Shown: piece after piece, positions 1 to 64,000 of the stretch
How the letters are laid out: every line of letters begins with the position of its first letter
How positions within the stretch are numbered: the first letter of the stretch is position 1
The notes under the pieces: generated by a model
The model's input: the letters and a program-made list of their open reading frames with translations, nothing else
Told to the model about the DNA's origin: nothing
The model's database searches: none
Position numbers and translations under genes: made by a program
Assembly (NCBI GenBank): GCA_028825265.1
Contig: JAPKAM010000003.1
Location: forward strand, 3,547 to 67,546
Source: Planctomycetota bacterium
Lineage (GTDB): Bacteria > Planctomycetota > UBA8108 > UBA1146
Length of the DNA stretch: 64,000 nucleotides
Direction: 5' to 3'

Positions 1-375
1 GAACACTTCACCCATGCCACCGGACCCGATCTTGATGACTTCACTCCAGCGCCCATCGGCAAGGGTCTCTGGTAATGCCTGGTGGTAAATCATCTCGACC
101 GATCCGATGCGAATACGGTCACCCGATCGCAAGGATGTTTCGTCGGTTATTTTCTTCGACGGCAGCCCCTCGGCGGTCAGCCAGGTCCCGTTACTGGAGG
201 CCAGGTCGCGAATCCAGTCGGTACCGGCCCTTTGCTGGATGGATGCATGACTCCGGGAGACTCCAGGCTCCAGGATCCTCAGGGAACAGTCGGGGCCTCT
301 TCCGATGGTGAAAATCCCGCTTTCCGGGAGTTCATGGCGACCCGCGTTCTGGTGGGTGATCTCGATCCAGTTCAT
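1..375 (-). CDS. FHA domain-containing Ser/Thr protein kinase (N-terminal part; gene continues past window start)
   Basis: Manual minus-strand translation from ATG ~375: MNWIEITHQNAGRHELPESGIFTIGRGPDCSLRILEPGVSRSHASIQ...LASSNGTWL (FHA signature GR..SR.HA / SNGT), then ...KIGSGGMGEVF (kinase glycine loop). Absent from the ORF track because the stop lies outside the window. Confidence 0.7.
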   Translation of the reverse strand, partial: MNWIEITHQNAGRHELPESGIFTIGRGPDCSLRILEPGVSRSHASIQQRAGTDWIRDLASSNGTWLTAEGLPSKKITDETSLRSGDRIRIGSVEMIYHQALPETLADGRWSEVIKIGSGGMGEVF

Positions 376-529
376 GGCTCCGATGCTGCCTCGATCCTGC
401 CAACTCTGCAACCAATCCCCGAGAGCCGTGAATGGAGGTCCTTCTGTCCAGCACCTCCACACTCGTGATATTATCCTAGCCGTACCATAGACTGACTCGC
501 TCGCTCGAAATGGATGGATCGAGTCACCG

Positions 530-907
530 TTGAGCCCACATCTTCTGGAGGAGAATCTCGACACGGTTCACCTGGAAAGTTCAATATTGCATCTAATTCT
601 GGTCTCTCACCCTCCTGATTCCGCCGCCTCACTGGCCCGTGGCCTGGTCGAGGAAGGGCTGGCTGCCTGTGTCAACATCTTGCCAGGCTCTCGTTCCATC
701 TATCGCTGGGAGGATAAAACTTGCGACGAGGAAGAGGTGCTGCTGACCATCAAGACGGCCCGGGAACCGATCGAGGAGCTGGTCGAATTGATCGCTAGTC
801 GGCATCCTCACGAGTGCCCTGAAGTGCTCGTGGTACCTGTCACTGCCGGGCTCGATCGATACCTGAAATGGGTAGAGAAGATGAGTCACGGAGAGGAGTC
901 CAGTTGA
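530..907 (+). CDS. cutA: divalent-cation tolerance protein CutA
   Basis: LARGLVEEGLAACVNILPGSRSIYRWEDK...EEEVLLTIKT...HPHECPEVLVVPV matches the CutA1 family pattern. The true start is probably an internal GTG/TTG. Confidence 0.7.
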   Translation: MSPHLLEENLDTVHLESSILHLILVSHPPDSAASLARGLVEEGLAACVNILPGSRSIYRWEDKTCDEEEVLLTIKTAREPIEELVELIASRHPHECPEVLVVPVTAGLDRYLKWVEKMSHGEESS

Positions 908-2139
908 TCGATCTCGAAGAAGCTCGCAAGCAGATTCTCGCGCGAATCGCACCCATCGGATCGGAGCACGTCCGCCTCGAAGATGCGCTCGGGAGAATTC
1001 TCTCACAGTCAGTCCCGACTCGAGATCCGATTCCGCCCTTCGACAACACTGCTATGGATGGATTCGTATTAAAGTACAGAGACACATCGAGTGCCTCGCC
1101 AGATCATCCAGTCACCCTTCCAGTGGTCGCCACAATCGAGGCGGGGATGGCCCCCACCATTCCACTCGAAGATCACTGTGCGATGAAAATTTTCACTGGA
1201 GCCGTGATCCCACCCGGAGGTGACTCCATCATCCCGTTCGAACGCTGCCTCCGATACGATGAACGAACCATCGTCATCCAGCAGCCGGTCGCCCAGGGAG
1301 CACACATTCGAAGACTCGGTGAAGATGTCGAGGCTCAAGGATCAGTACTGGCCCCCGGCTCACGCATCACTCCTGCAGCCATCGGCTTGCTCGCGAGTGT
1401 CGGAGCGGCTCAGGTGCAGGTGAACCGGAGGCCTCGTGTCGCCATCCATTCCAGTGGTAACGAACTGGTTTCCATCGCATCGGAACTGCAACCAGGCCAG
1501 ATCCGCAATTCGAACCTCTATTCTCTGCAAGCTCGAGTGAAACGCTGGGGAGCGATTCCCATCGCTCGGCCCATCCTCCGAGATGATCTGGATCTGATCC
1601 GCTCAGGACTTCGCGAAACTCTCGAACTGAAGCCCGATGCCATCGTCACCACCGGCGGAATCAGTGCCGGGGATCTCGACCATATTCGCGATGTGGCCCG
1701 GGAAATGGGAGACGATGTGCAGATTCGCAAGGTTTCGATGAAGCCTGGCAAGCCACTGGTGGACGGCCTGATCGGTGGAGTCCCATTTTTTGGATTGCCC
1801 GGCAACCCGGCCGCCTGCCTCGTCTCCTTCGAAATCTTCGTTAGGCCGGCCCTGGCTCGGATGGAAGGAAGATCCGATGGGATCCTTCCGCAGCGTTGCG
1901 GGGTTCTGAAGGCAGCAAAAGAAGTTCCCCCATCAGATCGGCTACGCTTGCTCCGCGGAAGGGCCACTCCCGCTGCTGACGGTGGCCCCGATGTGATCGA
2001 GATTCCTTCAGGGCAAGGCTCTCACCTGCTGGGGGGATTCGCAGCCGCAAATTGCTTGGTCATCGCTCCCGCCAGCACCGAGGTGCTGCGCCCGGGAGCG
2101 CAGGTTCACTACTGGTCATTGACGGATGAAGAGGCATAA
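904..2139 (+). CDS. moeA: molybdopterin molybdenumtransferase MoeA
   Basis: FDNTAMDGFVL motif and TTGGISAGDLDH match MoeA. The ORF track starts at 868, but TTG at 904 (MIDLEEARKQIL, typical MoeA N-terminus) overlaps the cutA stop as TTGA. Confidence 0.85.
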   Translation: MIDLEEARKQILARIAPIGSEHVRLEDALGRILSQSVPTRDPIPPFDNTAMDGFVLKYRDTSSASPDHPVTLPVVATIEAGMAPTIPLEDHCAMKIFTGAVIPPGGDSIIPFERCLRYDERTIVIQQPVAQGAHIRRLGEDVEAQGSVLAPGSRITPAAIGLLASVGAAQVQVNRRPRVAIHSSGNELVSIASELQPGQIRNSNLYSLQARVKRWGAIPIARPILRDDLDLIRSGLRETLELKPDAIVTTGGISAGDLDHIRDVAREMGDDVQIRKVSMKPGKPLVDGLIGGVPFFGLPGNPAACLVSFEIFVRPALARMEGRSDGILPQRCGVLKAAKEVPPSDRLRLLRGRATPAADGGPDVIEIPSGQGSHLLGGFAAANCLVIAPASTEVLRPGAQVHYWSLTDEEA

Positions 2140-5100
2140 ATCGATGAATGTGACGGCCCCGATACTGTTGAAGATCCACGATTCAAACGGGAAGAGAACC
2201 ATCTCCCTGACCGGCGAGGGTCCCTGGATCCTCGGACGAGATGCCGATTGTGAAGTGGTGATCGCCGATGATCGTGCATCCCGTCGTCACGCCCGCTTCA
2301 TCTCCACCAAACAAGGCCTAGTGATCGAGGATCTTGCCAGTTCGAATGGAACGATGCTCGATGGACGAACCATCGAGGGGCAAGCGCCGTTTCCACGCAG
2401 ATCGACGCTGAAGATCGGCGATGTCTTGATCCAGCACAAGAAACCGACCAAAAAACCGACCGGCGTCGCCGTCGGGGAGCGATCGGAGCGCAAACCCCCT
2501 CGGGAAACCATCGGCACATCTAAAGCAACCGTGAGAGAAGAAGGCTCTACCAGAGCCCACCTGACCCCGCCCACTTCAAGAGTTGCTCGATCCACCAGAA
2601 AAGCAACGAATCCGCTGGGGAACCTGCTGATTCTCTTTGTCACCATCGGAGCGATCGGTTTCATACTGAATCAACTGACCCGTTCTCCACAAGAGCCGCC
2701 GCAAGATCTGACAGTCGTTGCGGTCAATCCCGCCGATAGCCCGCCCACTTCTGATCTAGTGATCCCGGTCCCAGCACCGGGCCCTGAGCCGGTCGCGGCA
2801 CTCCCCGCTCAGGAAACGACATCCGATGAGAACGATCCGCTGATTCGGCCCGCCGCCAACGGTTTCCAGCCGGATGCAAAGTTCGACATCCCGTTCGAGC
2901 CGCGGATCGAGGATACGGTCTCCCCCGTTGGCGATGATCAGCGGCCCGACGCACAGACGATCGACACTCCTGTCGCGGGAAAACTGCAGTTAAGGATTCT
3001 TGACGACGCATGGCCTCCCTCCGATCGGATCATCGCTTATCAGTTCCATCAGAAGGACCATCATGGTGGTCCGACCTTCATCGATCGAAGAGGCAAGGAA
3101 TTGAAGCGGCGCGGAGCCGGCAGCCGAAAAGGATTTCGAGTGATCGCCCTCGAGGTGACCAACTCGACGGACAGCCGACAGTTGGTCCAGTTGAAGACTC
3201 CTCTCCGTAAGGACCTGGAGATGAGATTCAGCATCGATCCGGGACTGAGTTTGCGGCGTTTCCTCGCCATCGAGGATCCAGGCGACCAATCAGTACTGGT
3301 CGAGATGTTTGATGAAGAAGGGGAGCCCATCGATGCGGTCGAAAGGGTTCTGCTTCCTGGACGATCTGCTGAGAGTGCCAAGGAGGCGCTGGCCATCGCC
3401 CGTGAACGAGAACGTGAGGAGTGGGTGCGGGAGCAATTCCGGCTACGCCCCATCTCGGTAGAGGTGCAAGACGAGGCGGGCAAGCCGGTCGCAGGAGCGA
3501 GATTACTGCTCCTCTCCAGAGAGAGCCTGGCGGTGGTCGAAGGAATCACCGGAACCGATGGACGCTGGAGTTCGGTGGTGGTGCCAGGTTCCTGGACCAT
3601 CATTGCCCAGGGTGAAGTGGTCGACGATGTCGATCCCGATGCCAGCACACTGGTCGTGACTTTGCCAAGGTTGTTGTTGCTTCAAGAAACGATGGCCGAG
3701 GAAACTTCCAGCATCATCCTGGCGCCAAGAAAACAGACCGTCGTCTCGGTAGCGAACCGTCTGGAAAAGGGACTCCCCATCGAAAAGGTCTGGATCACAC
3801 CTCAACCGGTGGCCGCGGCCTTCACCACCGAACGGGTTGCGCTGGAGGTCGGAGTTCGAGGCCGACTCGAATCATCACGATTAGTTCCCACCGGCCAGTT
3901 CAGGTTATTGCTGTCGGGGCCGCCAGTAGACATCTGCGTTCTGTGCCGGACCCCTGAAGGTGAAGCGGCGCTGATGCGAGCCAAGACTGGAGGCGACCGA
4001 GATGTGGTGCCCATCTTGATCGATCCAGACCGTATGAGTCGCCTCCAGTACAGCGCCGAATCGGCTTTTGGTGGTGCAGCGGATGCGATCGTCGATGTGG
4101 TTGCTGTAGACGGCTTTCGGGAACGCTTCACTCTCGATACCCACCAGGCACGTCGCGCCTGGGTGATGCCCGGAACCTACCGACTCGAGACTCGAAGTTT
4201 CCTACCCGGCGGCAAGACTGCTCGCCTGTTGCCCTATCGGGCACACTTGTCCGCAGGACAGAAGTTTGACCTGGAACCTAGGTCTCCCTGGACTCCGAGG
4301 CTCCATTACGAACGCAAGGGCAAGACGATTCAGATGCGCCTCTCCATCTCCGATGCCGGGGGACGCGTTCTCGAGAAGATTCCGGGCAACGATGGCTCGC
4401 TGGCAGCCGTCGATCGTACGGGCAAGGTGCTGATCCAACGCTCCATCGGAGCGATGCGCTGGCAGGAAGCGGAAACGTTGCAGCGAGTCGATCTCGACAA
4501 GTTAAGCATCCAGATCGATGCACCCTTCGGCAACTCCGCCATCCGTGGAATCGCCGTAGCAGAGACTCCCATCACCGTCAACGATGCAGGATCGAGTGCC
4601 ACCGGACCCAGCATCTTCCGCGCGCGGATGAAATCGATGATGCCGGAGGTTTCCCGCAGCCTGAAGGGTTGCAAAGAGCATCTGGGCTGCGCCGATGGGG
4701 TCCTCAGGCTGTTGATGGATTTCGATATCTTCCTACCGCCGGGAGTCGGCGGCCTCGGAGGAGGTGGAGTCATCGTGCTCGACGCAGCCGTATTACATCG
4801 CTACACAGGACAGGGAGACTTGTTGCCCGGGGCCTACATTCATGAACTGGGTCATAACATCGGATTCGGCCACGACCCGTACATGTTGCTGGCCAATTGT
4901 GGAGTCGACGAGGGCATCTATGGGGAACTGGGATATCGACTGCTCAACGCCGACGCATTTCAGAAGACCATCCGATGGCTGCTCGACAGAAATAGTGATC
5001 AACGGTCGGTCTGGCAGCCAAATCCGGCAGTATTTGCGGCATTGAGATTCATCCATGGGATGGGTGTTCACCACAAGATGTTCACCGAACGCACGGCATC

Positions 5101-6271
5101 AGAGCAAACGTTGCGCCTCCATGGGCTTTCCAGTATCGAACGAATCGCGGCTCTCTACTCACTCGCCCTGGGTGAAAATGTTGCCTGGATCTTTCGCGCC
5201 AATGGCTGGCCAGTATTCGATGATCGCGTCGATCTAGGAGGCTCCTCGGTCAAGTTCACGCGAAAGCACCCCAAGCAATTGAACTACAACCGCCTAGACG
5301 GGACGGTGCTCAATGGCTGGTGGGTCCTGGGTCCGGTGGAATCTAGCGGCGGCCGCACCAATAAGCGGAACAGCAGTCCAGAGAAAACCGATACAACATG
5401 GAAACCAGTAGTGTGGCCGACACCTTTCACCGACCTCACCGCTGGGCAGGATCCAGTCACTCGTACTCGACAGTGGTTGTTGTTTCGACGGATCGTCGTC
5501 AACCAGGATATGGAGGCGAGGCTGACGGTCGCCGCAGATGTGAAGATGCAAATTCGCCTCAATGGTTCCCCGATCGGATTTATCGACGCCAGCCCACAGA
5601 TGAGCCAACCGATGCACGACGAACTGATGTTGAATCAGAAGAAGCCATTCCCCATCCAGTTATTTAGAGGTGAGAACATCATCGAAGTGGCGGTGTCCCA
5701 GATGGTCGGCACTCGTGGCTTCCGTCTGGAACTGATGACTGCCGAAGGAGATCCGGTTCCGGTGGGGATCCTCGACGAAGGCCCGCAAGGGGAGCAACTG
5801 TCTGAAGAGATCGTTAGAAACGACGCGCACCAGCCGCTGATCAATGGAGATTTTGAGGCCGAAAAATTGCTCGACGGCTGGATCCCAGGTGAAGTGGATC
5901 CGGGTGGCTCAATCCGCTTCGAAGGGGAAGCGGAAAACCTGGTCGAGGGGACCCAGGCACTGAAAGCCATCATCCGCACTCCTGGAGCCGGAGGAATCAT
6001 CCAGCGCATCGTCGTCACTCCAGGAAAGAAATATCGGGTGACGGCACTGGTGAAGGCGAGCCAGTTCGAGGGGGAAGCTCTGATCGGTTTCTTTACCGGC
6101 AGGCTCGGGTCATGGTCCTCTCGATCCGCTCCACTTCGACGAGATACGGAGTGGACCAGGATCAAGTTTGACTGGATGCCCGGAACCAGTAGAACCACCT
6201 ACATCGCCTGTTTCGTGAAAGGAATATCCGGTACAGTCTGGTTCGACAAGATCTCCCTGGAGGAAATTTGA
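2126..6271 (+). CDS. FHA-domain transmembrane protein with extracellular metzincin-like zinc peptidase, carboxypeptidase-regulatory-like and CBM-like jelly-roll domains
   Basis: N-terminal FHA (ILGRDADCEVVIADDRASRRHARFI...LASSNGTMLDG...LKIGDVL). One hydrophobic helix NLLILFVTIGAIGFILNQL. HELGHNIGFGHD is the HExxHxxGxxH metzincin consensus. TDGRW segment resembles a CarboxypepD_reg fold. C-terminal beta-sandwich resembles CBM4/9. An alternative start ATG at 2144 lies just after the moeA stop. Confidence 0.8.
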   Translation: MKRHKSMNVTAPILLKIHDSNGKRTISLTGEGPWILGRDADCEVVIADDRASRRHARFISTKQGLVIEDLASSNGTMLDGRTIEGQAPFPRRSTLKIGDVLIQHKKPTKKPTGVAVGERSERKPPRETIGTSKATVREEGSTRAHLTPPTSRVARSTRKATNPLGNLLILFVTIGAIGFILNQLTRSPQEPPQDLTVVAVNPADSPPTSDLVIPVPAPGPEPVAALPAQETTSDENDPLIRPAANGFQPDAKFDIPFEPRIEDTVSPVGDDQRPDAQTIDTPVAGKLQLRILDDAWPPSDRIIAYQFHQKDHHGGPTFIDRRGKELKRRGAGSRKGFRVIALEVTNSTDSRQLVQLKTPLRKDLEMRFSIDPGLSLRRFLAIEDPGDQSVLVEMFDEEGEPIDAVERVLLPGRSAESAKEALAIAREREREEWVREQFRLRPISVEVQDEAGKPVAGARLLLLSRESLAVVEGITGTDGRWSSVVVPGSWTIIAQGEVVDDVDPDASTLVVTLPRLLLLQETMAEETSSIILAPRKQTVVSVANRLEKGLPIEKVWITPQPVAAAFTTERVALEVGVRGRLESSRLVPTGQFRLLLSGPPVDICVLCRTPEGEAALMRAKTGGDRDVVPILIDPDRMSRLQYSAESAFGGAADAIVDVVAVDGFRERFTLDTHQARRAWVMPGTYRLETRSFLPGGKTARLLPYRAHLSAGQKFDLEPRSPWTPRLHYERKGKTIQMRLSISDAGGRVLEKIPGNDGSLAAVDRTGKVLIQRSIGAMRWQEAETLQRVDLDKLSIQIDAPFGNSAIRGIAVAETPITVNDAGSSATGPSIFRARMKSMMPEVSRSLKGCKEHLGCADGVLRLLMDFDIFLPPGVGGLGGGGVIVLDAAVLHRYTGQGDLLPGAYIHELGHNIGFGHDPYMLLANCGVDEGIYGELGYRLLNADAFQKTIRWLLDRNSDQRSVWQPNPAVFAALRFIHGMGVHHKMFTERTASEQTLRLHGLSSIERIAALYSLALGENVAWIFRANGWPVFDDRVDLGGSSVKFTRKHPKQLNYNRLDGTVLNGWWVLGPVESSGGRTNKRNSSPEKTDTTWKPVVWPTPFTDLTAGQDPVTRTRQWLLFRRIVVNQDMEARLTVAADVKMQIRLNGSPIGFIDASPQMSQPMHDELMLNQKKPFPIQLFRGENIIEVAVSQMVGTRGFRLELMTAEGDPVPVGILDEGPQGEQLSEEIVRNDAHQPLINGDFEAEKLLDGWIPGEVDPGGSIRFEGEAENLVEGTQALKAIIRTPGAGGIIQRIVVTPGKKYRVTALVKASQFEGEALIGFFTGRLGSWSSRSAPLRRDTEWTRIKFDWMPGTSRTTYIACFVKGISGTVWFDKISLEEI

Positions 6272-7065
6272 TGCCCCAACTGACCAACCCGTTCGAACCA
6301 CTCTGGCCCGAGATGAGTGAAATCTACCTTCAATCGGGGGTCGTATCCTTGATCGATCACATCGGCTCGAAGAGTGAGCCGATGCAACGCCGGGGCTTGT
6401 TCTTGATGGCCAGTCAGCGCATCTCTGCAGGCCAGAACCTATCGAGATCTCTTTCTGATCTCATCGCAATTTCTCGTGCCGCCATCGATGAGTTTGCGAC
6501 TCAAGCAGAGTCTGAAACGGATAGGGATGAACGGGCGAGGCGCCTCGATGGAGCCAACATCCTCTCCTACAACCTTTCCGCAGACCTGGCTCCATGCTGG
6601 CCTGAAGATCCTGAGCCTCGAACCGTCGACCACTACCAGGAGGGGATTCGCTGTGCAGAGGATTGCCTTCGCTGGCGATCGGAACTGAACAAGGGAGCTG
6701 TGCCGTTCCACATGGCCTGGTGGGCGCTCGGAACTCATCGATGTGGGCTGGCAGACTGGTCCGCTGCCGTTGAAGCCTTCGGAAAATCCCTCGAAGCGGC
6801 TCAAGACAACGCCAGAGAGTCTGCAACACCCGTCGAAGGAGGACCGGATGCATCGTTCCTCATCAATATTTCGACCGGCTGGCTCGAGTTCGCTCGCTGG
6901 CGAGGAGGCGACAAGACCTCCTATGATCGATTCTTGAAAGTGATCGACGCTTTTTCTCAGATCGCCCGGCGTAATGATGACGATCATGCCGATTCAATGC
7001 TCGGGATCCAGCAACTGGAAACCGCAGCATCGCGGCTGCCGACAAGTTCGGCCCCGTGTCAGTGA
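6268..7065 (+). CDS. hypothetical protein
   Basis: 265-aa ORF with start overlapping the upstream stop (ATGA-type coupling), no recognisable motifs, coding-like composition. Confidence 0.5.
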   Translation: MMPQLTNPFEPLWPEMSEIYLQSGVVSLIDHIGSKSEPMQRRGLFLMASQRISAGQNLSRSLSDLIAISRAAIDEFATQAESETDRDERARRLDGANILSYNLSADLAPCWPEDPEPRTVDHYQEGIRCAEDCLRWRSELNKGAVPFHMAWWALGTHRCGLADWSAAVEAFGKSLEAAQDNARESATPVEGGPDASFLINISTGWLEFARWRGGDKTSYDRFLKVIDAFSQIARRNDDDHADSMLGIQQLETAASRLPTSSAPCQ

Positions 7066-7820
7066 GATCCCCTAAAATTCGCCCACTGGAAATCCTTCAC
7101 GACGACCATCAGTTCGTCGCGGTCAACAAACCTGCCGGCTTCAGCACCGTGAGCGAACGGTGGGACCACCAGATTCCCTGTCTGATCGATTTGCTCTGGG
7201 ATCTTTGGAAGCAGAGCGACTCCGATGCACCCAAACCCCATGTGGTACACCGCCTCGACAAACAGACTTCCGGGGTGATCCTGTTCGCCAGAAATGGCTC
7301 CGCTCAATCTCACCTGAGAAAACAGTTCATGGATCGGCGGGTGCAGAAGCGTTACGGCGCACTGGTCACCGACCTTCCGTCCCCGGCCAGTGGCACTAGC
7401 ATCTTTCATGTCGACGAAAATCCCTCTCGCCCAGGATCGATGAAATTTCAGTCCACCGGCAAGGAATGCATCACCGATTACCGGGTGCTGGAGGCTTTCC
7501 GCGACCACTGCTGGGTCGAAGCTTCCCCCAGTACCGGAAGAACCCACCAGATCCGCATGGTGATGGCGAAACTGAAAACCCCCTGTATCTGCGACCCTCT
7601 TTATGGAGATGGCGAGTCACTGTTCCTGTCCTCCTTCAAAAAGAGTTACCGCAGCGGCAGATCGGACGAGGAGCGGCCGCTACTGGGTCGACTCGGGCTC
7701 CATGCCCTTTCCATCTCGGTGCTCCATCCCGTCACAAACCTACCTATGACCATCGAAGCGGGGTTACCCAAGGATCTCAAGGCTACGTTGCGACAGCTGA
7801 GACGCTGGGGCCAAGTCTGA
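7056..7820 (+). CDS. RluA-family pseudouridine synthase
   Basis: HRLDKQTSGVILFA (catalytic Asp motif) and TGRTHQIR motif. Confidence 0.8.
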   Translation: MSVRSPKIRPLEILHDDHQFVAVNKPAGFSTVSERWDHQIPCLIDLLWDLWKQSDSDAPKPHVVHRLDKQTSGVILFARNGSAQSHLRKQFMDRRVQKRYGALVTDLPSPASGTSIFHVDENPSRPGSMKFQSTGKECITDYRVLEAFRDHCWVEASPSTGRTHQIRMVMAKLKTPCICDPLYGDGESLFLSSFKKSYRSGRSDEERPLLGRLGLHALSISVLHPVTNLPMTIEAGLPKDLKATLRQLRRWGQV

Positions 7821-7915
7821 TTCGGCGGGGTCTGAAGCCGGGTCGAATTCGAACGACCTGAATCTGTACCGTTGACCCACTTGCTGCGACAAGTTATTCC
7901 ACAGCCAGGAAATAG

Positions 7916-8539
7916 GTGCTCCCGATGAACCAACCAGCGCCAGGCACCGTCTCCGATTGCGTGATCCTCGCCGGTGGTATGGGCACCCGCATGGGCCAAC
8001 CCAAGGCACTGTTAAAGATCAACGACCGCACCTTGCTGAAGCGTCAGCATGATCAACTCTCCCCCCTGTTTCCCCGCATCTCCGTGGCGCTCAAGGATTC
8101 GAGCCTGCTCGACCCGGTGGAGGCCCTCTGCTGGCACCAGGTCCTGCTGGATCCTCCCGGAAGTCGCTGCTTAGTCGATGTGATCGGTTCCATCATCGAG
8201 CGACTGGCCGTTCCAGTCTTCTTCGCCGCTGTCGACCTTCCTCACCTGAACCAAGCCGTCGTTTCCACCATCTGTTCGCACCACAGTGCCGGAATCTCGG
8301 TGATCCCGGTCGATGATCAGCGGCCCCAACCACTGGCTGCGGTATGGGACCCCTCGGCACTCGAGTTTGTTTCCCCACCCGACGGCGATCTAGCGCTACT
8401 GGCCTGGGTCAAGAGGTGCAGAACCCGGCTTCTTCACTGGCCCGAGCAGTTCTGTTCTGAAGGAGATCCACCAACGACCAGCCCATTCAAGAATCTCAAC
8501 ACCCCCGAGGACCTCGAAACGTGGGAGGCAGACGCTTGA
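7916..8539 (+). CDS. mobA: molybdenum cofactor guanylyltransferase MobA
   Basis: ILAGGMGTRMGQPKALL nucleotide-binding motif, about 200 aa, Moco genes elsewhere in window. Confidence 0.7.
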   Translation: MLPMNQPAPGTVSDCVILAGGMGTRMGQPKALLKINDRTLLKRQHDQLSPLFPRISVALKDSSLLDPVEALCWHQVLLDPPGSRCLVDVIGSIIERLAVPVFFAAVDLPHLNQAVVSTICSHHSAGISVIPVDDQRPQPLAAVWDPSALEFVSPPDGDLALLAWVKRCRTRLLHWPEQFCSEGDPPTTSPFKNLNTPEDLETWEADA

Positions 8540-10233
8540 GTGGTTCCCCCGTGCCGGCTCGAGAACGGCTGATGACCCTCCAACGAAATCTCTCCGACCA
8601 GACTCGTCGAGAGATCGACGAATCAATCATCGACCCCAGTGGAGCCTTGTCACGATGGCGTAAGGTCTACGAGAAGGCCACGGAGGGTCAACTCACTCCC
8701 ATCTCGATCGACCATCTCGCCGAGCAGATCGTCGATTTTGATGTGGTTCACTTCGGCGACTATCACACGCTCAGAGAATCTCAGAAGGGGCCTCTCAGGG
8801 TGATCGAGAAGTGGATCCAGCAGGGGAACAAAGTGGTTCTCGCCACGGAAGCGTTTCACATCGATGCACAACCATTACTCGACCGGTGGTGCCTGCGAGA
8901 AATCGATGACGAGCAGTTACTCAGGGAGTCGGACTGGGAAAATCGATGGGGCTTTCCCTGGAGAAACTACTCGGTACAAATGGAGTTCTTCCGCGAAGCC
9001 GGCTTGCCCATCGTGGCCCTCAACTCAGAACCAGAGGTCGTCGGAAACTCCTTCGCCGCGCGGGAGAACATCGCTGCGATGAGGATTCTTGAGGTGCTTA
9101 GAGAGTTCCCCGATGCGACTCTGGCGGTGATCTTCGGTGATCTCCACGTGGCTCCAGAACACCTACCTCGTAAGATTTCTGAACTGGCAAAGCGTACCGG
9201 GTTCACAGTTCCTCGCCAAACCACCGTGTTCCAGAATCTGGATCGAATTTACTGGCAGCTGGCCAAGACCGGATTGGAGCAAACGGTCACCGCTGTGCGG
9301 ATCGGGAATGATCGCTACTGCATGATCAACACGACTCCACTGGTCAAGCATCAGTCCTACCTCAACTGGCAGTTGAATGAGGTGGAATTGGAAGAGTCGA
9401 GTGGATTCCGCAACCTACCCTCGATTTCATCGACGATCATGTCCGATCAGGTCTGGATGATGATCGAGACCATCTGCGGCTACCTTGAATTGTCCACCGC
9501 TGGACTCGATGGCTTCACGGTTCACACCGGAAGAAACCTCGATCTTCTCGATCGGCTCAGAGATGCCCATTCCCTGGGTGCTGAACAAATGGAACTGGTG
9601 AACACCCAGTTGTCGCGTGAGGAATCGTGTTATCTTCCCGATTCTCAGGTCATCGTCCTGGGTAACCTATCCAGCCGTCATGCCGCAGAAGAAGCGGCAC
9701 ACCACATCAACTCGGTGAGGTGCAACGAAACCGGCACCGCCAGTGATTCGCTCCAACACTTCTACGAGATCGCCATCCGGGAAGCGATCGGCTACATCGG
9801 CACCAAGATCATCGACCACAAACGAACCTGTCTGGATGTGAAGGAACTCGAATCATTGGCCAATGAATTGAGCGGCCACTCTCTCGATTCCCTGCTCACA
9901 GCAACCCTTCAAACAGTCCGTGATTCACTGCGGCACATCGAAACCGAACAGACATGGCTTGAAGGAGATGGGGGAAATAAAACTCCCAACGAACTACCTC
10001 GACGAGATCAGGATATCCGCATCGGCACTGCCCACCTCATCGGTTACCGATTGGGAGAGAAGATCTACAACTGCCTGGTTACAGGAAAGATCAAGCGATC
10101 GAAGGTGCGGGAACTGTTCGAAACACCGTTACGCCACCCTGTCGATGCGAGCCAATCGACGTGGCTCGACTGGGCCCGACGTTGTTACGAGGCGGATTCC
10201 TCTTCTTCGTCGAGCAACTCCAGCCGAGGATAG
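8521..10233 (+). CDS. hypothetical protein, possible ChaN/Tiki (TraB/GumN) superfamily haem-binding-like domain
   Basis: VVHFGDYHTLRESQ...VVLATEAFH resembles the ChaN GEQHD...H pattern. Weak assignment. The 3' end overlaps the metG 3' end convergently. Confidence 0.5.
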   Translation: MGGRRLSGSPVPARERLMTLQRNLSDQTRREIDESIIDPSGALSRWRKVYEKATEGQLTPISIDHLAEQIVDFDVVHFGDYHTLRESQKGPLRVIEKWIQQGNKVVLATEAFHIDAQPLLDRWCLREIDDEQLLRESDWENRWGFPWRNYSVQMEFFREAGLPIVALNSEPEVVGNSFAARENIAAMRILEVLREFPDATLAVIFGDLHVAPEHLPRKISELAKRTGFTVPRQTTVFQNLDRIYWQLAKTGLEQTVTAVRIGNDRYCMINTTPLVKHQSYLNWQLNEVELEESSGFRNLPSISSTIMSDQVWMMIETICGYLELSTAGLDGFTVHTGRNLDLLDRLRDAHSLGAEQMELVNTQLSREESCYLPDSQVIVLGNLSSRHAAEEAAHHINSVRCNETGTASDSLQHFYEIAIREAIGYIGTKIIDHKRTCLDVKELESLANELSGHSLDSLLTATLQTVRDSLRHIETEQTWLEGDGGNKTPNELPRRDQDIRIGTAHLIGYRLGEKIYNCLVTGKIKRSKVRELFETPLRHPVDASQSTWLDWARRCYEADSSSSSSNSSRG

Positions 10234-11858
10234 AGGATCCCCTGAGGAAAGAGAGTTGCACCCGCTTGTAACTGACACACTTTCCCCAGTTCCATCACCG
10301 ATTCCTGGGGACTGGCTGCGGCCTCTGAGAATGTTGCGGCCATCTTGCAAGCACTGACCGGCAAGAAGGGGAGCAGCATGACCGAAACCGCATGCACCAG
10401 TTCAAGCAGTGCCGCCAGATCGCCTCCGCAACCCTCCGGATCGGTCTTGCGACTCTTCCACGGCGCTGCGGCATCGAAAATTCGATTGCCATGACGAGCC
10501 AGGGTCACTACTCGATCGAGTGCTTCTCTGAATCGTTGCCTCTCGAGAGATCTCGACCATTCCTCCCGAGCAGAGGAAACCACTCGCAGAACTTCATCGT
10601 GGAAGGCTGAACTCTCCGCACCCGCAGGAACCTTGGTATCGAAGTTCTTGGCGGTAAAGGTCAAAAGTCGGTGGGCAAGATTACCCACCACATCTGACAG
10701 TTCGTCATTATTTCTCTGGATGAACTCTTCCCAGGTAAAGGAGGAGTCCTTGCCCTCGGGAGCGATCGCTGTCAGGTAGTAGCGAACCCGATCCGCATCG
10801 AATTTCTCAAGGATCTGTTCGGCAGTGACCCCGACCCCTTTCGACTTGGAAAACTTCTCACCCTTGAAGTTGAGATACTCATTGGCAGGAATTGACGAAG
10901 GCAATCTGAAGTCACCATGCCCCAACAACATCGAAGGCCAGATGACTGCATGAAAGATGATGTTGTCCTTGCCGAGAAAGTGGACGATTTCCACATCTTC
11001 ATCGGACCACCAGGATCGCCATTCATCTTCCTGCCCCCTCTCCTTGAACATCTCCCGAGTGAAAGAGATGTAACCGATGGGCGCATCGAACCAGACATAC
11101 AGAACCTTGTCCTGCGCCTCCTTGAGAGGCACCGGCACTCCCCATTCTAGATCCCTGGTGATACTTCTGGCGGGTAAGCCCTCGCGAATGATTCCACGGG
11201 AGAAGTTTCGTACATTGTCACGCCAGCCTTCACGGCTCTCGAGCCACTCTTCAAGCCTCTCCTCGTACCGATCGAGACGAAAGAACCAGTGCCTGGTCGA
11301 GGTCAGTTGAGGACTGGAGCCACAGGTGACACAACGGGGCTCAATCAGCAGATCCTGTTCAAAGGCGCCGCCACACGCATCACATTGATCTCCTCGAGCA
11401 TCGTTTGCGCCACACAGCGGGCAGACCCCCTCGACATAGCGATCGGGGAGAAACATGTCGCAATCGGCACAACGATACTGATCTGTGACCTTCTCCTCGA
11501 TGTCTCCACGCTCGCGGATCTTGTGGAAGAACTCTTGCGCGAGTTCCTGGTGACCTTCACAAGTAGAAGTTCCGCTGTAATGGTCAAAGGTAATACCCAG
11601 TGATGAAAATCCTCGCTCCTGGATGGCGCGATACCTTTTCACGACCTCTTGTGGAGTGCTGTTTTCTTTCTGCGCAGAGATCGTGATGGGAACTCCATGA
11701 TCATCACTGCCACAGATGAAAATCGTCTCGATTCCGACCAAGCGTAGGTACCTATTGTAGGTATCCGCAGGTAGGTAGACCCCCGCGATATGTCCCAGAT
11801 GCGGATGATTATTTGCGTATGGCAACGCCGCGGTGATGAGCACCCTTCGCGAAGTCAT
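10185..11858 (-). CDS. metG: methionine--tRNA ligase (short form without C-terminal tRNA-binding domain)
   Basis: ALPYANNHPHLGHIAG (HIGH), KFSKSKG (KMSKS), Zn knuckle CPLCGANDARGDQCDACG. Confidence 0.9.
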   Translation of the reverse strand: MTSRRVLITAALPYANNHPHLGHIAGVYLPADTYNRYLRLVGIETIFICGSDDHGVPITISAQKENSTPQEVVKRYRAIQERGFSSLGITFDHYSGTSTCEGHQELAQEFFHKIRERGDIEEKVTDQYRCADCDMFLPDRYVEGVCPLCGANDARGDQCDACGGAFEQDLLIEPRCVTCGSSPQLTSTRHWFFRLDRYEERLEEWLESREGWRDNVRNFSRGIIREGLPARSITRDLEWGVPVPLKEAQDKVLYVWFDAPIGYISFTREMFKERGQEDEWRSWWSDEDVEIVHFLGKDNIIFHAVIWPSMLLGHGDFRLPSSIPANEYLNFKGEKFSKSKGVGVTAEQILEKFDADRVRYYLTAIAPEGKDSSFTWEEFIQRNNDELSDVVGNLAHRLLTFTAKNFDTKVPAGAESSAFHDEVLRVVSSAREEWSRSLERQRFREALDRVVTLARHGNRIFDAAAPWKSRKTDPEGCGGDLAALLELVHAVSVMLLPFLPVSACKMAATFSEAAASPQESVMELGKVCQLQAGATLFPQGILYPRLELLDEEEESAS

Positions 11859-11883
11859 CGAATTCCCCCCCCGGAGAGATCCC

Positions 11884-14736
<2,853 letters not shown>

Positions 14737-14852
14737 GCTTGGAGGATAATCGTGCCAGCAGCCTCTGTCCACCGATGCACCTCTGAACCGAGGCACCGCA
14801 GCACTGGCATCAACACTGACATCAGCACTGACATCCCGTCAGGAAAGAGGCG

Positions 14853-15920
14853 CTACGATCCTCTGACCAGGGTCTGGCTGAGACTTTCGTGAAGGTCTTC
14901 CACCCGGTCGAGCATCGCTCTCATCGGGAAGTGAGTACGAACGTGCTCCACTCCGACCGCCACCTGATTCCGCGCCCGTACAGGGTCCGCCAGCAATCTC
15001 GCCCCTTCTTGGGCCAGCGCATCAGGATCTCCCGGGCGAACCAGGGTACAAATCCCCTCCTTGCCCAGCAACGATAGGATTTCTCCTCCGCCGGTGGCAA
15101 TCGTTGGGATTCCCCGTGCCAGGCCCTCCAGCATGTGCAGGCCCGCTCCTCCCCAGTCGCTGACCAGCATCAATACGTCGAAGGCGCGGTAGACCGCATC
15201 GACATCCGCTGGCGGAGCCGCAAAGGTCAGATGCCCCTCGAGATCCATCGTCTTGCAAACCGAGCGAAGACGACGTTCATCCGGACCTTCTCCCAGCACC
15301 GTAAAGACCACATCTCCGATCTTCGTCCGGAGCAATCCCGCGGCCTTGAGGAAATCGTCGAGCCGTCTCCCTTTATCGAGTCGTCCGACCGTACCAATCA
15401 CCGGAATCCCCCTGGGACTCCAAGGTTCTCGCACTCCCTCGGGGATCTCGATACCGTAGGGAATGACCCGAATCTTGTCCTTCGAGATTCCCAGTTCTCC
15501 GACTAGGTGCTCTCGGAGATCCTGATTGACTACAATCACTGCAGCGGCATGGTGTGTCGCCCTTGCGGATCGCTCCCGGCTCAACCAGGAGTGCACGGTA
15601 TGGACCATCGGACGTTTGAGAAGCTTCGATAATCTCAGCGCAATTTTTTGAGCCCCCAATCCGCCTGTAGCATGAATCACCGCTGGACCATAACTTTGCA
15701 GAAACATCGTCAACCGGCGACGCGCCAGCCAGGAGGACGGATATTCGAAGACATCGGCACCGAGCTCGCGAAATCGCTGCAAGAAGACCCCGCCACGGCA
15801 CACCATCTGGATCTCGTGCCCGCGCTGGATGAGGCCCTCTGCGAGCCCCAATGCATGGGTTGTGGGCACCGACCAGTCGAGCCGCCCTCCTACCAGTAGA
15901 ATTTTCAAACGGCCCCCCAT
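14853..15920 (-). CDS. family 4 (GT-B) glycosyltransferase
   Basis: MGGRLKILLVGGRL... with a C-terminal GT4 EG/G-rich region (LEGLARGIPTIATGGGEI). The upstream 153 codons of the ORF are Arg-rich and overlap queC, so they are treated as spurious. Confidence 0.8.
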   Translation of the reverse strand: MGGRLKILLVGGRLDWSVPTTHALGLAEGLIQRGHEIQMVCRGGVFLQRFRELGADVFEYPSSWLARRRLTMFLQSYGPAVIHATGGLGAQKIALRLSKLLKRPMVHTVHSWLSRERSARATHHAAAVIVVNQDLREHLVGELGISKDKIRVIPYGIEIPEGVREPWSPRGIPVIGTVGRLDKGRRLDDFLKAAGLLRTKIGDVVFTVLGEGPDERRLRSVCKTMDLEGHLTFAAPPADVDAVYRAFDVLMLVSDWGGAGLHMLEGLARGIPTIATGGGEILSLLGKEGICTLVRPGDPDALAQEGARLLADPVRARNQVAVGVEHVRTHFPMRAMLDRVEDLHESLSQTLVRGS

Positions 15921-16000
15921 CTCAGACGCGTGAGCATCCCGGTCCTTGCCCACCGACTGGACGCAGGATATACGACCTGGAAGACTCCGACCATGAGAGA

Positions 16001-16726
16001 GGTGCCGAGGTGCCTGATTCTGCTCCGCAAGACTCGTTCGATTCGATCGCCCTGGCCAGTGGTGGCCTCGATTCCACCACCGTTCTGGCGATGGCCATCT
16101 CGCGAGGATTTCGTCCGCTGCCGCTGACTTTTCGCTACGGTCAGAACCATTCGATCGAGACTGAACAGGTCGCAAAAATCGCCGCATCCCTCGATTTGCC
16201 GGCACCGCTGATCCTCGACCTACCCTTCGGCCACATCGGTGGATCCGCCCTGCTCGGTTCCTCTGCCATTCCCGATGAGCCGCAACAAGGGGCCAGTCAC
16301 CGCCAGGAAATTCCGGCAACTTACGTTCCGGCACGTAATCTGGTGTTCTTGTCACTCGCAGTGGCCGCCGCAGAGGCACGGTCGGTTCGCGACATCTGGA
16401 TCGGAGTCAATGCACTCGACTACAGCGGCTACCCCGACTGCCGCCCGGAGTTCCTGGAAGCCTTCCTGGTCGCCGCTCATCGAGGAACGAGGGAAGGGTC
16501 GAGTGAAACTGATCAACCCTGGTGGAGGCTGCAAGCGCCACTGGTCGAGATGAGCAAGGCTCAGATCATTGAGACTGCGACCGATCTCGGTGTGGATCTA
16601 TCTCTCACTCTCTCCTGTTATGCTCCTGACACTCGCGGCTACGCATGTGGTCGCTGCGATTCGTGTGGGCTCAGAAGACGTGGGTTTGAAGAAGCCTCGA
16701 TCCCAGACCCCACCAGATATCAGTAG
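16001..16726 (+). CDS. queC: 7-cyano-7-deazaguanine synthase
   Basis: ALASGGLDSTT (PP-loop) and C-terminal CGRCDSCGLR zinc motif. The ORF track starts at 15851; GTG near 16001 fits the family N-terminus better. Confidence 0.8.
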   Translation, partial: GAEVPDSAPQDSFDSIALASGGLDSTTVLAMAISRGFRPLPLTFRYGQNHSIETEQVAKIAASLDLPAPLILDLPFGHIGGSALLGSSAIPDEPQQGASHRQEIPATYVPARNLVFLSLAVAAAEARSVRDIWIGVNALDYSGYPDCRPEFLEAFLVAAHRGTREGSSETDQPWWRLQAPLVEMSKAQIIETATDLGVDLSLTLSCYAPDTRGYACGRCDSCGLRRRGFEEASIPDPTRYQ

Positions 16727-16793
16727 TCCTAAGAATTGGAACGATTTCTCGGCTCCATTGGCAGAGATCCCAATACTCCCCTAGAATCCCTAC

Positions 16794-17795
16794 GTGCTGG
16801 ATGAACTCACAACGAAGGGGAGCCCGGTGGGAAGCCACATTCTCGTGACAGGAGGGGCTGGCTTCATCGGCAGCCACCTCTGCCAGCGATTACTGGAACG
16901 TGGGGATGAGGTGATCTGCCTCGACGCCTTCACCGATGATTACGACCCCGCTCTCAAGCATGCCAACATCGAATCCTATCTCTCCAGTGACGGATTCGAA
17001 CTGATCAAGGGCGATATCCGTGATCGGCCACTCCTCGAGCAGATCGCCAGAACCCATAGCATCGATGCGGTGATTCATCTGGCGGCAAAGGCGGGTGTCC
17101 GATCGTCGATCCGCCAGCCCGCTCTCTACGTTGACGTGAATCTCAATGGCACGGCAAACCTACTGGAGATGGCCAGAGCACACTCCATCGATCACTTCGT
17201 CTTTGCCTCGTCATCATCGGTATACGGTGAAAGAACAGCGACTCCATTCAAAGAGAGTGATCCGGTCGATCATCCGGTGTCGCCCTATGCCGCGACCAAG
17301 AAGGCGGGCGAGTTACTGTGCCACGCCTTTCATCATTTGCATGGAATCAACATCACGTGCCTACGTTTCTTCACCGTCTACGGCCCGAGACAGCGCCCTG
17401 AGATGGCGATCCACCTGTTTACCCGGCTGATCGAACAGGGACTCCCGGTCCCGATGTTCGGGGATGGCTCCTCTGAACGAGATTTCACATACATCGATGA
17501 CATCAATACAGGAGTCCTCGCGGCCCTCGACCGTTGCGATGGGTATGAAATTTTCAATCTAGGAAACCACCAAAGCATCCGCCTCGATCAATTGATCGAA
17601 TCGATTGCGACCACTTGTGGGCAGCCCTACACCATCGATCCGCACCCCTTCCAGTCGGGAGATGTGTCCAAAACCTGCGCCTGCATCGAAAAGTCCAGAT
17701 CGAAGCTCGGCTTCGAACCGACCATCTCGATCGAGCAGGGCCTGAAACTGTTTCATGACTGGTACTCATCTCAAGACCAGAAGAGTAACGGCTGA
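16794..17795 (+). CDS. NAD-dependent sugar epimerase/dehydratase (UDP-glucuronate 4-epimerase-like SDR)
   Basis: VTGGAGFIGSHL Rossmann motif and YAATKKAGE (YxxxK). Confidence 0.85.
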   Translation: MLDELTTKGSPVGSHILVTGGAGFIGSHLCQRLLERGDEVICLDAFTDDYDPALKHANIESYLSSDGFELIKGDIRDRPLLEQIARTHSIDAVIHLAAKAGVRSSIRQPALYVDVNLNGTANLLEMARAHSIDHFVFASSSSVYGERTATPFKESDPVDHPVSPYAATKKAGELLCHAFHHLHGINITCLRFFTVYGPRQRPEMAIHLFTRLIEQGLPVPMFGDGSSERDFTYIDDINTGVLAALDRCDGYEIFNLGNHQSIRLDQLIESIATTCGQPYTIDPHPFQSGDVSKTCACIEKSRSKLGFEPTISIEQGLKLFHDWYSSQDQKSNG

Positions 17796-17810
17796 CCACG
17801 GGAGGCTACT

Positions 17811-18962
17811 TTGTCCACAACCGAGAGAATCCGGATGGTCGCTGTCGGCCCGGACGACACTGCTGAGAGAGCCCAGTGGCTCGAAGCGCTCGGCCATGCC
17901 ATCGACTCCAGTTCCTTCTGCCTCGGATCAGAGGTGGAGAAGTTCGAAGCCGCTTGCAAGGAACGACTGGGTGTGGCTCACGCCTTCGGCGTGTCCAGCG
18001 GTACCGATGGACTGAAGGTGGCTCTCAGCGCCGCCGGAGTCACCGCTGGAGATGAGGTGGTCGTTCCCGCCTACAGTTTCTTCGCCACGGCATCGGTGAT
18101 CGCCCAGTTAGGTGCCGTGCCGATCTTCTGCGATGTGGATCCGGCGACGCTATGCATCGATCCCGCTGCCGCAGAGACTCTCATCTCGCCCAGGACTCGA
18201 GCCATCCTTCCGGTTCATCTGTATGGTCAGACCGCTGACATCGATGCCATCCTGAAGATCTCCCTCAAACATCGGATTCCCATCGTCGAGGATGCCGCAC
18301 AAGCCTTCGGGGTGTTCCACCGGGGCCGCCCCGCTGGAGCCATCGGTACGGTCGGGGCTTTCTCCTTCTATCCGACCAAAAACCTCGCGGCGGCCGGCGA
18401 TGCCGGGATGATCGTCACCCAGGATGACGAGATCGCCCACAGGGTCCGGCAACTACGGGTTCACGGAGATGCCGGCGGCTACAATCACCAGATGCTGGGT
18501 TGGAATGCTCGCATGGACGGGTTCCAGGGCGCGATTCTGACTCTTCAGTTACAACGACTCGATCAACGCCAGGCGATCCGCCAGCGCAATGTGGAGGAAT
18601 ATCTTCACGCATTGCAGGAGCACCACCTGACCTCACAGGTGGTGACCCTCGGGCGCACCGCAGGATCGGACCACTGCTGGCACCAGTTCATCGTGCAAGT
18701 CGACGATCGTGACCAAATCCGCAACCAGCTCGCCGAGCGTGGAATCGACTCGGGCATCTACTACCCAGCGACACTTCCCGAACAGAGTTGCCTCGCCACC
18801 GATCGGTATCCATCGGATGGTCTGGTGGCGATGTTCCCGGTGGCTCAGCGAGCCGCACGCACGGTGCTGGCGCTTCCGGTGCACCACCGACTGCTCGAGG
18901 GTGATCCGACGAGGGTGATCCAGGCGCTGGCAGAAATCGTCGGTAACCGGAGAGGGAATTAA
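17811..18962 (+). CDS. DegT/DnrJ/EryC1/StrS family sugar aminotransferase (PLP-dependent)
   Basis: FSFYPTKNLAAAGDAGMIVT (PLP-Lys motif) and overall fold-type I pattern. Confidence 0.85.
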   Translation: MSTTERIRMVAVGPDDTAERAQWLEALGHAIDSSSFCLGSEVEKFEAACKERLGVAHAFGVSSGTDGLKVALSAAGVTAGDEVVVPAYSFFATASVIAQLGAVPIFCDVDPATLCIDPAAAETLISPRTRAILPVHLYGQTADIDAILKISLKHRIPIVEDAAQAFGVFHRGRPAGAIGTVGAFSFYPTKNLAAAGDAGMIVTQDDEIAHRVRQLRVHGDAGGYNHQMLGWNARMDGFQGAILTLQLQRLDQRQAIRQRNVEEYLHALQEHHLTSQVVTLGRTAGSDHCWHQFIVQVDDRDQIRNQLAERGIDSGIYYPATLPEQSCLATDRYPSDGLVAMFPVAQRAARTVLALPVHHRLLEGDPTRVIQALAEIVGNRRGN

Positions 18963-19011
18963 AAAAATGGGAGGTGATCGTCGGTTTAAGGGGTTCCGAC
19001 GTCACACTCCC
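18961..19011 (-). terminator. intrinsic terminator (minus-strand orientation) abutting the DegT stop
   Basis: Imperfect 15-bp hairpin gggag-gtga-t-cgtcgg / ccgacg-tcac-a-ctccc with an 11-nt loop, followed on the minus strand by UUUUUUU (plus-strand a-run 18961-18967). Confidence 0.4.
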
Positions 19012-19254
19012 AACAGCGAGGAAGAGTTTGAATAATGACAACGGGCAATTGACTCTTCCCGTATCTGCTTGTTAGTAAGCATTATTCATGCCAAATGCAT
19101 TACAAGTTCAATACATTTTGGTTATCTGCTAGAATTCATGGAGCAATCGGCGGATCGAGGCCATTTGACCCCTTCCGACTCCAGCACAGACCTTCACTGA
19201 CATTCAGAATCGTCCTCCCAGTGCGTTGAATGGGGTGGCCAGATTCAGCCGAAC

Positions 19255-21446
19255 CTACTGGCGGCCCTCGGCCAGTCCGGCCTCCTGAATTGCACTGAGC
19301 CGCGCATAGAGCCCCCCGGCAGATCGCAACTGTTCGTCGGTACCCTGTTCGACGATCCGTCCGCCATCGAGGACCACCACACGGTCGACATCTCGCACCG
19401 TCGAGAGGCGGTGAGCCACCACCAGCACCGTCCGATCCTCCATCAGTTGCTGCAGCGCCCGATGGACTCGCTGCTCACCCTCCGAATCGAGGGAAGCGGT
19501 CGCTTCATCGAGAAGTAGGATCGGAGCATCCTTGAGAATCGCCCTGGCGATGGTGATGCGTTGACGCTGGCCGCCAGAGAGGCGGTCTCCTCGCTCACCG
19601 ATGACGGTGTTGTAGCCGCTCGGCAGAGCCTCAATTTCTTCATGGACCGAGGCGGCTCGGGCCGCAGCTTCGATCTGATCATCGGTAGCCGCGGGATTCC
19701 CACCCCCGATGTTCTCCTTCACCGTCGAGTGGAATAGAAACGGTTCCTGGCCAACGATGGCGATCTGATCCAGCAGTGAGGAATGGGTCAGATCTCGATA
19801 TTCGATGCCATCGAAATAAATCTCGCCACCGCTCGGTTCCCGAAACCTGGCCAGGATATCGAAGAGGGTCGACTTCCCCGATCCTGAAGGACCGACCAGC
19901 GCCACTCTCTCACCCTTTTTGATCGTCAACTGAATGCCATCGAGCGCAAGACCAGCATCTGCCGCATACCGGTGAGATACATCTCGAAACTCGATCGCAC
20001 GGCTGAAGGGAAGCATCGACCTCGCCTCAGAACCGTCCACCACCTGACGGGGAGTATCGAGAACCTCGAAGATCCGATCGGTCGCCGCCGACGATTCAGC
20101 GATGGTGGTCGCCATCCTCGCAAGGTTCTTGATGGGAGTGTAACAGGACAAAATCGCCGCCATGAACACTGCGAAATCACCAAAGGTCACATCTACGATT
20201 CCGTCGGTGATCACCCAACCCCCGGCAGCGATGGCGAATGCTGCGATCAGATTGTACAGCCCTTCGACCAGGCTTCGGCCCTTGGCCCGAGCCACCTCCG
20301 TACTGACCTGAGCACGACGGAGATTTTCTGAGGTTTTTTCAAATTCCTTTTGCCGCTGATCCTCGAGCCCGAAACTCTTCACCACCCTGATTCCAGAGAG
20401 CAACTGGGATAGGCCCTCGGTGGTCTCTCCTGCATGGGAAAGAGCCCCGCGGAAACGAGTCCGGACCTTCTTCGCCTGGCGAAAGACAGGGATCGCCAGC
20501 AACAGCAGCAAGGGGATCGCTGCCGCCGTCATTTGCCAGGAAGCGATGAAGGCCACCCCTAGGGAGAAGAGGATCGTCAAAGGACTCTGAAGGATTTCAC
20601 CGAACAGCAACTGTACCGATGCAGAAACGCTAGTCACATCACCGACCGCCCGCGAGACCACATCCCCGTGTCGACGCGATTCAAAATACTCCAGCGACTG
20701 ACACGAGAGGAAGCGGAACAATTGATTGCGAATATCGACCACCACCTGGATCCGCACTCGTTGTCCCAGGATGAGCCGGTAGAAACTACTGGTAGCCACG
20801 ACCAAAGACAGCGCAGCGATGAACAGAGAGACTGACCACAGTAGTTGAAGAGATCCGGTTCCCGGAAGTCCGTTCTGAATCAGAAGGTGGCCGGAACCGT
20901 CGATCTCCGCGATGACCGCACTGTCGGGAGAACGATCACCCGGGTCGATATCAAAACCACTCAATTGCGCTGCAGTGATGGACCTGATCTTGGCATCGAA
21001 GACACCATCCAGCCGGATTCTAGAGGCGCGAATATCCTGCACGGTACCGCCGTCGCGCAGTTGAGCGGTCACCAGAAAGGCCTGATCCCAGGCCTGATCC
21101 AGTTCGCCATCCAGTGGGTCATCCGGATCCACTGAAGGAAAACCGACCACCAGCGCTCCATCGATTCGAAAGCGAGATTCGATCCGTTCGGGTAACTGGA
21201 TGTCCCCCGGAAGATACGGCAACAGAAAGTCCTCAAACAGCGCCAGCGTGCGGCCACGAGACCCATCATCACTGGGGGAGATCACTCCATCGATGACCAG
21301 CCCGACCGCTCCCAGCCTGAGGCTGTTGGCGCCTGCGTAGATGCACATCAGCAGCAAGATGGCGATGATCGACTTGTAATGCGGGAAGGCATAGCCCAGC
21401 AATCGGCGGATTCCCGAAGATTTTTTCTGATCTTCAATTTCCATCA
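19255..21446 (-). CDS. ABC transporter permease/ATPase, MsbA-like lipid exporter
   Basis: Six-TM N-terminal half, Walker A GPSGSGKST, LSGGQRQRITIARAIL signature, Walker B LLLDEATASLD. Trimmed to MEIEDQKK..., which overlaps the upstream GT2 stop. Confidence 0.85.
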
Positions 21447-22388
21447 GGCCTCCTTCTCCAGACGAACTTCCCACGCCTTGGCCTGCTCGATGAAGATGTA
21501 CGCCGAGAGCAATACAGCAACGACGAATCCTGCCATCCCGTCTCGAAAGCCTCGGTCCTTGAAGTATCGCACCCAGAACATCGAAGCACTGGCTCGGAAC
21601 CAGGACCACTTCGACTGTGGCAGCATCGCTCTCTTACGCAATCCACCCACCTCGCCTCTGGCCAGTGCCTCGGCACTCTGACTGGTGTAGCGATTCATTC
21701 TCGAAAGGAAATCATGAATCGTCGGATGGGCGAAGTGCAATACCGATCCTGAAAGTTCACCGATGGGACCATCTACGATCGCTTCGGAGTGAATCGATCC
21801 AGGGGAATAGTCACCCAGCCCGGCTCTAAACAGACGTAAATGTTGATCGTCCCAGCCACCATGCTGAAGCCACCGCCCGAGCAAGTAGTGCTTGAACGGA
21901 ATTCGGAATCCAGATTCGGGGCGGTCGGACTGTAACAACTGTTCAATCTCCTGGCGCAGTTCATCCGTAACACGTTCATCCAGATCTAGCACCAAGATCC
22001 AACCTTCATGAATCTGATCCAGACCGAGGCGCCGGATATCCTCGATCAAACCCTCCCCTCTGGGAGCGTCGATCACCTCCACATCCGGACGTTGCTCGAA
22101 CCACTGGCGAGATCCATCCTCGCTGCCATGATCGATGACGACAATCCGGTCGGCCCAACCGATATTCTGCATCCATGGCTCGATGTTTTCCTTCTCGTTC
22201 AGCACAGCAGCCACCACCGACAGTGAAGCCGTTGGGACGAAGCGCTCCGAGTTGGAGACGGTCGTGGATCTGGATTGCGAGGACAATCGGCCTCCCTCCC
22301 CTGACACAGTCATCAGGGATACTCGTCGATGCTGCAGGTCGAGGAGGCGATCGTCAACCGGACCCGATCCACCGATCCACAGATCCAT
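21444..22388 (-). CDS. family 2 glycosyltransferase (LPS core type)
   Basis: LSVVAAVLNEKENIEP...VVIDHGSEDGS is a typical GT2 N-terminal DxD region. The start is probably internal. Confidence 0.7.
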   Translation of the reverse strand: MDLWIGGSGPVDDRLLDLQHRRVSLMTVSGEGGRLSSQSRSTTVSNSERFVPTASLSVVAAVLNEKENIEPWMQNIGWADRIVVIDHGSEDGSRQWFEQRPDVEVIDAPRGEGLIEDIRRLGLDQIHEGWILVLDLDERVTDELRQEIEQLLQSDRPESGFRIPFKHYLLGRWLQHGGWDDQHLRLFRAGLGDYSPGSIHSEAIVDGPIGELSGSVLHFAHPTIHDFLSRMNRYTSQSAEALARGEVGGLRKRAMLPQSKWSWFRASASMFWVRYFKDRGFRDGMAGFVVAVLLSAYIFIEQAKAWEVRLEKEA

Positions 22389-22400
22389 GAGATCATCGCC

Positions 22401-25154
22401 TCATCGGTCCCTTTTTCGCTTCTTGCGGCGTGCCTCGATCAATTTCTGGAAATCTGCGGACCGATGATCGGCGATCTCAGGGGTCTCCCCTTGCCGCTCA
22501 GAATCCACCTTCGGTTCGACCGAAGAGGGTTGAGCCGCTGGTTTCCTTCTCGCCGCGATGGCCCTGCGGACTAGAGGTGGCGTATCGGTGGCTTCCTTGG
22601 CGATGGGTTTCGAGGATCTCTTGAGCACTGGAATCTTCAACTGCACCCGCCGAGTAACGATGTCAAAAAAGAACAGGAACAATCCCACGATGGCCAGTGG
22701 ATGCCACAATGGACTGCGGTCCTTTCGTTGCGGTAACGAGCGGTCAAGAAGATCATCGGCATCGGTCAAGATCCTACCGCCGGAAGCTTCAGCAATTCTC
22801 TTCAACAGTTCTTCGTTACTTTGAAGTACCCGAAATTCTGCAGGATATCCAACCGAGATCGACTTCGTCTGACCACCGATATGACCCTGCCCATCATCGT
22901 GATTGACATGGATCAGATACGACCCTTCCTGGGCTGCATCGAACTTCCCAATGTAGCGACCAGGAGCGACCTGATTCACAACGATCTTGCGCTCCGATTG
23001 GTCCGGGCTGATCAGAGTGCACTCCAGTTCCATCCCATCGAGGAATCTCCCGTCGGGATCGATGGCATCGACGATCAGTTGAGCTGAATCTCCTTCGATC
23101 GAGTGGGAGATCTCGAGGACTCCCTCTTCCAGTTCTCGGGAGATGGAGCGCACCAGTTGGGTCCAGAAGGTGGAATTCCCACTCCACCCTTGCCACTGCT
23201 CACTCCACCGAGCTCTCGCATCGCTCATGAAGGCTGCAGTTTTCCCGATGCCGTGCCTTCCGAGCGCCAGCAATGGGTCCTCTTCCTGATTGACCAGTAC
23301 CAGATTCGAGAGCGGCTTGATGGTGGTCAACACGATCCCATGGAGCGGCGGGAAGCCGGACTCCAGTCCTCGAATCGGATCTGCAATCTCGACGATGGTC
23401 GGGGTGAATGTCTCCTCGGTTATCAAATTCCGTTTCACCTCCAGCGCTTCCCTGAAGAAGATCTGTGGCAAACTGGCTGGATGATCGACAAAGTAAAATC
23501 GGCCCCCAGTCGAACTCGCGATCTTCTTCATCGTTGCAGTAGCCGACGCTCCTGAATGGGGCTGGATGCATATGGTCGAGACGGAAATCCCAGCCTGCGC
23601 ATAGGCGTCGAGCAACCTCATTCCTGGTTTGACAGGATCACCGTCGGAGATGATCACCACATGTTTCGAGTAGCTGTTCGAGCGAAGCAAACCCAGTAAA
23701 GCCATCTGCATCGATGCCCCGAAGGTCGTCATATCTGCCGGCTGGAGAGTGTTGATCTTCTTCTGGATCTCCCCCCGATCTCCCAACGGTCCCAGAGGAA
23801 TACCCCAGTAATCGACTCCTCCGCTGTACACCAGTACACCGAATTCATCCTTGGGGGTCAGGGGTTCGATGGAAGCGAAGGCGATTCTTCTCGCCCACAT
23901 ATTTCCCAGTTCGAATTCGCAGGTGTGGAGAATCACCGCCAACGCCCCGTTGGGCAGATTTTTGCGCTGCTGGATATCCATCTTCACCGGTAGAGCTTTT
24001 TCGACCTCGGTCCCCCTCCATCCTCCGGCTCCAAAGGAGTTGGGTCCCCCGACCATCAGCAATCCCATGCCCGTGGTGTGTACCACCTTTTCAAGCATGG
24101 CGATCCGCTGAGGATCGATGCTGAATGCGGAGATATCGTCGAGAATCAACGCTTCGATCCCGAAGTACTCCTCTGGCTTCAGTGGAATTTGATCAGGGGT
24201 GAGCCGCTGAACGTTGATATTTCCGGAGGTGAGTAACCTCTCCAGGGTTCGATCAGGATCCTCGCTCACGAGCACCACTCTCGGCGGGTGAATGGTTCTC
24301 ACCAGCCCGATCCCAAAATTGTTCTGCTCCAGCGAATCCAGTCCCGGCTCAGGATGCACCGAAACATTCAGCCGCTGAAGGATGGAAGTTCCTCCATCCA
24401 AGGTGAATGCGATCCGATTTCTTCCTGCCTCGAGGGTCATTGGGCGGCGCTCGATGATTCCTTCACCATCGGCAAGAACCACCGTTGCGGACCCAGCAGA
24501 ACTGGACCAGATGATGGAATCGACAGAAAATACCTGACCTGGCCTGACCGTCTCAGGAGCCTCGACGCTCTCCATGATCACTTCTCTGGGGTGGTCGTAT
24601 CTCACCGGCATGACATCGACAGCGATTCCCGCGGCCGCGAGATTTTTGGCCTCTCGAACCGGATCTCCCTCGGTTGAGTTCCCGTCGCTGATCAAAACGA
24701 TGCGGCGCGAACCACCTGGCGCACTGCCCTCCAGAGCACTCGCCGAATATCTCAACGCTGCAGCGATGTCGGAACCGCTTCGATCGATCTTGACCGAGGT
24801 CCCAGAGCCTAGCCTCATCGCCATCGGTTGTTCTTGTTGCTGGTCCTTGGCAAACGAAATCAACGACACCTGGTCCGGATATTCGAGAGTCCCGAGACGC
24901 CTCGATGTCTTTGAAATCGCCTCATCTGTGACGAGGCGTGGCACGGATGCCGAGAGATCTCTCAACACCAGAATACTGAGGCCATCTCCACCGGTCAGGT
25001 GAACCATCCTGGCCAGCGCCAACACCAGTGCGGTGATCGCCATGCCACGAAGTACCAGTGCGGTTTTTTTCACGGCATTCGGTAATCCCGCTCGACTACC
25101 TGTAGAGATGAAAACCAGCGAAGCCAGCAGCGGGATTCCTGCCAGAAGCCACAT
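22401..25154 (-). CDS. two-anchor membrane protein with BatA-type N-terminal double-TM domain, VWA domains and ThuA/GATase1-like domain
   Basis: MWLLAGIPLLASLVF...ALVLRGMAITALVLALA (BatA_N / two_anch pattern), VWA-like RRIVLISDGNS and HVVIISDGDP, C-terminal TM LAIVGLFLFFF plus a basic tail. Trimmed to the Met preceding the double-TM region. Confidence 0.7.
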   Translation of the reverse strand: MWLLAGIPLLASLVFISTGSRAGLPNAVKKTALVLRGMAITALVLALARMVHLTGGDGLSILVLRDLSASVPRLVTDEAISKTSRRLGTLEYPDQVSLISFAKDQQQEQPMAMRLGSGTSVKIDRSGSDIAAALRYSASALEGSAPGGSRRIVLISDGNSTEGDPVREAKNLAAAGIAVDVMPVRYDHPREVIMESVEAPETVRPGQVFSVDSIIWSSSAGSATVVLADGEGIIERRPMTLEAGRNRIAFTLDGGTSILQRLNVSVHPEPGLDSLEQNNFGIGLVRTIHPPRVVLVSEDPDRTLERLLTSGNINVQRLTPDQIPLKPEEYFGIEALILDDISAFSIDPQRIAMLEKVVHTTGMGLLMVGGPNSFGAGGWRGTEVEKALPVKMDIQQRKNLPNGALAVILHTCEFELGNMWARRIAFASIEPLTPKDEFGVLVYSGGVDYWGIPLGPLGDRGEIQKKINTLQPADMTTFGASMQMALLGLLRSNSYSKHVVIISDGDPVKPGMRLLDAYAQAGISVSTICIQPHSGASATATMKKIASSTGGRFYFVDHPASLPQIFFREALEVKRNLITEETFTPTIVEIADPIRGLESGFPPLHGIVLTTIKPLSNLVLVNQEEDPLLALGRHGIGKTAAFMSDARARWSEQWQGWSGNSTFWTQLVRSISRELEEGVLEISHSIEGDSAQLIVDAIDPDGRFLDGMELECTLISPDQSERKIVVNQVAPGRYIGKFDAAQEGSYLIHVNHDDGQGHIGGQTKSISVGYPAEFRVLQSNEELLKRIAEASGGRILTDADDLLDRSLPQRKDRSPLWHPLAIVGLFLFFFDIVTRRVQLKIPVLKRSSKPIAKEATDTPPLVRRAIAARRKPAAQPSSVEPKVDSERQGETPEIADHRSADFQKLIEARRKKRKRDR

Positions 25155-25180
25155 AGGCTGGTCGAAATCGATGGGCACGC

Positions 25181-26104
25181 TCACCTTGATTCCCCCGGAA
25201 TTGCAGATGTCACCACCCGGTGATTTCCCGTGTCTGCAATCAATAACCTGGGAACGGGTCCAGTTCGAGAGACCGCCACACCGCGGGGCTCGCTGAGTTG
25301 TCCGGTACGACGACCTGTTCCCCCTACCACTGCCACCAACGAACCGTCGGCCCTGAATCGTTGCACCCGACAACCAGCCTTATCGACCACCACAAAACTC
25401 CCGTCTCCGACGGTATCGATGTCAAATGGGGTATCGAACTGACCCGCAGCTCTCCCCGGTGCCCCGATGGTCTGGAGGTGTTCACCATCGAGGGTGAATC
25501 GAAGCACCCTGTGATGACCGCAATCAACCACCAGCACCGTTCCATCCACGTCGATGGCCAATCCTTCAGGCCGGAGAAACTGGCCTGGACCGTCGCCTCG
25601 TTCTCCCCAGACCTTCATCAACTGACCGTGGCGATCGAAGCGGAAGATACGATCGAGTTCGCCGTAGGATGCGACCAGGATCGAACCGTCTGCAGCAACA
25701 TCGATACCTCGGACCAGTTCCAGCCCCACATCTTCGCCAAATCGGCGCACTTCGTTGCCATCGATGTCGAACTCGATGATTCTCATGTAGTGAGTATCAG
25801 CGACCAGCAGCGTTCCCTCAGAGGTGCTACACAGATCGATCGGATGACCTGCAGACCATTCCGGAAGCATCCACACATCCTTCAACTCTCCTGCGACATC
25901 GAACCGTTGAGCTCTACCGCTGCGGTCGATGACGATGCACTGCTGCTGCGGCAGGGCTTCGATCGCCCTCGGCTGAAAGAAACGGCCAACACCCCGACCC
26001 GGGCCTCCGATCAATTCCACATTCTTCAGTGGTTTGGTATCCACCGAGGAGGAGACGCAGCAGTTGATCAGCAGCAGAGCCAACAGCCAGATCCTGGATC
26101 GCAT
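25181..26104 (-). CDS. secreted NHL-repeat beta-propeller protein
   Basis: Signal peptide MRSRIWLLALLLINCCVSS, then repeated LVADTHYMRIIEFD / LVVDCGHHRVLRF / LIADTGNHRVV NHL-like blades. Confidence 0.7.
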   Translation of the reverse strand: MRSRIWLLALLLINCCVSSSVDTKPLKNVELIGGPGRGVGRFFQPRAIEALPQQQCIVIDRSGRAQRFDVAGELKDVWMLPEWSAGHPIDLCSTSEGTLLVADTHYMRIIEFDIDGNEVRRFGEDVGLELVRGIDVAADGSILVASYGELDRIFRFDRHGQLMKVWGERGDGPGQFLRPEGLAIDVDGTVLVVDCGHHRVLRFTLDGEHLQTIGAPGRAAGQFDTPFDIDTVGDGSFVVVDKAGCRVQRFRADGSLVAVVGGTGRRTGQLSEPRGVAVSRTGPVPRLLIADTGNHRVVTSAIPGESR

Positions 26105-26162
26105 GCAGGGCTCTCCTCTTGTGATTGAACGGGGACACACGAAGGTCGAGGACAGCGATCGC

Positions 26163-26447
26163 TCAGTCTTCAGTTCTCCCCTGGAGACGATCAAAGTAAT
26201 CTTGAGCCACTTGGCGAAGGGAGGCGGGAACTCGCTGGATCTTGAGTTCAGATTCTGCGATTCGAGAACCCGCTTTTACCGCCTGTCGCAGAATCGCCTT
26301 GGCCTCCCCCGATGGAGCCTCCCCTTCGACCAGCAGGGTCGCCACCGTCTGTCCCGGATGAGCTTTGCCTGGCAGTTTCTCGGGAGTCGACGAGGTCTCG
26401 CCATCCTTGGCAGATGGACTGGAACCGCCACCGAGACCCAGTTGCAA
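26163..26447 (-). CDS. small hypothetical protein (doubtful)
   Basis: 94-aa Gly/Ser/Ala-rich ORF. It is in the same frame as the upstream 431-aa ORF, separated from it by two TGA codons. Confidence 0.25.
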   Translation of the reverse strand: MQLGLGGGSSPSAKDGETSSTPEKLPGKAHPGQTVATLLVEGEAPSGEAKAILRQAVKAGSRIAESELKIQRVPASLRQVAQDYFDRLQGRTED

Positions 26448-26564
26448 TCCCGGGCCTCCGGCTAGGCCCGCAGCCGCGGATCCCTTCGACCCTGCTTTTT
26501 GTGTCTGTGTATGAACGAAACTTCGCTCACTGGAAGAACCCTGTCAGGTCCCTCCCTTGGCTTG

Positions 26565-27860
26565 TCAGGTTCCCGCCAGGCAAGCGGGGCAAATCTCCGG
26601 CGGCGGACCGTCGGGCCATTCCGAAGGCAAGGCGCTCAATTCTGCTTCGGTGAACTGGATCTGCTTTCGAGCATGATCGAGCAGCTCGCTCTCCCTCAGC
26701 AACTTGGCCAGTTGATCCAGTTGCTGCGACAGGTTCTGCAGATCCTCTTGCGATAACGCCTTCGCATCTTTCAACTTTGAACTCAATTGATCCGACAGTC
26801 CCAGAGCTTCCGCCAACTTTGCCAGATCGGCTCTCGCTTGTTGCCCCTTGGCACCGGCGCTCGCCGCAGCCTTGGCCAACTTCTGCAGTTCCTGCCCGGC
26901 CCGCCCCAGTTGCCCCTTTTGCAGGGCAGTCTGCAATTGCGTTGCGGCTTCAGAACCCGGGCTGTCCTTCTTCTGACCCGCCTGACGCACCCGATCCGCA
27001 GTCGCCCTCACAGATTTGAGTTCCGCTCGAGTCATGCGACTCGCCACCTGACTCCGATTCTTCTGGGCCCGCTCTAGTGCGCTCTTGCGTGGCGAAGTCT
27101 CCGGCGACCTGTGATTGGTCTTCGCCACCACTGGCTTCGGTTTGCGTGAGAGAGCCTTAAGCAGTTTCTGAGTTTCAGGATCGATCTGATGACGTTCCGC
27201 TAACTGGGTCACATCTCTCAGTCGTCGCTCCAGTGATGCCACTTTTCTGGCGCTGCGATCGGTTTCCTTTTTCCTACTCAACTTCTCTTCTTCAATTCCC
27301 AACAAGTCATAGGTCGGGAACGAAATGGCAGCGAGGCACGCGCAGAGCGCCACGACTACACGCCACGGGTTTCGTGGCTTCCCCAGTTCGATCGCGCGTT
27401 GTAAGTCGACCCGCTCCGCCACCTGTGCGGCATCGACCATGATCTTGTCGGTCGCCTCATCGCTGAATCCTTCGCCACGTGCCAGCAGTGAGGTGGAGAT
27501 GGTCTGAGGAATCTGCTCGCCCCGCTCCGCTTCGACCGCCTCGCCAAGACGCGACTTTCGAACCGACAGAAATGCTGCGGCGATCACCAGTAAAAAAGCA
27601 CCGAGAGGAAGGGTCGTCTCCAGCGTCTCGCTGATGGCCAGACTGAACAGGCGCTGCAATAGAATCAGAATCGCCCACGAGATCAGCGCCAGCGCCAAGG
27701 CATTACTGGAATGCCCCATCACCTCACGAAGTCTCCTTCGCAGGCGGATTCGACTCAGAAGTCGATCGACGGGATCCCGATTCGAACTCATCCGGTTCTC
27801 TTTCCCATACCTGGGTGCCTGACAGCCCTCTTGTGAACCCGTAGATGCCCCGCTGGCCAA
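26565..27860 (-). CDS. membrane-anchored coiled-coil protein
   Basis: TM helices (ALALALISWAILILL, LGAFLLVIAAAFL, VVVALCACLAAISF) followed by a long Lys/Gln/Ala-rich heptad-like region. Confidence 0.5.
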   Translation of the reverse strand: MASGASTGSQEGCQAPRYGKENRMSSNRDPVDRLLSRIRLRRRLREVMGHSSNALALALISWAILILLQRLFSLAISETLETTLPLGAFLLVIAAAFLSVRKSRLGEAVEAERGEQIPQTISTSLLARGEGFSDEATDKIMVDAAQVAERVDLQRAIELGKPRNPWRVVVALCACLAAISFPTYDLLGIEEEKLSRKKETDRSARKVASLERRLRDVTQLAERHQIDPETQKLLKALSRKPKPVVAKTNHRSPETSPRKSALERAQKNRSQVASRMTRAELKSVRATADRVRQAGQKKDSPGSEAATQLQTALQKGQLGRAGQELQKLAKAAASAGAKGQQARADLAKLAEALGLSDQLSSKLKDAKALSQEDLQNLSQQLDQLAKLLRESELLDHARKQIQFTEAELSALPSEWPDGPPPEICPACLAGT

Positions 27861-27905
27861 CCCTTGGTCACCGATACTCCATGATAGGCTCTCAGGCGTA
27901 CCTAT

Positions 27906-28478
27906 TCAATCGGGAGAGAGACCTCGATCAGCACCGCTTTCACCCATCCAGGCTTCCAGATCGACGCCGAGCGAGTCTGCCACACGATTGATGTGATTGA
28001 AGAAACCGATCACATGAACCAGTTCCAGAATGGTGCCGTCATCGAATCCAACTCGTCGAAGCGCATCGATGTCGGATGCATCCATCTTCGAGGGGGAGCG
28101 AGTCAACTTCTCGGTAAAAGCGGCGATGATGCGGGCTCGTTCATCGAGAGTCTCTGGTCCGGACCGGACCGAATCGACGAGATCTTCACTTCCAGGAAGC
28201 GACTCCAGATCTCGCAGGTGTGAGAGCACTCAGTAGTGGCAGTCGTTGTACTGACTCGTGAGCACCGCGACCCATTCGCGTTCTGCTCGCGTCAGTCCTG
28301 ATGTCCCGTGCATCAGACGAACGTAGAGTTCGAGAAAGGGTTCCAGAAGGTCGGGCCGCGGAGACATCACCTGAATGATCTGGGCGACTTCTCCCGTTCG
28401 AGATCGAGATCCTGCATAGATCTTTTTCAGGATTCCGCTTTCATCTTGCTCTTCCGAAAGGGGTTCGATCCACGCCAT
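27906..28478 (-). CDS. AhpD/carboxymuconolactone-decarboxylase-family peroxidase-like selenoprotein (in-frame TGA read as Sec)
   Basis: Track ORFs 28230..28478 and 27906..28229 are contiguous in one frame, joined by TGA (plus-strand tca 28230-28232). The joined sequence reads ...LTSQYNDCHY-U-VLSHLRDL, i.e. N-x-C-x-Y-[U]-x-x-x-H, the AhpD-like NxCxYCxxxH motif with Sec at the second Cys position. A hairpin starts about 15 nt downstream. Joined length of about 190 aa matches the family. Confidence 0.7.
28178..28214 (-). promoter_or_regulatory. candidate SECIS-like hairpin downstream of in-frame UGA
   Basis: mRNA CGAGAUCU-(21 nt loop GGAGUCGCUUCCUGGAAGUGA)-AGAUCUCG, an 8-bp stem beginning about 15 nt 3' of the UGA. 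Confidence 0.4.
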
Positions 28479-28487
28479 CGGTTTCTC

Positions 28488-29576
28488 CTATCCACTCGCC
28501 GGAGGAGTTGCTCTCCTCGCCAGCATCCGATCGACCAGCACCAAGGCCATCATCGCCTCGACGATCGCCACTGCACGGGGCAGTACGCAGGGGTCGTGGC
28601 GACCTTTCCCCTCGAACTGGATCCCTTCCCCCGATCGATTAACGGTTTCTTGCGTGGTACCGATGGTCGATGTGGGCTTGAACCCAACCCGCAACCAGAG
28701 GGGAGCACCGCTGGTGATCCCGCCCTGCATTCCGCCCGATCGATTGGTCCGTTGGCCAATATTGCCAAGTTCATCGGAAGTGAAACTGTCATTGTTTTCG
28801 CTTCCAGTACGACTGGTAGCGGCGATTCCGTCCCCCAGTTCGAGCGTCACCGCTGCCGGAATCGACAACATGGCCGCCCCGAGCAAGGACTTCATCTTGG
28901 CAAAGACTGGATCCCCCCAACCGGCCGGCACTCCGCGAGCCACCACTCCGACCCAGCCGCCGAGGCTATCCCCCGTCTCCCTGGCCTGTTCGATCTGGTG
29001 AACAAAAGCGGTACTGGTGGCGGGCACCGGACAGCGAACCACCGACGCCTCTACGCGCTGGGAATCGACGGTCGAAGGGTCGACCTCTGCTCGGATCCCT
29101 GACACTTCATCGACCCAGCCAACGATCTCGATGCCATACTCTCGGGCCAGCATCACTCGACACACGGCGCCTGCTGCGACTCGAGCGGCGGTTTCGCGCG
29201 CACTGGCACGACCTCCGCCCCTCCGATCTCGATGTCCGTACCGAGCTTCGGTGGTGAAATCGGCGTGACCAGGGCGATAGAGATCTGCCATCTCCTGGTA
29301 ATCTGCCGGACGGGCATCGACCGATTCGATCCAGATCGCCAGCGGCGAACCGAGGGTTCTTCCATCGAGGACACCGGAGAGGATTCTGGGCAGATCCGGC
29401 TCTTTACGCGGCGATGCGAGGTCGCCCCCCGGCCGCCGTCTCGCCAGATCCGCAGCGATCACCGGTTCAGAGACGGGGACCCCGGCGGGAAGCCCGTCGA
29501 TCACGACGCCAATTCCAGGGCCATGTGACTCGCCCCAGGTAGTGATGCGGAGAAACTCTCCGAAGGAACTGCTCAT
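28488..29576 (-). CDS. aroC: chorismate synthase
   Basis: MSSSFGEFLRITTWGESHGPGIGVVIDGLPAG N-terminus. The 177 upstream codons of the track ORF overlap mutY on the other strand and were discarded. Confidence 0.9.
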   Translation of the reverse strand: MSSSFGEFLRITTWGESHGPGIGVVIDGLPAGVPVSEPVIAADLARRRPGGDLASPRKEPDLPRILSGVLDGRTLGSPLAIWIESVDARPADYQEMADLYRPGHADFTTEARYGHRDRRGGGRASARETAARVAAGAVCRVMLAREYGIEIVGWVDEVSGIRAEVDPSTVDSQRVEASVVRCPVPATSTAFVHQIEQARETGDSLGGWVGVVARGVPAGWGDPVFAKMKSLLGAAMLSIPAAVTLELGDGIAATSRTGSENNDSFTSDELGNIGQRTNRSGGMQGGITSGAPLWLRVGFKPTSTIGTTQETVNRSGEGIQFEGKGRHDPCVLPRAVAIVEAMMALVLVDRMLARRATPPASG

Positions 29577-29588
29577 GAAAGGAATGTA

Positions 29589-30707
29589 GTGATTCCACGG
29601 CCAGATGCCAGCATCCTGGCACCACTTGAATCGCCGGAGGTCATCAGCATGGTTGCTCAAATCAGCACAGCACTGGCGGACTGGTACCGCCCAGAGGTCC
29701 AGAAACTGCCCTGGCGAGGTGTGGGAGACCCGTATGCGATCTGGCTCTCCGAGGTGATGTTGCAACAAACCCGAGTGGCGACGGTGATTCCCTACTGGAA
29801 TCGATTCATGAAAAAGTTTCCCGATCCAGCAGCGCTGGCCCAGGCACCACTCGGTGAGGTGCTCGAGATGTGGGCAGGCCTCGGGTACTACTCCCGCGGA
29901 CGCAATCTCCATGCGGCGGCGAGGCAGATCGTCGAACTCCACGACGGCTCCTTCCCTCGCGATCCGCAACGGATACGTCAGTTGCCGGGAATCGGTGAAT
30001 ACACCACCGCAGCGATCTGCAGCATCGCCTTTGATGAACCGCTGGCAGTGATCGACGGAAACGTCGAGCGTGTGCTCTGTCGCTACCTCTGCCTCGATGG
30101 AGATCATCGCAAGGGCGTCGCACGTACTCGCCTACGGGATGCGGCGCAGGAGGCGCTCGACAGAACACATCCCGGCGATCACAACCAGGCGATGATGGAT
30201 CTTGGGCGGACCATCTGCACTCCTCGATCTCCCGATTGTAGTTCATGTCCCCTCGCCAAGGGTTGCGGCGCATACGCCAGCGGTGATGCCACCCGCTGGC
30301 CTCGACCGAAGATCAAACGAGCAACCGAAGAACAGTGGTGGGCGACCGCTGTGGTGGTGACCCGCCAGGGAGTGCTGCTGTGGCCCAACTCGGGTGAGCT
30401 GCTCACCGGCCACATGGGCACTCCACTGGTTCGCCTCGATGGCCCGGATTCCGATGCGGATCTCGAATTGCGAAAGCTGTTCAAAACTCTCGCCCTCGAT
30501 CTCCCCGAGTTGATCGGCCATGCCGATCGATTCCAGCACGCCATCACATACCGAAAATTGCAGGTCACTCCGCTAGTCTATCGCTGGAACCGTAGCACTC
30601 CCGAAGGAGTCAAACTGCTGGCTCTCGATGCCGCCGATCGGGTCCCGGCATTGCATCGCAAGGCGATCGAGGCGAGCAAGGAACTACTGCTGGAAATGAC
30701 ATCATGA
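29589..30707 (+). CDS. mutY: A/G-specific adenine DNA glycosylase
   Basis: HhH-GPD region WRGVGDPYAIWLSEVMLQQTRV, Fe-S loop CTPRSPDCSSCPLAKGC, C-terminal NUDIX-like domain. The start may be internal (MVAQIST...). Confidence 0.85.
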   Translation: MIPRPDASILAPLESPEVISMVAQISTALADWYRPEVQKLPWRGVGDPYAIWLSEVMLQQTRVATVIPYWNRFMKKFPDPAALAQAPLGEVLEMWAGLGYYSRGRNLHAAARQIVELHDGSFPRDPQRIRQLPGIGEYTTAAICSIAFDEPLAVIDGNVERVLCRYLCLDGDHRKGVARTRLRDAAQEALDRTHPGDHNQAMMDLGRTICTPRSPDCSSCPLAKGCGAYASGDATRWPRPKIKRATEEQWWATAVVVTRQGVLLWPNSGELLTGHMGTPLVRLDGPDSDADLELRKLFKTLALDLPELIGHADRFQHAITYRKLQVTPLVYRWNRSTPEGVKLLALDAADRVPALHRKAIEASKELLLEMTS

Positions 30708-31615
30708 ATCACTCCCCGATCGCTACTGCAGAGCAATGGAGAGCCACACCACGTCGGCGCACACCAGAAGAGGCCGCGGTGAGCGGCGCACTGATGTGTC
30801 CACCCGATCACTTCGATGTAATCGACATCCGAAATGCACACATGAGCGCACACATCGGCAAGATCGATGCCGTCGCAGCTCGCTGCCAGTGGGACTCGCT
30901 GACAGCGGCCATCGGTGCGATGGGACTCGAGGTCCATCGACTCGATCCGCCGGAAGGGCTGGTCGATGCAGTATTCACCGCCAACCCCTCGCTGGTTAGC
31001 GTCGATGCAACAGGACAACCGGTGGCCGTGATCGGAAAAATGGATCACCCCGACCGCCGGCCTGAGAGTGAGCTGCACCGCAGTCGATGGCTCCAGCTGG
31101 GCATCCGTTGCCTCGACATCGATGCGAACACTGCGGGGGCCTGGGAAGGCAATGGCGACACTCTCAAGCACCCGGGCCTGTCGCTTCTGTGGTGTGGAGT
31201 CGGCATGAGAAGCCAACTCGATTGCCATCTGGCAGTGGGACGAATGCTAGGACACGAGGTCGCCACTCTTGACCTCCAAGATCCGTGCTTCTATCACCTC
31301 GACACGGCGTTGGCGATGTTGCGTCAAGATTGTGCTGCCGTGGTTCGGAGCGCCTTCGACGAAACTGGAATCGACCTGTTGGAAAGTGCCTTCGATCTGC
31401 TGGTCGAGGTGGACGAGAATGAAGCCCGCGAGAAACTGGCGGGAAATCTATGGTGTCCAGACGGCCACCAGGTACTGATACCCGCGGGGGCCCCCATCAC
31501 CGCTGGCCGATTGTCGAAGCAGGGATTCGAGGTCACAGAGATCGAGACTGGAGAATTCTTGAAATCAGGAGGCAGCGTGTTCTGCATGAGACAGGAGATC
31601 CGTGAGTCGATCTGA
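30704..31615 (+). CDS. amidinotransferase-superfamily protein (DDAH / arginine-deiminase-like)
   Basis: LMCPPDHFDV N-terminus and C-terminal catalytic SGGSVFCM (GGG..C.T-type Cys). Start overlaps the mutY stop (ATGA). Confidence 0.65.
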   Translation: MNHSPIATAEQWRATPRRRTPEEAAVSGALMCPPDHFDVIDIRNAHMSAHIGKIDAVAARCQWDSLTAAIGAMGLEVHRLDPPEGLVDAVFTANPSLVSVDATGQPVAVIGKMDHPDRRPESELHRSRWLQLGIRCLDIDANTAGAWEGNGDTLKHPGLSLLWCGVGMRSQLDCHLAVGRMLGHEVATLDLQDPCFYHLDTALAMLRQDCAAVVRSAFDETGIDLLESAFDLLVEVDENEAREKLAGNLWCPDGHQVLIPAGAPITAGRLSKQGFEVTEIETGEFLKSGGSVFCMRQEIRESI

Positions 31616-32276
31616 TTTCGATACCCGCGTCGACCAGTTGATTCGCCTGGTCAGAAAGCCGGCCCCACAAGGGGTCTTCAATCCATGGCGCGATCGGCAT
31701 GAGGAACTGGATCTTCCTCGCGCAGCGAAGATTCGATCCGACAACCTCGCTCATTATCTCCGAGCCCATCGGGGAGCCCAGGCGGTGCTGGTCGGCGAAG
31801 CCGCTGGCTGGGCCGGGTGCCGTTTCACCGGCATCCCCTTCACCGGAGAAAACCTGCTGGCCGGGTCGGAAGCGCTGGAATGGACCGCGGGACTTCCACT
31901 GAGAAGGTCATCGACTCGAGAAACGCCCTACAAGGAGCGCTCCGCCACCGTCGTCTGGGGAGAGATTGGCGGGGACCGACGAATCGTGCTGTGGAATGCA
32001 GTGCCATGGCATCCTCATCGACCTGGTGAACCACTGACCAACCGCAAGCCGACTCGTAGTGATCAGGAAGCAGGGCGAGTGATCCTGATGAAGTACCTGG
32101 AAATCTTCGACCAAGCGCAGCCGGTGGCGATCGGACGAGTCTCCCAGGAAGTGCTGGGAAAGATGGGCATCGAAGCAGAATACATCCGCCACCCATCGAT
32201 GGGTGGGCACCACCGATTCCGACAGGGTGTACGTCAACTACGAGGAGAGCTCACGCCTCCTTCACCCGTTCGATGA
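31602..32276 (+). CDS. uracil-DNA-glycosylase-superfamily protein (family 4/5-like)
   Basis: VLVGEAAGWAGCRFTGIPFTGENLL matches UDG motif A (GE.PG....G.PF.G..G.LL); WNAVPWHPHRP resembles motif B. Overlaps the upstream gene by 14 nt. Confidence 0.55.
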   Translation: MSRSDFDTRVDQLIRLVRKPAPQGVFNPWRDRHEELDLPRAAKIRSDNLAHYLRAHRGAQAVLVGEAAGWAGCRFTGIPFTGENLLAGSEALEWTAGLPLRRSSTRETPYKERSATVVWGEIGGDRRIVLWNAVPWHPHRPGEPLTNRKPTRSDQEAGRVILMKYLEIFDQAQPVAIGRVSQEVLGKMGIEAEYIRHPSMGGHHRFRQGVRQLRGELTPPSPVR

Positions 32277-32820
32277 AATCTCCAGTCTCGGTGGAAATCT
32301 TGACCAGTTCTCCCTCGGTCACGTGGTTGGGAATCTTCACCTGAAGGCCAGTTTCAAGCGTTGCCGGCTTGAACACGTTATTGACCGAATCCCCCTTGAA
32401 CCCTGGCTCCGTCTCGGTGATTTTCAAGACCACGGATGGAGGGAGATCGACCGAGATCGATTTCTCCTCGTAGAAAGTCACCACCACACGCTCGTTGTGC
32501 TTCACGTACGGCATCAGATCGCCGACGAAGTCGGTATGTAACTGGTACTGCTCGAAATCTTGAGTATCCATGAAGACGAAGAAATCACCTTCGGGGTAAA
32601 GGTACTCACAGTCCTTCTTGTCGAGGTAGGCGGTTTCCACCTTGTCGGCAGATCGAAAGCGGTGGGTGATGTGGTCTCCCCGCTGAAGGTTCTTCAACTT
32701 CGCCTGAACGGCACCACCACCCTTGGAGAGTTTCTTTTGCTCCAGTTTCACACAGACCCACAGGGAGTCCTCAAATATGATGACCTGGCCTACTTTTAAC
32801 TGGGTCGCTGGAATACCCAT
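32251..32820 (-). CDS. efp: elongation factor P
   Basis: MGIPATQLKVGQVI... and KPATLETGLQVKIPNHVTEGELVKISTETGDFIERV. Confidence 0.9.
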   Translation of the reverse strand: MGIPATQLKVGQVIIFEDSLWVCVKLEQKKLSKGGGAVQAKLKNLQRGDHITHRFRSADKVETAYLDKKDCEYLYPEGDFFVFMDTQDFEQYQLHTDFVGDLMPYVKHNERVVVTFYEEKSISVDLPPSVVLKITETEPGFKGDSVNNVFKPATLETGLQVKIPNHVTEGELVKISTETGDFIERVKEA

Positions 32821-32937
32821 CGATCCCTCTCCTCTCCTCGTGCACAAGCGCACGGTCGTTCGTTAATTCAAACCACTCGGGGAGCATACCACGAGCCTTG
32901 GGTGATGCGTATCTCGCAGGCACAGGGGCCAACGAAA

Positions 32938-34524
32938 TCAGCTGGATTCGGTGACCATTCCATCCCCGAGACCAGACTCCCCCTCCTTCGAAGCAATGAT
33001 GGCAGTGCCGACGGTGTCGCTCCAGACATTGACCACCGTCCGACACATGTCGAGGGGGCGATCCACAGCCAGCAGTAGCGCCGCACCTTCGAGCGGCAGT
33101 TTCAGAGCGCTGAGGATCGTCAACATCATCACCAGCCCTGCCGAGGGGATTCCAGCCGCACCGATGGAAGCCAGGAATGCCGCCATGACCACAGTCACCT
33201 GGGCACTGAAACTCAGTACGAAGTCACCCGCGCTGGCGTAATACTGGGCCAAAAACACCACTCCGATGCACTCGTACAGTGCCGTTCCGTCCATGTTCAC
33301 AGTGGCACCGAGTGGTGCGACAAAGGACGAGGTGCGATTCGAGACCCCACCACGCTTCTCCAGGGTGTTTAGGGTCGTGGGCAAGGTCATCGACGAAGAT
33401 GAGGTGGAGAAGGCGGTCATTAGCGCTGGGCTCATCGCGCGGACCCACTTCAGCGGGGAGACTCCTCCGACCACCTTCAAGAGCAGAGGTAACACCACGC
33501 AACTATGGATGATCAGTGCCAGCATCACCGTCAGCATGTATGCGCCGAGCGGTCTGAACACATCGAAACCGGTCTCGCCGATCACCTTCACCAGCAAGCA
33601 GAAAACCCCGTAAGGGACCAGCAACATCACCCACGAGGCCATCCTCATCACCACGTCAAAGGCGGCACCGAACAGATCGAGCATGAAGTTGCGCTGCTTT
33701 TCAGCAGCCTTGGTGATGAAGAAGCCAAAGATCAGCGAGAAAAAGATCACCTGGAGCATGTTGCCATTACCGGTGAAGGCATTGAATGCATTCTCCGGTA
33801 CCATTCTGCGCAGGATATCCAGCCAGTTTTCACTTCTCTGACCGAAGTCTGCATCGGGCGAGATACCGAGGCGTGCTCCGATGCCGGGCTGCAGAATGTT
33901 GACCAGCAGCATTCCAAGGCCGACAGCGAGAAACGATGTGGTGGCGTAGTAGCCGAAGGTACGACCGCCCATCCGGCCGAAATCTGATCCGCCTCCCAGG
34001 CCTGCCACTCCCGTCACAATCGAGGTCACCACCAGTGGCATAATCAACATCTTGAGCAATCTCATGAAGATATCTGCGATGAATTTAAATGGAGCGAGCC
34101 AACGCGCTCGAGTCGATTCTGGATCGAGAGCCACCAGTGCACTTCGCTTATCGCCAGAGAGCAGTTCGATGGTGACCACGCCTCCAGCACCGCGCTGCGC
34201 CAGGAACTCCTCCAGGGCTCGAGTGGATGTCGTATCCGTACCCTTCTCGTCATCCATGCCGGCGTTCATCGTGATGCGTTTCACCACATCACCCACCTGC
34301 AGCCCCTCGGATGCGTTCCTGCCCTTGGGAAGTTGATCCTGAAGCACAGCATCGACCCGAATTCCGACCGCCACTCCATCGGCGACCACCGGTTCCGGGG
34401 CAAACCTGGTCCCGACGCTGCCCGGTCCATCGGTGAATTGCTGGAGTCCAAAACCCACCACGACGCCTGCGATGAGCCAGATTAGAATCTTCCAATGCTG
34501 CTTCATCTTGAAACCCACTCTCAA
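32938..34524 (-). CDS. Na+/H+-dicarboxylate (GltP/DAACS) family symporter with PDZ-like insertion after TM1
   Basis: SSSSMTLPTTLNT and GIPSAGLVMMLTIL are DAACS signatures. An extra ~120-aa segment with GLQVGDVVKRI...VVTIELLSGDKRSALVAL (PDZ-like) lies between TM1 and the FKFIADIFMRLLKM helix. Confidence 0.8.
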   Translation of the reverse strand: MRVGFKMKQHWKILIWLIAGVVVGFGLQQFTDGPGSVGTRFAPEPVVADGVAVGIRVDAVLQDQLPKGRNASEGLQVGDVVKRITMNAGMDDEKGTDTTSTRALEEFLAQRGAGGVVTIELLSGDKRSALVALDPESTRARWLAPFKFIADIFMRLLKMLIMPLVVTSIVTGVAGLGGGSDFGRMGGRTFGYYATTSFLAVGLGMLLVNILQPGIGARLGISPDADFGQRSENWLDILRRMVPENAFNAFTGNGNMLQVIFFSLIFGFFITKAAEKQRNFMLDLFGAAFDVVMRMASWVMLLVPYGVFCLLVKVIGETGFDVFRPLGAYMLTVMLALIIHSCVVLPLLLKVVGGVSPLKWVRAMSPALMTAFSTSSSSMTLPTTLNTLEKRGGVSNRTSSFVAPLGATVNMDGTALYECIGVVFLAQYYASAGDFVLSFSAQVTVVMAAFLASIGAAGIPSAGLVMMLTILSALKLPLEGAALLLAVDRPLDMCRTVVNVWSDTVGTAIIASKEGESGLGDGMVTESS

Positions 34525-34525
34525 T

Positions 34526-35821
34526 TCATGAAGTGATGATGGAACATGACAACTGATCGGGGATCAGGTGCTCCTGTAGCCGCTCTTCAACCTCTTTGGT
34601 ACTGATCTCTGCCAGCAGATCGACCACCTCGAAGGGGTCTCCGTCGAGGAAGCGAGTGCCGCAATAACTTCCAGCGATGTGCTCGAGCGAGTTGAATGCA
34701 CGCAGCAGGTATCCTATGGCAGAACGCCGCTGGCGTTCAATATCGGTAGGGTCGATACCCACCTTGCGAATCTGGCCGACCTCTTCACGAATGACTTCGA
34801 TCAGGCGATCCGGATCTGACGAATCTCCGCCAGTTGCGGAATGACCCACGTCCGAATGAATCTGGTATGAAGTCGAGAAGGAATCGTCGATCAAATCCTG
34901 GCGGTACAACATCTCGAACAAGGGGCCACTCTGTCCGAAGACGCATTCGAGCATCACTTCAGTGACCAGTTCCTTGCGCATCAATTCCCGACCCTGAATC
35001 CCCGGGTGAATATCCTTCCACCCCAATAACACCTTCGATCGGCCCACCTGCATCTGCTGGTGTACCAGCTCCTTGGCCGGGCCTTCAGGTTCCTCGGTGA
35101 GAATTTTCTCCACTGCCGGAGCCGGTCCAAGATCCTGTTCGGATAGCAACCGTCCTGCGGCCTCGAAGAAGGTCTCCTGATCCTCATCGGCGACGGCCAA
35201 CAGGATCATGTTTGATGGGTGGTAAAAGGTACTCCAACATCGATCCAACAGCTGTGGCGTGATCCCAGCGATGGTCTGCTCTGTTCCTGCGATGTCCTTG
35301 GCCACTGGATGGTTCTTGTAGAGGCCCGCCAACAAGTTGAAGTACACCCTCCAGCCAGGATTGTCGGCGTACATCCGAATCTCCTGGCCAATGATGCCCT
35401 TCTCCTTCTCGACATTTTCTGCAGTGAAATGGGGTTGCTGGACAAACCGCACCAGGTGATCGAGGCATGGAAAGAAACCATCGACACAGGAAAACAGATA
35501 GGTGGTGCCAACGAAGCTGGTGAACGCATTGGCACTGGCACCCAAGCGGCTGAATTGAACAAACGCATCTTCTTTGGGGCCCTCGAACATCTTGTGTTCC
35601 AGGAAGTGAGCGATTCCATCGGGCAACCGTTCTTCGGAGCCACCGTCGATTCGAAAACGATCATCGACGCTGCCGAAGCGAGTCGAAAAACATGCATATC
35701 GACGCAGGTATCCCGGCTTGCGACAAAAAGCAACGGTCGCACCACTGATATGAGTCCGCTCCACGACGCGCTCGCCGAGGGTTGCATTCTCGAGGATGAC
35801 TTCCTCGCCGATCCAGGTCAC
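34526..35821 (-). CDS. M16-family zinc peptidase (pitrilysin-like, catalytic subunit)
   Basis: HFLEHKMFEG inverted zinc motif HxxEH. Confidence 0.8.
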   Translation of the reverse strand: MTWIGEEVILENATLGERVVERTHISGATVAFCRKPGYLRRYACFSTRFGSVDDRFRIDGGSEERLPDGIAHFLEHKMFEGPKEDAFVQFSRLGASANAFTSFVGTTYLFSCVDGFFPCLDHLVRFVQQPHFTAENVEKEKGIIGQEIRMYADNPGWRVYFNLLAGLYKNHPVAKDIAGTEQTIAGITPQLLDRCWSTFYHPSNMILLAVADEDQETFFEAAGRLLSEQDLGPAPAVEKILTEEPEGPAKELVHQQMQVGRSKVLLGWKDIHPGIQGRELMRKELVTEVMLECVFGQSGPLFEMLYRQDLIDDSFSTSYQIHSDVGHSATGGDSSDPDRLIEVIREEVGQIRKVGIDPTDIERQRRSAIGYLLRAFNSLEHIAGSYCGTRFLDGDPFEVVDLLAEISTKEVEERLQEHLIPDQLSCSIITS

Positions 35822-37116
35822 TGGGCCTCCTCCGGGGAAAGCAGGTAGATCAAGTCCGTATCGATTCGTTTCGCCGCTTCGATGACGCTCTCTCGAGTCA
35901 CCCTTGCCACTCGTTCGCGCAATCCCTCGATGGTCGGGTCTCGCCCCACCAGTCGCGAGACCAGATCAAACTCTGCCAGGGAGGAGGGCGAATCCTGGGT
36001 CATACTCAATCTTGAATCCCACGCATCGAGGGTCATCTGGAACTCATCGTCACTAAACTCGCCTCGCTTCACCACATCGATCTGCTCTAGGATGCTCTCT
36101 TGAGTCTGGATTGCGGTATCTCCGTCGATCCCAGCGTTGACCAGCATCAAACCAGAACTGCCATCGAAAAGGGAATTGACCGAGTAACAGAGACTCTGCT
36201 TCTCTCTCACCTGGGTGAAGAGACGCGAATGCGGAAAGCCGCCGATCACCCCGCTGGCGATCATCATCGACTCATGAAGGGGGTCGCCATGTCCGGTAGA
36301 AGTTCGAAACGAGATCACCAGATTGGCCTGCTGTCCCTGGAAGTGTTCCTCCAGTTTACGGACTTCCCCGGCACCCTTGCGCGGATAACGATCTGCAAGA
36401 GTCGCCGCTTCCTGACCGTGCCCGCCAAACAGGGGAAGCAACACTTCAGCCAGCGAATCTGACCGTGCTTCACCACTGAAATGTACGTACATCGGCGCAC
36501 TCTCGATGGTCTGTTGCCAGTCTGCGGTGACCGACTCCGGTGTCACATGCTCCAGCGACTCGATGGAGCCGTACTCATGGAAACGCCACGGCTCGTTCTG
36601 GCAAGTCTCCTCGATACAGCGCTGCATCGCCCAGGATCGCTTGTCGTCGAAGCGCCCCTCGATGCTTCTACGATGCTGGGACATCTCGGAACTGACGGTC
36701 TCTTCAGCAAACTGACCATCGACCAGATGCGGCTGCAGGATCACCTCGCAAATAAACTCGACGGCTTCGGCGAGAACTTGTTCTGTTCCAGGGAGGCGCG
36801 AATCCTCAGGGAATTCGGCGTTGATCGTGACGATCTGCCGCTGCCCTGCCCGGTCCACCGATCCGCCGATCCCAAGACCCCACAGTTCTTCACTTCTTCG
36901 ACTGATTTCCCTGAGCGAGGGAAAGGAGCGGGAGCCTCTCAGCAAGCAGGCGGGAACCAGGCAATTGCGAGCCGCTTGGGGCCCCATATCGTGGACCCAG
37001 GAGATCCTCAGGCGGCTCGTCTTCCTTCTCGCTTCCTTGCGGATGTGGAGCGACGCACCGGGAGCGATCTCACTCGTTTCGAAACCTGACCATTGGGATG
37101 AGTTTGCTCGGGTCAA
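35818..37116 (-). CDS. M16-family peptidase partner subunit (non-catalytic-like)
   Basis: M16 C-terminal-domain-like architecture, no HxxEH, 4-nt overlap with the downstream M16 gene. Confidence 0.7.
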   Translation of the reverse strand: MTRANSSQWSGFETSEIAPGASLHIRKEARRKTSRLRISWVHDMGPQAARNCLVPACLLRGSRSFPSLREISRRSEELWGLGIGGSVDRAGQRQIVTINAEFPEDSRLPGTEQVLAEAVEFICEVILQPHLVDGQFAEETVSSEMSQHRRSIEGRFDDKRSWAMQRCIEETCQNEPWRFHEYGSIESLEHVTPESVTADWQQTIESAPMYVHFSGEARSDSLAEVLLPLFGGHGQEAATLADRYPRKGAGEVRKLEEHFQGQQANLVISFRTSTGHGDPLHESMMIASGVIGGFPHSRLFTQVREKQSLCYSVNSLFDGSSGLMLVNAGIDGDTAIQTQESILEQIDVVKRGEFSDDEFQMTLDAWDSRLSMTQDSPSSLAEFDLVSRLVGRDPTIEGLRERVARVTRESVIEAAKRIDTDLIYLLSPEEAQ

Positions 37117-38294
37117 TGATCCTCCCCGCTCGAACTTCCGACCACTTGCTCGGAGAACTGAGTTCCAGTCTCCCCCAGCGCAGTTCGAATACTGTAAAGT
37201 TCGGGGACCAGTTTCTCGAACTGCTCGGGAGTCAACGCCTGACGCCCGTCGGAAAGAGCTTCAGACGGCTGGTCATGAACCTCGATGAGCACTCCATCGG
37301 CACCCGCGGCAACCGCAGCCTTGGCCAGCGACGGGACCCTGTAGGCCTCGCCACTACCGTGGGAAGGGTCGACAAATATCGGCAGATGGGTCCGCTTCTT
37401 CAGTTCAGAAATCGCCCCCAGATCGAGGACCACCTTGCGACTGGCAGCAGCGCAGCGGATCCCTCTTTCGCACAGGACCACCATCGAATTGCCACCACTG
37501 AGAATGTACTCTGCGGCCATCAACCATTCATCGATGGTCGAGGAAAAACCACGTTTCAAGAGCACTGGCGTCGAGGCCTGACCCAGTTCCTTCAGCAGTG
37601 AGTAATTGTGCATGTTGCGGCTTCCGACCTGAAGCATGTCGGCCACCTGACTGATTCGTTCGACGTCTCGCGGATCGAGCACCTCTGTGATGATCCCCAG
37701 GCCAGTTTGGTTGCGAACCTTCTCGAGAATCGGTAACGCATCCTTTCCCAGGCCTTGAAACGCATAGGGAGAAGTTCGAGGTTTGTAGGCTCCACCCCTG
37801 AACAGGTTGGCACCCGCGGCTTCGACCCGCCCGGCGATCCTCAGGGCTCGCTCCTCATCCTCGATGGCACAAGGGCCGGCGATGATCGTGAACTCTCCCT
37901 GGCCAATCGTCTGGCCTGCGACCTGGATCGGAGCACAGTCCGCCTCGTCATCCGGGGCCCAGTGCATCGCCGACTCGCCCAGCACGATCACCTTGTCGAC
38001 CCCTGGCCAACCGTCGATGGCAATCGTCTGCAGGGCGGCAATCTCACCTCGTAGTTCGAGGTATTGACGCTCGGCTCCATCCACCACCGAAACCGTCGCT
38101 CCTACCGACTCGAGCCGCTCACGGATCCGGCGTCGCCGAGTTGCGGGTAGCCCAGGGGCCAGTATCACGATCATTTCTGGATTGAAAGGGTTCGATTCCA
38201 TCAGTTCCTCATGCAACGCCGACCCGGCAGTGAGAGACAAAAAAAGAGCAGCGAGAACGCCCGTCAGCGGCGCTATAGAAGTACCACGAAGCAC
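37113..38294 (-). CDS. aroF: 3-deoxy-7-phosphoheptulonate synthase (type I-beta with N-terminal regulatory domain)
   Basis: FRGGAYKPRTSPYAFQGLG and VDPSHGSG motifs of AroA(G)/KdsA-type DAHP synthase. N-terminal ferredoxin-like regulatory domain. Confidence 0.85.
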   Translation of the reverse strand: MLRGTSIAPLTGVLAALFLSLTAGSALHEELMESNPFNPEMIVILAPGLPATRRRRIRERLESVGATVSVVDGAERQYLELRGEIAALQTIAIDGWPGVDKVIVLGESAMHWAPDDEADCAPIQVAGQTIGQGEFTIIAGPCAIEDEERALRIAGRVEAAGANLFRGGAYKPRTSPYAFQGLGKDALPILEKVRNQTGLGIITEVLDPRDVERISQVADMLQVGSRNMHNYSLLKELGQASTPVLLKRGFSSTIDEWLMAAEYILSGGNSMVVLCERGIRCAAASRKVVLDLGAISELKKRTHLPIFVDPSHGSGEAYRVPSLAKAAVAAGADGVLIEVHDQPSEALSDGRQALTPEQFEKLVPELYSIRTALGETGTQFSEQVVGSSSGEDH

Positions 38295-38318
38295 CTAGGG
38301 CTGGAAGCCAACCGCATC

Positions 38319-40139
38319 TCATTTGCGGTCGAAACGACGCTCCAACTCTTGCCAGGAGATGAACAATTCCGATGGTCGCCCGTGAGGGCAATTCCACGGC
38401 TGAAATGCCTGTTCTCGCCCTTTGACCAGATCCTCCTGAGCCTCTGGCGAGAGGGGCTGCCCCGCCTTCACCGCGGCCTTGCAGGCCATCGTCTGAAGCA
38501 ATCGTTCCCTCAGATCGGGGGGAGCGGCTCCAAAACTGCGAACCGATTCAAACTTGACCAAGACCTCCCGCAGCAAGTCGGCAGGATCACTCGATTCGAA
38601 TCCCTGGGGAACCGCACGCACCAGTGCCACGCCATCGCCAAACTCATCCGCTTCCAGTCCCAGTTCCGTCAGTGCCTGCTTGTACTCGACAAACAGGGAC
38701 CACTGATCGGGATCGAGCGGCACCGGCTCCGGCACCAGCAATCCTTGACAGAGGGTTCCTTGCTCTCGAGCGGCGAGAATTTTCTCATATAGGATCTTCT
38801 CATGGAGCGCATGCTGATCGATGACTCGTAGACCATCCGATTCTTCAAGGACCAAAAACGAGTCTCGCACCTGAAAAACCCGGACCGAATCGGAAACCAG
38901 GTTAGGGCGCTCCACCAGTGCCTCCCTCGATCCAGAGGTCGACGAATCTCCAGCGGACAGCGGATCTCCAGTGGCCAGCGGATCTCCATAGGAAGCCACA
39001 CGCTCGACCACGCGGTCGGCACTGACACCCGCAGATGCCACCGCGATTTGCCCAGCAGCCGGGATTAAATCTGGCAACGCCGAATCTTCCAGCGGCAAAT
39101 TGGGAACCGAACCAGCCGTCTCGAGAGCACTACGGATCGCCCGCCTGATTCTTCGGTGAACACCTTCTCGATCCCGAAATCGAACTTCCAGTTTCGATGG
39201 GTGCACATTGACATCGACTTCAGCAGGGTCGAGTTCGACCCCAACCACTGCGATCGGATACTGCCCTGGAATCTGAAAACCACGGAACCCTTCACGTACC
39301 GCATGCTGAAGCACCCGATCTCGAAGAGGTCTCCCGTTGAGAAAGGTCCAAATTCCATCGCCATTTCTGCGCTGGAGATCGGGACGCGCCACCCATCCCG
39401 ACACGCCGTCATCACTGGAGACCGAGATCATCCGGGTTCCGACATCCGATCCCAGCACCTCAGAGATTCGCTCTAAGAGCGATTGGTCTGCCGGGTACTT
39501 GAGTACTGTTCTTCCGTCGTGAGTGAGGGAAAAACCGACGGTGGGATGAGCTAGCGCTGCACCCTTGAGGGCTGCCGAGCAACGAGCCACCTCTGCCGAA
39601 CTGGCCTTGAGAAACCTGCGTCGCGCGGGCACTGCGGAGAACAGGTCCTTGACCGAAACTCGGGTACCCGGCCTCATGGCGACTGGCGATTGAGACTCGA
39701 TCTTTCCATCACTGCCATGAACACGGTGGGCCACGTCCTCTTTGATTGTGCGAGAAGCGATCTCCACCGTGGCCACCGATGCGATGCTGGCGAGCGCCTC
39801 ACCTCGAAATCCCAAGGTCAGGATTCGGTGCAGATCTTCGGCCACTTTCAACTTGGAGGTCGCATGACTCTCGAGCGCCAACGGAAGTTGCGTCGGCTCG
39901 ATCCCTTGACCATCGTCGGTCACTTGGATCAGGCGCTTTCCCCCGTCCTGGAGTTCGACATCGATCAGAGAAGAGCCCGCATCCAGAGAGTTCTCGACCA
40001 GTTCCTTGACCACCGAAGACGGTCTCTCGACCACTTCTCCTGCGGCGATCTGATCGACCAACAGCGCTGGCAACTTGATGATCTGGTTCCCTGATGGCTC
40101 CATCGACACTCCGTCATTCTTGTAGTTTACACGCCTCAA
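38319..40139 (-). CDS. mutL: DNA mismatch repair protein MutL
   Basis: LVENSLDAGSS, GFRGEALASI, C-terminal dimerisation domain. Likely true start at the internal MEPSGNQIIKL (~40103). Confidence 0.9.
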   Translation of the reverse strand: MRRVNYKNDGVSMEPSGNQIIKLPALLVDQIAAGEVVERPSSVVKELVENSLDAGSSLIDVELQDGGKRLIQVTDDGQGIEPTQLPLALESHATSKLKVAEDLHRILTLGFRGEALASIASVATVEIASRTIKEDVAHRVHGSDGKIESQSPVAMRPGTRVSVKDLFSAVPARRRFLKASSAEVARCSAALKGAALAHPTVGFSLTHDGRTVLKYPADQSLLERISEVLGSDVGTRMISVSSDDGVSGWVARPDLQRRNGDGIWTFLNGRPLRDRVLQHAVREGFRGFQIPGQYPIAVVGVELDPAEVDVNVHPSKLEVRFRDREGVHRRIRRAIRSALETAGSVPNLPLEDSALPDLIPAAGQIAVASAGVSADRVVERVASYGDPLATGDPLSAGDSSTSGSREALVERPNLVSDSVRVFQVRDSFLVLEESDGLRVIDQHALHEKILYEKILAAREQGTLCQGLLVPEPVPLDPDQWSLFVEYKQALTELGLEADEFGDGVALVRAVPQGFESSDPADLLREVLVKFESVRSFGAAPPDLRERLLQTMACKAAVKAGQPLSPEAQEDLVKGREQAFQPWNCPHGRPSELFISWQELERRFDRK

Positions 40140-40980
40140 AACGAACTGCTCCCTCGAGTGTATTCTCGAGCAACTTCGCCACAGTCATCGGACCAACGCC
40201 ACCCGGCACCGGCGTGATGTAGCCGGCGCGTTGACTGGCGGCATCGAATTCCACATCTCCGACGATCGAACCATCCTCGATCCTATTGATCCCCACATCA
40301 ATCACCGCTGCTCCTGGCTTGATCCATTCGCCGCGTATCATCTCTGGACGACCCACCGCTGCCACCACCACATCCGCTCGCCCGATGTGTGCGGCCAGAT
40401 CCTTGGTCTTCGAGTGACAGATCGTCACCGTTGCTCCTTCTGCAAGCAACAGTTGAGCGACCGGCTTTCCAACGATGTTGGATCTCCCCACCACCACAGC
40501 ATCGGCTCCCTGCAGCGTGACGCCGGCAGTGTGGAGTAGATCGATACATCCAAGAGGGGTACAGGGGACAAAAGTCGGTTGCCCGACCGCAAGCCGCCCA
40601 GCATTGACCGGATGGAATCCATCGGCGTCCTTGTCTGGAGAGATCCTCAACAACAAGGGTTCAGAATCGAGGTGCGAAGGCAAAGGTAACTGGAGCAATA
40701 TTCCGTGCACTTCGGGATCCTCATTGAGTTGATCGATGAGTTGTTCCAGTTGCTGCTGGGTCGCGTCCTTGGAGAGTTGGTGATGAAAGGAGCGGATACC
40801 GGTCCTGGCACAGGCTCGCTCCTTGTTTTTCACATAAACGGCACTGGCAGGATCTTCACCCACGAGAATCACTCCGAGCCCCGGAGGGTGACCGGTCGCG
40901 ACCTGGAAGTCGTGCACCCGCCCCTTCAGTTGCTTGCGGATCTCTTTCGCCCTTGCCTTGCCATCGATGATCTGTGCCAT
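40114..40980 (-). CDS. folD: bifunctional methylenetetrahydrofolate dehydrogenase / methenyl-THF cyclohydrolase
   Basis: MAQIIDGKARA..., YVKNKERAC, GHPPGLGVILVGEDPAS, VVGRSNIVGKPV. Confidence 0.9.
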   Translation of the reverse strand: MAQIIDGKARAKEIRKQLKGRVHDFQVATGHPPGLGVILVGEDPASAVYVKNKERACARTGIRSFHHQLSKDATQQQLEQLIDQLNEDPEVHGILLQLPLPSHLDSEPLLLRISPDKDADGFHPVNAGRLAVGQPTFVPCTPLGCIDLLHTAGVTLQGADAVVVGRSNIVGKPVAQLLLAEGATVTICHSKTKDLAAHIGRADVVVAAVGRPEMIRGEWIKPGAAVIDVGINRIEDGSIVGDVEFDAASQRAGYITPVPGGVGPMTVAKLLENTLEGAVRFEACKLQE

Positions 40981-41008
40981 CCGTTGATTCCTCCCGGAAA
41001 ATATCGGT

Positions 41009-41503
41009 TCAGCGAGTCCAGTCTCCACTGCGACCACCCGACTTTGCGAGCAACCGCACATCACAAATCTCCATCCCTCGATCGACCGCCTTGCACATGT
41101 CGTAGATGGTCAACAAACCGACCGAAACTGCTGACATTGCTTCCATCTCGACGCCAGTGCGCGCCGAGACTCGTGTCGATACTGACATCCGGATCCAGCC
41201 GCGCTCCCCATCTTCGCCATCTTCGACTTCCACGGTGACATGATCGAGCGCCAGCGGATGACAGAGAGGTATCAAGTTCGAGGTCTGCTTTGCACCCTGG
41301 ATGGCTGCGAGTCTCGCCACCGCCAGTACATCCCCTTTCTCCACCTCACCATCGATGATCTGACGCAAGGTCGAGAGTTGCATCCGGATCACACCCTCTG
41401 CAACAGCACGACGATCGGTCACCGCTTTGTCGCCGACATCGACCATCCGTGCGTGGCCCTCGGCATCGGTATGTGAAAGTTGAGGTTTTCCTTCGGCGGA
41501 CAT
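41009..41503 (-). CDS. moaC: cyclic pyranopterin monophosphate synthase MoaC
   Basis: [17 protein letters not shown]...IPLCHPL...[24 protein letters not shown]. Confidence 0.9.
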
Positions 41504-41512
41504 CTCGATCTC

Positions 41513-42544
41513 CTACAGTTCGCGCCGGACCACGAATCCGGCAAGTTTCTCGAGCCGATCTCGCGCGGCACTTTGCTTGGCACTTCCACGAAGTTCCTCC
41601 AGCGCGTTTCCGATCGTATCGGTCGCTCGCTGCTGGACCTTTTCGAGGATTCCCTCCTGATCAAACCACTGCATCAACTGTGCATGGGCGGTGCTGTCAG
41701 ACTGGCCTGAAGCGGCCGCTTCCAGCAAGGACATCAGCCTACTCCGGCTCGCCTCATCGAGCCCGTCTCTCAACAGGATCAGTGGCAATGTCATCTTGCC
41801 GTTGACCAGATCGGTTCCGAGTGACTTGCCGACCTTCTCCTGATCCCCGATCAAGTCGAGAGCATCATCTGCGATTTGGAACGCCGTTCCAAGCAGTATC
41901 CCGAAGCGCTCCAGTGCGTCCGCTTGCTCGACACTGGCCCCCGAGAGGGTCGCGCCCAGGCGACAGGAGAGGCCGTACAGGATCGCAGTCTTGCGGTGGA
42001 TGATCTGGAAGTACTGCTCCTCTGTCAGGTTCAGATCTCCAGCACTACCCACCTGTAACATCTCACCGATGCAGATTTCGCGCGTGCACTCCGCCAGTTG
42101 CCGGGCGGCACCCTCGACCTCGGTCGAGATCACGAATCCGCGCGCATAGATAATATCTCCGAGCAAGATGGCCGCCCGATCCCCGTAACGGCTATGGATC
42201 GTATCGACCCGACGGCGAATCTCCGCCTGATCGAGCAGATCATCATGGACCAGGGTTGCGGTATGAATCAGCTCCACCACTGCGGCACAGAGAATGTGAT
42301 CCTGGTGGACATCGCCAAAGCACTTGCCCGCCAGAAACACGCACGCCGGTCGGATCTGCTTGCCCCTGAATTGAGCCAGATGCTCGAGTAATTCGTGAAC
42401 GAATGGCTCGGATGATGCGAACTCGACTTGAAGATATTCGCGCAGCGCATTCATTTCCTCGACGATCGGTTCGTAGAGGCTTGCCAGTGCTAGTGATTTT
42501 TCAATGGGACTCTCTTCGACGGCTCCACCGTTGCCCAAGATCAC
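41513..42544 (-). CDS. polyprenyl diphosphate synthase (trans-IPPS family)
   Basis: LIHTATLVHDDLLD (first DDxxD) and FQIADDALD (second DDxxD). Confidence 0.85.
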   Translation of the reverse strand: MILGNGGAVEESPIEKSLALASLYEPIVEEMNALREYLQVEFASSEPFVHELLEHLAQFRGKQIRPACVFLAGKCFGDVHQDHILCAAVVELIHTATLVHDDLLDQAEIRRRVDTIHSRYGDRAAILLGDIIYARGFVISTEVEGAARQLAECTREICIGEMLQVGSAGDLNLTEEQYFQIIHRKTAILYGLSCRLGATLSGASVEQADALERFGILLGTAFQIADDALDLIGDQEKVGKSLGTDLVNGKMTLPLILLRDGLDEASRSRLMSLLEAAASGQSDSTAHAQLMQWFDQEGILEKVQQRATDTIGNALEELRGSAKQSAARDRLEKLAGFVVRREL

Positions 42545-43683
42545 CTGACGGCACCACCGACGGTGGGAAGATCATCGATCGGATGGAGGGGCAGGGCGAA
42601 GGCCTTACTCACTCCACGATGGAAGACCTTTCCATGACTGACATTGAGACCCTGGGCCTTGAGTATGTCGCGCTGAACAAAGGCGTGGAGTCCAGCCGAA
42701 GCCAGTTCGAACAGATAAGGCTGGGTTGCATTGGTCAGAGCAAAGGTCGAGGTACGGGACACGGCACCGGGCATGTTGGCCACGCAGTAGTGCACAACAC
42801 CGTCGATGACGTAGGTCGGGTCCGCATGGGTGGTCGGCTTACTGGTCTCGACGCAGCCGCCCTGATCCACCGCAACATCGACGATGACCGAGCCCTTGGG
42901 CATCTCCTTGAGCCACTCCTTGGGTACCAGAATCGGGGCTCGATCGCCGGCCACCAACACCGCTCCGATGACCAGATCTGCCTGCTTTACCGCCTCATGG
43001 ATGGCAAAAGAGGTCGAGAAGCAGGTGTTGACGTTGGCAGGCATCGTTTCATCGAGGTAGCGCAATCGCTCCAGATCGATGTCAAAGATCTTCACCCGTG
43101 CCCCGAGACCGGCGGCCATCCGAGCCGCATTGGCGCCCACCACTCCTCCACCGAGGACCACGACGCGACCCGGTTCGACACCCGGAACTCCCGGTAAGAG
43201 CACTCCCCGGCCGCCATTCTGGCACTGCAAACTTCTGGCTCCCGCCAGCACCGACATTCTACCGGCCACCTCGCTCATCGGAGTCAGCAGTGGCAGCGAT
43301 CCGTTGGCTCCCTCGATGGTCTCGTAAGCCACTGCGGAGACACCCGAGTCGAGGCATGCATCGGTCAATTCCCGAGATGCAGCAAAATGGAAGTAGGTGA
43401 AGACGATCAAATCGCGGCGTAGGTACTGATATTCAGATGCGAGAGGTTCCTTGACCTTGACGATGATCTGCGATTGTTCCCACACCTGGGATGCCGTCTC
43501 GATCATCTTGCAACCGGCACGGACATATTCCTCATCCGAGATGCCACTTCCCAGGCCTGCATTTTCCTCCACCAGCACGGTGTGTCCCGCCTGGGTCAAG
43601 AGATAGGCTCCGGAGGGCACCAACGAGACTCGCTGCTCTTGCTGCTTGATCTCCTTGGGAACGCCAATCGTGCTCACGGTCAT
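42541..43683 (-). CDS. ald: alanine dehydrogenase
   Basis: MTVSTIGVPKEIKQQEQRV... and VLGGGVVGANAA Rossmann motif. Trimmed from the track ORF to the canonical start. Confidence 0.85.
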   Translation of the reverse strand: MTVSTIGVPKEIKQQEQRVSLVPSGAYLLTQAGHTVLVEENAGLGSGISDEEYVRAGCKMIETASQVWEQSQIIVKVKEPLASEYQYLRRDLIVFTYFHFAASRELTDACLDSGVSAVAYETIEGANGSLPLLTPMSEVAGRMSVLAGARSLQCQNGGRGVLLPGVPGVEPGRVVVLGGGVVGANAARMAAGLGARVKIFDIDLERLRYLDETMPANVNTCFSTSFAIHEAVKQADLVIGAVLVAGDRAPILVPKEWLKEMPKGSVIVDVAVDQGGCVETSKPTTHADPTYVIDGVVHYCVANMPGAVSRTSTFALTNATQPYLFELASAGLHAFVQRDILKAQGLNVSHGKVFHRGVSKAFALPLHPIDDLPTVGGAVR

Positions 43684-44119
43684 TTTCGGACTCCTTCTGC
43701 ACTCTGAATAAGAGGTCTCACCAGCGATGAGAACCGACCAGGCCGACAAGATTCGAATCGAATTCCCTCGAATCCGATGATCTTCCTGCCGTGGGGTCAC
43801 CGCCACCACTGTCAATTGATGAAGGCCCCGCAAGCCCGATCACCATCGCTGACATCGCCAGCCAACCCGATCCAACTCAAGCCTAGCCCCAGATTCTACT
43901 TCTGGCGTGATGGCGTGACAAGCGATGCCGCCCTGAAGGCTTCCCTGAAGTACTTTTGATGGCATTTCCCGGCGATTCGGCCCCGCAGATCCGGCACTGC
44001 GGGTGGTTGCCTGACCTTCAGCGCCAGCAGACATCTCCAGATCCACGATTGTGGACTGGACGGCCGCGGTTCCAGCGGGTTCGATGAGACCAGATTCAGC
44101 GGGACAAGGAGGTCATCAG

Positions 44120-44761
44120 GTGTGCCCATCGGAACATGATTCTGGCCCGCTGGCATTGCTAGGTGGGGTCTTCGACCCGATTCATCGAGGCCATGTCGAA
44201 CTGGCACGAGCCGCATTACAACTCCCCGAAGTCACGGAGGTGCGGTGGATCCCGTGCCAGATTCTGCCCCACTCCAAGACCCCTCCGCTGGCTCCTGCAG
44301 CCGCTCGCCTCGACATGGTGCACTCTCTCTGTTCGCAGACCGACGAATTTCTCTGTGACCCGTTGGAATTCCACCGAACGGGTCCTTCCTGGACCATCGA
44401 CACGGTGCGCCACTACCACGACCAGCAACCGGATCGACCCATCCTGTGGCTGATCGGCTCGGACAACATTCAGTACATCGGTAAATGGAAAGATGCAGAG
44501 GAGTTGTGGCAGCGAGCGATCCCAGTGGCGGCTCACCGTCCAGGGACTCCCCTACGCCTCCAACGAAGCCACCTCCCCTTCCTCGATGATGCTCGCTGGG
44601 AACAGGTGATCTCATGGCAATTGCCGCTGATCTCAGAGGATATCTCTTCGACGAGGATCCGGGCGATGTTAGCCGCAGGAGAACCGGTCGGGGATTGGAT
44701 CCCGCAGTCGATTCACCAGATCATCCGGTCTGGAGGCTGGTACTCATCCGGTTCTCCTTGA
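44120..44761 (+). CDS. nadD: nicotinate-nucleotide adenylyltransferase
   Basis: LLGGVFDPIHRGH and ISSTRIR motifs. GTG near 44120 is preceded by AAGGAGG; the ORF track begins at 44051. Confidence 0.8.
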   Translation: MCPSEHDSGPLALLGGVFDPIHRGHVELARAALQLPEVTEVRWIPCQILPHSKTPPLAPAAARLDMVHSLCSQTDEFLCDPLEFHRTGPSWTIDTVRHYHDQQPDRPILWLIGSDNIQYIGKWKDAEELWQRAIPVAAHRPGTPLRLQRSHLPFLDDARWEQVISWQLPLISEDISSTRIRAMLAAGEPVGDWIPQSIHQIIRSGGWYSSGSP

Positions 44762-44842
44762 TGATCCGGCCCGATGCGGCACCATCAGGAATCTCTGAAT
44801 CGTACGACGAGTGGATCGAGACACGAGCAGGAAGGAATCGAG

Positions 44843-46138
44843 ATGGCAAGAACAAGGGTTCGGGACCTCCCCGAAGCAACCGGAAATGAAGTGGTACTCC
44901 AGGGCTGGCTCTACAACCGCCGTTCCTCCAAGAAGATGCATTTCCTACAATTGAGAGATGGTTCCGGAATCGTCCAGTGCATCGTCACCAAGGATGACTT
45001 CGGCGATGAAGAATTCCTGAGCATCGGACAGATCCCCTACGAATCGGCCATCAAGCTGACCGGCATGGCACACGGGGATGACCGAGCCCCGGGTGGCGTC
45101 GAGGTTCACAGCAGCGCAGTCGAGTTGATCTCAGCCTCCGAGGATTACCCCATCGCCAAGCAGGATCACGGACCGGACTTCCTGCTCAGCCACCGCCATC
45201 TGTGGCTTCGCTCCAAAAAACAGGTCGCCTTGATGCGCATCCGTGACGAAGTGATCCGGACCATCCGAGACACGATGCACGATCGTGGCTTCACCTGCAT
45301 CGACGCACCGATCTTCACACCCAACTCCTGCGAAGGAACCAGCACCCTGTTCGAGGTCGATTACTTCGGTGAGGAAAAGGCTTTCCTGACCCAGAGTGGT
45401 CAGCTTTACATGGAGGCGGCAGCCATGGCCCTCGGCGATGTCTACTGCCTCGGCCCCACCTTTCGGGCCGAAAAATCCAAGACTCGCCGACACCTGACCG
45501 AGTTCTGGATGTTCGAACCAGAGATGGCATTTGCTGATCTGGACGACGTGATGAACCTCGCCGAGCAGATGCTCGCGACCATCGTCGAACGAGTGCTAAA
45601 AAATCGGCGACAAGATCTCGAAGTGCTGGAGCGTGACATCGAGAAATTGAAAGCGGTCCAGTTGCCCTTCCCTCGCATCAGTTACGACGACGCCGTCCAG
45701 AGGTTGAACGACGAGGGGCACCCCTTCGAATGGGGCGGCGACCTCGGAGCTCCCGATGAAGCCATCATCTCATCCTGGTTCAATAGTCCTGTGATGGTCC
45801 ACGGCTACCCCGAGGCGGTGAAAGCCTTCTACATGAAGCGTGACCCTAACGATCCGCGGATCGCTCAAGGGGTCGATGTCCTCGCTCCCGAGGGTTACGG
45901 CGAAATCATCGGTGGGGGCCAGCGGGAAGACGACCTCGAGGTGTTGCTAGGCCGAATTCAGCAGCATCAGCTCTCCGAGGAGGATTTTCGCTGGTACCTG
46001 GATCTGCGGCGCTATGGTTCGGTGCCTCACGGTGGATTCGGGCTGGGAATCGAACGGACCATCTGCTGGTTAGCCGGGATCGAGCACGTTCGGGAATGTA
46101 TTCCCTTCCCCAGGATGCTTTATCGGATCTACCCCTGA
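44843..46138 (+). CDS. asnS: asparagine--tRNA ligase
   Basis: Class II motifs [12 protein letters not shown] and [16 protein letters not shown], about 430 aa. Trimmed to MARTRVRDL. Confidence 0.85.
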
Positions 46139-46188
46139 AGATTCTTGCACCGGTCACGCTCAGCGTTACAATCGGGTTTACATTCGAT

Positions 46189-46231
46189 CTGACTGCTCGG
46201 ATAGTCAGGTTCCTTGATTTGTTACTTTTTT
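46189..46231 (+). terminator. probable intrinsic terminator after asnS
   Basis: ctgact-gctcggat-agtcag hairpin followed by a T-rich tract (gttccttgatttgttacttttttgc). Confidence 0.45.
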
Positions 46232-46371
46232 GCTAGGAAACAACCCTTGACCAATGCATGCCGACTTTTCCCCCGGGGCGCGGGGGAAAGTGGTTCGGTT
46301 CCCGCCGACATTTTTCTTGGGAATGCCCCCTTTTTCTTGGGCCGATATCACTCAGCCCGGAGAGGATCCCG

Positions 46372-48441
46372 ATGCGATTTCTGTGCCCCACTTTCCCTCT
46401 TTCTGGGCCATTACTGCGTAAGGCCGCCAGTTCCTGGATGCTGATGCTGCTCCTCTGTGCCCCTCTTCAGGGCCAGAATGGCACCCTTCAGGTGGAAGTG
46501 AATCTCTGCGGTGCCAATTCTAATGGCAGCGATGTCGCGGTCAACACCAGTGATAACTCGGTCTGGACCATCGACAGTTCTAGCGGCAAAATTTGCGTGT
46601 TTTCGACCTCCAGCAATCCTCCGGGCCTCGCCCTCTCCAACATGATCGACCACCCCATCGGCGCCGCCGCGGCCCCGCTGTTTCAGCCGCAGTGCTCCGG
46701 ATTGGCCTACAACGAGAGTTCCAACACCTTCTGGATCCTCAATTCGACCTCCCTCGAACTACTGGAGATGGACACCTCTGGGGCTACCGTCAGTCTGCCG
46801 GTCCCCTTCGTCATCTCCGGATCCGCCTCGGGCCTCGCCTATGACTCCCTATCTGGAACCCTCTGGACCCGCGATACCGTCAACCAGCAAATGGTCGAAA
46901 TCGATCCGGCCACCGGCAACATCCTCTCGACCCTCGAGATTCCAGGATCCGAGTTTCGATACGGTTCGGGTCTGACCTACCGCTCTTCGACCACCGGCAT
47001 CGGGTACCTCGATTTCACCTACGGAACGGCCTTTGATGCGGGAATCGCTGAGGTCCGTTCCCTGGCCATCGGCACCGGAGGACTCGAATGCTCAGGAATC
47101 GATCTCGGTGCCAACGTCGACAATTCGCTGCTGGGAATCTGCTACAACGCTTCGGGCTCGAGTTTGATGGCGGTCACCACCACTCACTTGCTGCAGATCA
47201 ATGCCACTCAACCGGCGATTTACCCCCCTGCCGATCTGGTCTGCTTGGCTGACGGCGAAGGTGCCGTGAATCTCGAGTGGCGCAACTGTGGTCCCGGCGG
47301 CGGAGGTCTCTACACCCTTCTGAGGATCACCAGGAATGGTGCCATCGTCGACACCCTGCCCGGCTCTGCCACCTCGTGGGCCGATCTGTCCGCTCCGCTG
47401 GGACAAACGCATCAGTACCAGGTACAGGGCATCGTTGGCAATATCATCGAAACTTCCAGCTGTAGCGTGATTCATGGCCCCGGTGGACTGGTCAACTCGG
47501 TCAGTTTCGTCGGAGATCGACCGAGAGATCTGGCCTACGATGACGAGATGGACGACCTCTACGTCACTGAATCTTACAGCGGCGTGATTCATGTGCTCAG
47601 TTCCGACCTGAGCCTCAAACGCATCATCGATACCGGATTACCCAATCTACGCGGCATCGGATACAACCCGATCCTCGATGTGTTGCTGGTGAGCCGTGCG
47701 GGTAGTGGTCTGGTCACCTTCGTCGACCCCCTGACCGGCTCCCCACTCAGTTCATTTCCGTCAAACTCCACCTCCATCGATGCCATCAGCTACGACTCTG
47801 CAGCCGATGATTGGCTTCTGCTCGACAGCGCGTCGAGTCAAGTGTCGATCCGCAGGATGGAAGCGCTCGATGGCGCCGAGGGGAATCCACTCGGGATCAT
47901 CATTCCACCGAGTACCTCAGGGTTGCTGCTGGGTGGAGGCGTCTCCTCCTTCAAGGACGGGTCCCTCCTCAGCGGAGTGGAAAACCTGGGGGCCATCACC
48001 AGCGCCAGTCAGTTCTCCGGATTCGGATTCCCACTCAACTTCGATCTCCCGTTGTCGGAGATGGGGAACTCCCCTGACCTTCTCAGCAATGCAGTGACCG
48101 GCTTCGAGATCGTCGGAAGCACCCTGGTGGTCGCCGGCCAGGCCACCAACACCCTCTTCCAACTGCTGATCGTCAGTGACGGACCCGATTTCATCCGAGG
48201 AGATTCCGACTCCAGCGGCTCGGTCAACCTGGCAGACGCCATCTTCACCGCCACATGGATCTATGCAGGAGGCACCGCTCCCGACTGCAGAGACTCCTGC
48301 GATGCCAACGACGATGGCCAGTTGGACATTTCTGATCCCATCTTTACATTGCTACACCTGTTTACCGGAACTGCGGCTCCTCCAGCCCCCTATCCCACTT
48401 CTGGCCCAGATCCCACCTTTCTCGACCAGATTGATTGTTAA
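46372..48441 (+). CDS. secreted beta-propeller protein with C-terminal dockerin-like module (array member 1)
   Basis: Signal peptide MRFLCPTFPLSGPLLRKAASSWMLMLLLCAPLQG, repeated GLAYD/GLTYR-type blades, C-terminal FIRGDSDSSGSVNLADAI...CDANDDGQLDISDPIF...PYPTSGPDPT. RBS GGAGAGG before ATG 46372. Confidence 0.8.
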   Translation: MRFLCPTFPLSGPLLRKAASSWMLMLLLCAPLQGQNGTLQVEVNLCGANSNGSDVAVNTSDNSVWTIDSSSGKICVFSTSSNPPGLALSNMIDHPIGAAAAPLFQPQCSGLAYNESSNTFWILNSTSLELLEMDTSGATVSLPVPFVISGSASGLAYDSLSGTLWTRDTVNQQMVEIDPATGNILSTLEIPGSEFRYGSGLTYRSSTTGIGYLDFTYGTAFDAGIAEVRSLAIGTGGLECSGIDLGANVDNSLLGICYNASGSSLMAVTTTHLLQINATQPAIYPPADLVCLADGEGAVNLEWRNCGPGGGGLYTLLRITRNGAIVDTLPGSATSWADLSAPLGQTHQYQVQGIVGNIIETSSCSVIHGPGGLVNSVSFVGDRPRDLAYDDEMDDLYVTESYSGVIHVLSSDLSLKRIIDTGLPNLRGIGYNPILDVLLVSRAGSGLVTFVDPLTGSPLSSFPSNSTSIDAISYDSAADDWLLLDSASSQVSIRRMEALDGAEGNPLGIIIPPSTSGLLLGGGVSSFKDGSLLSGVENLGAITSASQFSGFGFPLNFDLPLSEMGNSPDLLSNAVTGFEIVGSTLVVAGQATNTLFQLLIVSDGPDFIRGDSDSSGSVNLADAIFTATWIYAGGTAPDCRDSCDANDDGQLDISDPIFTLLHLFTGTAAPPAPYPTSGPDPTFLDQIDC

Positions 48442-48620
48442 TCTGTCTGGATTGACAAACTCTCATTTGTTAATAAACTAGGATTACCCTTCGATCGAAG
48501 GGACCATTCCGATCCTGCCCCGCAGCAGGCCCGGGGGGGAAGAGTATTCATACCGGCCTATCCGGTATGAAGGGGATGAATTGCTTGCGGGGGGGCCTCG
48601 AGATGAGGCCTGTGGAGGAG

Positions 48621-50465
48621 ATGAAGATGAATACCTGTTTCAGACAGGTGTTCGTGGCTGTGTGGACGGTTCTGATCCTGACCCATTCGGTGCAGGCTCA
48701 GCAATCTCTCACCATCACGGACACCACCACCCAGGGCCTCGCGCCCTTTTCTACAACCGTAGAACTGACCAGTGACGCAGGAACTCAAGGCTATGTTCTA
48801 GCCGTGGGTTTCGACAACACCTTGTTGAACCCGACGGCAGCAACAGTGGAAGGAACAGATGTGGCCTCGATCGGCGCAGAACTGGTAGTCGCCGAGATCC
48901 TATCCGAGGGGCTCACCCTTGGCGTGGTTCTCGATACCGAAACTCCGTTCGAGGGTCAAGAGATCCCGGCCGGCGTCGGTACCAGTGTCGCCTTGCTCAG
49001 TTTCACGCCGACGACCTTATCTTCCACCTCGTTCACAACCCAGCTGCAGTTCCAGGATGGAGTGTTCAACTCTCCACCGCTGGACAACATCATCGTCCAG
49101 GCGGGACTCTCCGTCGATGCCACCGATGGCCTGATCCTGATCGATGGCACCGTGACGATCTCTCCTCCGCCACCCGACCAGTTGCGGGTCGAGGATGGCA
49201 CAGTACTCGCCGACGGCCAGTCGAGCAGCGAGACTCGGATCCTGCTCTCCAATAGCTCAGGTCCCGCACAGGGTTTCGTGGTCGCAGTGGCCCATGGACC
49301 TGACCAACTGACACTTCAGGAGATTTCTCTGGAGGGCACGATCACCCAATCGGTCGGTGTCGAGTTCGAGGTCATGAACCTGTACTCCGACGGTGGAACC
49401 GTAGGAGTGGTTCTCGATTTCACGCCTCCCTTTGATGGCCAGGTGATCCCGCAGGGAATCGACCAACACATTGCATCTTATCGCTACAGTTGTAACGAGA
49501 TCATCTACCTGCCCGAATCCGATCTGGTCACCGCGTTGACCCCGATCAATGGCTTCATCGGAACTCCTCCCCTCGACAACGTGATCGTCGTCGGCGGACT
49601 TTCGCTGTTCCCTTCACTCGAAGCGGGCTCGATGACCTGCATCGCGATTAATCCGCCGCCGGTGCACAACACAGTCATGACCGCGAAGGTCGAATTTGAT
49701 CTAGACTCCGGCAACTACGCATTCCACGGACAAACGGGAACTCTCAGTTTCTGCTACTCCGATCCCGATAACGAGATCCAGGGTATGACGATCACCGTCT
49801 GTTACGACTGTGATCTGACCCTCGAGGAAGGCACTTTCACTCTCGAGGGATCGATCGTGGAAATGGTCGGAGCCGAATACATCAACCACCAGGTCGATGA
49901 CGATTGCTCGGATGGAGAGACCGGAGAGTTGATCCTCGCAATCCTGCTCGACGCATTGCCTCCATTCGAGGGGCAGACGCTTCCTCCCACCTCAGAGGAA
50001 CTGCTGGTCGGAAGCATCCAGATCACCGTGGATGAGACCGCTGAATGCGACCTCGCCCAGGAGATCAACTTCTGTGACGACATCAACGGTAACGGTAGCG
50101 TGTTCCTCTACAACAACGTGGTCATCGACTACCTCTCGGTCCAGGATTTCCAACGTAATGGCACCAGCGTCGTCGTGGTTCCCCAGGAGATCTTCCAGCG
50201 GGGCGACTGCAACAGCGATGACAAGGTCGATCTAGCAGATGCCGCCACCACCATTGCAACTCAGTTCTCCGGGCTTCCGATCCTCTGTTCCGACGCCTGC
50301 GACTCCAATGATGACGGCGTCATCAATCTGGCCGACGCAGTGTACGGAATGAATTGGCTCTTCAAGTTCGGACCGACGCCACCCGAGCCTGGCCCGTTTG
50401 ACAATGGTCCTGATCCTACCGAGGACCAACTGCCAGTTTGTGATAGTGACGATACCGGCTGTTAA
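48621..50465 (+). CDS. secreted protein with three cohesin-like modules and C-terminal dockerin-like module (array member 2)
   Basis: Signal peptide MKMNTCFRQVFVAVWTVLILTHSVQA. Modules contain G.QGYVLAVGFDNTLL / AQGFVVAVAHGPDQLTL (cohesin-like G..f.l.YD..L pattern). C-terminal FQRGDCNSDDKVDLADA...CDSNDDGVINLADAV...PEPGPFDNGPDPT. RBS GGAGGAG before ATG ~48621. Confidence 0.8.
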   Translation: MKMNTCFRQVFVAVWTVLILTHSVQAQQSLTITDTTTQGLAPFSTTVELTSDAGTQGYVLAVGFDNTLLNPTAATVEGTDVASIGAELVVAEILSEGLTLGVVLDTETPFEGQEIPAGVGTSVALLSFTPTTLSSTSFTTQLQFQDGVFNSPPLDNIIVQAGLSVDATDGLILIDGTVTISPPPPDQLRVEDGTVLADGQSSSETRILLSNSSGPAQGFVVAVAHGPDQLTLQEISLEGTITQSVGVEFEVMNLYSDGGTVGVVLDFTPPFDGQVIPQGIDQHIASYRYSCNEIIYLPESDLVTALTPINGFIGTPPLDNVIVVGGLSLFPSLEAGSMTCIAINPPPVHNTVMTAKVEFDLDSGNYAFHGQTGTLSFCYSDPDNEIQGMTITVCYDCDLTLEEGTFTLEGSIVEMVGAEYINHQVDDDCSDGETGELILAILLDALPPFEGQTLPPTSEELLVGSIQITVDETAECDLAQEINFCDDINGNGSVFLYNNVVIDYLSVQDFQRNGTSVVVVPQEIFQRGDCNSDDKVDLADAATTIATQFSGLPILCSDACDSNDDGVINLADAVYGMNWLFKFGPTPPEPGPFDNGPDPTEDQLPVCDSDDTGC

Positions 50466-50568
50466 TGGCCCAATTTTAGAACAGTACTCCGAACTTGGAT
50501 CACACCAGGTCCGCAATTTAGAAGATCAGAGCAGCCCCCCGATGCTGTTCAGTGAAAGGAAGTGTTTC

Positions 50569-51843
50569 ATGCATACTCTACCAATCAGGCAGGTTTCTGC
50601 TGCCGTGATGCTGACCCTGGTGGTCTTCATCCACAGCAGTCTCTTTGGACAGAATCCAAATTTCCTCATGCATATGGACAGTGCAGATGTCCTCGGTGGA
50701 TCAACATTCACTACAACTGCAAAACTGGATGTCTTGCAGCCGACAGAAATTCAGGGCTGGAGTTTCAGTCTCTGTTCCAATCCTGCTGATCTGACCCCGT
50801 TGAGCGCAACACTCGGGGTCGACACCATGACAGTAAAAGGTGGATCTCCTCCTGACTTCGATACCACCCTTCTCTCCGCAGATGCAGTGTCGAATGGAGT
50901 CGTGATCTGCTTCACTGGCTGCTCTTCTCTGAGCGTGACGACGAATTTCGAACTTCTCAATGTGAACTACCAGGTCGAGGGATCCGTGGGACACACCACA
51001 TCCATCAACTACTGCACCGCAGGGACTCCAGGAGTCAGCACCCTAGTGGTGATCGCTGGCAACAGCGTGCCGCCAGTCGCAACGGGTGCAGACTTCACGG
51101 TCGTCAGTCCTAACTTCATGAAATTCGGTAACGGAACCGGAATCGCAGCTCAGAGCGCCTCGATGCCAGTGCTCGTTTCTACCATTCGCCCTCTCGATGG
51201 GCTGTCGATCGCTGGAGCCTACGACGGGGCGCTACTGTCCCTGTCAGGAGTTTCGGCTTCCGGGATCGCGAGCGGTGCGGACTTCATTTCAACTTCAGCA
51301 AACCTGGCTTCAGGTGAAATCGCTGCGGGTCTGATCATGGCCTTCAACACTTCCGTGGATATCCCGGTGGGTGATGATCAGGAGATCATGAGAATAGACT
51401 TCGCTGTCATCGGAGATCTCACCGGCCAAATGGAACCTGTTATTTCTCCAGTGAATTTCGTGCCCAGTGCCGGCAATCCGCCGATCCAAAACCTGATTGT
51501 GGATGGGAACTACCAGGAGACTCCGAATCTGGTCGATGGGGTCATCACCATTGTGAACTTCAACCCGTTCGTCAGGGGTGACTGTAATAGTGATGGAGGT
51601 CTCGTCAACATCGCTGACGGAATCGCCGTGCTTCAGTACCTGTTCCAGGGTGGTGCCACACCTTCCTGCCTCGATGGCTGCGACCTCGACGACAATGGGA
51701 TGATTGGTGTGGGCGACGCCGTCGGTGTCTTCAACTACCAGTTTGCCGGTGGTTCTCCTCCGGCTGCTCCGTTCCCGAATGCAGGAATCGATCCGACCAC
51801 AGGTGACGGAATCGGCTGTGACGGAGATGCGGACACCCAGTAG
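50569..51843 (+). CDS. secreted protein with two cohesin-like modules and dockerin-like module (array member 3)
   Basis: Signal peptide MHTLPIRQVSAAVMLTLVVFIHSSLFG. C-terminal FVRGDCNSDGGLVNIADGIAVLQYLFQGG...CDLDDNGMIGVGDAV. Confidence 0.8.
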   Translation: MHTLPIRQVSAAVMLTLVVFIHSSLFGQNPNFLMHMDSADVLGGSTFTTTAKLDVLQPTEIQGWSFSLCSNPADLTPLSATLGVDTMTVKGGSPPDFDTTLLSADAVSNGVVICFTGCSSLSVTTNFELLNVNYQVEGSVGHTTSINYCTAGTPGVSTLVVIAGNSVPPVATGADFTVVSPNFMKFGNGTGIAAQSASMPVLVSTIRPLDGLSIAGAYDGALLSLSGVSASGIASGADFISTSANLASGEIAAGLIMAFNTSVDIPVGDDQEIMRIDFAVIGDLTGQMEPVISPVNFVPSAGNPPIQNLIVDGNYQETPNLVDGVITIVNFNPFVRGDCNSDGGLVNIADGIAVLQYLFQGGATPSCLDGCDLDDNGMIGVGDAVGVFNYQFAGGSPPAAPFPNAGIDPTTGDGIGCDGDADTQ

Positions 51844-51912
51844 AGTGCTCCTCGATGGCAGACTGACCGTCGGACCATCGATAAAATTGAACAACGAATT
51901 GAACACCGACTT

Positions 51913-51951
51913 GGACTCCGGAGGCACTTCCCCTCCGGAGTCCTATTTTTT
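51913..51951 (+). terminator. rho-independent terminator between array members 3 and 4
   Basis: gactccggagg-cacttcc-cctccggagtc, a perfect 11-bp GC-rich stem followed by ctattttttcc. Confidence 0.65.
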
Positions 51952-52097
51952 CCGGGTATTCGATTCCTACTGGCAAATCCCGGGCCCGCCAACACCGTTG
52001 TCAGATGTGGATCAACGGCGAGGTGGTGATAGGATAGAAGCATGTTGAAATCTGGTGATGTTGCCAGATCCCTCTTCCAGAACAGGAGAGATTACAA

Positions 52098-53483
52098 ATG
52101 CTGCGCTTCCTCCCCCTTCTGTTCGCCATCCCATTGGTTTTAAGTTTCTGCGTGCCGACCACCTGTCGGGGTGCCGATGTGTTCACCATCGGGAATGTCA
52201 GCGGCAATGCTGGTGATACCAATCTGCCCTGCTTCATTCTCGCGACTCACGACCAGGCCATCGAAGGATTCGCCATCGGGCTCCAGTTCGATCCGTCGAA
52301 ATTGACCCTGACTTCGGCCGACTTCCAAAACACAGTGGTCTCGGCCCTGCTCGCCGGAGCGGATCCGGATTTTGCGGGCTTCACCATCGACAACACCTCA
52401 GGGACTTTTCTGGCGGGTGTGATCTTTGGTTATGGAAGCCTGACCGTTCCACCCTCGTCACTCCCGTCCTCGCCCACCGATCAAAACGCCCTTCTGAGGT
52501 TGGTCTTCACCATCGATCCTGGCTCCCTACCACAGGTGATCCCGGTGCAGTTCGCCGACGGACTGGGCGATCCCCCGGTGCTCAATGTGCTCTCCGCTGG
52601 TGGTGCCTCGGTGAGTCCTGACCTGATCGATGGATCGGTCACCATCAACAACCTGCATAGGTTCTACTTTGGAGGAATCAGCGCTTCACCCGGTAGCTCT
52701 GTCAGTGCCACGGTGCGCTACGATCACGCCGATGAGATTCAGGGATTCCAGATTTCCCTCTCCTATGACAACACCATCCTGACTCTTCAGACGCCCTCCA
52801 CCGCCTACGATTGGTACTCGGGATTGAACCTCGATTCAGCGATGCCAGGAGGCCCTGGTGCCACTGGAGGTGTTGAGTTGTTCTACCCAGCGACCGATCC
52901 GAATGTGGCCCCTGGAGTGGGGCTGGCAACCTTCTCTGCTATCTTTGATTTCCTGGGCCCGTACGACGGCCAGTTGTTACCAGCCGGCAACAATCAAACT
53001 CTGCTGCGACTGGATTTTGACACCCTCGCCGATCCTGCTCTGCTGGGAACCACCACGGAGATCATCTTCGATGACTCTTACAATCTCCCGTCCTGCCCCC
53101 CCAATGACCCCAACTGCAGCGCCGGTCCAGCAGTCAACTACGTCATCTACGACGGACTCTCGATCATCCCGATCCTTGAGAATGGTGTCATCGAGTTCGT
53201 CAATCAACCTGGATTCAAGCGTGGGAACACCAACAGTGATTCCGGAGTCGATCTGGCGGATGCCCTCTTCATCGTCAACTGGCTCTTCGCCGCCGGGCAG
53301 GTTCCCACCTGCATGGATTCTGCGGACACCAACGACGATGGCGGAGTCGACATTTCCGACACGATTTACCTGCTGAATTACCTGTTCGTCAGTGGCCCCC
53401 CACCGTCGGCTCCAGGACCGAACTCCTGTGGCGTGGACCCCAGTTCAGACCTGCTCGAGTGCGTGCTCACAAGTGGCTGCTAA
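52098..53483 (+). CDS. secreted protein with two cohesin-like modules and dockerin-like module (array member 4)
   Basis: Signal peptide MLRFLPLLFAIPLVLSFCVPTTCRG. EIQGFQISLSYDNTILTL cohesin-like core. C-terminal FKRGNTNSDSGVDLADALFIVNWLF...DTNDDGGVDISDTIYLLNYLF...PGPNSCGVDPS. RBS AGGAGAG. Confidence 0.85.
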   Translation: MLRFLPLLFAIPLVLSFCVPTTCRGADVFTIGNVSGNAGDTNLPCFILATHDQAIEGFAIGLQFDPSKLTLTSADFQNTVVSALLAGADPDFAGFTIDNTSGTFLAGVIFGYGSLTVPPSSLPSSPTDQNALLRLVFTIDPGSLPQVIPVQFADGLGDPPVLNVLSAGGASVSPDLIDGSVTINNLHRFYFGGISASPGSSVSATVRYDHADEIQGFQISLSYDNTILTLQTPSTAYDWYSGLNLDSAMPGGPGATGGVELFYPATDPNVAPGVGLATFSAIFDFLGPYDGQLLPAGNNQTLLRLDFDTLADPALLGTTTEIIFDDSYNLPSCPPNDPNCSAGPAVNYVIYDGLSIIPILENGVIEFVNQPGFKRGNTNSDSGVDLADALFIVNWLFAAGQVPTCMDSADTNDDGGVDISDTIYLLNYLFVSGPPPSAPGPNSCGVDPSSDLLECVLTSGC

Positions 53484-53580
53484 GTTTTCACTACCGATCA
53501 CTGAATAAACATCCCTGAAGCTTCTGACCTTCATCCCAGGTCGATGCTCTCCCCCTACCTCTCCCCCCCGAGGAGGAAAC

Positions 53581-54414
53581 ATGCGTAATTTTTTCATCCC
53601 TGCGGTCGTCGCCGCATCCATTTACTTCTCAGCGACTGTCTCTGGACAGAACCTGATTCATGTCGACGACAACACCGCGACTCCTGGATCCTCGGTCGAG
53701 GTCACCGTCCGACTCGATAACTCCGCAGCGGTGCAGGGTTATCAGTGCGCCCTTAGCTGGGATTCAAACATCTTCACCTTCGATCAGGCCAGCACCTCTG
53801 GCCTCGACATTGAAGACCAGTTGGATCCCTTCCAGGTCGAGTTCTTCACCTCGATCAATGATGATCAATTCGCACCCGGGATCGGCTGGGCCGCCTGTGC
53901 AGCCATCTTTGATTTCTCACCCCCTTTTGGGGGCCAGACCTTGGCTCCAGGAATCAACATTTCCATCGTTCGATTCCAGTTTCAGACCGCTGCGGATAAC
54001 GCTCTGGTCGGCAGTTGTTCAGCCATCACTCCGGTCAACAACATGGGACATCCTGTGATCCAGAACATCCTGACCATCGACGGGATCTCCAACAGTCCAG
54101 ACCTGGAAGCGGGCAACATCTGCTTCACCGATTCACCACCGTTCATCCGTGGCGATTCCAATGATGACGGAAGCTTGAATCTCGCAGATGCGATCTTCCT
54201 GATTGGTTACTACTTCGCGGGCGGGAGCCCACCCCCATGCCGAGCCTCAGCGAACTCGAACGGTGATGCAGTCGTGGATATCGGTGATGTCATCTTCGTG
54301 ATCAATCACCAGTTCCTGGCAGGCCCGCAGCCTGGAGCGCCCTACCCATCCTGTGGAGCGGATCCTGCTGGCGAAGCGGGAATTGGCTGTGAGCTCTTCA
54401 GTCACTGCCCCTGA
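53581..54414 (+). CDS. secreted protein with one cohesin-like module and dockerin-like module (array member 5)
   Basis: Signal peptide MRNFFIPAVVAASIYFSATVSG. GSSVEVTVRLDNSAAVQGYQCALSWDSNIFTF cohesin-like core. C-terminal FIRGDSNDDGSLNLADAIFLIGYYF...NSNGDAVVDIGDVIFVINHQF...PYPSCGADPA. RBS GAGGAGG. Confidence 0.85.
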   Translation: MRNFFIPAVVAASIYFSATVSGQNLIHVDDNTATPGSSVEVTVRLDNSAAVQGYQCALSWDSNIFTFDQASTSGLDIEDQLDPFQVEFFTSINDDQFAPGIGWAACAAIFDFSPPFGGQTLAPGINISIVRFQFQTAADNALVGSCSAITPVNNMGHPVIQNILTIDGISNSPDLEAGNICFTDSPPFIRGDSNDDGSLNLADAIFLIGYYFAGGSPPPCRASANSNGDAVVDIGDVIFVINHQFLAGPQPGAPYPSCGADPAGEAGIGCELFSHCP

Positions 54415-54438
54415 TCACCAGACTGCAGAGGACTCGTT

Positions 54439-55092
54439 TCAGATCTTCTTTTTCGAGAGATACCAGCTTTGTGAATCGAGATCTGGATCTTCCAGGCGAC
54501 TCCTCGCCTCACTACTGGTCGCAGGAGGCGGAACCATCACATCATCTCCCGGGGACCAGTTGGCAGGGCAAGCAACCTGGAATTTATCGGCAGCCTGAAG
54601 CGCGTCGACGACCCGGAGAATCTCGATGAAGGAACGTCCGACCTCGGGAGGATACGTGATCATGGCACGGACCTTTCTCTCCCGATCGATGAAAAAGAGG
54701 GATCGGGCCGGAGCGGTGGGCGAGGTTGACGGATGGACCATGCCATAGAGCCTCGAGACCTCCTGGCTCAAATCGGCGATCAACGGGAAATTGATCGGCA
54801 CCCCCATCTTGTCCTCGATATCTCGCAGCCATGCGATATGCGAGTAAATACTATCGATCGATGACCCCAGCAATGCGACACCCCTGTCTTCCAGTTCCTT
54901 CTCGATCTTGGCGAATTCGATGAACTCGGATGTGCATACCGGCGTGAAATCCGCAGGGTGCGCAAACAAGATCGTCCAGCGGCCATCGTGCCAGTCAGAG
55001 AATCGGATCGGCCCATGAGTGGTGACGGCATCAAAATCTGGAGCGATATCCCCGAGCCGGATCGATCGCGGGTCATCTTCGTTCTGGTGCAT
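54439..55092 (-). CDS. 1-Cys peroxiredoxin (Prx6-like)
   Basis: FTPVCTSE peroxidatic-Cys motif and thioredoxin fold. Confidence 0.85.
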   Translation of the reverse strand: MHQNEDDPRSIRLGDIAPDFDAVTTHGPIRFSDWHDGRWTILFAHPADFTPVCTSEFIEFAKIEKELEDRGVALLGSSIDSIYSHIAWLRDIEDKMGVPINFPLIADLSQEVSRLYGMVHPSTSPTAPARSLFFIDRERKVRAMITYPPEVGRSFIEILRVVDALQAADKFQVACPANWSPGDDVMVPPPATSSEARSRLEDPDLDSQSWYLSKKKI

Positions 55093-55245
55093 CCTTGAAG
55101 CCTATTCTCTCTGGAGACGTGGTGAGAAGCGAAAGATCGAGGGGATCTCCCGACATCATCACAAATACCTTACAATCGAAACGAATCACTTGCGAGTCGA
55201 GCGGAGGAACTTCTGAACAGTCGAGATCCTCGTTTCAGGGAATTC

Positions 55246-55902
55246 ATGAACCAGATTCGGTGGCAGTGGAAAGCGGCTGACGACCGCACTCGATGCTGCG
55301 TCATCGCCCTCCATGGTCTGGGGCAAGACGGTTCCAGAATCCTGCAGAAACTGGAGCACCTCTCCGCAAGAGGGGCCGACATCGTGGTCCCGGATGGTCC
55401 ACACCTGCACGAGGTGAGAAACCGTGCTGGCACCCGAGAAGGCCACTCCTGGTACATCTACACCGGCGATCAGCCTCGCTTCCGCGAATCTCTGATCCAG
55501 TCCGAATCGCATCTCCTGGAAATCGTCGATGCGGTGCAGAGAGAATCGGGAATCTCGGCGGAAAAAACCGTACTGCTCGGGTTCAGCCAGGGAGGATACC
55601 TGGCAGGATTCGTCTCCTGTCGCCACCCCCATCGGTTCGGGAATTGCGTCATCGCATCGGCACGCTTGAAGTACGAGTTCCTCACCGAAGAAATCTCCAG
55701 TGGCCATCTTCCCTCGATGCTGTTCTTGCATGACGACCAGGATTCACTGACCAGACCGGAGCCCGTCAAAGAATCGGTCAAAATACTACATCAAGTCAAA
55801 GCGGCTGCGGAAGTGATCTGGCATTCGGATGGACACCGACTGGGGGACGGATCTATTGCCGCTATAGAACAATGGCTCGAGCAGAAGAATTTGATCGAGT
55901 GA
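55246..55902 (+). CDS. alpha/beta hydrolase (phospholipase/carboxylesterase family)
   Basis: LHGLGQDG and nucleophile elbow GFSQGG. Confidence 0.75.
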   Translation: MNQIRWQWKAADDRTRCCVIALHGLGQDGSRILQKLEHLSARGADIVVPDGPHLHEVRNRAGTREGHSWYIYTGDQPRFRESLIQSESHLLEIVDAVQRESGISAEKTVLLGFSQGGYLAGFVSCRHPHRFGNCVIASARLKYEFLTEEISSGHLPSMLFLHDDQDSLTRPEPVKESVKILHQVKAAAEVIWHSDGHRLGDGSIAAIEQWLEQKNLIE

Positions 55903-55977
55903 TCTGGAATTGAAGAACGACATCACCCTCTGCTCTTGAAGGCGATGTCGTTCGAATTTATCTGATCGCCTCTAGAG

Positions 55978-57138
55978 TCAGTTCCCGGCAGCCTGAGAAG
56001 CTGCGGATTTGAGAGCCTCGACCTTACCGACACCTTCCCAGGGGAAACCAGCACCGACCCGGCCAAAGTGTCCATGAGCGGCTGTCGCCCTGTAAATTGG
56101 GCGCCTCAGGTCCAGCGAGGAGATGATCCCTCTCGGGGTCAAATCGAAGACTTCACGGATCAACTTCTGTAGTTCACCATCGGCAACGGTTCCGGTGCCA
56201 AAGGTGTCGACCAGCACCGACATCGGCTCGGCAATCCCAATAGCATAGGCCAGTTGCACCTCGCAGCGACGCGCCAAACCAGCGGCAACAATGTTCTTTG
56301 CGACGAAACGGGCCATGTAACTGGCGGACCGGTCCACCTTCGAGGGATCCTTTCCGCTGAAGGCTCCTCCTCCGTGGCGGCCCATGCCACCGTAGGTATC
56401 CACGATGATCTTGCGCCCCGTCAGGCCGCAATCTCCCTGCGGACCACCGATGACGAATCTACCCGTCGGATTCACGAAATACTTGGTGTTCTCGTCGAGC
56501 AGGTTGGAGGGAATCACAGCGTGGATGATTTTGTCTTTGATGAAACTGTGGAGTTCCTCGTTGCTCACATCATCCGAGTGCTGCGACGAGAACACGATGG
56601 CATCGATTCGTTTTGGAACCCCATCGATGTACTCCACAGTCACCTGACTCTTCGCATCCGGGCGCAAGAATGACGCTTCACCCGCTGCACGAATCCGGGC
56701 GTGTTCCGCCACCAACTTGTGCGATAGAGAGATCGCCATTGGCATCAATTCATCGGTTTCATCACATGCATAGCCAAACATGATGCCCTGATCGCCGGCA
56801 CCATCTCGGTCCACTCCCATGGCAATGTCTGGGCTTTGCTTGTCGAGAGAGACCATCACCGAACAGGTATCCGCATCGAAACCCATCGCTGAATCGGTAT
56901 ATCCAATGTCCTTGATCACTCCGCGCACCAGCGCTGGAATATCGATGGTTGTTTGACTCGTGACTTCTCCCGCAATCACTACCAATCCGGTGGTGACCAG
57001 CGTCTCGCACGCCACTCGGCTGTGAGGATCCCCCGCAAGATAGGCGTCAAGAATCGCATCGGAAATCTGGTCAGCCATCTTGTCGGGGTGTCCCTCGGAG
57101 ACGGACTCAGAGGTGAAAAAGGCGTTCTCGATTAGCAT
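55978..57138 (-). CDS. metK: S-adenosylmethionine synthetase
   Basis: [32 protein letters not shown]. Confidence 0.95.
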
Positions 57139-57295
57139 CTAGTTTCCTTCCCTGGGGCGAGGATGGGACCGATTCGAGTGAATCCGTGCGCCCCGCCTGC
57201 TCATCTCCCTCAGTTGGCACCTGTCGTCACCCAATGCAGACGACAGATCGAGATACTCTATCGACTCGAAGAGGGTCCGCCAACCAGGATCGTCA
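57139..57295 (-). promoter_or_regulatory. structured 5' leader of metK (candidate riboswitch, unverified)
   Basis: 157-nt leader with nested GC hairpins (gcggggcg...cgcccc, gattc-actc-gaatc) before RBS GGAAGGAA. Not matched by eye to a SAM riboswitch class. Confidence 0.2.
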
Positions 57296-58690
57296 TCAAC
57301 TCAACACTTCTGACAACATTTCTGAACATCGACCAGTAGCCCCTCCGAGACGGCCCACCAGCTCCTGAGCGCCCTGCCTATGACCTGTCTTGGTACCGCT
57401 CTGTGCGGCCCAACGGCTCACCAGTTGCGCTAACTGGGCACCATCCTCGATCTCCTGCACCCACGCCTGCCCCGCCAGGAGTGCCTTCATGTCGGCGAAA
57501 TTTGACATGCTGGGGCCATGGCAGGTGAGGCAGCCCGCCGCCACCGGCTCGAGCAGATTGTGCCCCCCTCGCTCCACCAGGCTGCCGCCGACGAAAGCAC
57601 CATCGGAGATCCGATAGGCATCGTCGAGTTTTCCCAGTTGATCGATCACAATTACCGAGGCTCTGGTTGCCCCTCGATCCGATTCCAGCGCACCACTCAA
57701 TCCGGTACGTTTCACCAACTCCAGTACCGCAGCCGCTCTCTCAACATGGCGCGGAGCCAGCATCAACTGACCATGCGGGAATTTCTCGAGCAGTTGCGCA
57801 TGTGCCTCGAGAACCTGTTCTTCCTCACCCGGATGAGTGCACCCTGCTGTCCACCGGAATTGACCCGTGAGATATCCCTTCTGTCGTTCCAGGTCTATTC
57901 GACGCTGTTGAGGATCGGGTCCGCGCAGCGAATCCAACTTGATGTCTCCAGCCACCTGAATCCGTTCGGGAGCGGTACCCAGCTGGAGGAATCGTTCGGC
58001 ATCCACCTCGCTTCGAGCACAAACTCTTTGCGGACAGCGGGCCATCCAGGAGGCCAGTGGGCCGAGCCAGCCGAGCCGCCTGACACCTTTCCTGGTCACA
58101 CGACCATTCACCACAACGACCGGGATCGAGCGGGAGTGACACGCCAGTAACAGATTCGGCCACCATTCCAGTTCCACCAGAACCAGGATGTCAGGACGCA
58201 ATCGGCTCAGCATCTTGTGAATACATGGCGAGAGTTCAAGAGGTACGAGATACACCTGAACCCCAGGGATCAACTGACGCGCCAGATCTCTGGCACCTGC
58301 AGTCATCGTTGAAATCACGACCTCGGATCCGGGACGGGTTTGTTGCAAAGACTCGATCAGCGGCGAGGCCGCCGTCACTTCCCCTACGCTGGCAGCGTGG
58401 ATCCAGATTCGTTCCCGAACAGGCAAGGAGATGCTCCAGAATCCCAGACGCTGGATCATCGAGCCAACCGCTCTCCCTCGAACCAAGACCAGTTGAAGGA
58501 GCCAGGGAGTCAGCAGCAGATAAGCCAACAACATCGGGAGGTCGAGCAGGAATCCACAAGCCCTTGGCCACCATCGGAGGCTGGCCCTGCGACGAGGAGG
58601 TCGATAACCCCGCAGAGGTGGAGGGGTCGATCCAGTGAATGTCGTTCGAGCAGAGCCACCGTCCAACGGGCCCCCTGCCAAGCTGCTCAT
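57296..58690 (-). CDS. waaA: 3-deoxy-D-manno-octulosonic acid transferase
   Basis: IWIHAASVGE and GGSLVERGGHNLLEP motifs of KdtA/WaaA (GT30). N-terminal extension probably spurious. Confidence 0.85.
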   Translation of the reverse strand: MSSLAGGPLDGGSARTTFTGSTPPPLRGYRPPRRRASLRWWPRACGFLLDLPMLLAYLLLTPWLLQLVLVRGRAVGSMIQRLGFWSISLPVRERIWIHAASVGEVTAASPLIESLQQTRPGSEVVISTMTAGARDLARQLIPGVQVYLVPLELSPCIHKMLSRLRPDILVLVELEWWPNLLLACHSRSIPVVVVNGRVTRKGVRRLGWLGPLASWMARCPQRVCARSEVDAERFLQLGTAPERIQVAGDIKLDSLRGPDPQQRRIDLERQKGYLTGQFRWTAGCTHPGEEEQVLEAHAQLLEKFPHGQLMLAPRHVERAAAVLELVKRTGLSGALESDRGATRASVIVIDQLGKLDDAYRISDGAFVGGSLVERGGHNLLEPVAAGCLTCHGPSMSNFADMKALLAGQAWVQEIEDGAQLAQLVSRWAAQSGTKTGHRQGAQELVGRLGGATGRCSEMLSEVLS

Positions 58691-61308
58691 TCCTGACCGC
58701 AGCAGCGCTTGAACTTCTTACCGCTTCCACAGCTGCAAGGATCGTTTCGTCTCAGCTTCGGCTGATTATTTCGAATCGTATCGAGACTCTTACTGCCCTG
58801 CGATCCCTGGACGCCCTGTTTCATCTGAGTGCCATGTGATTGGAACTGGTCCTGCAGAGCATCCGCAGAAACGCCTTCCGACTGACCACTCCAGGTGCGC
58901 GCAAGATCCCGTTGAGCCGCCGATTCATCCACGTTCTCGATCCGGATTCGTGAAACGATGGAAGAGCTCTCTTCTCGTAGAACCTCCAGCATTTTCGAGA
59001 AGAGAAGGTACCCTTCTCGCTTGAATTCCAGCTTCGGATCAAGTTGTGCATACCCACGAAGTCCAACACCGGTTCGCAATTGATCCATTGCATGGAGGTG
59101 CTCTTTCCATTTCTCATCGACAATACGCAGCAAGACATAGTGCAGTAGACGATCGAACTGATCCTCGCCTGCCGCCTCGCGCTTGTTATCGACCCGTTGA
59201 ATCCAGGCTTCGGTGGCGATTCTCGCCCATTCTTCCGGCTCCCCTTCCGCGAAGGAAGATGCCGGAACATCGATCATGTATCGCTGGGCCAGGTGCTCGG
59301 AGAGAAGAACTCCAACCGGCTGATCGGGCTCCTCGATCTGGAGCAATCCAAGAGAATGAGACTCGACCACCTGGTCGAAATTCTCCTCCACCAACGCCCG
59401 AAGATTCTCGCTGTGGAGAATTCGGTCACGGATCTCGTAGATGACCTTACGCTGGCTATCCATCACCTGATCGTACTCCAGCAGATTCTTCCGGATCTCG
59501 AAGTTGCGAGCCTCTACCTTTTTCTGAGCCTTCTCGATGGCACGGGTCACCATCGGATGGGAAATATCCACTCCCTCATCCATGCCAAATCTCTTGAGCA
59601 TCGCCGAGACCCTGTCGCTCGCGAACAGCCGCATCAGGTCATCTTCCAGCGACAGGTAGAAGAGAGTCGCACCTGGATCCCCCTGGCGCCCACAACGACC
59701 ACGCAACTGGTTATCGATCCGTCGTGACTCGTGCCGTTCGGAACCCATCACCATCAAGCCACCGACCTCAGTAACGCCTTCTCCCAGAACGATATCGGTT
59801 CCACGACCCGCCATATTGGTGGCGATCGTGACCCGGTTCAGTTGACCCGCTTCTGCAATGATCTCCGCCTCACGAGCATGGTGCTTGGCATTGAGGACAT
59901 TATGGGTGATGCCTCTGCGCTTCAGGCGATCGGAGAGCAACTCCGAGTCCTCGATGGAGATGGTTCCCACCAGTAGCGGTCTACCACTTTCATTTTCCTG
60001 GGCGATTCGATCGGCGATCGCTTTCCATTTTTCGCTGGTAGTTCGGTACACGATGTCAGTCTGGTCTTCGCGGTCGATCGGCTTGTTGGTCGGGATCTCG
60101 ACCACCTCAAGTCCATAGATCTGACGGAACTCTTCCGCTTCTGTGATGGCGGTTCCGGTCATCCCTGCGATCTTGTCGTAGAGACGGAAGAAGTTCTGAA
60201 ATGTGATCGTGGCGAGAGTCTGGTTCTCGTCCTTGATCTTCAGACCTTCCTTCGCCTCGACCGCCTGGTGCAATCCATCAGACCAGCGACGCCCCTCCAT
60301 CAGGCGTCCTGTGAACTCATCGACGATCACCACTCCACCATCATCGACCACGTAGTCGACATCTTTGCGATGGAGGAAGTGGGCCTTCATCGATTGTTCC
60401 AGATGATGGGGCCAGTGCATGTTTGCGGGAGAATAGAAGGAGTCGACACCGACCAGCTTCTCGGCCGTCTCGATCCCGTCCTCGGTCAGGAGCACTTGCT
60501 GCTCCTTCTCCTTCACCTCGAAGTGCTTGCCCCTGACCAGTTTCCGTACCGCTCGATCCGCCTTGAAGTAGATCTCGGTCGACTTCTCGGCAGGTCCGGA
60601 GATGATCAGCGGCGTTCTGGCCTCGTCGATCAGGATCGAATCGACTTCATCGACGATGGCAAACGCGCGGTGCTTCTGGCACTGGTCCTCAGGGCGCGTC
60701 TTCATGTTGTCGCGCAGGTAATCGAATCCAAACTCATTATTGGTACCGTAGGTGATGTCACAGGAGTACTGGGCAATCCGTTCCTGGCTATCCATGTTCG
60801 ATTGAATTGCACCGACCGTCATCCCTAGCCCCTCGTACACCGCTTTCATCCACTCTGCATCTCTCTTGGCGAGATAGTCATTGACGGTCACGACATGAAC
60901 ACCTCGGGAGGGCAAGGCGTTGAGGTATGCCGGCAGGGTCGCCACCAGAGTCTTTCCCTCCCCGGTACGCATCTCTGCGATCCCTCCTTGATTGAGGACG
61001 ATGCCACCGATCAGTTGCACGTCATAAGGACGCATGGCGACTCCGGTGCCGGTCTTCAGGTATCGCTTTGAAGACTCGCGGACCGCGGCATAAGCCTCAG
61101 GTAAGAGATCGAAGAGTTCGGTTCCACCTTCGAGGCGCTTCCTGAACTCGACCGTCTTGTCACGCAGTTGTGCAGCATCGAGTTTCTCGAACTCGGATTC
61201 GAGAGCATTGATCTGATCGACCAAGGGGAGGATCTCGCGAATGATCTTCACATTTCGCGATGGAACGATCTTGTGAAACACTGCCCGGAGTGCGCTCATC
61301 AGGCCCAT
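58687..61308 (-). CDS. secA: preprotein translocase ATPase SecA
   Basis: DEAD-like motor motifs (MRTGEGKTL), C-terminal zinc motif CSCGSGKKFKRCCG. Confidence 0.95.
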   Translation of the reverse strand: MGLMSALRAVFHKIVPSRNVKIIREILPLVDQINALESEFEKLDAAQLRDKTVEFRKRLEGGTELFDLLPEAYAAVRESSKRYLKTGTGVAMRPYDVQLIGGIVLNQGGIAEMRTGEGKTLVATLPAYLNALPSRGVHVVTVNDYLAKRDAEWMKAVYEGLGMTVGAIQSNMDSQERIAQYSCDITYGTNNEFGFDYLRDNMKTRPEDQCQKHRAFAIVDEVDSILIDEARTPLIISGPAEKSTEIYFKADRAVRKLVRGKHFEVKEKEQQVLLTEDGIETAEKLVGVDSFYSPANMHWPHHLEQSMKAHFLHRKDVDYVVDDGGVVIVDEFTGRLMEGRRWSDGLHQAVEAKEGLKIKDENQTLATITFQNFFRLYDKIAGMTGTAITEAEEFRQIYGLEVVEIPTNKPIDREDQTDIVYRTTSEKWKAIADRIAQENESGRPLLVGTISIEDSELLSDRLKRRGITHNVLNAKHHAREAEIIAEAGQLNRVTIATNMAGRGTDIVLGEGVTEVGGLMVMGSERHESRRIDNQLRGRCGRQGDPGATLFYLSLEDDLMRLFASDRVSAMLKRFGMDEGVDISHPMVTRAIEKAQKKVEARNFEIRKNLLEYDQVMDSQRKVIYEIRDRILHSENLRALVEENFDQVVESHSLGLLQIEEPDQPVGVLLSEHLAQRYMIDVPASSFAEGEPEEWARIATEAWIQRVDNKREAAGEDQFDRLLHYVLLRIVDEKWKEHLHAMDQLRTGVGLRGYAQLDPKLEFKREGYLLFSKMLEVLREESSSIVSRIRIENVDESAAQRDLARTWSGQSEGVSADALQDQFQSHGTQMKQGVQGSQGSKSLDTIRNNQPKLRRNDPCSCGSGKKFKRCCGQE

Positions 61309-61346
61309 GATGGATCATCCCTTTCGATGGGGGGAATCCCCCGCAA

Positions 61347-62291
61347 TCAGGGTACCTGTCGCTCCCGATCCGGCAACCGATCCTGCCTCTGATGGAAGTT
61401 TCCGCGCACGTCGTCGAGCGAGGTGAAATCTTCAGAAGCGAGCAAATGGCGCAGATCCGCCAGTAATTGTGGCAAACAGGTCGGTTCCCGATAAAGGTGA
61501 GTTCCCACTTGGACCATCGACGCCCCGACCGAGATGAACTCCAGCACCTGCTCGGCGGAGCTGATGCCACCGATGGCGCAGATCGGGATCTGCACCGCTC
61601 GGGCCACTTCCATCGTCATTCGCAGTGCGATGGGTCGAATCGCCGGCCCCGAGAGGCCACCGGTCTCGGTGCCGATCCTTGAGGTCCCACTGCGCCAGTC
61701 CACCGCCATCGCTCTGATCGTGTTGATCAGGGAGACCGAATCGGCTCCCGCCTCCTCCGCAGCGACCGCCTGCTCGGCAATATCCGTCACATTGGGAGTC
61801 AATTTTGCCATCAATACGCCACCGGTGAGAGGACGGACGGCTCGGATCAACTCAGAAGTGGCTTGCGGATCGAGACCGAACAACAGCCCTTCCTTGACGT
61901 TGGGACAGGACACGTTCAACTCGAATCCGGCCACCAGCGGGCGACCCTCGAGTGCCTCGACCACCTTGCAGTAATCCTCCACCGACCGGCCGACCACATT
62001 GACCAAGATGGGAACCCCGTATTGCTGCAACCGAGGTAGATAAGACTCGATAAACTGGTCGAGTCCAGGATTCTGCAATCCGATCGAGTTGAGCAATCCA
62101 GAAGGAGTTTCGAAAGCACGCGGCGGTGGATTTCCGATTCTCGTCTCGACTGAAATCGATTTCGGAACAATGGCACTGAAGGTTCCAGGCGGAAGAAACG
62201 GTTCGAATTCCTCGCCGTATCCGAAGGTGCCCGACGCCGGAAGAATCGGATGGATCAGTTCCAGGACGCCCCCCGGAGATTTGATATCCAC
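61347..62291 (-). CDS. pyrD: dihydroorotate dehydrogenase catalytic subunit (class 1B-like)
   Basis: SGTFGYGEEF, NVSCPN, CAIGGISS FMN-binding motifs. Confidence 0.9.
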   Translation of the reverse strand: MDIKSPGGVLELIHPILPASGTFGYGEEFEPFLPPGTFSAIVPKSISVETRIGNPPPRAFETPSGLLNSIGLQNPGLDQFIESYLPRLQQYGVPILVNVVGRSVEDYCKVVEALEGRPLVAGFELNVSCPNVKEGLLFGLDPQATSELIRAVRPLTGGVLMAKLTPNVTDIAEQAVAAEEAGADSVSLINTIRAMAVDWRSGTSRIGTETGGLSGPAIRPIALRMTMEVARAVQIPICAIGGISSAEQVLEFISVGASMVQVGTHLYREPTCLPQLLADLRHLLASEDFTSLDDVRGNFHQRQDRLPDRERQVP

Positions 62292-62350
62292 GGCGAGACT
62301 GACCCCGGAAGGATCTCCAGCGCTGGCCCCAGAAGCAGAGTTCTCGGAAC

Positions 62351-62701
62351 TCAGGACTTTTCCCGTCGCTCCTGAGCAGCGACGCAGAGCCTGGTCCAGG
62401 GGACGGCTTCCAGGCGCGCGGTCGGAATCAAATCGCCCGTGTCCTCACAGACTCCGTACGTACCATCATCGATGCGCTTGAGTGCCTCATCAATCTCGTT
62501 GATCAGGCTGGTCTCACTTTGCATCGTGGATAGGGTCAGTTCGATCTCGAAGTTTTCAGAACTGAGATCACCTTCATCTCCACTGGACCCCCGACCCTCT
62601 CCATCGAGACTGGTGAGGTTTCCGGTCACGAGATTGCGCTGATGAAGTAGAACCCGCTTGAACGGTTCCATCTCTCTCTTGGTGTATTTCTTCTTGGCCA
62701 T
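62351..62701 (-). CDS. DksA/TraR-family C4-type zinc-finger-like protein
   Basis: EIDEALKRIDDGTYGVCEDTGDLIPTARLEAVPWTRLC resembles the DksA C-terminal finger with only two Cys retained. Trimmed to MAKKKYTKRE. Confidence 0.6.
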   Translation of the reverse strand: MAKKKYTKREMEPFKRVLLHQRNLVTGNLTSLDGEGRGSSGDEGDLSSENFEIELTLSTMQSETSLINEIDEALKRIDDGTYGVCEDTGDLIPTARLEAVPWTRLCVAAQERREKS

Positions 62702-62864
62702 CGGTTTCCGGCCTACTCTCCATGCAGTGTGAACTAGTAAAAACGCCTCGGATCCCGGCGGATCCGGTCTTAACGGCACGATCGACTCGGCACTCAGCCC
62801 CTGACCACTCTATGGGCATCCGGCTGGCCGAATCCCGGGCGACGGGATATCCTCCCAGTGGGTA

Positions 62865-63881
62865 ATGAAACCCCCCGGAAAGGCAGCGGATTCTATGAAC
62901 TGCGGCGGTTCCTCGCAAGGGCTCAAAGATGATCAATCCTCTCTTCCAGAAGTCCAGAGCTGGCTCGACTACCTGTTGGTCGAACGAGGTCTGGCAGCCA
63001 ATACCCTCGCAGCTTACCGCCGAGACCTGGTCGCCCTCGCCACCGCGGTCAGGCTTCAAGGGGTACAATTCCCCCATCAGGTGCAGATTCAACAGCTCCG
63101 GGAATACCTACAGGGCCTGATGGCCGCCGGGGCCAGCGCCAGCAGCCAGCGGCGTAGGATCTCCGCAATTCGTGGTTTTTTCCGCTTTTTGGTGCTCGAA
63201 AATCAACTCGATGAAAATCCCGCCGATCCGTTGGTCTTTCCACGACAACCGCAGCGATTGCCCCGAACCCTATCCATCGAAGAGGTCAATCGCTTGATCG
63301 AGGCCACCGCCGTGGACAATCCAGTAATGGCCCTGAGAGATCGAGCCATCGCTCAACTGCTCTACAGCTCTGGAATGCGAGTTTCGGAACTGTGCGGACT
63401 GCGCTGGAGAGATTTCAAGACCGAGGGCAAGTACCCGCTGGTTCGTTGCCATGGCAAGGGAGGCAAGGTCAGGCTGATTCCCATCGGAGATCGAGCCAAG
63501 GCGGCGGTGCAGGATTACCGGGCACACCTCGAGGCGGATGCACCGGCGCTGGTCGACCACCTGTTCGTTTCGACCACCGGCCGCCAGATTCACCGCAGAA
63601 GCGTCTACGCCCTGCTGGCCCGTGCGGCTCAGATCGCAGGGATCACTCAGGGGGTCAACCCACACCTTCTGAGGCACTCCTTCGCCACACATATCCTCGA
63701 AAACAACACGACTCTGCGTGAGTTGAAGATCCGCGAAGGCTCCGATTCGGTACCTGCAGATGCGCTACCTCACCTACAGCACCTACTGGGCCATGCCAGC
63801 ATCCACACCACCGAGATCTATACTCATGTCGATCGTGAGCAGTTGAAATCGGTACACTCGCGCCACCATCCTCGACCCTGA
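62865..63881 (+). CDS. xerC: tyrosine recombinase XerC/XerD
   Basis: N-terminal core-binding domain, catalytic R...HS..R...LLGH...Y (LRHSFATH, LLGHASIHTTEIYTHV), with a ~19-aa insertion before LLGH. Confidence 0.85.
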   Translation: MKPPGKAADSMNCGGSSQGLKDDQSSLPEVQSWLDYLLVERGLAANTLAAYRRDLVALATAVRLQGVQFPHQVQIQQLREYLQGLMAAGASASSQRRRISAIRGFFRFLVLENQLDENPADPLVFPRQPQRLPRTLSIEEVNRLIEATAVDNPVMALRDRAIAQLLYSSGMRVSELCGLRWRDFKTEGKYPLVRCHGKGGKVRLIPIGDRAKAAVQDYRAHLEADAPALVDHLFVSTTGRQIHRRSVYALLARAAQIAGITQGVNPHLLRHSFATHILENNTTLRELKIREGSDSVPADALPHLQHLLGHASIHTTEIYTHVDREQLKSVHSRHHPRP

Positions 63882-64000
63882 GATACGAACACTCGTATCG
63901 ACCCGAGGATCGGTTCTTTAACAATATTTTGATGGGCTGGTTGCTCAGGGCTTGAGGCAGCGAATCGAGGTGCGGCCGATCAGGATCGTATCTCCCGCTC

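Follow-up and report, generated by a model that had tools for sequence, protein, structure and literature searches.

The window, a 64-kb stretch of a Planctomycetota genome, opens with the 5′ part of a Ser/Thr kinase gene on the minus strand (positions 1–375); six-frame translation gave its first 125 residues, and the gene extends past the window start. It is followed by a divergent intergenic region (376–529, from the gene coordinates), the presumed promoter region, where a promoter scan returned no sigma-70-like site, an absence that is uninformative for this phylum. Next on the plus strand lie cutA (530–907; CutA1 divalent-ion tolerance protein, Pfam CutA1, E = 3e-31) and moeA (868–2139; molybdopterin molybdenumtransferase, Pfam MoeA_N, MoCF_biosynth and MoeA_C), and these Pfam matches confirmed the two genes that the earlier note had placed between the kinase gene and a large gene encoding an FHA domain, a transmembrane (TM) helix and an ectodomain. 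The mechanical open reading frame of this large gene (2126–6271, plus strand) spans 1381 aa, the length given in that note. The orthologues and the NCBI model begin at M7 (nucleotide 2144), a start that yields a 1375-aa product (2144–6271). The moeA stop lies 4 nt ahead of M7 in the junction sequence, and an AAGAGG motif is found 9 nt upstream of this start.

Downstream, the stop codon of the large gene overlaps the ATG (TGATG) of the gene for HYP265 (6271–7065, plus strand), a conserved hypothetical protein of 264 aa that has no signal peptide and no Pfam or NCBIfam match. HYP265 was found downstream in every fused-form locus whose downstream flank extends far enough. A 262-aa gene of locus L010, 22% identical, had also been labeled HYP265; the label was dropped as circular, because that gene had been used to build the HMM. 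The end of HYP265 is overlapped by a gene for an RluA-type pseudouridine synthase (7056–7820, plus strand; Pfam PseudoU_synth_2, E = 9e-30), a downstream neighbor kept by synteny in split-form loci as well. The scan detected no terminator-like site on the plus strand between cutA and rluA. In this neighborhood and in the related loci, the neighbor genes (cutA, moeA, rluA, mobA-like, chaN-like and metG) are housekeeping genes.

The encoded protein consists, in this order, of an FHA domain, one TM helix, a Pro-rich linker, a beta-sandwich stalk, an HExxH domain and two CBM-like jelly rolls. It is identical (100%) to the NCBI model [quoted passage not shown] of 1375 aa and has 12 full-length orthologues at 58–81% identity. 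An exhaustive HMM search of 1.84 billion representative proteins recovered only 28 relatives; the distant ones came from this search alone, a word-indexed profile search having returned the close orthologues and P0016 only. A survey of 185,579 GTDB species genomes gave 35 loci, 24 of which carry the fused gene. All carriers are uncultured metagenome-assembled genomes (MAGs), and the family is confined to uncultured marine Planctomycetota. The conservation of the fused architecture in relatives, which the earlier note had proposed to check, was therefore found in 24 species-level MAGs, and the combination of an FHA domain, one TM helix and a large extracytoplasmic region is both present and conserved.

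The same survey refutes the reading of the fusion as an assembly or frameshift artefact, or of the HExxH sequence as a chance motif in a non-enzymatic domain, to which we attach virtually no probability. In one locus of low coverage (L031, 0.69), the gene is indeed split into an FHA reading frame and an ectodomain reading frame. However, an artefact is excluded because 24 independent species-level Planctomycetota MAGs, along with many metagenome contigs, carry the identical fusion in an uninterrupted gene, and an extended 15-residue motif around HExxH keeps the same pattern in 38/38 loci, down to 25–28% overall identity. The large gene is real and conserved in uncultured marine Planctomycetota.

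The FHA domain (aa 34–98; 2225–2419, plus strand, as for all features of the large gene below) scored 49 bits against Pfam FHA (PF00498; E = 8e-13), above the gathering score of 20.7. Its phosphothreonine (pThr)-binding residues are intact (G37-R38, S52-R53-x-H55 and N74-G75-T76), and G37-R38, S52-R53-x-H55 and N74-G75 are invariant in the 12 orthologues; GR, SxxH and NG are the FHA residues named as pThr-binding (PMC1262709). GR, S[RK]xH and NG[TS] are retained in the FHA domains of fused, split and kinase proteins. With these canonical residues the domain is predicted to bind pThr, on the cytoplasmic side. Rv1747 (6cah, E = 8.5e-4) is among its PDB matches, and its best NCBIfam match, FhaB/FipA (E = 1.6e-17; 64 bits for a cut-off of 125), covers the FHA domain only. 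Pfam Yop-YscD_cpl also scored above its cut-off on this region (41 bits vs. 33.2), overlapping the stronger generic FHA match.

A poorly conserved cytoplasmic linker rich in S, T, K and R but devoid of an invariant Thr (aa 99–162) connects the FHA domain to the TM helix (aa 163–185; 2612–2680), the only segment with a KD value above 1.6 (2.19). The flanks of the helix hold four K/R on the N side versus no K/R and three D/E on the C side, which places it N-in/C-out. It is followed by the Pro-rich extracytoplasmic linker (aa 186–284; 2681–2977), of low conservation and gap-rich in the family alignment. The protein is a type II single-pass protein of the cytoplasmic membrane, and a module of ~1100 aa faces the periplasm or envelope on a Pro-rich tether of ~100 aa. 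The extracytoplasmic location of the HExxH module, already suspected in the earlier note, is borne out by the positive-inside rule and by relatives in which this module is preceded by nothing more than a signal peptide.

The ectodomain starts with a stalk (aa 285–827; 2978–4606) in which the AF2 model (pLDDT 83.7) shows about six beta-sandwich domains and one long helix, beginning with a conserved DAWPP motif. Its Foldseek matches were macroglobulin-domain arrays (E from 1e-11 to 1e-7, with low TM-scores). Beyond the HExxH domain, a beta-sandwich or jelly roll assigned from AF2 secondary structure (aa 1064–1209; 5315–5752) matched tandem CBMs and Cry protoxins, and the C-terminal domain (aa 1238–1380; 5837–6265) is a CBM4/9/16/22-like jelly roll by Pfam and Foldseek. 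The latter superposes on CBM16, CBM4(-2), CBM22 and a porphyran-binding CBM (TM 0.70–0.79, probability 1.00; 8xmz, 2zew, 3oeb, 2y64 and 4d0q, TMt 0.70–0.79). The CarboxypepD_reg and CBM assignments made earlier from the sequence fell below the HMM cut-offs in this protein (PF13620, aa 443–496, 21.5 bits vs. 32.3; CBM_4_9, aa 1238–1353, 25.8 bits vs. 25.9) but stood by predicted fold, the former region being a beta-sandwich in the model. The relative P0026 passes the CBM_4_9 cut-off with 27.2 bits, and precomputed PF02018 annotations exist for P0001 and P0007. When the whole ectodomain was used as a query, beta-sandwich and CBM folds dominated, and no peptidase appeared among the top 50 matches.

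The HExxH domain, an alpha/beta zinc-peptidase-like domain delimited by the conservation profile and the models (aa 829–1044; 4610–5257), shows the highest conservation along the whole chain. The intact HExxHxxGxxH site noticed earlier reads HELGHNIGFGHD in translation (aa 906–917; 4841–4876), and HExGHxxG[FY]GHDPYM is found in 38/38 loci. The 22 diverse members compared (26–100% identity) have H906, E907, H910, H916, D917 and E929 without exception. There are two candidates for the third zinc ligand: H916, at the metzincin position, and E929, at the gluzincin HExxH-x18-E spacing, which the alignment and the model place in the middle of the helix after the HExxH helix. M920, 4 residues past H916, is nearly invariant, as in PDB 9tpb.

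All 22 members gave sub-threshold matches to clan-MA peptidase or metzincin HMMs, and none (0/22) reached the gathering score of a Pfam peptidase HMM. For the protein studied here, these matches were confined to the surroundings of the motif (Peptidase_M66, 17.9 bits vs. 20.6, E = 0.018; Reprolysin_3, 16.6 vs. 22.4, E = 0.083; Reprolysin_5, 13.3 vs. 27), the NCBIfam Mep72 match reached only E = 0.16, and there was no Pfam M1 or M60 match. Searched against the PDB, the family profile matched 9tpb ("Metallopeptidase | metzincin", E = 0.005) through a common PGxGGLGGG strand and HEFGHxxGYGHDxxM; a literature search on 9TPB found nothing. The isolated domain was modeled with a pLDDT of 74.6, the presumed substrate-binding strand falling below 50. 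Its top Foldseek matches were all zinc peptidases at non-significant scores, such as APN1 (4wz9, M1; E = 0.1) and the M60 protease ZmpC (6xsz; E = 0.47, TMq 0.37), with no match at E ≤ 1e-3 and no metzincin in the top 50. Thus, the motif alone favors the term metzincin-type used earlier, while the HMM scores are all below threshold and the weak fold matches point to the gluzincins M1 and M60, so that membership in the metzincins is unproven. What these searches show is a zincin-type domain whose family is very rare and so far undescribed: the domain had no above-threshold match in Pfam or NCBIfam, and HMM searches of the members agree with the earlier impression that no described family covers the protein. 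The retention of the motif in 38/38 loci argues for an active enzyme, putatively a zinc endopeptidase, and the invariance of the catalytic motif makes the pseudo-protease envisaged as an alternative in the earlier note unlikely.

The link between the FHA domain and the putative protease is stronger than could be seen from one sequence, as it has been preserved in two forms, one fused and one with neighboring genes. In seven relatives, the ectodomain protein carries only a signal peptide and a separate FHA-TM gene lies immediately downstream. The ectodomain directly follows the signal peptide in P0018, P0019, P0022, P0024, P0028 and P0030, and it is preceded by a DUF418 multipass domain in P0023. 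The FHA-TM gene comes directly after the ectodomain gene in L009, L010/L039, L011, L038, L040, L041, L047 and L061, and L011 and L038 retain this adjacency despite a different wider gene context. Each of the split FHA proteins has one TM helix C-terminal to the FHA domain. No part of the fused protein resembled their periplasmic tails, which have only a short motif in common among themselves. In total, the FHA domain and the ectodomain are linked, by fusion or adjacency, in 32/35 assessable loci; the divergent loci L042, L044 and L045 showed no FHA gene nearby, within short downstream flanks of about 1.4–1.8 kb. Judged by gene organization, the FHA-TM unit and the ectodomain form a conserved functional pair, fused here and encoded elsewhere by two adjacent, often overlapping genes. 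An STK-TPR gene was seen near L064, a member with no FHA, possibly by chance adjacency.

The kinase fragment in the window encodes an FHA domain (Pfam, E = 8e-16) and, after it, the glycine loop IGSGGMGEVF. These two elements of the divergent FHA-Ser/Thr kinase described in the earlier note are visible in the first 125 aa, whereas the kinase domain itself lies outside the window. Orthologous loci encode at the same position an FHA-Pkinase protein of 797–884 aa with Pkinase matches and HADLKPGN and DFG motifs; it has no TM segment, hence is soluble, and possesses its own FHA domain. This gene is divergently upstream in 19 loci, including one split-form locus at 39% identity. It was found only where the cutA-moeA block was found, these two genes separating it from the large gene, and it was absent within 6–7 kb in 11 loci, including the whole L019–L025/L003/L007 subclade, which keeps the fused gene. 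Because the kinase travels with cutA-moeA and is missing from an entire subclade, its position is only a hint that it is the cognate partner of the large protein, and the role of regulator proposed for it earlier is not established.

We consider that the data taken as a whole are best explained by an FHA-anchored, type II membrane zinc endopeptidase under phosphorylation-linked, inside-out control, an explanation to which we give about an even chance. The HExxH domain would be the active zinc endopeptidase, and the CBM-like domains would bring it to a glycan-bearing substrate in the envelope or outside the cell. The FHA domain would dock on a cytoplasmic or membrane partner Thr-phosphorylated by a Hanks-type kinase, possibly the divergent upstream FHA-kinase. 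If the FHA domain docks in this way and the ectodomain is an enzyme, the phosphorylation state of the cell would position, cluster or switch the extracytoplasmic protease. This arrangement suggests a coupling of cytoplasmic protein phosphorylation to envelope proteolysis, and we infer that this proteolysis may be kinase-regulated. A bolder formulation, which we put forward tentatively, is that of an undescribed transmembrane signaling device in which an FHA reader is hard-wired to a protease of a new zincin family and Hanks-type kinase signaling gates planctomycetal envelope proteolysis. It would be a prokaryotic analogue of the phospho-regulated ADAM and MT-MMP sheddases, which would have evolved in a one-chain form and also as a pair of genes (FHA-TM plus secreted enzyme).

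The direction of signaling is not readable from sequence, and inside-out and outside-in control are both proposals. Under the outside-in alternative, which seems rather unlikely to us, the ectodomain would mainly sense or bind an envelope or environmental glycan or peptide, cleaving it or not, and clustering induced by this ligand would expose both the FHA domain and the juxtamembrane linker, rich in Thr and Ser, to the soluble FHA-kinase, whose missing membrane receptor the protein would be. The kinase orthologue has no TM segment and has its own FHA domain, hence would need a phosphorylated partner on which to dock at the membrane; apart from the large protein, no component of the neighborhood spans the membrane, the cytoplasmic linker of this protein is rich in S, T, K and R, and CBM-like domains are ligand-binding modules. 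However, this linker is poorly conserved with no invariant Thr, the kinase is not adjacent in many family members, and selection appears to act on catalysis, beyond mere binding, since the catalytic Glu and all metal-ligand candidates are strictly invariant.

In another alternative, the HExxH domain would be a zinc hydrolase whose substrate is a non-protein polymer of the envelope or the peptide stems of peptidoglycan rather than a general protease, for instance in cell-wall remodeling tied to growth or division Ser/Thr kinase signaling. In the mycobacterial PknA/B-FhaA/FipA and FtsEX-type systems, envelope hydrolases are controlled from the cytoplasm, and the CBM-like domains imply proximity to glycans. 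The housekeeping context and the sub-cut-off match to FhaB/FipA, a mycobacterial division-associated FHA protein, point the same way, but this match is limited to the FHA domain and the sequence and profile searches revealed no similarity to known peptidoglycan hydrolase families; we regard such a hydrolase as distinctly unlikely. A structural scaffold, with the FHA-TM unit and stalk in an envelope-spanning assembly like YscD/PrgH and the FHA domain as a phospho-independent interaction module, is very improbable. It would account for the Yop-YscD_cpl score and for a long beta-sandwich array resembling stalk-like macroglobulin and pilus-type arrays; however, that score overlaps the stronger FHA match, the canonical pThr-binding residues are all retained, housekeeping genes instead of secretion-system genes were found in the neighborhood within the window and in related loci, and the conserved zinc motif would be left unexplained.

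Bacterial Ser/Thr phosphorylation is read mainly by FHA domains, whose known outputs comprise, to our knowledge, cytoplasmic enzymes, transporters and secretion machines. If an extracytoplasmic protease is indeed an output, inside-out control of envelope proteolysis would join this list. Literature searches combining FHA with metalloproteases in Planctomycetes, or FHA architectures with peptidases, turned up no paper describing this domain combination, judging by titles and abstracts. The pattern of fused and split forms is a new result, and it leads to the clean, testable prediction that the products of the gene pair are physical partners. The HExxH domain defines a zincin family that has neither a Pfam or NCBIfam counterpart nor a clear structural relative. 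It occurs in a phylum about whose envelope biology and unusually large kinase complements little is understood. These findings are of limited value because all carriers are uncultured and the mechanism is inferred.

Among known FHA systems, the closest parallels are the Mycobacterium tuberculosis ABC exporter Rv1747, FhaA and FhaB/FipA, in which an FHA domain that retains its pThr-binding residues likewise sits, on the cytoplasmic side, on a membrane-embedded or membrane-associated effector with a Ser/Thr kinase gene nearby. Only the FHA domain is common to these systems and the present protein; the output here is an extracytoplasmic HExxH/CBM module of ~1100 aa, in place of a transporter or a cytoplasmic scaffold. 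The type III secretion (T3SS) proteins YscD and PrgH also combine an FHA-fold cytoplasmic domain, a single TM helix and a large beta-rich periplasmic region, and Yop-YscD_cpl matched above its cut-off. In contrast, the present protein has a canonical pThr pocket and an HExxH domain, with no T3SS genes nearby and no ring-building-motif similarity or structural match.

On the enzyme side, the HExxHxxGxxHD motif is common to the metzincins (adamalysin/ADAM M12B, StcE M66, MMP M10 and the unclassified 9tpb), and the Gly-rich strand ahead of it aligns with those of the adamalysins and 9tpb. However, the HMM and profile matches to metzincins were all sub-threshold (best E from 2e-4 to 5e-3) and spanned about 45–55 residues, the Met-turn is putative, and the motif is followed by a helical stretch of about 130 residues, unlike in the compact metzincins. 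The gluzincins with CBMs (M60-like/enhancin mucinases such as ZmpC, and M1 aminopeptidases) are weak structural neighbors with the HExxH-x18-E spacing and multidomain chains containing CBM-type modules, but these matches were non-significant, no M60 or M1 HMM matched, and the protein has an invariant His at the metzincin third-ligand position. Finally, ADAMs and MT-MMPs are, as predicted here, membrane-anchored enzymes with a cytoplasmic signaling portion, whereas the planctomycetal protein is of type II (N-in) and its cytoplasmic part is a folded FHA domain instead of a tail.

The large gene of the window is an uninterrupted ORF of 1381 codons (2126..6271, + strand). The identical deposited protein, 'MAG: FHA domain-containing protein [Planctomycetota bacterium]', has 1375 aa and, as in all orthologues, begins at M7; this start codon (nt 2144) has AAGAGG ahead of it and follows the moeA stop by 4 nt. 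Pfam identified an FHA domain at aa 34-98 (E 8e-13); the single TM-grade hydrophobic segment of the protein follows at aa 163-185, and the translation carries the zinc motif HELGHNIGFGHD at aa 906-917 (nt 4841-4876), bearing out the combination of FHA, one TM helix and HExxH that an earlier note had read from the DNA alone. Of the other domains named in that note, Pfam placed both CarboxypepD_reg (aa 443-496) and CBM_4_9 (aa 1238-1353) below cut-off, the latter narrowly, with 25.8 bits where 25.9 are required, but the modelled fold agrees with both assignments. Peptidase_M66 and Reprolysin_3 matched weakly, centred on the zinc motif.

An AlphaFold2 model of aa 285-1381, computed with 17 diverse sequences as input (mean pLDDT 83.7, pTM 0.80), predicts a first beta-sandwich that contains a disordered loop, then one long helix and some five further beta-sandwiches extending to aa ~827; the alpha/beta HExxH domain occupies aa 829-1044, and a beta-sandwich (aa 1064-1209) and a terminal jelly roll (aa 1263-1380) come after it. 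In Foldseek searches against the PDB, the sandwich array resembled the macroglobulin-domain arrays of TEP1r, A2ML1, complement and E. coli alpha2-macroglobulin (E 1e-11 to 1e-7), with low global TM-scores, so the likeness is limited to the repeated domain type. The last domain matched CBM4, CBM16 and CBM22 modules (TM 0.70-0.79).

Scanning one genome per GTDB species (185,579 species) recovered 35 loci, which were annotated throughout with HMMs built for this analysis. Their hosts are uncultured Planctomycetota MAGs, save one contig labelled Bacillota: L043 (QNYK01000069.1, assigned to the bin 'Bacillota bacterium MAG 7') shares 77% identity with the large gene and has the full planctomycete synteny, yet carries that label, probably through mis-binning. 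Twelve full-length orthologues (58-81% identity) have the entire architecture in common, and the same FHA-TM-ectodomain fusion was found at 24 loci, so that the architecture is conserved among relatives and a fusion artefact is ruled out. At one additional locus, L031 (DUAN01000120.1, coverage 0.69), the fusion gene is interrupted by an apparent frameshift. An exhaustive search of 1.84 billion representative proteins with a profile covering aa 795-1080, the HExxH region, returned only 28 proteins at E<=1e-3, 21 of them at E<=1e-30, and no Pfam or NCBIfam peptidase model matched a family member at its gathering score. The ectodomain family is rare and undescribed.

Conservation covers the ectodomain, from a DAWPP motif (aa ~285) through the C-terminus, and the segment that precedes it varies. 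It is FHA-linker-TM in the clade of the window and in the family members P0016, P0017 and P0027, whereas P0018, P0019, P0022, P0024, P0028 and P0030 have just a signal peptide or an N-terminal anchor there. A third anchoring mode for the same ectodomain was seen in P0023, where a DUF418 multipass membrane domain at the N-terminus (E 5e-39) takes the place of FHA-TM. Because relatives export the same module by signal peptide, the HExxH module of the large protein would be extracytoplasmic, as first proposed, and at the sequence level these relatives are strong independent evidence for that placement. The charges flanking the TM segment agree, with four K/R directly on the N-side, and no K/R and three acidic residues on the C-side.

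The conservation maximum of the large protein is its HExxH region. The 15-residue pattern HExGHxxG[FY]GHDPYM was present in 38/38 loci at overall identities as low as ~28%, and an alignment of 22 sequences shows no variation at H906, E907, H910, H916, D917 and E929. Even the remoter secreted relatives P0038, P0040 and P0041 retain GGxGGG...HELLHxxGxGHxDxM. A signal-transducing pseudo-protease, offered earlier as an alternative, is unlikely because the catalytic Glu and every ligand candidate are kept.

The type of zincin is less simply assigned. All 22 members matched Reprolysin_5, Reprolysin_3 or Peptidase_M66, all below threshold; profile matches to ADAM17 and snake-venom adamalysins reached E 0.015-0.07, and the best (E 0.005) was PDB 9tpb ('Metallopeptidase | metzincin'), which shares with the family a Gly-rich strand, PGxGGLGGG, and HEFGHxxGYGHDxxM. 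PDB 9tpb/9tpc is a recent deposition of a 356-aa 'metzincin' that has no Pfam family. While the sequence thus points to metzincins, the structure weakly favours gluzincins: a model of the isolated domain (pLDDT 74.6, pTM 0.71) had no significant PDB neighbour in Foldseek, and its top matches came from M1 aminopeptidases (E 0.1-0.6) and from ZmpC, whose M60 domain scored E 0.47 with TMq 0.37. The model itself fits both readings, as the HExxH helix terminates at G913 with H916 in the loop after it, which is metzincin-like, and the following helix bears the invariant E929 at the exact HExxH-x18-E spacing, which is M1/thermolysin-like. We therefore class the domain as a member of a new clan-MA zincin family that carries a metzincin-type motif, but not as a metzincin itself; of the earlier 'metzincin-type' label, the extended motif stands, but the HMM matches are sub-threshold and the fold matches weak and gluzincin.

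In members with only a signal peptide, the next downstream gene encodes a separate FHA-TM protein, frequently overlapping the stop codon. This protein has 522 aa at L009 and 202 aa at L010/L039, with rluA next in both cases, and 504 aa at L011; downstream FHA-TM genes also occur at the split loci L038, L040, L041, L047 and L061. The partner at L047 (1712-2561, +) carries the FHA domain twice in tandem (E 5e-19 and 2e-17), not once. In all three split proteins examined (L009, L010 and L011), FHA is followed by exactly one TM helix. L011 and L038 keep the FHA-ectodomain pairing despite different surrounding genes, so it is more than inherited synteny. The gene order, ectodomain then FHA-TM, is opposite to that within the fusion, and the two states are therefore not linked by simple read-through. 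Overall, FHA-TM is linked to the ectodomain in 32/35 assessable loci. The three others (L042, L044 and L045) come from the most divergent subfamily, of which the fused member P0027 is also part, and their downstream flanks are short. Such a fused/split pattern is classic 'Rosetta-stone' evidence of a functional partnership between FHA and ectodomain.

The residues through which FHA domains bind pThr (GR, SxxH and NG; PMC1262709) are retained by every FHA examined, whether fused, split or kinase-borne, and the FHA domain of the large protein looks competent for pThr binding. Its nearest solved or curated counterparts are bacterial signalling FHAs, including 3gqs (a chlamydial adenylate-cyclase-like protein), Rv1747 and FhaB/FipA, not T3SS scaffolds.

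The candidate kinase lies at the edge of the window, where the first 125 aa of a gene exiting it (1..375, - strand) comprise an FHA domain (E 8e-16) and then the glycine loop IGSGGMGEVF; the kinase domain proper was seen only in orthologous loci. There, Pfam reports Pkinase twice, in some cases with a weak AAA_16 match in between, and in one full-length orthologue (L014:2017-4485, - strand) a ~430-aa insert separates the HADLKPGN catalytic loop from DFG. At 19 loci, including the split-form L010/L039 at 39% identity, cutA-moeA has a divergent FHA-Pkinase gene upstream, and wherever this gene occurs the cutA-moeA block is there too. Eleven loci lack it in their flanks, among them the rearranged L011 and L038 and the entire L019-L025/L003/L007 subclade, which keeps both cutA-moeA and the fusion. 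No TM helix was seen in the kinase orthologue, and its FHA shares just 38% identity with the FHA of the large protein across 61 residues. Adjacency is therefore no evidence of a cognate pair: the FHA-Ser/Thr kinase of the earlier note holds as a gene, but its pairing with the large protein is not established, leaving its position a lead. No further FHA or kinase genes were found within the 64-kb window. At L064, a 956-aa Ser/Thr kinase with ~7 TPR repeats (11742-14612, +) lies 1.4 kb downstream of a divergent FHA-less member, with a gene of opposite orientation in between; Planctomycetota being kinase-rich, the adjacency may be coincidental.

Pfam confirmed cutA (530..907, +) and moeA (868..2139, +), which form a + strand series with the large gene, HYP265 and rluA whose junctions overlap or are 4 nt apart; TGATG at 6269-6273 joins the large gene stop to the HYP265 ATG. 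With no terminator-like site on the + strand between 530 and 7820, co-transcription of the series appears likely. Moco synthesis and pseudouridine synthase, the functions encoded alongside, offer no clue to the role of the large protein. HYP265 (264 aa, 6271-7065, +) falls in neither a Pfam nor an NCBIfam family and lacks a signal peptide; downstream of the fusion it is conserved at identities as low as ~41% (L008, L035 and L037), and in split-form loci it was not found reliably. Molybdenum-cofactor genes flank the large gene, moeA upstream and a MobA-like NTP transferase downstream (7916-8539, +), followed by a 570-aa ChaN/Tiki-type Cofac_haem_bdg protein (8521-10233, +), and this order is conserved across the clade. 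Two further conserved genes lie just past the kinase side of the locus, outside the window start: one encodes a ~1130-aa protein with a P_proprotein domain (subtilisin/kexin-associated), the other a protein of 376-463 aa that had no Pfam matches (L001:1-2500, L003:1403-4807, L007:1446-4853).

In the most likely reading, the large protein would act as an envelope zinc peptidase tethered to the membrane, held off the membrane by a Pro-rich tether and beta-sandwich stalk and steered by its CBM-like modules to a glycan-bearing substrate; the cytoplasmic FHA would dock onto a Thr-phosphorylated partner, and kinase signalling would thereby position or switch the enzyme. The same parts could instead form an outside-in receptor serving the soluble FHA-kinase, which has that kinase's lack of a TM helix in its favour and its absence from 11 flanks against it; sequence alone cannot separate the inside-out and outside-in directions. 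A cell-wall remodelling hydrolase linked to growth signalling is a less likely alternative, favoured by the closeness to glycans that CBM-like modules suggest and weakened by the lack of resemblance to known peptidoglycan hydrolase families. A phospho-independent scaffold, which the stalk-like sandwich array would suit, is unlikely given the retained pThr-binding residues and the conserved zinc motif. The proposed envelope peptidase governed by kinase signalling offers a clear and testable comparative-genomic lead, from uncultured carriers and with a mechanism that we infer. FHA-coupled membrane effectors and membrane-anchored zincins are both already known kinds; new are the combination of FHA with a zincin, its conservation in fused and split form, and the zincin family itself.

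Follow-up and report, generated by a model that had tools for sequence, protein, structure and literature searches.

The window, by which we mean the whole 64,000-nt stretch of DNA that was analyzed, carries on its minus strand two open reading frames (ORFs) that lie in one frame, 28230..28478 (82 aa, ATG start) and 27906..28229 (107 aa). As the initial annotation had described and the coordinates confirmed, the two ORFs are contiguous and separated solely by a TGA triplet at 28230..28232. The joined reading comprises 190 codons plus a TGA stop and runs ...QYNDCHY-TGA-VLSHLRD... across the junction. Sequence, translation, and the match to the TIGR01926 profile delimit a predicted AhpD-like selenoprotein gene of the CxxU type (27906..28478, minus strand), which extends from an ATG at 28476..28478 to a TGA at 27906..27908. 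The in-frame TGA encodes the predicted Sec83, the second position of a C80-H-Y-U83 redox motif, and the active-site codons Cys80 (28239..28241), Sec83, and His87 (28218..28220) together occupy 28218..28241. The N-terminal sequence M-[AP]-W-I is conserved across all homologues. A ribosome-binding site, AGGAG, was read from the sequence at 28485..28489, 6 nt before the ATG, where it overlaps the TAG stop codon (28488..28490) of the preceding gene.

This preceding gene is aroC (28488..29640, minus strand), which encodes chorismate synthase (PF01264, 402 bits) and is located directly upstream with a gap of 9 nt. The PF01264 domain begins at residue 186 of the 539-aa aroC ORF; the listed ORF probably reaches too far in the 5' direction, with the true start near 29570-29640. 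The order aroC followed by the AhpD-like gene is kept in the related loci L001-L004, L012, and L093-L099. A scan for promoters and terminators between aroC, the AhpD-like gene, and the downstream neighbor, designated gene 2, revealed nothing above chance. The initial annotation had also anticipated that gene callers would split the gene, and this is indeed the case. At NCBI, the gene is represented by the 107-aa fragment alone ('hypothetical protein OSB09_00645'), and the relatives are likewise annotated in pieces of 82-83 aa and 54-57 aa. A naive scan of this GC-rich DNA listed more than 150 same-frame ORF pairs split by one TGA, which are chance pairs. Thus, the split alone carries no meaning, and the pair considered here is significant because a single HMM match extends across the TGA and because the TGA is conserved in all relatives. 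UGA is furthermore the usual stop codon, terminating 30 of the 40 Pfam-supported ORFs in the window, so readthrough at the Sec83 codon must be site-specific.

The affiliation with the AhpD/CMD family proposed initially was borne out by profile searches. With Cys written at the UGA, the protein scored 131 bits against TIGR01926 (cutoff 81.8), and residues 9-172 formed one match across the UGA that spanned profile positions 7-173 of 178. It also exceeded the cutoffs of TIGR00778, the AhpD core (37.6 vs 27.8 bits), and of Pfam CMD (PF02627; 30.6 vs 23), the latter over profile positions 1-50 of 84 only. No pca genes were found near the gene among the annotated ORFs of the window, and the CxxC/U motif speaks for the redox branch of the AhpD type. 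Two further models were rejected. The NF041238 model for AhpD_rel_CFYUT alkylhydroperoxidase-related (seleno)proteins gave 56.4 bits vs a cutoff of 175. The sestrin/PA26 family (PF04636) gave 41.5 bits, but only over profile positions 21-167 of 445, i.e., without the full architecture; this hit reflects the AhpD-like fold shared with the sestrin N-terminal domain (match to PDB 5dj4).

To residues 9-172 we could align the proteins of PDB entries 2oyo (E 2.8e-25), 2pfx, 6k40, and 3c1l, which are deposited as 'uncharacterized peroxidase-related protein' or 'putative antioxidant defense protein' (2oyo, 2pfx, 3c1l) and as 'alkyl hydroperoxide reductase AhpD' (6k40). Each consists of a single AhpD/CMD-fold domain with the motif N-x-C-x-Y-C-x-x-x-H in register. 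As these matches run across the UGA, the AhpD-like protein represents a single domain across the UGA as well. The structural homologues share ~30-40% identity with it and differ in that they have Cys where the gene has UGA (NRCLYCAVSH, NKCFYCLVAH). The same holds for the Cys-form homologue P0002 (NNCNYCTQAH). In alignment A1, C80, position 83 (C or U), and H87 are invariant. The proposals that the TGA falls on the second Cys of the C-x-x-C...H motif and that Sec and Cys forms are paired at this position were thus both upheld by aligning the joined translation with its homologues.

The AhpD core domain and the C-x-x-C...H motif are also common to AhpD of M. tuberculosis, an AhpC-reducing alkylhydroperoxidase in which this motif constitutes a proton relay. 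The second Cys of the motif is described as the nucleophile of that enzyme and corresponds to the position of Sec in the protein described here. The latter belongs, however, to another subfamily (TIGR01926), and it lacks the ahpC linkage of canonical AhpD, the partner of AhpC. Its neighbors are aroC and gene 2, and the sole AhpC/TSA-family gene in the window, which encodes a 1-Cys Prx, is located at 54439..55092, 26 kb away.

Downstream of the Sec83 codon, folding, RNAalifold, and synonymous recodings support a SECIS-like, two-part hairpin of 39 nt (28177..28215, minus strand). With the U of the UGA counted as 1, it covers nt +18 to +56 and contains 16 bp in total. The lower stem of 9 bp pairs 28207..28215 with 28177..28185 (nt 18-26 with 48-56), the upper stem of 7 bp pairs 28196..28202 with 28186..28192 (nt 31-37 with 41-47), and a 4-nt 5' bulge, GGAG, separates the two. 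The apical loop CUG (28193..28195) lies 34 nt after the UGA. The stem cgagatct/agatctcg noted initially does exist, beginning 15 nt past the UGA, but it represents only the lower part of this structure. The hairpin has the geometry of the bSECISearch model as summarized in PMC13188914, with a loop of 3 nt (allowed, 3-9), an upper stem of 7 bp (4-16), and a spacing of 34 nt (16-37); at about -19 to -22 kcal/mol, its minimum free energy (MFE) is well under the threshold of -7.5. It shares with the bacterial SECIS consensus (E. coli fdhF type) the position of the stem-loop within the ORF, whereas neither of the first two loop positions holds the G that the consensus calls for. The window and L001-L004 share a CUG loop, L012 has CCG, and GAGCCA occurs in L098 alone, where the upper stem is poorly conserved. 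Rfam SECIS was matched neither in a gathering search of the window nor in a permissive search of the gene, and a sub-threshold match to mir-375 on the opposite strand was dismissed as noise. According to PMC13188914, a subset of bSECIS elements fail the bSECISearch model. The non-consensus loop, taken together with these known failures, therefore weakens the claim of a canonical SECIS rather than that of Sec decoding.

The description of the hairpin as a stable SECIS element survived only in part. Compared with dinucleotide shuffles, its stability was not significant (z = -0.61), and sliding 50-nt MFE calculations on 85 homologous genes showed the region after the UGA to be no more stable than elsewhere. 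Following these results, we dropped hairpin stability as evidence and relied on covariation and synonymous recodings instead. When the same peptide was recoded synonymously, a mean of 10 pairs formed vs the 16 of 16 observed, and only ~5 in 10,000 recodings reached 16. The fraction of codon-usage-weighted recodings at least as stable as the real hairpin was 0.0007-0.066 in six lineages. In the hairpin alignment, 93.8% of the cells were paired, vs 33-47% when it was slid. RNAalifold independently recovered the hairpin with compensatory pairs 33-45 and 36-42, a covariation that in the window clade comprises 7 sequences only; for some of the pair-preserving changes (AGU/AGC, GAA/GAG), there is no other synonymous option, and these are hence uninformative.

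Most relatives differ from the window clade in that their hairpin is short and has its GGUC-type loop ~25 nt past the UGA, as opposed to the long, two-part hairpin with its CUG/CCG loop 34 nt past. This family-wide hairpin at +21..+40 covaries, with 41 double-change cells vs 15.3 in shuffles, and none of 500 shuffles reached 41. As the hairpin classes occupy different positions, a joint RNAalifold run over all 87 family sequences did not yield a structure, and the classes were analyzed one by one.

Gene 2 (26163..27860, minus strand) is a candidate for a double-Sec protein of ~565 aa, delimited by a TGA stop at 26163..26165 and supported by the dN/dS values of its tail and by full-length Cys-form relatives. 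Its start is uncertain and may be TTG 27860 or ATG 27791. TM segments at the N terminus and a long coiled coil are predicted for the product, together with the motif CPAC-LAGT-U-QAKGGT-U, a linker rich in Gly, and a C-terminal domain that is conserved. The first in-frame TGA (26565..26567, residue 432) is found in all 18 related loci examined and corresponds to a column of alignment A4 in which Cys is invariant. The second (26544..26546, residue 439) is likewise present in the 18 loci and is replaced by Cys in P0021, P0030, and P0037. The tail shows coding conservation, with dN/dS of 0.10-0.33, and its indels occur in multiples of 3. L103 shows a frame change in gene 2. The open frame past the 431-aa ORF surfaced in a motif scan of unannotated gaps that otherwise yielded mostly noise. 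Comparison of gene 2 with the NCBIfam and Pfam models gave no match at E <= 1 beyond noise, and its full-length Cys-form relatives do not belong to any Pfam family either.

Each TGA of gene 2 is followed by a hairpin. Hairpin 1 (26532..26555, minus strand; 10 bp, loop GACA) is located 19 nt after the first TGA, for which it is a SECIS candidate supported by the recoding control, and its apical loop contains the second TGA. The same structure is formed by different sequences in L093 and L103. Hairpin 2 (26511..26530, minus strand; 8 bp, loop AGUU) follows 21 nt after the second TGA and is of the canonical bSECIS type; in L103 and L104, the hairpin at this 21-nt distance has a GGUC loop. Across the loci, the loops after the first UGA are GACA, UGACCC, or GGUC, 18-22 nt on. 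The hairpins of gene 2 and its relatives, with their AGUU, GACA, and GGUC loops and a spacing of 18-22 nt, thus fit the bSECIS consensus, whereas the loop of the AhpD-like gene does not. Gene 2 displays the generic features of a bacterial selenoprotein gene, i.e., conserved UGAs, a coding tail, Cys homologues, and a SECIS with a G[G/U] loop at the proper distance.

On these sequence data, we consider it very probable that one gene occupies 28478..27906 (minus strand), that it encodes an AhpD-like thiol/selenol oxidoreductase of 190 residues (TIGR01926 'peroxidase-related enzyme'), and that its UGA is read as selenocysteine. The strongest of the other readings is programmed recoding of the UGA to a residue other than Sec: a near-cognate or suppressor tRNA would insert, e.g., Cys or Trp, and the hairpin would stimulate readthrough in a generic way. 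This reading can draw on the deviation of the hairpin loop from the bSECIS consensus and on the machinery genes implied by the initial annotation: no selA, selB, or selD was found in the 64-kb window (Pfam annotation, ~48 ORFs) or in the fetched loci, and no tRNA-Sec in the window or in 49 loci. We nevertheless regard this reading as improbable. The UGA is placed exactly at the redox Cys position, which is the hallmark of Sec/Cys pairs, and it serves as the dominant stop codon. Canonical GGUC-loop hairpins occur at SECIS distance in most family members, gene 2 has a canonical SECIS hairpin 21 nt after a UGA, and the family has already been catalogued as a selenoprotein family. The Sec machinery of the source genome is assumed; indirect support for it comes from gene 2, with its conserved UGAs and canonical SECIS hairpins, and from PMC4807772, which reports the full machinery in several Planctomycetes.

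A second reading treats the UGA as a true stop, with the downstream ORF translated from the following GTG and the two polypeptides possibly associating. In the window, GTG directly follows the TGA, so reinitiation is formally possible. In the closest relatives, L001-L004, however, the codon after the TGA is ATC, and the first in-frame start of the relatives occurs 17-51 codons past the TGA, beyond the conserved SH motif. There is no ribosome-binding site before the downstream ORF, and a division at this point would run through the C-x-x-C helix of the active site, in a fold that consists of a single domain. A two-gene arrangement among the homologues, which the initial annotation had named as an observation that would speak against a selenoprotein, is thus ruled out, and we consider separate translation of the two ORFs highly improbable.

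The conservation data bear on the remaining reading. Using scan patterns that excluded the UGA position, we found TGA at the Sec83 codon in ~95 loci with 37-83% identity, i.e., in every locus with a readable motif. These include 11 of 11 genome loci (42-83% identity), 79 of the 80 closest metagenome loci (the motif was not found in the exception, L089), and L093-L099; the P0003 contig, L092, was left out as an inverted chimera. The dN/dS ratio of the gene was 0.11-0.13 upstream and 0.37-0.49 downstream of the UGA, indicating purifying selection in one frame on both halves, and invariant family residues such as H87, F160, N161, N164, and R165 are kept past the UGA. A pseudogene, in which a Cys codon (TGC/TGT) changed to TGA and the downstream half decays, would give the same picture in one genome through a single TGY-to-TGA change and would agree with the NCBI annotation of the hypothetical fragment only, yet it is effectively refuted by the same TGA in ~95 independent loci, which stem from different samples, have distinct sequences, and hence are no assembly duplicates, and by the in-frame selection on the downstream half.

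If the UGA is decoded as Sec, SelB carrying Sec-tRNA(Sec) would bind the hairpin at +18 to +56 while the ribosome is positioned at the UGA and would thereby deliver Sec. The product would contain a C80-x-x-U83 selenenylsulfide/selenol-thiol redox center with His87. Judging by the Cys forms of AhpD, such a center may act on peroxides directly as a reductant or may restore the reduced state of a peroxiredoxin-type partner.

The gene is a fresh member of a catalogued selenoprotein family combined with a correction of the annotation. 'AhpD-like protein, TIGR01926, CxxU' is listed as a prokaryotic selenoprotein family in PMC13188914, and 'AhpD-like 1' is represented in the GOS data by 299 Sec and 902 Cys forms (PMC2398784). 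The accessible part of the PMC4807772 supplement does not name an AhpD-like selenoprotein, which is uninformative. With the AhpD-like selenoprotein family (COG2128; named 'AhpD-like 1' in the selenoproteomes of GOS and the Sargasso Sea), the protein shares the HMM family, the CxxU motif with Sec in second place, a length of ~180-195 aa, and, past the UGA, a hairpin of the bacterial SECIS type that lies within the coding sequence. It differs from the family at large in its host, a marine Planctomycetota MAG lineage. In these MAGs, the family is systematically called as two fragments or as 'hypothetical protein'. Among the 80 closest metagenomic relatives, all with a readable motif are Sec forms, so the clade is largely missing from protein databases. 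The gene marks an uncultured marine lineage as a Sec user. Its value lies mainly in annotation, and gene 2 may matter more.

Gene 2 looks like a second, apparently uncatalogued selenoprotein gene with two Sec codons, and within a 2.3-kb stretch that covers both genes, three or more UGA codons appear to be read as Sec by the organism. The double selenoproteins catalogued in PMC13188914 (FmdB-family UxxU, metal-binding protein UxxU, and MbdU CU) resemble the predicted gene 2 product in having two Sec for Cys in a Cys-rich, zinc-ribbon-like cluster. Gene 2 differs from them in its CxxC-x4-U-x6-12-U pattern, its ~565-aa architecture of TM segments and coiled coil, and the location of the second UGA in the first SECIS loop, and this combination was not found in the accessible part of that catalogue. 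We see an evenly balanced case for a conserved selenoprotein pair, in which gene 2 would encode an uncatalogued, membrane-anchored coiled-coil protein of ~565 aa with two Sec for Cys in a zinc-ribbon-like CPxC-LAGT-U-x6-12-U motif and with two tandem SECIS elements, the second UGA residing in the first SECIS loop in the window clade. As gene callers split gene 2 everywhere, such a family would have gone unnoticed. That the AhpD-like CxxU protein might be a dedicated redox partner of the gene 2 product is pure speculation. As an apparently undescribed double-Sec family with an unusually compact tandem SECIS, gene 2 would be an addition for selenoproteome surveys. It would also offer a natural case for SelB/SECIS mechanics, with a Sec codon placed within the loop of another SECIS.

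Two contiguous minus-strand ORFs, 28230..28478 (82 aa, starting with ATG) and 27906..28229 (107 aa), lie in the same frame and are separated solely by an in-frame TGA (28230..28232), as the initial annotation had stated. The window DNA reads through them as 190 codons, ...LTSQYNDCHY-TGA-VLSHLRDLESLPGSEDLV.... The juxtaposition by itself means little, since a mechanical scan of the window (58% GC) turned up over 150 pairs of same-frame ORFs with a single TGA between them. For HMM and PDB comparisons, Cys was written at the UGA, position 83. The protein matched TIGR01926, 'peroxidase-related enzyme' (NCBIfam), with 131 bits (cutoff 81.8) in one unbroken stretch, residues 9-172, which therefore spans the UGA and bears out the proposed TIGR01926-type, AhpD-like assignment. 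TIGR00778 (AhpD core domain; 37.6 bits, cutoff 27.8) and Pfam CMD (PF02627) were also passed. Membership of NF041238 was rejected (56 bits, far under the cutoff of 175), as was a sestrin/PA26 identity, for which the Pfam match is confined to positions 21-167 of the 445-position profile and is explained by the common fold. PDB homologues over residues 9-172 were 2oyo (E 2.8e-25), 2pfx, 6k40, and 3c1l. A Cys faces the UGA in both alignments inspected (2oyo, NRCLYCAVSH; 2pfx, NKCFYCLVAH), and the same holds for P0002 (NNCNYCTQAH), the one full-length Cys-form homologue in the protein database. The TGA thus occupies the second Cys of the family motif, as had been claimed. The gene encodes a single AhpD-fold domain with C80-x-x-U83...H87 in register with the family.

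The protein database holds the gene product only as 'hypothetical protein OSB09_00645', a 107-aa C-terminal fragment from a Planctomycetota MAG; such fragmentation by gene callers had been anticipated. Relatives were sought at the DNA level, without gene-caller bias. A TGA stands at codon 83 in 11/11 reference-MAG loci, all from Planctomycetota (42-83% identity), and conservation persists downstream. A metagenome scan with peptide patterns excluding the UGA position gave 445 relatives; 79 of the best 80 carry the TGA, and the motif could not be located in L089. NDCHY-TGA was also read in the further relatives L093-L099. Relative to the closest relatives, same-frame dN/dS was 0.11-0.13 upstream of the UGA and 0.37-0.49 downstream. 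In relatives, no in-frame start occurs until 17-51 codons past the UGA, beyond the invariant His. A pseudogene is excluded by the conserved TGA, the downstream constraint, and these start positions. The same evidence excludes two genes separated by a true stop; no homologue shows a genuine two-gene split, and relatives L001-L004 have ATC directly behind the UGA. One apparent homologue, the 130-aa P0003, was discarded as the false product of an inverted chimera, an ENA hydrothermal-vent contig of 598 nt (L092) in which the 5' half of an AhpD-like gene runs into its own 3' half in reverse complement. UGA ends 30/40 Pfam-supported ORFs in the window and is hence the normal stop codon there; decoding at codon 83 must therefore be site-specific. 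With the conserved UGA, the Cys-form homologues, and the coding constraint downstream all in its favor, the proposal that this UGA encodes Sec is very probably correct.

An 'AhpD-like protein, TIGR01926, CxxU' is listed as a prokaryotic selenoprotein family in a selenoprotein catalogue (PMC13188914), 'AhpD-like 1 (COG2128, CxxU)' is the fourth most abundant GOS selenoprotein family with 299 Sec and 902 Cys forms (PMC2398784), and selenoproteins have been reported in Planctomycetes (PMC4807772). The gene thus adds a member to a known family. Its sole unusual trait is a loop that departs from the SECIS consensus, and its practical consequence is an annotation correction.

The initial annotation had described a stable 8-bp stem (cgagatct/agatctcg). 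The stem exists and starts 15 nt past the UGA, but its stability is unremarkable (z -0.61 against shuffles). As the post-UGA region is not unusually stable across 85 homologous genes either, stability alone is not evidence. Counting the U of UGA as nt 1, folding of the window sequence gave a two-part hairpin, in which a lower stem (nt 18-26 with 48-56) is separated by a 4-nt 5'-side bulge from an upper stem (nt 31-37 with 41-47) carrying the apical loop CUG (nt 38-40). RNAalifold recovered the same structure from 7 clade sequences. In this small sample (7 sequences), in which the genetic code leaves no alternative to some 'preserving' changes, 93.8% of cells were paired versus 33-47% with the partner slid, and two-sided changes occurred in pairs 33-45 (AU/GU/GC) and 36-42 (UA/GC). 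The window sequence and its relative L012 encode the identical peptide ESLPGSEDL with 7 nucleotide differences, and each forms 16/16 pairs; random synonymous recodings reached a mean of 10/16 and attained 16 in ~0.05%. Across six lineages, 0.07-6.6% of codon-usage-weighted recodings exceeded the natural MFE. Covariation and recoding tests support a selected structure after the UGA. Family-wide, covariation was seen in a shorter hairpin (+21..+40; loop often GGUC), with 41 double-change cells versus 15.3 in shuffles, a count equalled by 0/500 shuffles.

The bSECIS consensus, as set out in PMC13188914, comprises a loop of 3-9 nt, an upper stem of 4-16 bp, a spacing of 16-37 nt, a G in the first two loop positions, and an MFE <= -7.5. 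The window hairpin agrees with it in geometry, spacing (34 nt), and energy; its CUG loop lacks the G. Rfam SECIS models matched neither the window nor the AhpD-like gene. Because of the loop, the missing Rfam match, the small sample, and the code-forced changes, we consider the hairpin a well-supported conserved structure and only plausibly a SECIS. Most Sec-form relatives (L013-L091) carry a shorter hairpin, GACCUCC-GGUC-GGAGGUC, or one with a 6-nt CGKGCY loop, ~25 nt past the UGA; others have ACGGAGA-GGA-UCUCCGU or GGACUUC-GGUCU-GGAGUCC. One protein family therefore has at least four SECIS solutions that differ in structure. A mir-375 Rfam match on the opposite strand (28254..28297 (+); 21.6 bits, gathering score 46.7) is regarded as chance.

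In M. tuberculosis AhpD, the nucleophile is the second Cys of the motif, the position of the predicted Sec here. The hairpin would recruit SelB carrying Sec-tRNA(Sec) for insertion of Sec at codon 83, and the C80/U83 pair would alternate between selenol/thiol and selenenylsulfide. On the model of Cys-form AhpD proteins, the enzyme may reduce hydroperoxides or re-reduce a peroxiredoxin-like partner. The window's only peroxiredoxin, of 1-Cys type (AhpC-TSA + 1-cysPrx_C; 54439..55092 (-)), is a possible redox partner, 26 kb off and unlinked.

The AhpD-like gene starts 9 nt past aroC, whose stop codon is overlapped by an AGGAG, and all homologues share the start M-[AP]-W-I. The aroC ORF as listed (28488..30107 (-), 539 aa) reaches too far 5': its chorismate synthase domain does not begin until residue 186, and the extra stretch overlaps a convergent HhH-GPD (EndoIII/MutY-like) gene (29589..30707 (+)). 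A 264-aa ORF antisense to aroC (28308..29102 (+)) is probably spurious. The window is ordinary chromosome, encoding MoeA, MetRS, CTP synthase, EF-P, MutL, FolD, SecA, MetK, and others. Near its end lies a XerC/D-like tyrosine recombinase (Phage_integrase + N-terminal SAM-like domain; 62865..63881 (+)), with no tRNA or obvious mobile element nearby. Neither the 64-kb window nor the fetched loci of relatives contained selA, selB, selD, or a tRNA; complete Sec-insertion gene sets are reported from several Planctomycetes (PMC4807772).

Sec decoding in the source organism is supported independently by the next gene downstream (gene 2, 26163..27860 (-)). Its first ORF (26565..27860 (-), 431 aa, no Pfam match) ends ...PPPEICPACLAGT-TGA, and the frame stays open past this TGA#1 (26565..26567 (-)), as QAKGGT-TGA-QGSSSERSFVH..., and past TGA#2 (26544..26546 (-)) to a stop TGA at 26163. 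The two form a CPxCLAGT-U-x6-U motif. Hairpin 1 (26532..26555 (-); 10 bp) has its loop, GACA, 19 nt past TGA#1 and holds TGA#2 in its loop region; hairpin 2 (26511..26530 (-); 8 bp) has its loop, AGUU, 21 nt past TGA#2. Both TGAs are kept in 18/18 related loci examined, spaced by 6, 7, 8, or 12 codons, including lineages with a tail just 34-47% identical, such as the distant relatives L104 (133-250; 34%) and L103 (850-960; 47%). The 126-codon tail is under purifying selection (dN/dS 0.10-0.16 versus close and 0.22-0.33 versus distant relatives), linker indels are all multiples of three, and no conserved start codon was found in the tail among the relatives compared. The low-complexity Gly-rich linker of L103 carries a 1-nt frame change that sets the tail apart from the UGA region; misassembly or decay of this copy could account for it. 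The stability of both hairpins goes beyond what the peptide demands (recoding control), and RNAalifold recovered both; in L093 and L103 the stems differ in sequence with the structure unchanged. The second hairpin of L103 is GGACGC-GGUC-GCGUCC with the 21-nt spacing of the window, and L104 has GGUC-loop hairpins exactly 21 nt past each UGA. These loops fit the bSECIS consensus. Gene 2 is a strong candidate for a double-Sec selenoprotein.

Gene callers split gene 2 everywhere, and databases carry it only as N-terminal pieces ending CLAGT and tails of 100-119 aa. A sensitive search with the tail retrieved full-length relatives of 520-690 aa sharing its architecture of TM helices, coiled coil, Cys-rich cluster, Gly-rich linker, and C-terminal ...IPxxY...YF domain. 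Aligned with these, U#1 coincides with an invariant Cys, and U#2 lies opposite Cys in P0021, P0030, and P0037. Neither the product nor its full-length relatives matched any NCBIfam or Pfam family, and the accessible part of the selenoprotein catalogue (PMC13188914) contains no gene 2-like entry; this apparently uncatalogued candidate double-Sec gene is more novel than the AhpD-like gene. About half of the 48 tail-domain representatives (hits P0012-P0040) are 'tail-only' proteins just 80-140 aa long. Two of them, P0012 and P0016, were checked, and each is preceded by a double-TGA motif; Sec forms may thus reach far beyond the window clade in this family. All clade relatives keep the block that follows gene 2 (22401..26194 (-) and 19255..22388 (-)), with genes for an NHL-repeat protein, a 990-aa protein of VWA + GATase1-like type, a GT2 glycosyltransferase, and an ABC exporter. 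In function, gene 2 may thus go with this Bat-like, VWA-type envelope cluster and not with the AhpD-like gene.

Follow-up and report, generated by a model that had tools for sequence, protein, structure and literature searches.

A conserved five-gene array of cohesin and dockerin proteins as a candidate non-cellulosomal assembly system in an uncultured marine planctomycete

Described cohesin-dockerin systems and the present array

Cohesin-dockerin pairs are among the tightest protein-protein connectors and are widely used in synthetic biology. To our knowledge, nearly all characterised pairs come from cellulolytic Firmicutes, and many organisms possess dockerin-like modules for which we know of no cohesin partner. 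Non-cellulosomal cohesins and dockerins were reportedly surveyed by Peer et al. in 2009. The closest proposal is the "planctosome," hypothesised on genomic evidence alone for the freshwater Nemodlikiaceae (Andrei et al., 2019, ISME J, PMC6461901), whose model combines a giant LTD-anchored protein, bearing P-domains and a cohesin, with a dockerin-HYR-cohesin adaptor and with M12B/M14 peptidases tagged with dockerins. The array described here is thus not the first non-cellulosomal cohesin/dockerin system, Planctomycetes cases being already in print (PMC6461901). It resembles the planctosome in being a non-cellulosomal complex proposed for Planctomycetes, and relatives of its cassette are also found on peptidases (Peptidase_S8). 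However, it has no enzyme, a different architecture and a host from a different (marine) lineage, and none of the planctosome domains (LTD, P-domain, HYR, M12B/M14) was detected in the array or its flanks.

A second comparison is with the adaptor scaffoldins of complex cellulosomes (e.g., ScaA/ScaB of Acetivibrio cellulolyticus and Ruminococcus flavefaciens), from which the array differs in lacking enzymes, CBM, X-module, SLH and sortase anchor. It also lacks Pro/Thr linkers (its modules abut within 3-5 residues), its dockerins bear a Pro-rich C-terminal extension with predicted disulfides, and its host is a diderm marine planctomycete with housekeeping genes on the flanks. The label "cellulosome-style," given to the locus when only its sequence had been read, therefore suits the connectors but not the rest, as CAZyme, CBM, SLH and sortase anchor were not found in the five proteins or among their near neighbours; a cellulosome reading was rejected for want of a CAZyme, a CBM or an anchor. 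In Archaeoglobus fulgidus (2xdh) and in the glycosidase/toxin complexes of Clostridium perfringens (2vo8, 2w1n, 2o4e) single modules sit on enzymes or isolated proteins, whereas the array is a dedicated five-gene set of almost nothing but connectors, with a fixed valency of 0/3/2/2/1 cohesins. R. bromii Amy4 carries a cohesin and a dockerin on one polypeptide, and its dockerin recognises its own cohesin, leading to self-aggregation (PMC4611034). Members 2-5 likewise have both modules in one chain, and Amy4 is the direct precedent for the proposed self-assembly, although it is an amylase of a Gram-positive gut bacterium and the four array proteins have no catalytic part, their self or cross binding being only proposed.

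Layout, export and neighbourhood of the array

The ORF listing of the window (the whole 64-kb stretch of DNA that was analysed) contains five plus-strand ORFs at 46258-48441, 48567-50465, 50398-51843, 52098-53483, and 53581-54414, the five consecutive same-strand genes claimed in the sequence-only reading. For members 1-3 the longest ORF probably begins 5' of the real start: ribosome-binding sites of the GGAG type, together with the conserved signal peptides, favour 46372 (M39), 48627 (M21), and 50569 (M58). The NCBI call for member 1 (689 aa) agrees with M39, and individual ribosome-binding sites, which had also been claimed, are present. With the revised starts the array covers 46372-54414:

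46372..48441, plus strand: member 1, 689 aa from M39 (longest ORF from 46258), RBS GGAGAGG 5' of M39; in order, signal peptide, beta-propeller-type repeats, Fn3-like segment, further propeller repeats, C-terminal dockerin
48175..48438, plus strand: member 1 dockerin, own-HMM E 2.8e-40, loops DSDSSGSVNLAD and DANDDGQLDISD
48627..50465, plus strand: member 2, about 612 aa from M21; signal peptide, three cohesins, dockerin
48696-49166, 49167-49664, 49665-50192, plus strand: the three member 2 cohesins, own-HMM domain E 1e-49 to 1e-51
50178..50462, plus strand: member 2 dockerin, located by own HMM
50569..51843, plus strand: member 3, about 424 aa from M58; signal peptide, two cohesins, dockerin
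50650-51093, 51094-51573, plus strand: the two member 3 cohesins
51559-51840, plus strand: member 3 dockerin
51913..51953, plus strand: intrinsic terminator in the gap between members 3 and 4, 12-bp stem with 9 G-C pairs, then a T-run
52098..53483, plus strand: member 4, 461 aa; signal peptide, two cohesins, dockerin
52173-52655, 52656-53213, plus strand: the two member 4 cohesins
53205-53480, plus strand: member 4 dockerin
53581..54414, plus strand: member 5, 277 aa; signal peptide, one cohesin, dockerin
53647-54144, plus strand: member 5 cohesin
54136-54411, plus strand: member 5 dockerin

The C-terminal tail is about 90 aa long in all five proteins and the repeat module 155-190 aa in members 2-5, the three tandem cohesins of member 2 abutting without linkers. 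HMMs built from the window's own modules gave exactly the counts read earlier (0/3/2/2/1, plus one tail each), with domain E-values of 1e-38 to 1e-55 and no further matches in the 64 kb, and the paralogy of the five proteins is far above chance (pairwise BLASTP E 1e-12 to 1e-57).

The signal peptides claimed in the sequence-only reading are there in 5/5 proteins: each has a hydrophobic stretch at its N-terminus and an AxA-like cleavage site, which orthologues share. Because the Cys of this stretch is not conserved, the proteins are substrates of signal peptidase I and not lipoproteins; lipoprotein anchoring was considered and rejected, the signal-peptide Cys of members 1 and 4 being unconserved and the -1 residue a misfit to the lipobox. 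Neither a terminal transmembrane helix nor a known sorting motif is present in the five proteins, and searches of them with Pfam and NCBIfam gave no SLH, sortase signal or other anchoring domain and no substrate-targeting CBM. A Sec signal peptide alone delivers a protein only to the periplasm and, as the host is diderm, with a kdtA gene close by, the complex could be periplasmic and not, as the sequence-only reading had it, at the surface or extracellular.

The strong terminator previously placed between members 3 and 4 was recovered at 51913-51943 with its 12-bp stem and T-run, and a hairpin with a T-run lies at the same position in every locus that spans this gap; the stems differ yet stay complementary, and these compensating changes indicate that the terminator is conserved. 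All neighbours of the array are housekeeping genes, and the stated absence of a nearby glycoside hydrolase holds for about 13 kb on either side.

Module folds and conservation across the clade

The repeat modules have a true cohesin fold. All eight are mutually homologous (BLASTP and own HMMs) at 17-40% identity, their joint profile matched almost only cohesins in the PDB (3l8q, E 3e-5), and they show the nine-stranded beta-sandwich (jelly-roll) of cohesins. Foldseek, run with an AlphaFold2 model of member 5 built from 17 orthologues, returned cohesins for all of the top 47 PDB matches, this model serving for the cohesin part only since at that depth its dockerin has a pLDDT below 45. A member 4 model from a deeper alignment reached a pLDDT of 92.3 and a pTM of 0.77. 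Against Pfam Cohesin (PF00963, cut-off 24.1 bits) member 4 scored 26.4 bits and member 5 24.1, just on the threshold, and members 2 and 3 gave no match. Member 5 is identical to an NCBI "cohesin domain-containing protein," and NCBIfam returned nothing meaningful for any of the five members.

The tails, likewise, have a true dockerin fold with mostly intact calcium sites. Their profile matched dockerins in the PDB (CelS 2mte, E 1.2e-5), both loop-helix repeats are there, and 8/10 calcium loops are canonical, that is, of 12 residues with D/N at positions 1, 3, 5, and 9 and D at 12, followed by a helix. The exceptions are both in member 3, where loop 1 has a one-residue insertion and loop 2 a Gly at position 9. 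Pfam Dockerin_1 (PF00404) placed none of the tails above its cut-off of 22.9 bits: members 4 and 5 scored 17.7 and 18.2, and members 1-3 gave no match. The sequence-only reading was nevertheless right about both structures, as the profile and structure searches did not yield the unrelated fold that would have refuted it. The tails contain conserved cysteines, and in the member 4 model DSSP places beta-bridges at F373, at C405 and C455, and beside C444; the Cys pairs among C405, C444, C455, and C461 are predicted to make a clasp. The helix positions that in clostridial dockerins hold charged recognition residues are uncharged in the array, as read from the sequences.

For member 1 a beta-propeller had been claimed, and the profile matches are consistent with it, if all weak: NHL at 28-31 bits in 10/14 orthologues (above cut-off), YncE (3vgz, E 1.7e-5), nidogen and regucalcin. 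Homologues of member 1 are confined to this clade, and Pfam/NCBIfam matches in the whole array are limited to cohesin, dockerin and these weak propeller-type profiles.

The array-spanning loci come from about 20 species-level marine Planctomycetota genomes, and the architecture is fixed throughout this clade, with gene order, the 0/3/2/2/1 counts, housekeeping flanks and the internal terminator the same in every one of them. Conservation is highest in member 2 (60-89% identity across species). The dockerins are the slowest-evolving parts, with p-distances of 0.17-0.34 vs 0.43 for the body of member 1, and no module of the array changes more slowly than the member 2 dockerin (mean p-distance 0.166). 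All 13 modules are old, distinct paralogues: the eight cohesins and five dockerins diverged long ago (17-49% identity), each cohesin is conserved across species, and each dockerin retains its own helix signature. Computed for dockerins vs cohesins over 19 species after the shared background had been taken out, mirror-tree residuals had correlations between -0.59 and 0.61, which followed no clear pattern and lacked a valid null model.

Proposed assembly and rival explanations

We read the locus, with a little more belief than doubt, as a non-cellulosomal assembly system, based on cohesins and dockerins, in an uncultured marine planctomycete. Judged from their sequences, the five proteins most likely clip together into a structural complex. 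Members 1-3 would form one transcription unit and members 4-5 a second; all five would be exported by Sec, four of them being pure connectors with 3, 2, 2, and 1 cohesins without linkers, each ending in one dockerin. Calcium-loaded dockerins would plug into cohesins of other members and perhaps also of proteins from other loci. The product would be a structural complex in the cell envelope, branched, of defined form and with several subunits, in which members 2-5 would be the framework and the propeller protein a terminal ligand-binding subunit. As cohesins outnumber dockerins by eight to five, some sockets would be free for other dockerin-tagged proteins. The fold matches, the fixed architecture, the slow change of the dockerins, the conserved signal peptides and tail cysteines, the Amy4 precedent and the proteins capped by related cassettes favour this reading. 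Against it stand the Dockerin_1 scores under the cut-off, the missing Pfam Cohesin matches of members 2 and 3, the uncharged helix positions, the two unusual loops of member 3, the lack of an anchoring module, the diderm host and the many dockerin-like modules with no cohesin partner that we know of. If the modules do pair, this would be a rare complex made of connectors only, which could explain part of the poorly understood planctomycetal envelope, and if they pair specifically, the eight cohesins and five dockerins would be a ready-made orthogonal connector set. It is rather doubtful that the array goes as far as a self-contained construction kit, with eight sockets and five plugs in fixed stoichiometry forming a purely structural envelope architecture (candidate forms being a fibre, a lattice or a dendritic stalk with the propeller protein at its tip). 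If so, a bacterial surface structure would be built on cohesin-dockerin pairs and nothing else, a new use for pairs otherwise seen in enzyme scaffolds, and one uncharacterised planctomycetal surface appendage could have this basis.

The alternative that survives best, possible if hardly probable, is that the array encodes paralogous proteins of the envelope or surface that are independent of each other, without cohesin-dockerin pairing among them. The cohesin-fold modules would then be rigid beta-sandwich spacers, and the calcium-binding, disulfide-stapled tail would stabilise the protein or attach it to a non-cohesin component (e.g., polysaccharide, peptidoglycan or an outer-membrane protein). 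The lack of linkers and the confident, rigid multi-domain model (pTM 0.77) fit such proteins; in the member 4 model the high pTM and a cohesin-to-dockerin junction of about 5 residues suggest that the dockerin may pack rigidly on its own cohesin and not be free to dock. The tail also occurs on many cohesin-less proteins, in some phyla the dockerin part alone matches (L031-L033), and the 9-13 dockerin-like repeats that some relatives have in tandem suggest that binding calcium for structural purposes is a general role. Nevertheless, cohesin and dockerin go together in all four connectors (4/4) and as a fixed cassette in hundreds of relatives, substitutions accumulate more slowly in the dockerins than in the spacer-like parts, and eight distinct cohesin types are kept across the clade, which a mere spacer would not need.

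It is unlikely that the C-terminal cohesin-dockerin didomain is a single unit, self-binding or folded as one piece, that serves, much like other C-terminal sorting domains, as a secretion, sorting or anchoring cassette common to many Planctomycetota exoproteins, the array then consisting of cargo-less paralogues. The didomain does give one unbroken match at the extreme C-terminus of 400-1700 aa proteins with unrelated N-terminal parts (Peptidase_S8, TIG, FG-GAP, Big_5), a linker between its halves is essentially absent, and the Pro-rich and Cys extension PxPxPxxGxDPTxDxLxC is conserved far outside this clade. The dockerin tail, however, stands without a cohesin in member 1 and in many relatives, the extra cohesins of members 2-4 adjoin no dockerin, and the absence of a terminal transmembrane helix or known sorting motif also tells against it; we know of no C-terminal sorting system of this kind in Planctomycetota. 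Finally, glycoside hydrolases with dockerins might be encoded at other sites of the genome and occupy the three spare cohesins, which would make the locus part of a true cellulosome or of another multi-enzyme complex that degrades polysaccharides. This is very improbable given that neither the five proteins nor the roughly 13 kb on either side gave a CAZyme, CBM, SLH or sortase signal, that in 54 large relatives the accompanying catalytic domain is subtilase, with no glycoside hydrolase family among them, and that the host belongs to an aerobic-type marine planctomycete lineage and is not a cellulolytic Firmicute.

Coming back to assembly through cohesins and dockerins, the cassette is very widespread, with about 41,600 cluster representatives, and outside the array it caps subtilases and adhesin-like proteins, as well as TIG, FG-GAP and Ig proteins. 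Such a large family, often on subtilases or adhesin-like proteins, suggests that assembly through cohesins and dockerins is a general way in which Planctomycetota organise their exoproteins, and a largely unstudied one. Subtilase is the catalytic domain co-occurring in the 54 large relatives, among which Dockerin_1 was matched in 47 (E ≤ 1e-5). One relative on a 9.18-Mb contig (L034) is a stand-alone gene with no array.

Module composition and gene layout

ORF calling places five consecutive genes on the forward strand, as the sequence-only reading had described, in the following layout:

46258-48441 (+), member 1 (longest ORF; no cohesin, one C-terminal dockerin), probable start 46372
48567-50465 (+), member 2 (three cohesins, one dockerin), probable start 48627
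50398-51843 (+), member 3 (two cohesins, one dockerin), probable start 50569
51913-51943, terminator between members 3 and 4 (12-bp stem followed by a T-run)
52098-53483 (+), member 4 (two cohesins, one dockerin)
53581-54414 (+), member 5 (one cohesin, one dockerin)

The downstream starts of members 1-3 are preferred because each has a GGAG-type RBS before the ATG, followed by a hydrophobic signal sequence; NCBI annotates member 1 with 689 aa, i.e., from the M39 start. For member 3, extending the ORF to its first start codon, a TTG, produces an artefactual 68-nt overlap with the 3' end of member 2 (50398-50568 lies upstream of the conserved ATG at 50569). The signal peptide proposed for every member is borne out by AxA-like cleavage sites kept in the orthologue alignments of members 1-4 and also 5. 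A Cys within the hydrophobic segment varies among orthologues, which argues for ordinary secretory signals and rules out lipoprotein signals. The terminator and individual RBSs, from which at least two transcription units had been proposed, are both present. A hairpin with a T-run is found 3' of member 3 at the same position in all loci covering this gap, with stems that vary in sequence yet stay complementary, so that the two-unit layout is conserved.

HMMs derived from the modules themselves recovered exactly the proposed counts of 0/3/2/2/1 repeats (155-190 aa) and one tail (~90 aa) per protein, with no further match to either elsewhere in the 64-kb window, and the near-identical architecture is reflected in BLASTP E-values of 1e-12 to 1e-57 among the five members. 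The Pfam check suggested for these modules succeeded in part: Cohesin was matched at the cut-off in members 4 and 5, Dockerin_1 was sub-threshold, and members 2 and 3 were without a match. A profile of the eight repeats matched almost only PDB cohesins (best 3l8q, E 3e-5). The AlphaFold2 model of member 4, built on a 118-sequence alignment, scored 92.3 in mean pLDDT and 0.77 in pTM, and the 47 best Foldseek matches of an earlier and poorer model of member 5 were cohesins; we regard the cohesin and dockerin folds as settled by these predictions. An NCBI protein of a Planctomycetota MAG with a sequence identical to member 5 is already named 'cohesin domain-containing protein', and module identity is already partly covered by automatic annotation. 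Within member 5 (residues ~100-118, window 53900-53960), the stretch GWAACAAIFDFSPPF shows little or no variation in 17/17 orthologues, even those down to 42% overall identity, and its FDFxPPFxGQ core, a family-specific motif, reappears in the majority of cohesins across the wider family.

The tails, also proposed as dockerins, consist of two loop-helix repeats each, and their joint profile matches PDB dockerins (CelS 2mte, E 1.2e-5) and, more weakly, EF-hand proteins such as polcalcin. The predicted calcium ligands are present, with D/N at loop positions 1, 3, 5, and 9 and D at 12 in 8/10 loops; the two loops of member 3 depart from this pattern in ways that are themselves kept across species. 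In contrast to clostridial dockerins, the tails have hydrophobic helices that lack charge and bear an N-[YWH]-x-F motif, an invariant P-x-C in the inter-repeat linker, and a C-terminal extension (PxPxPxxGxDPTxDxLxC) at their end. The conserved tail cysteines follow two patterns, GDC...xCD in members 2 and 3 and four per tail in members 4 and 5. In the AlphaFold2 model, beta-bridges are located at the invariant Phe, at two conserved cysteines, and beside a third. An N-to-C 'clasp' is known for other dockerins, as one source notes (PMC3821032), and the bridges suggest that the tail may be a disulfide-stapled form of it.

The beta-propeller assigned to the member 1 body found weak but consistent family matches: NHL in 10/14 orthologues and YncE at E 1.7e-5, with nidogen and regucalcin at weaker E-values. 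Its central WRNCGPG segment gave only a non-significant match to the fibronectin-type scaffold Centyrin (7t87_C, E 0.91). Homologues of member 1 are confined to the array-bearing clade and all labelled 'hypothetical'.

Conservation across marine Planctomycetota

Member 5 orthologues were located in ~26 species-level genomes by looking up contigs and scanning a single genome for each species; all of these are uncultured marine Planctomycetota (UBA1146, TMED53, MCMED-G47, NAT2, and others). Every locus spanning the array (~20 distinct species, duplicates removed) has the identical gene order, the 0/3/2/2/1 cohesins with one dockerin per member, and constant flanks, nadD and asnS upstream and peroxiredoxin, hydrolase, metK, kdtA, and secA downstream. 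Four more loci are broken by a contig end and retain their members in the same order. Among 19 species, the dockerins are the least divergent (mean p-distance 0.17-0.34), the third cohesin of member 2 is also slow (0.20), and the member 1 body is the most divergent (0.43). Judged from these alignments, the connectors are shown to be under strong constraint, with a fixed valency. Pairwise identity is 17-40% among the eight cohesins and 36-49% among the five dockerins, and every module is 1:1 orthologous clade-wide and retains its own helix signature residues. Interaction modules whose distinct specificities are maintained would be expected to show this pattern, although it is no proof of them.

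Two contigs carry unexpected labels, one 'Bacillota bacterium' (L010, QNYK01000107.1) with the complete planctomycete array and flanks and one 'Proteobacteria bacterium' (JAFMMO010000096.1) with a member 5 orthologue; mis-binning or mislabelling is the probable cause in both. In another locus (L001:7018-8214) member 3 is broken into three ORFs, probably by an assembly frameshift rather than as a pseudogene; the gene is unbroken in L002 and in L003, the latter from the same sample as L001.

A putative non-cellulosomal assembly

The best-supported reading, from sequence and models, is that the array encodes a non-cellulosomal cohesin-dockerin assembly, in which calcium-dependent plug-and-socket contacts would hold the five exported proteins together as a defined complex. 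We infer the plug-socket fit, the wiring, and the location. The three cohesins of member 2 could receive the dockerins of members 3-5, whose five cohesins could display the propeller protein (its gene opens the first transcription unit); the very conserved dockerin of member 2 might go to an anchor encoded elsewhere. Amy4 of R. bromii demonstrates self-association by a protein with both modules (PMC4611034). As a caveat, adjoining modules are separated by only 3-5 residues, which together with the high pTM points to rigid proteins, and the terminal dockerin might be packed against its own cohesin. The nearby kdtA indicates a diderm organism, and a Sec signal by itself is insufficient to place the proteins outside the cell.

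The 'cellulosome-style' label did not survive at the system level, the array being without CAZyme, CBM, or anchor. The nearest known systems are adaptor scaffoldins by architecture, the non-cellulosomal cohesin/dockerin proteins of A. fulgidus and C. perfringens by usage, and the hypothesised 'planctosome' of freshwater Planctomycetes by phylum. The domains of the 'planctosome' model proteins (LTD anchor, P-domains, HYR, and M12B/M14 peptidases; PMC6461901) were absent from the array in domain searches. Our literature search found no published description of the five-gene array, which we rate as a conserved set of connectors with fixed valency and no enzyme. Its interest would rise if the assembly proved to have a purely structural role in the envelope, or if the eight cohesins and five dockerins formed an orthogonal binding set.

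Connectors in the wider family

At E <= 1e-3 the member 5 profile matched 41,648 representative clusters, 733 of which also passed E <= 1e-30; named sources are almost all Planctomycetota. In many relatives of 400-1700 aa the cohesin-dockerin didomain is a single block at the extreme C-terminus. Among 54 large relatives, Pfam detected Dockerin_1 (47/54), Cohesin (13/54), Peptidase_S8 (6), TIG (4), and FG-GAP-type repeats (FG-GAP_3, 4), as well as Big_5, fn3, and PG_binding_1, and no glycoside hydrolase family. From this distribution and these cargo domains, we take the connectors to be a general feature of planctomycetal exoproteins, their cargo being of a proteolytic or adhesin-like rather than a cellulolytic kind.

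Another Planctomycetota MAG, more distantly related, encodes two neighbouring adhesin-like cargo proteins (L030:2-3601 and L030:5684-11269), an 11xTIG/IPT protein ending in the same cohesin-dockerin cassette and a 1862-aa FG-GAP/Ig/Laminin_G (LamG) protein ending in the dockerin tail. In the window, an adjacent pair of M16-family (insulinase-like) peptidase genes lies ~9 kb upstream of the array (34526-37116, reverse strand); neither matches the own-module dockerin or cohesin HMMs. Two related loci have an extra ORF with a terminal cohesin and dockerin ~9.5 kb 3' of the array (L008:19850-20299 and L010:20430-20828, both reverse strand), incomplete since it reaches the end of the fetched locus, which indicates that the clade has cohesin-dockerin proteins outside the five-gene array. 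Five representatives of the wider family (P0025, P0039, P0040, P0049, and P0060), of ~1100 aa, carry 9-13 tandem dockerin-like stretches, unlike anything in classical cellulosomes.
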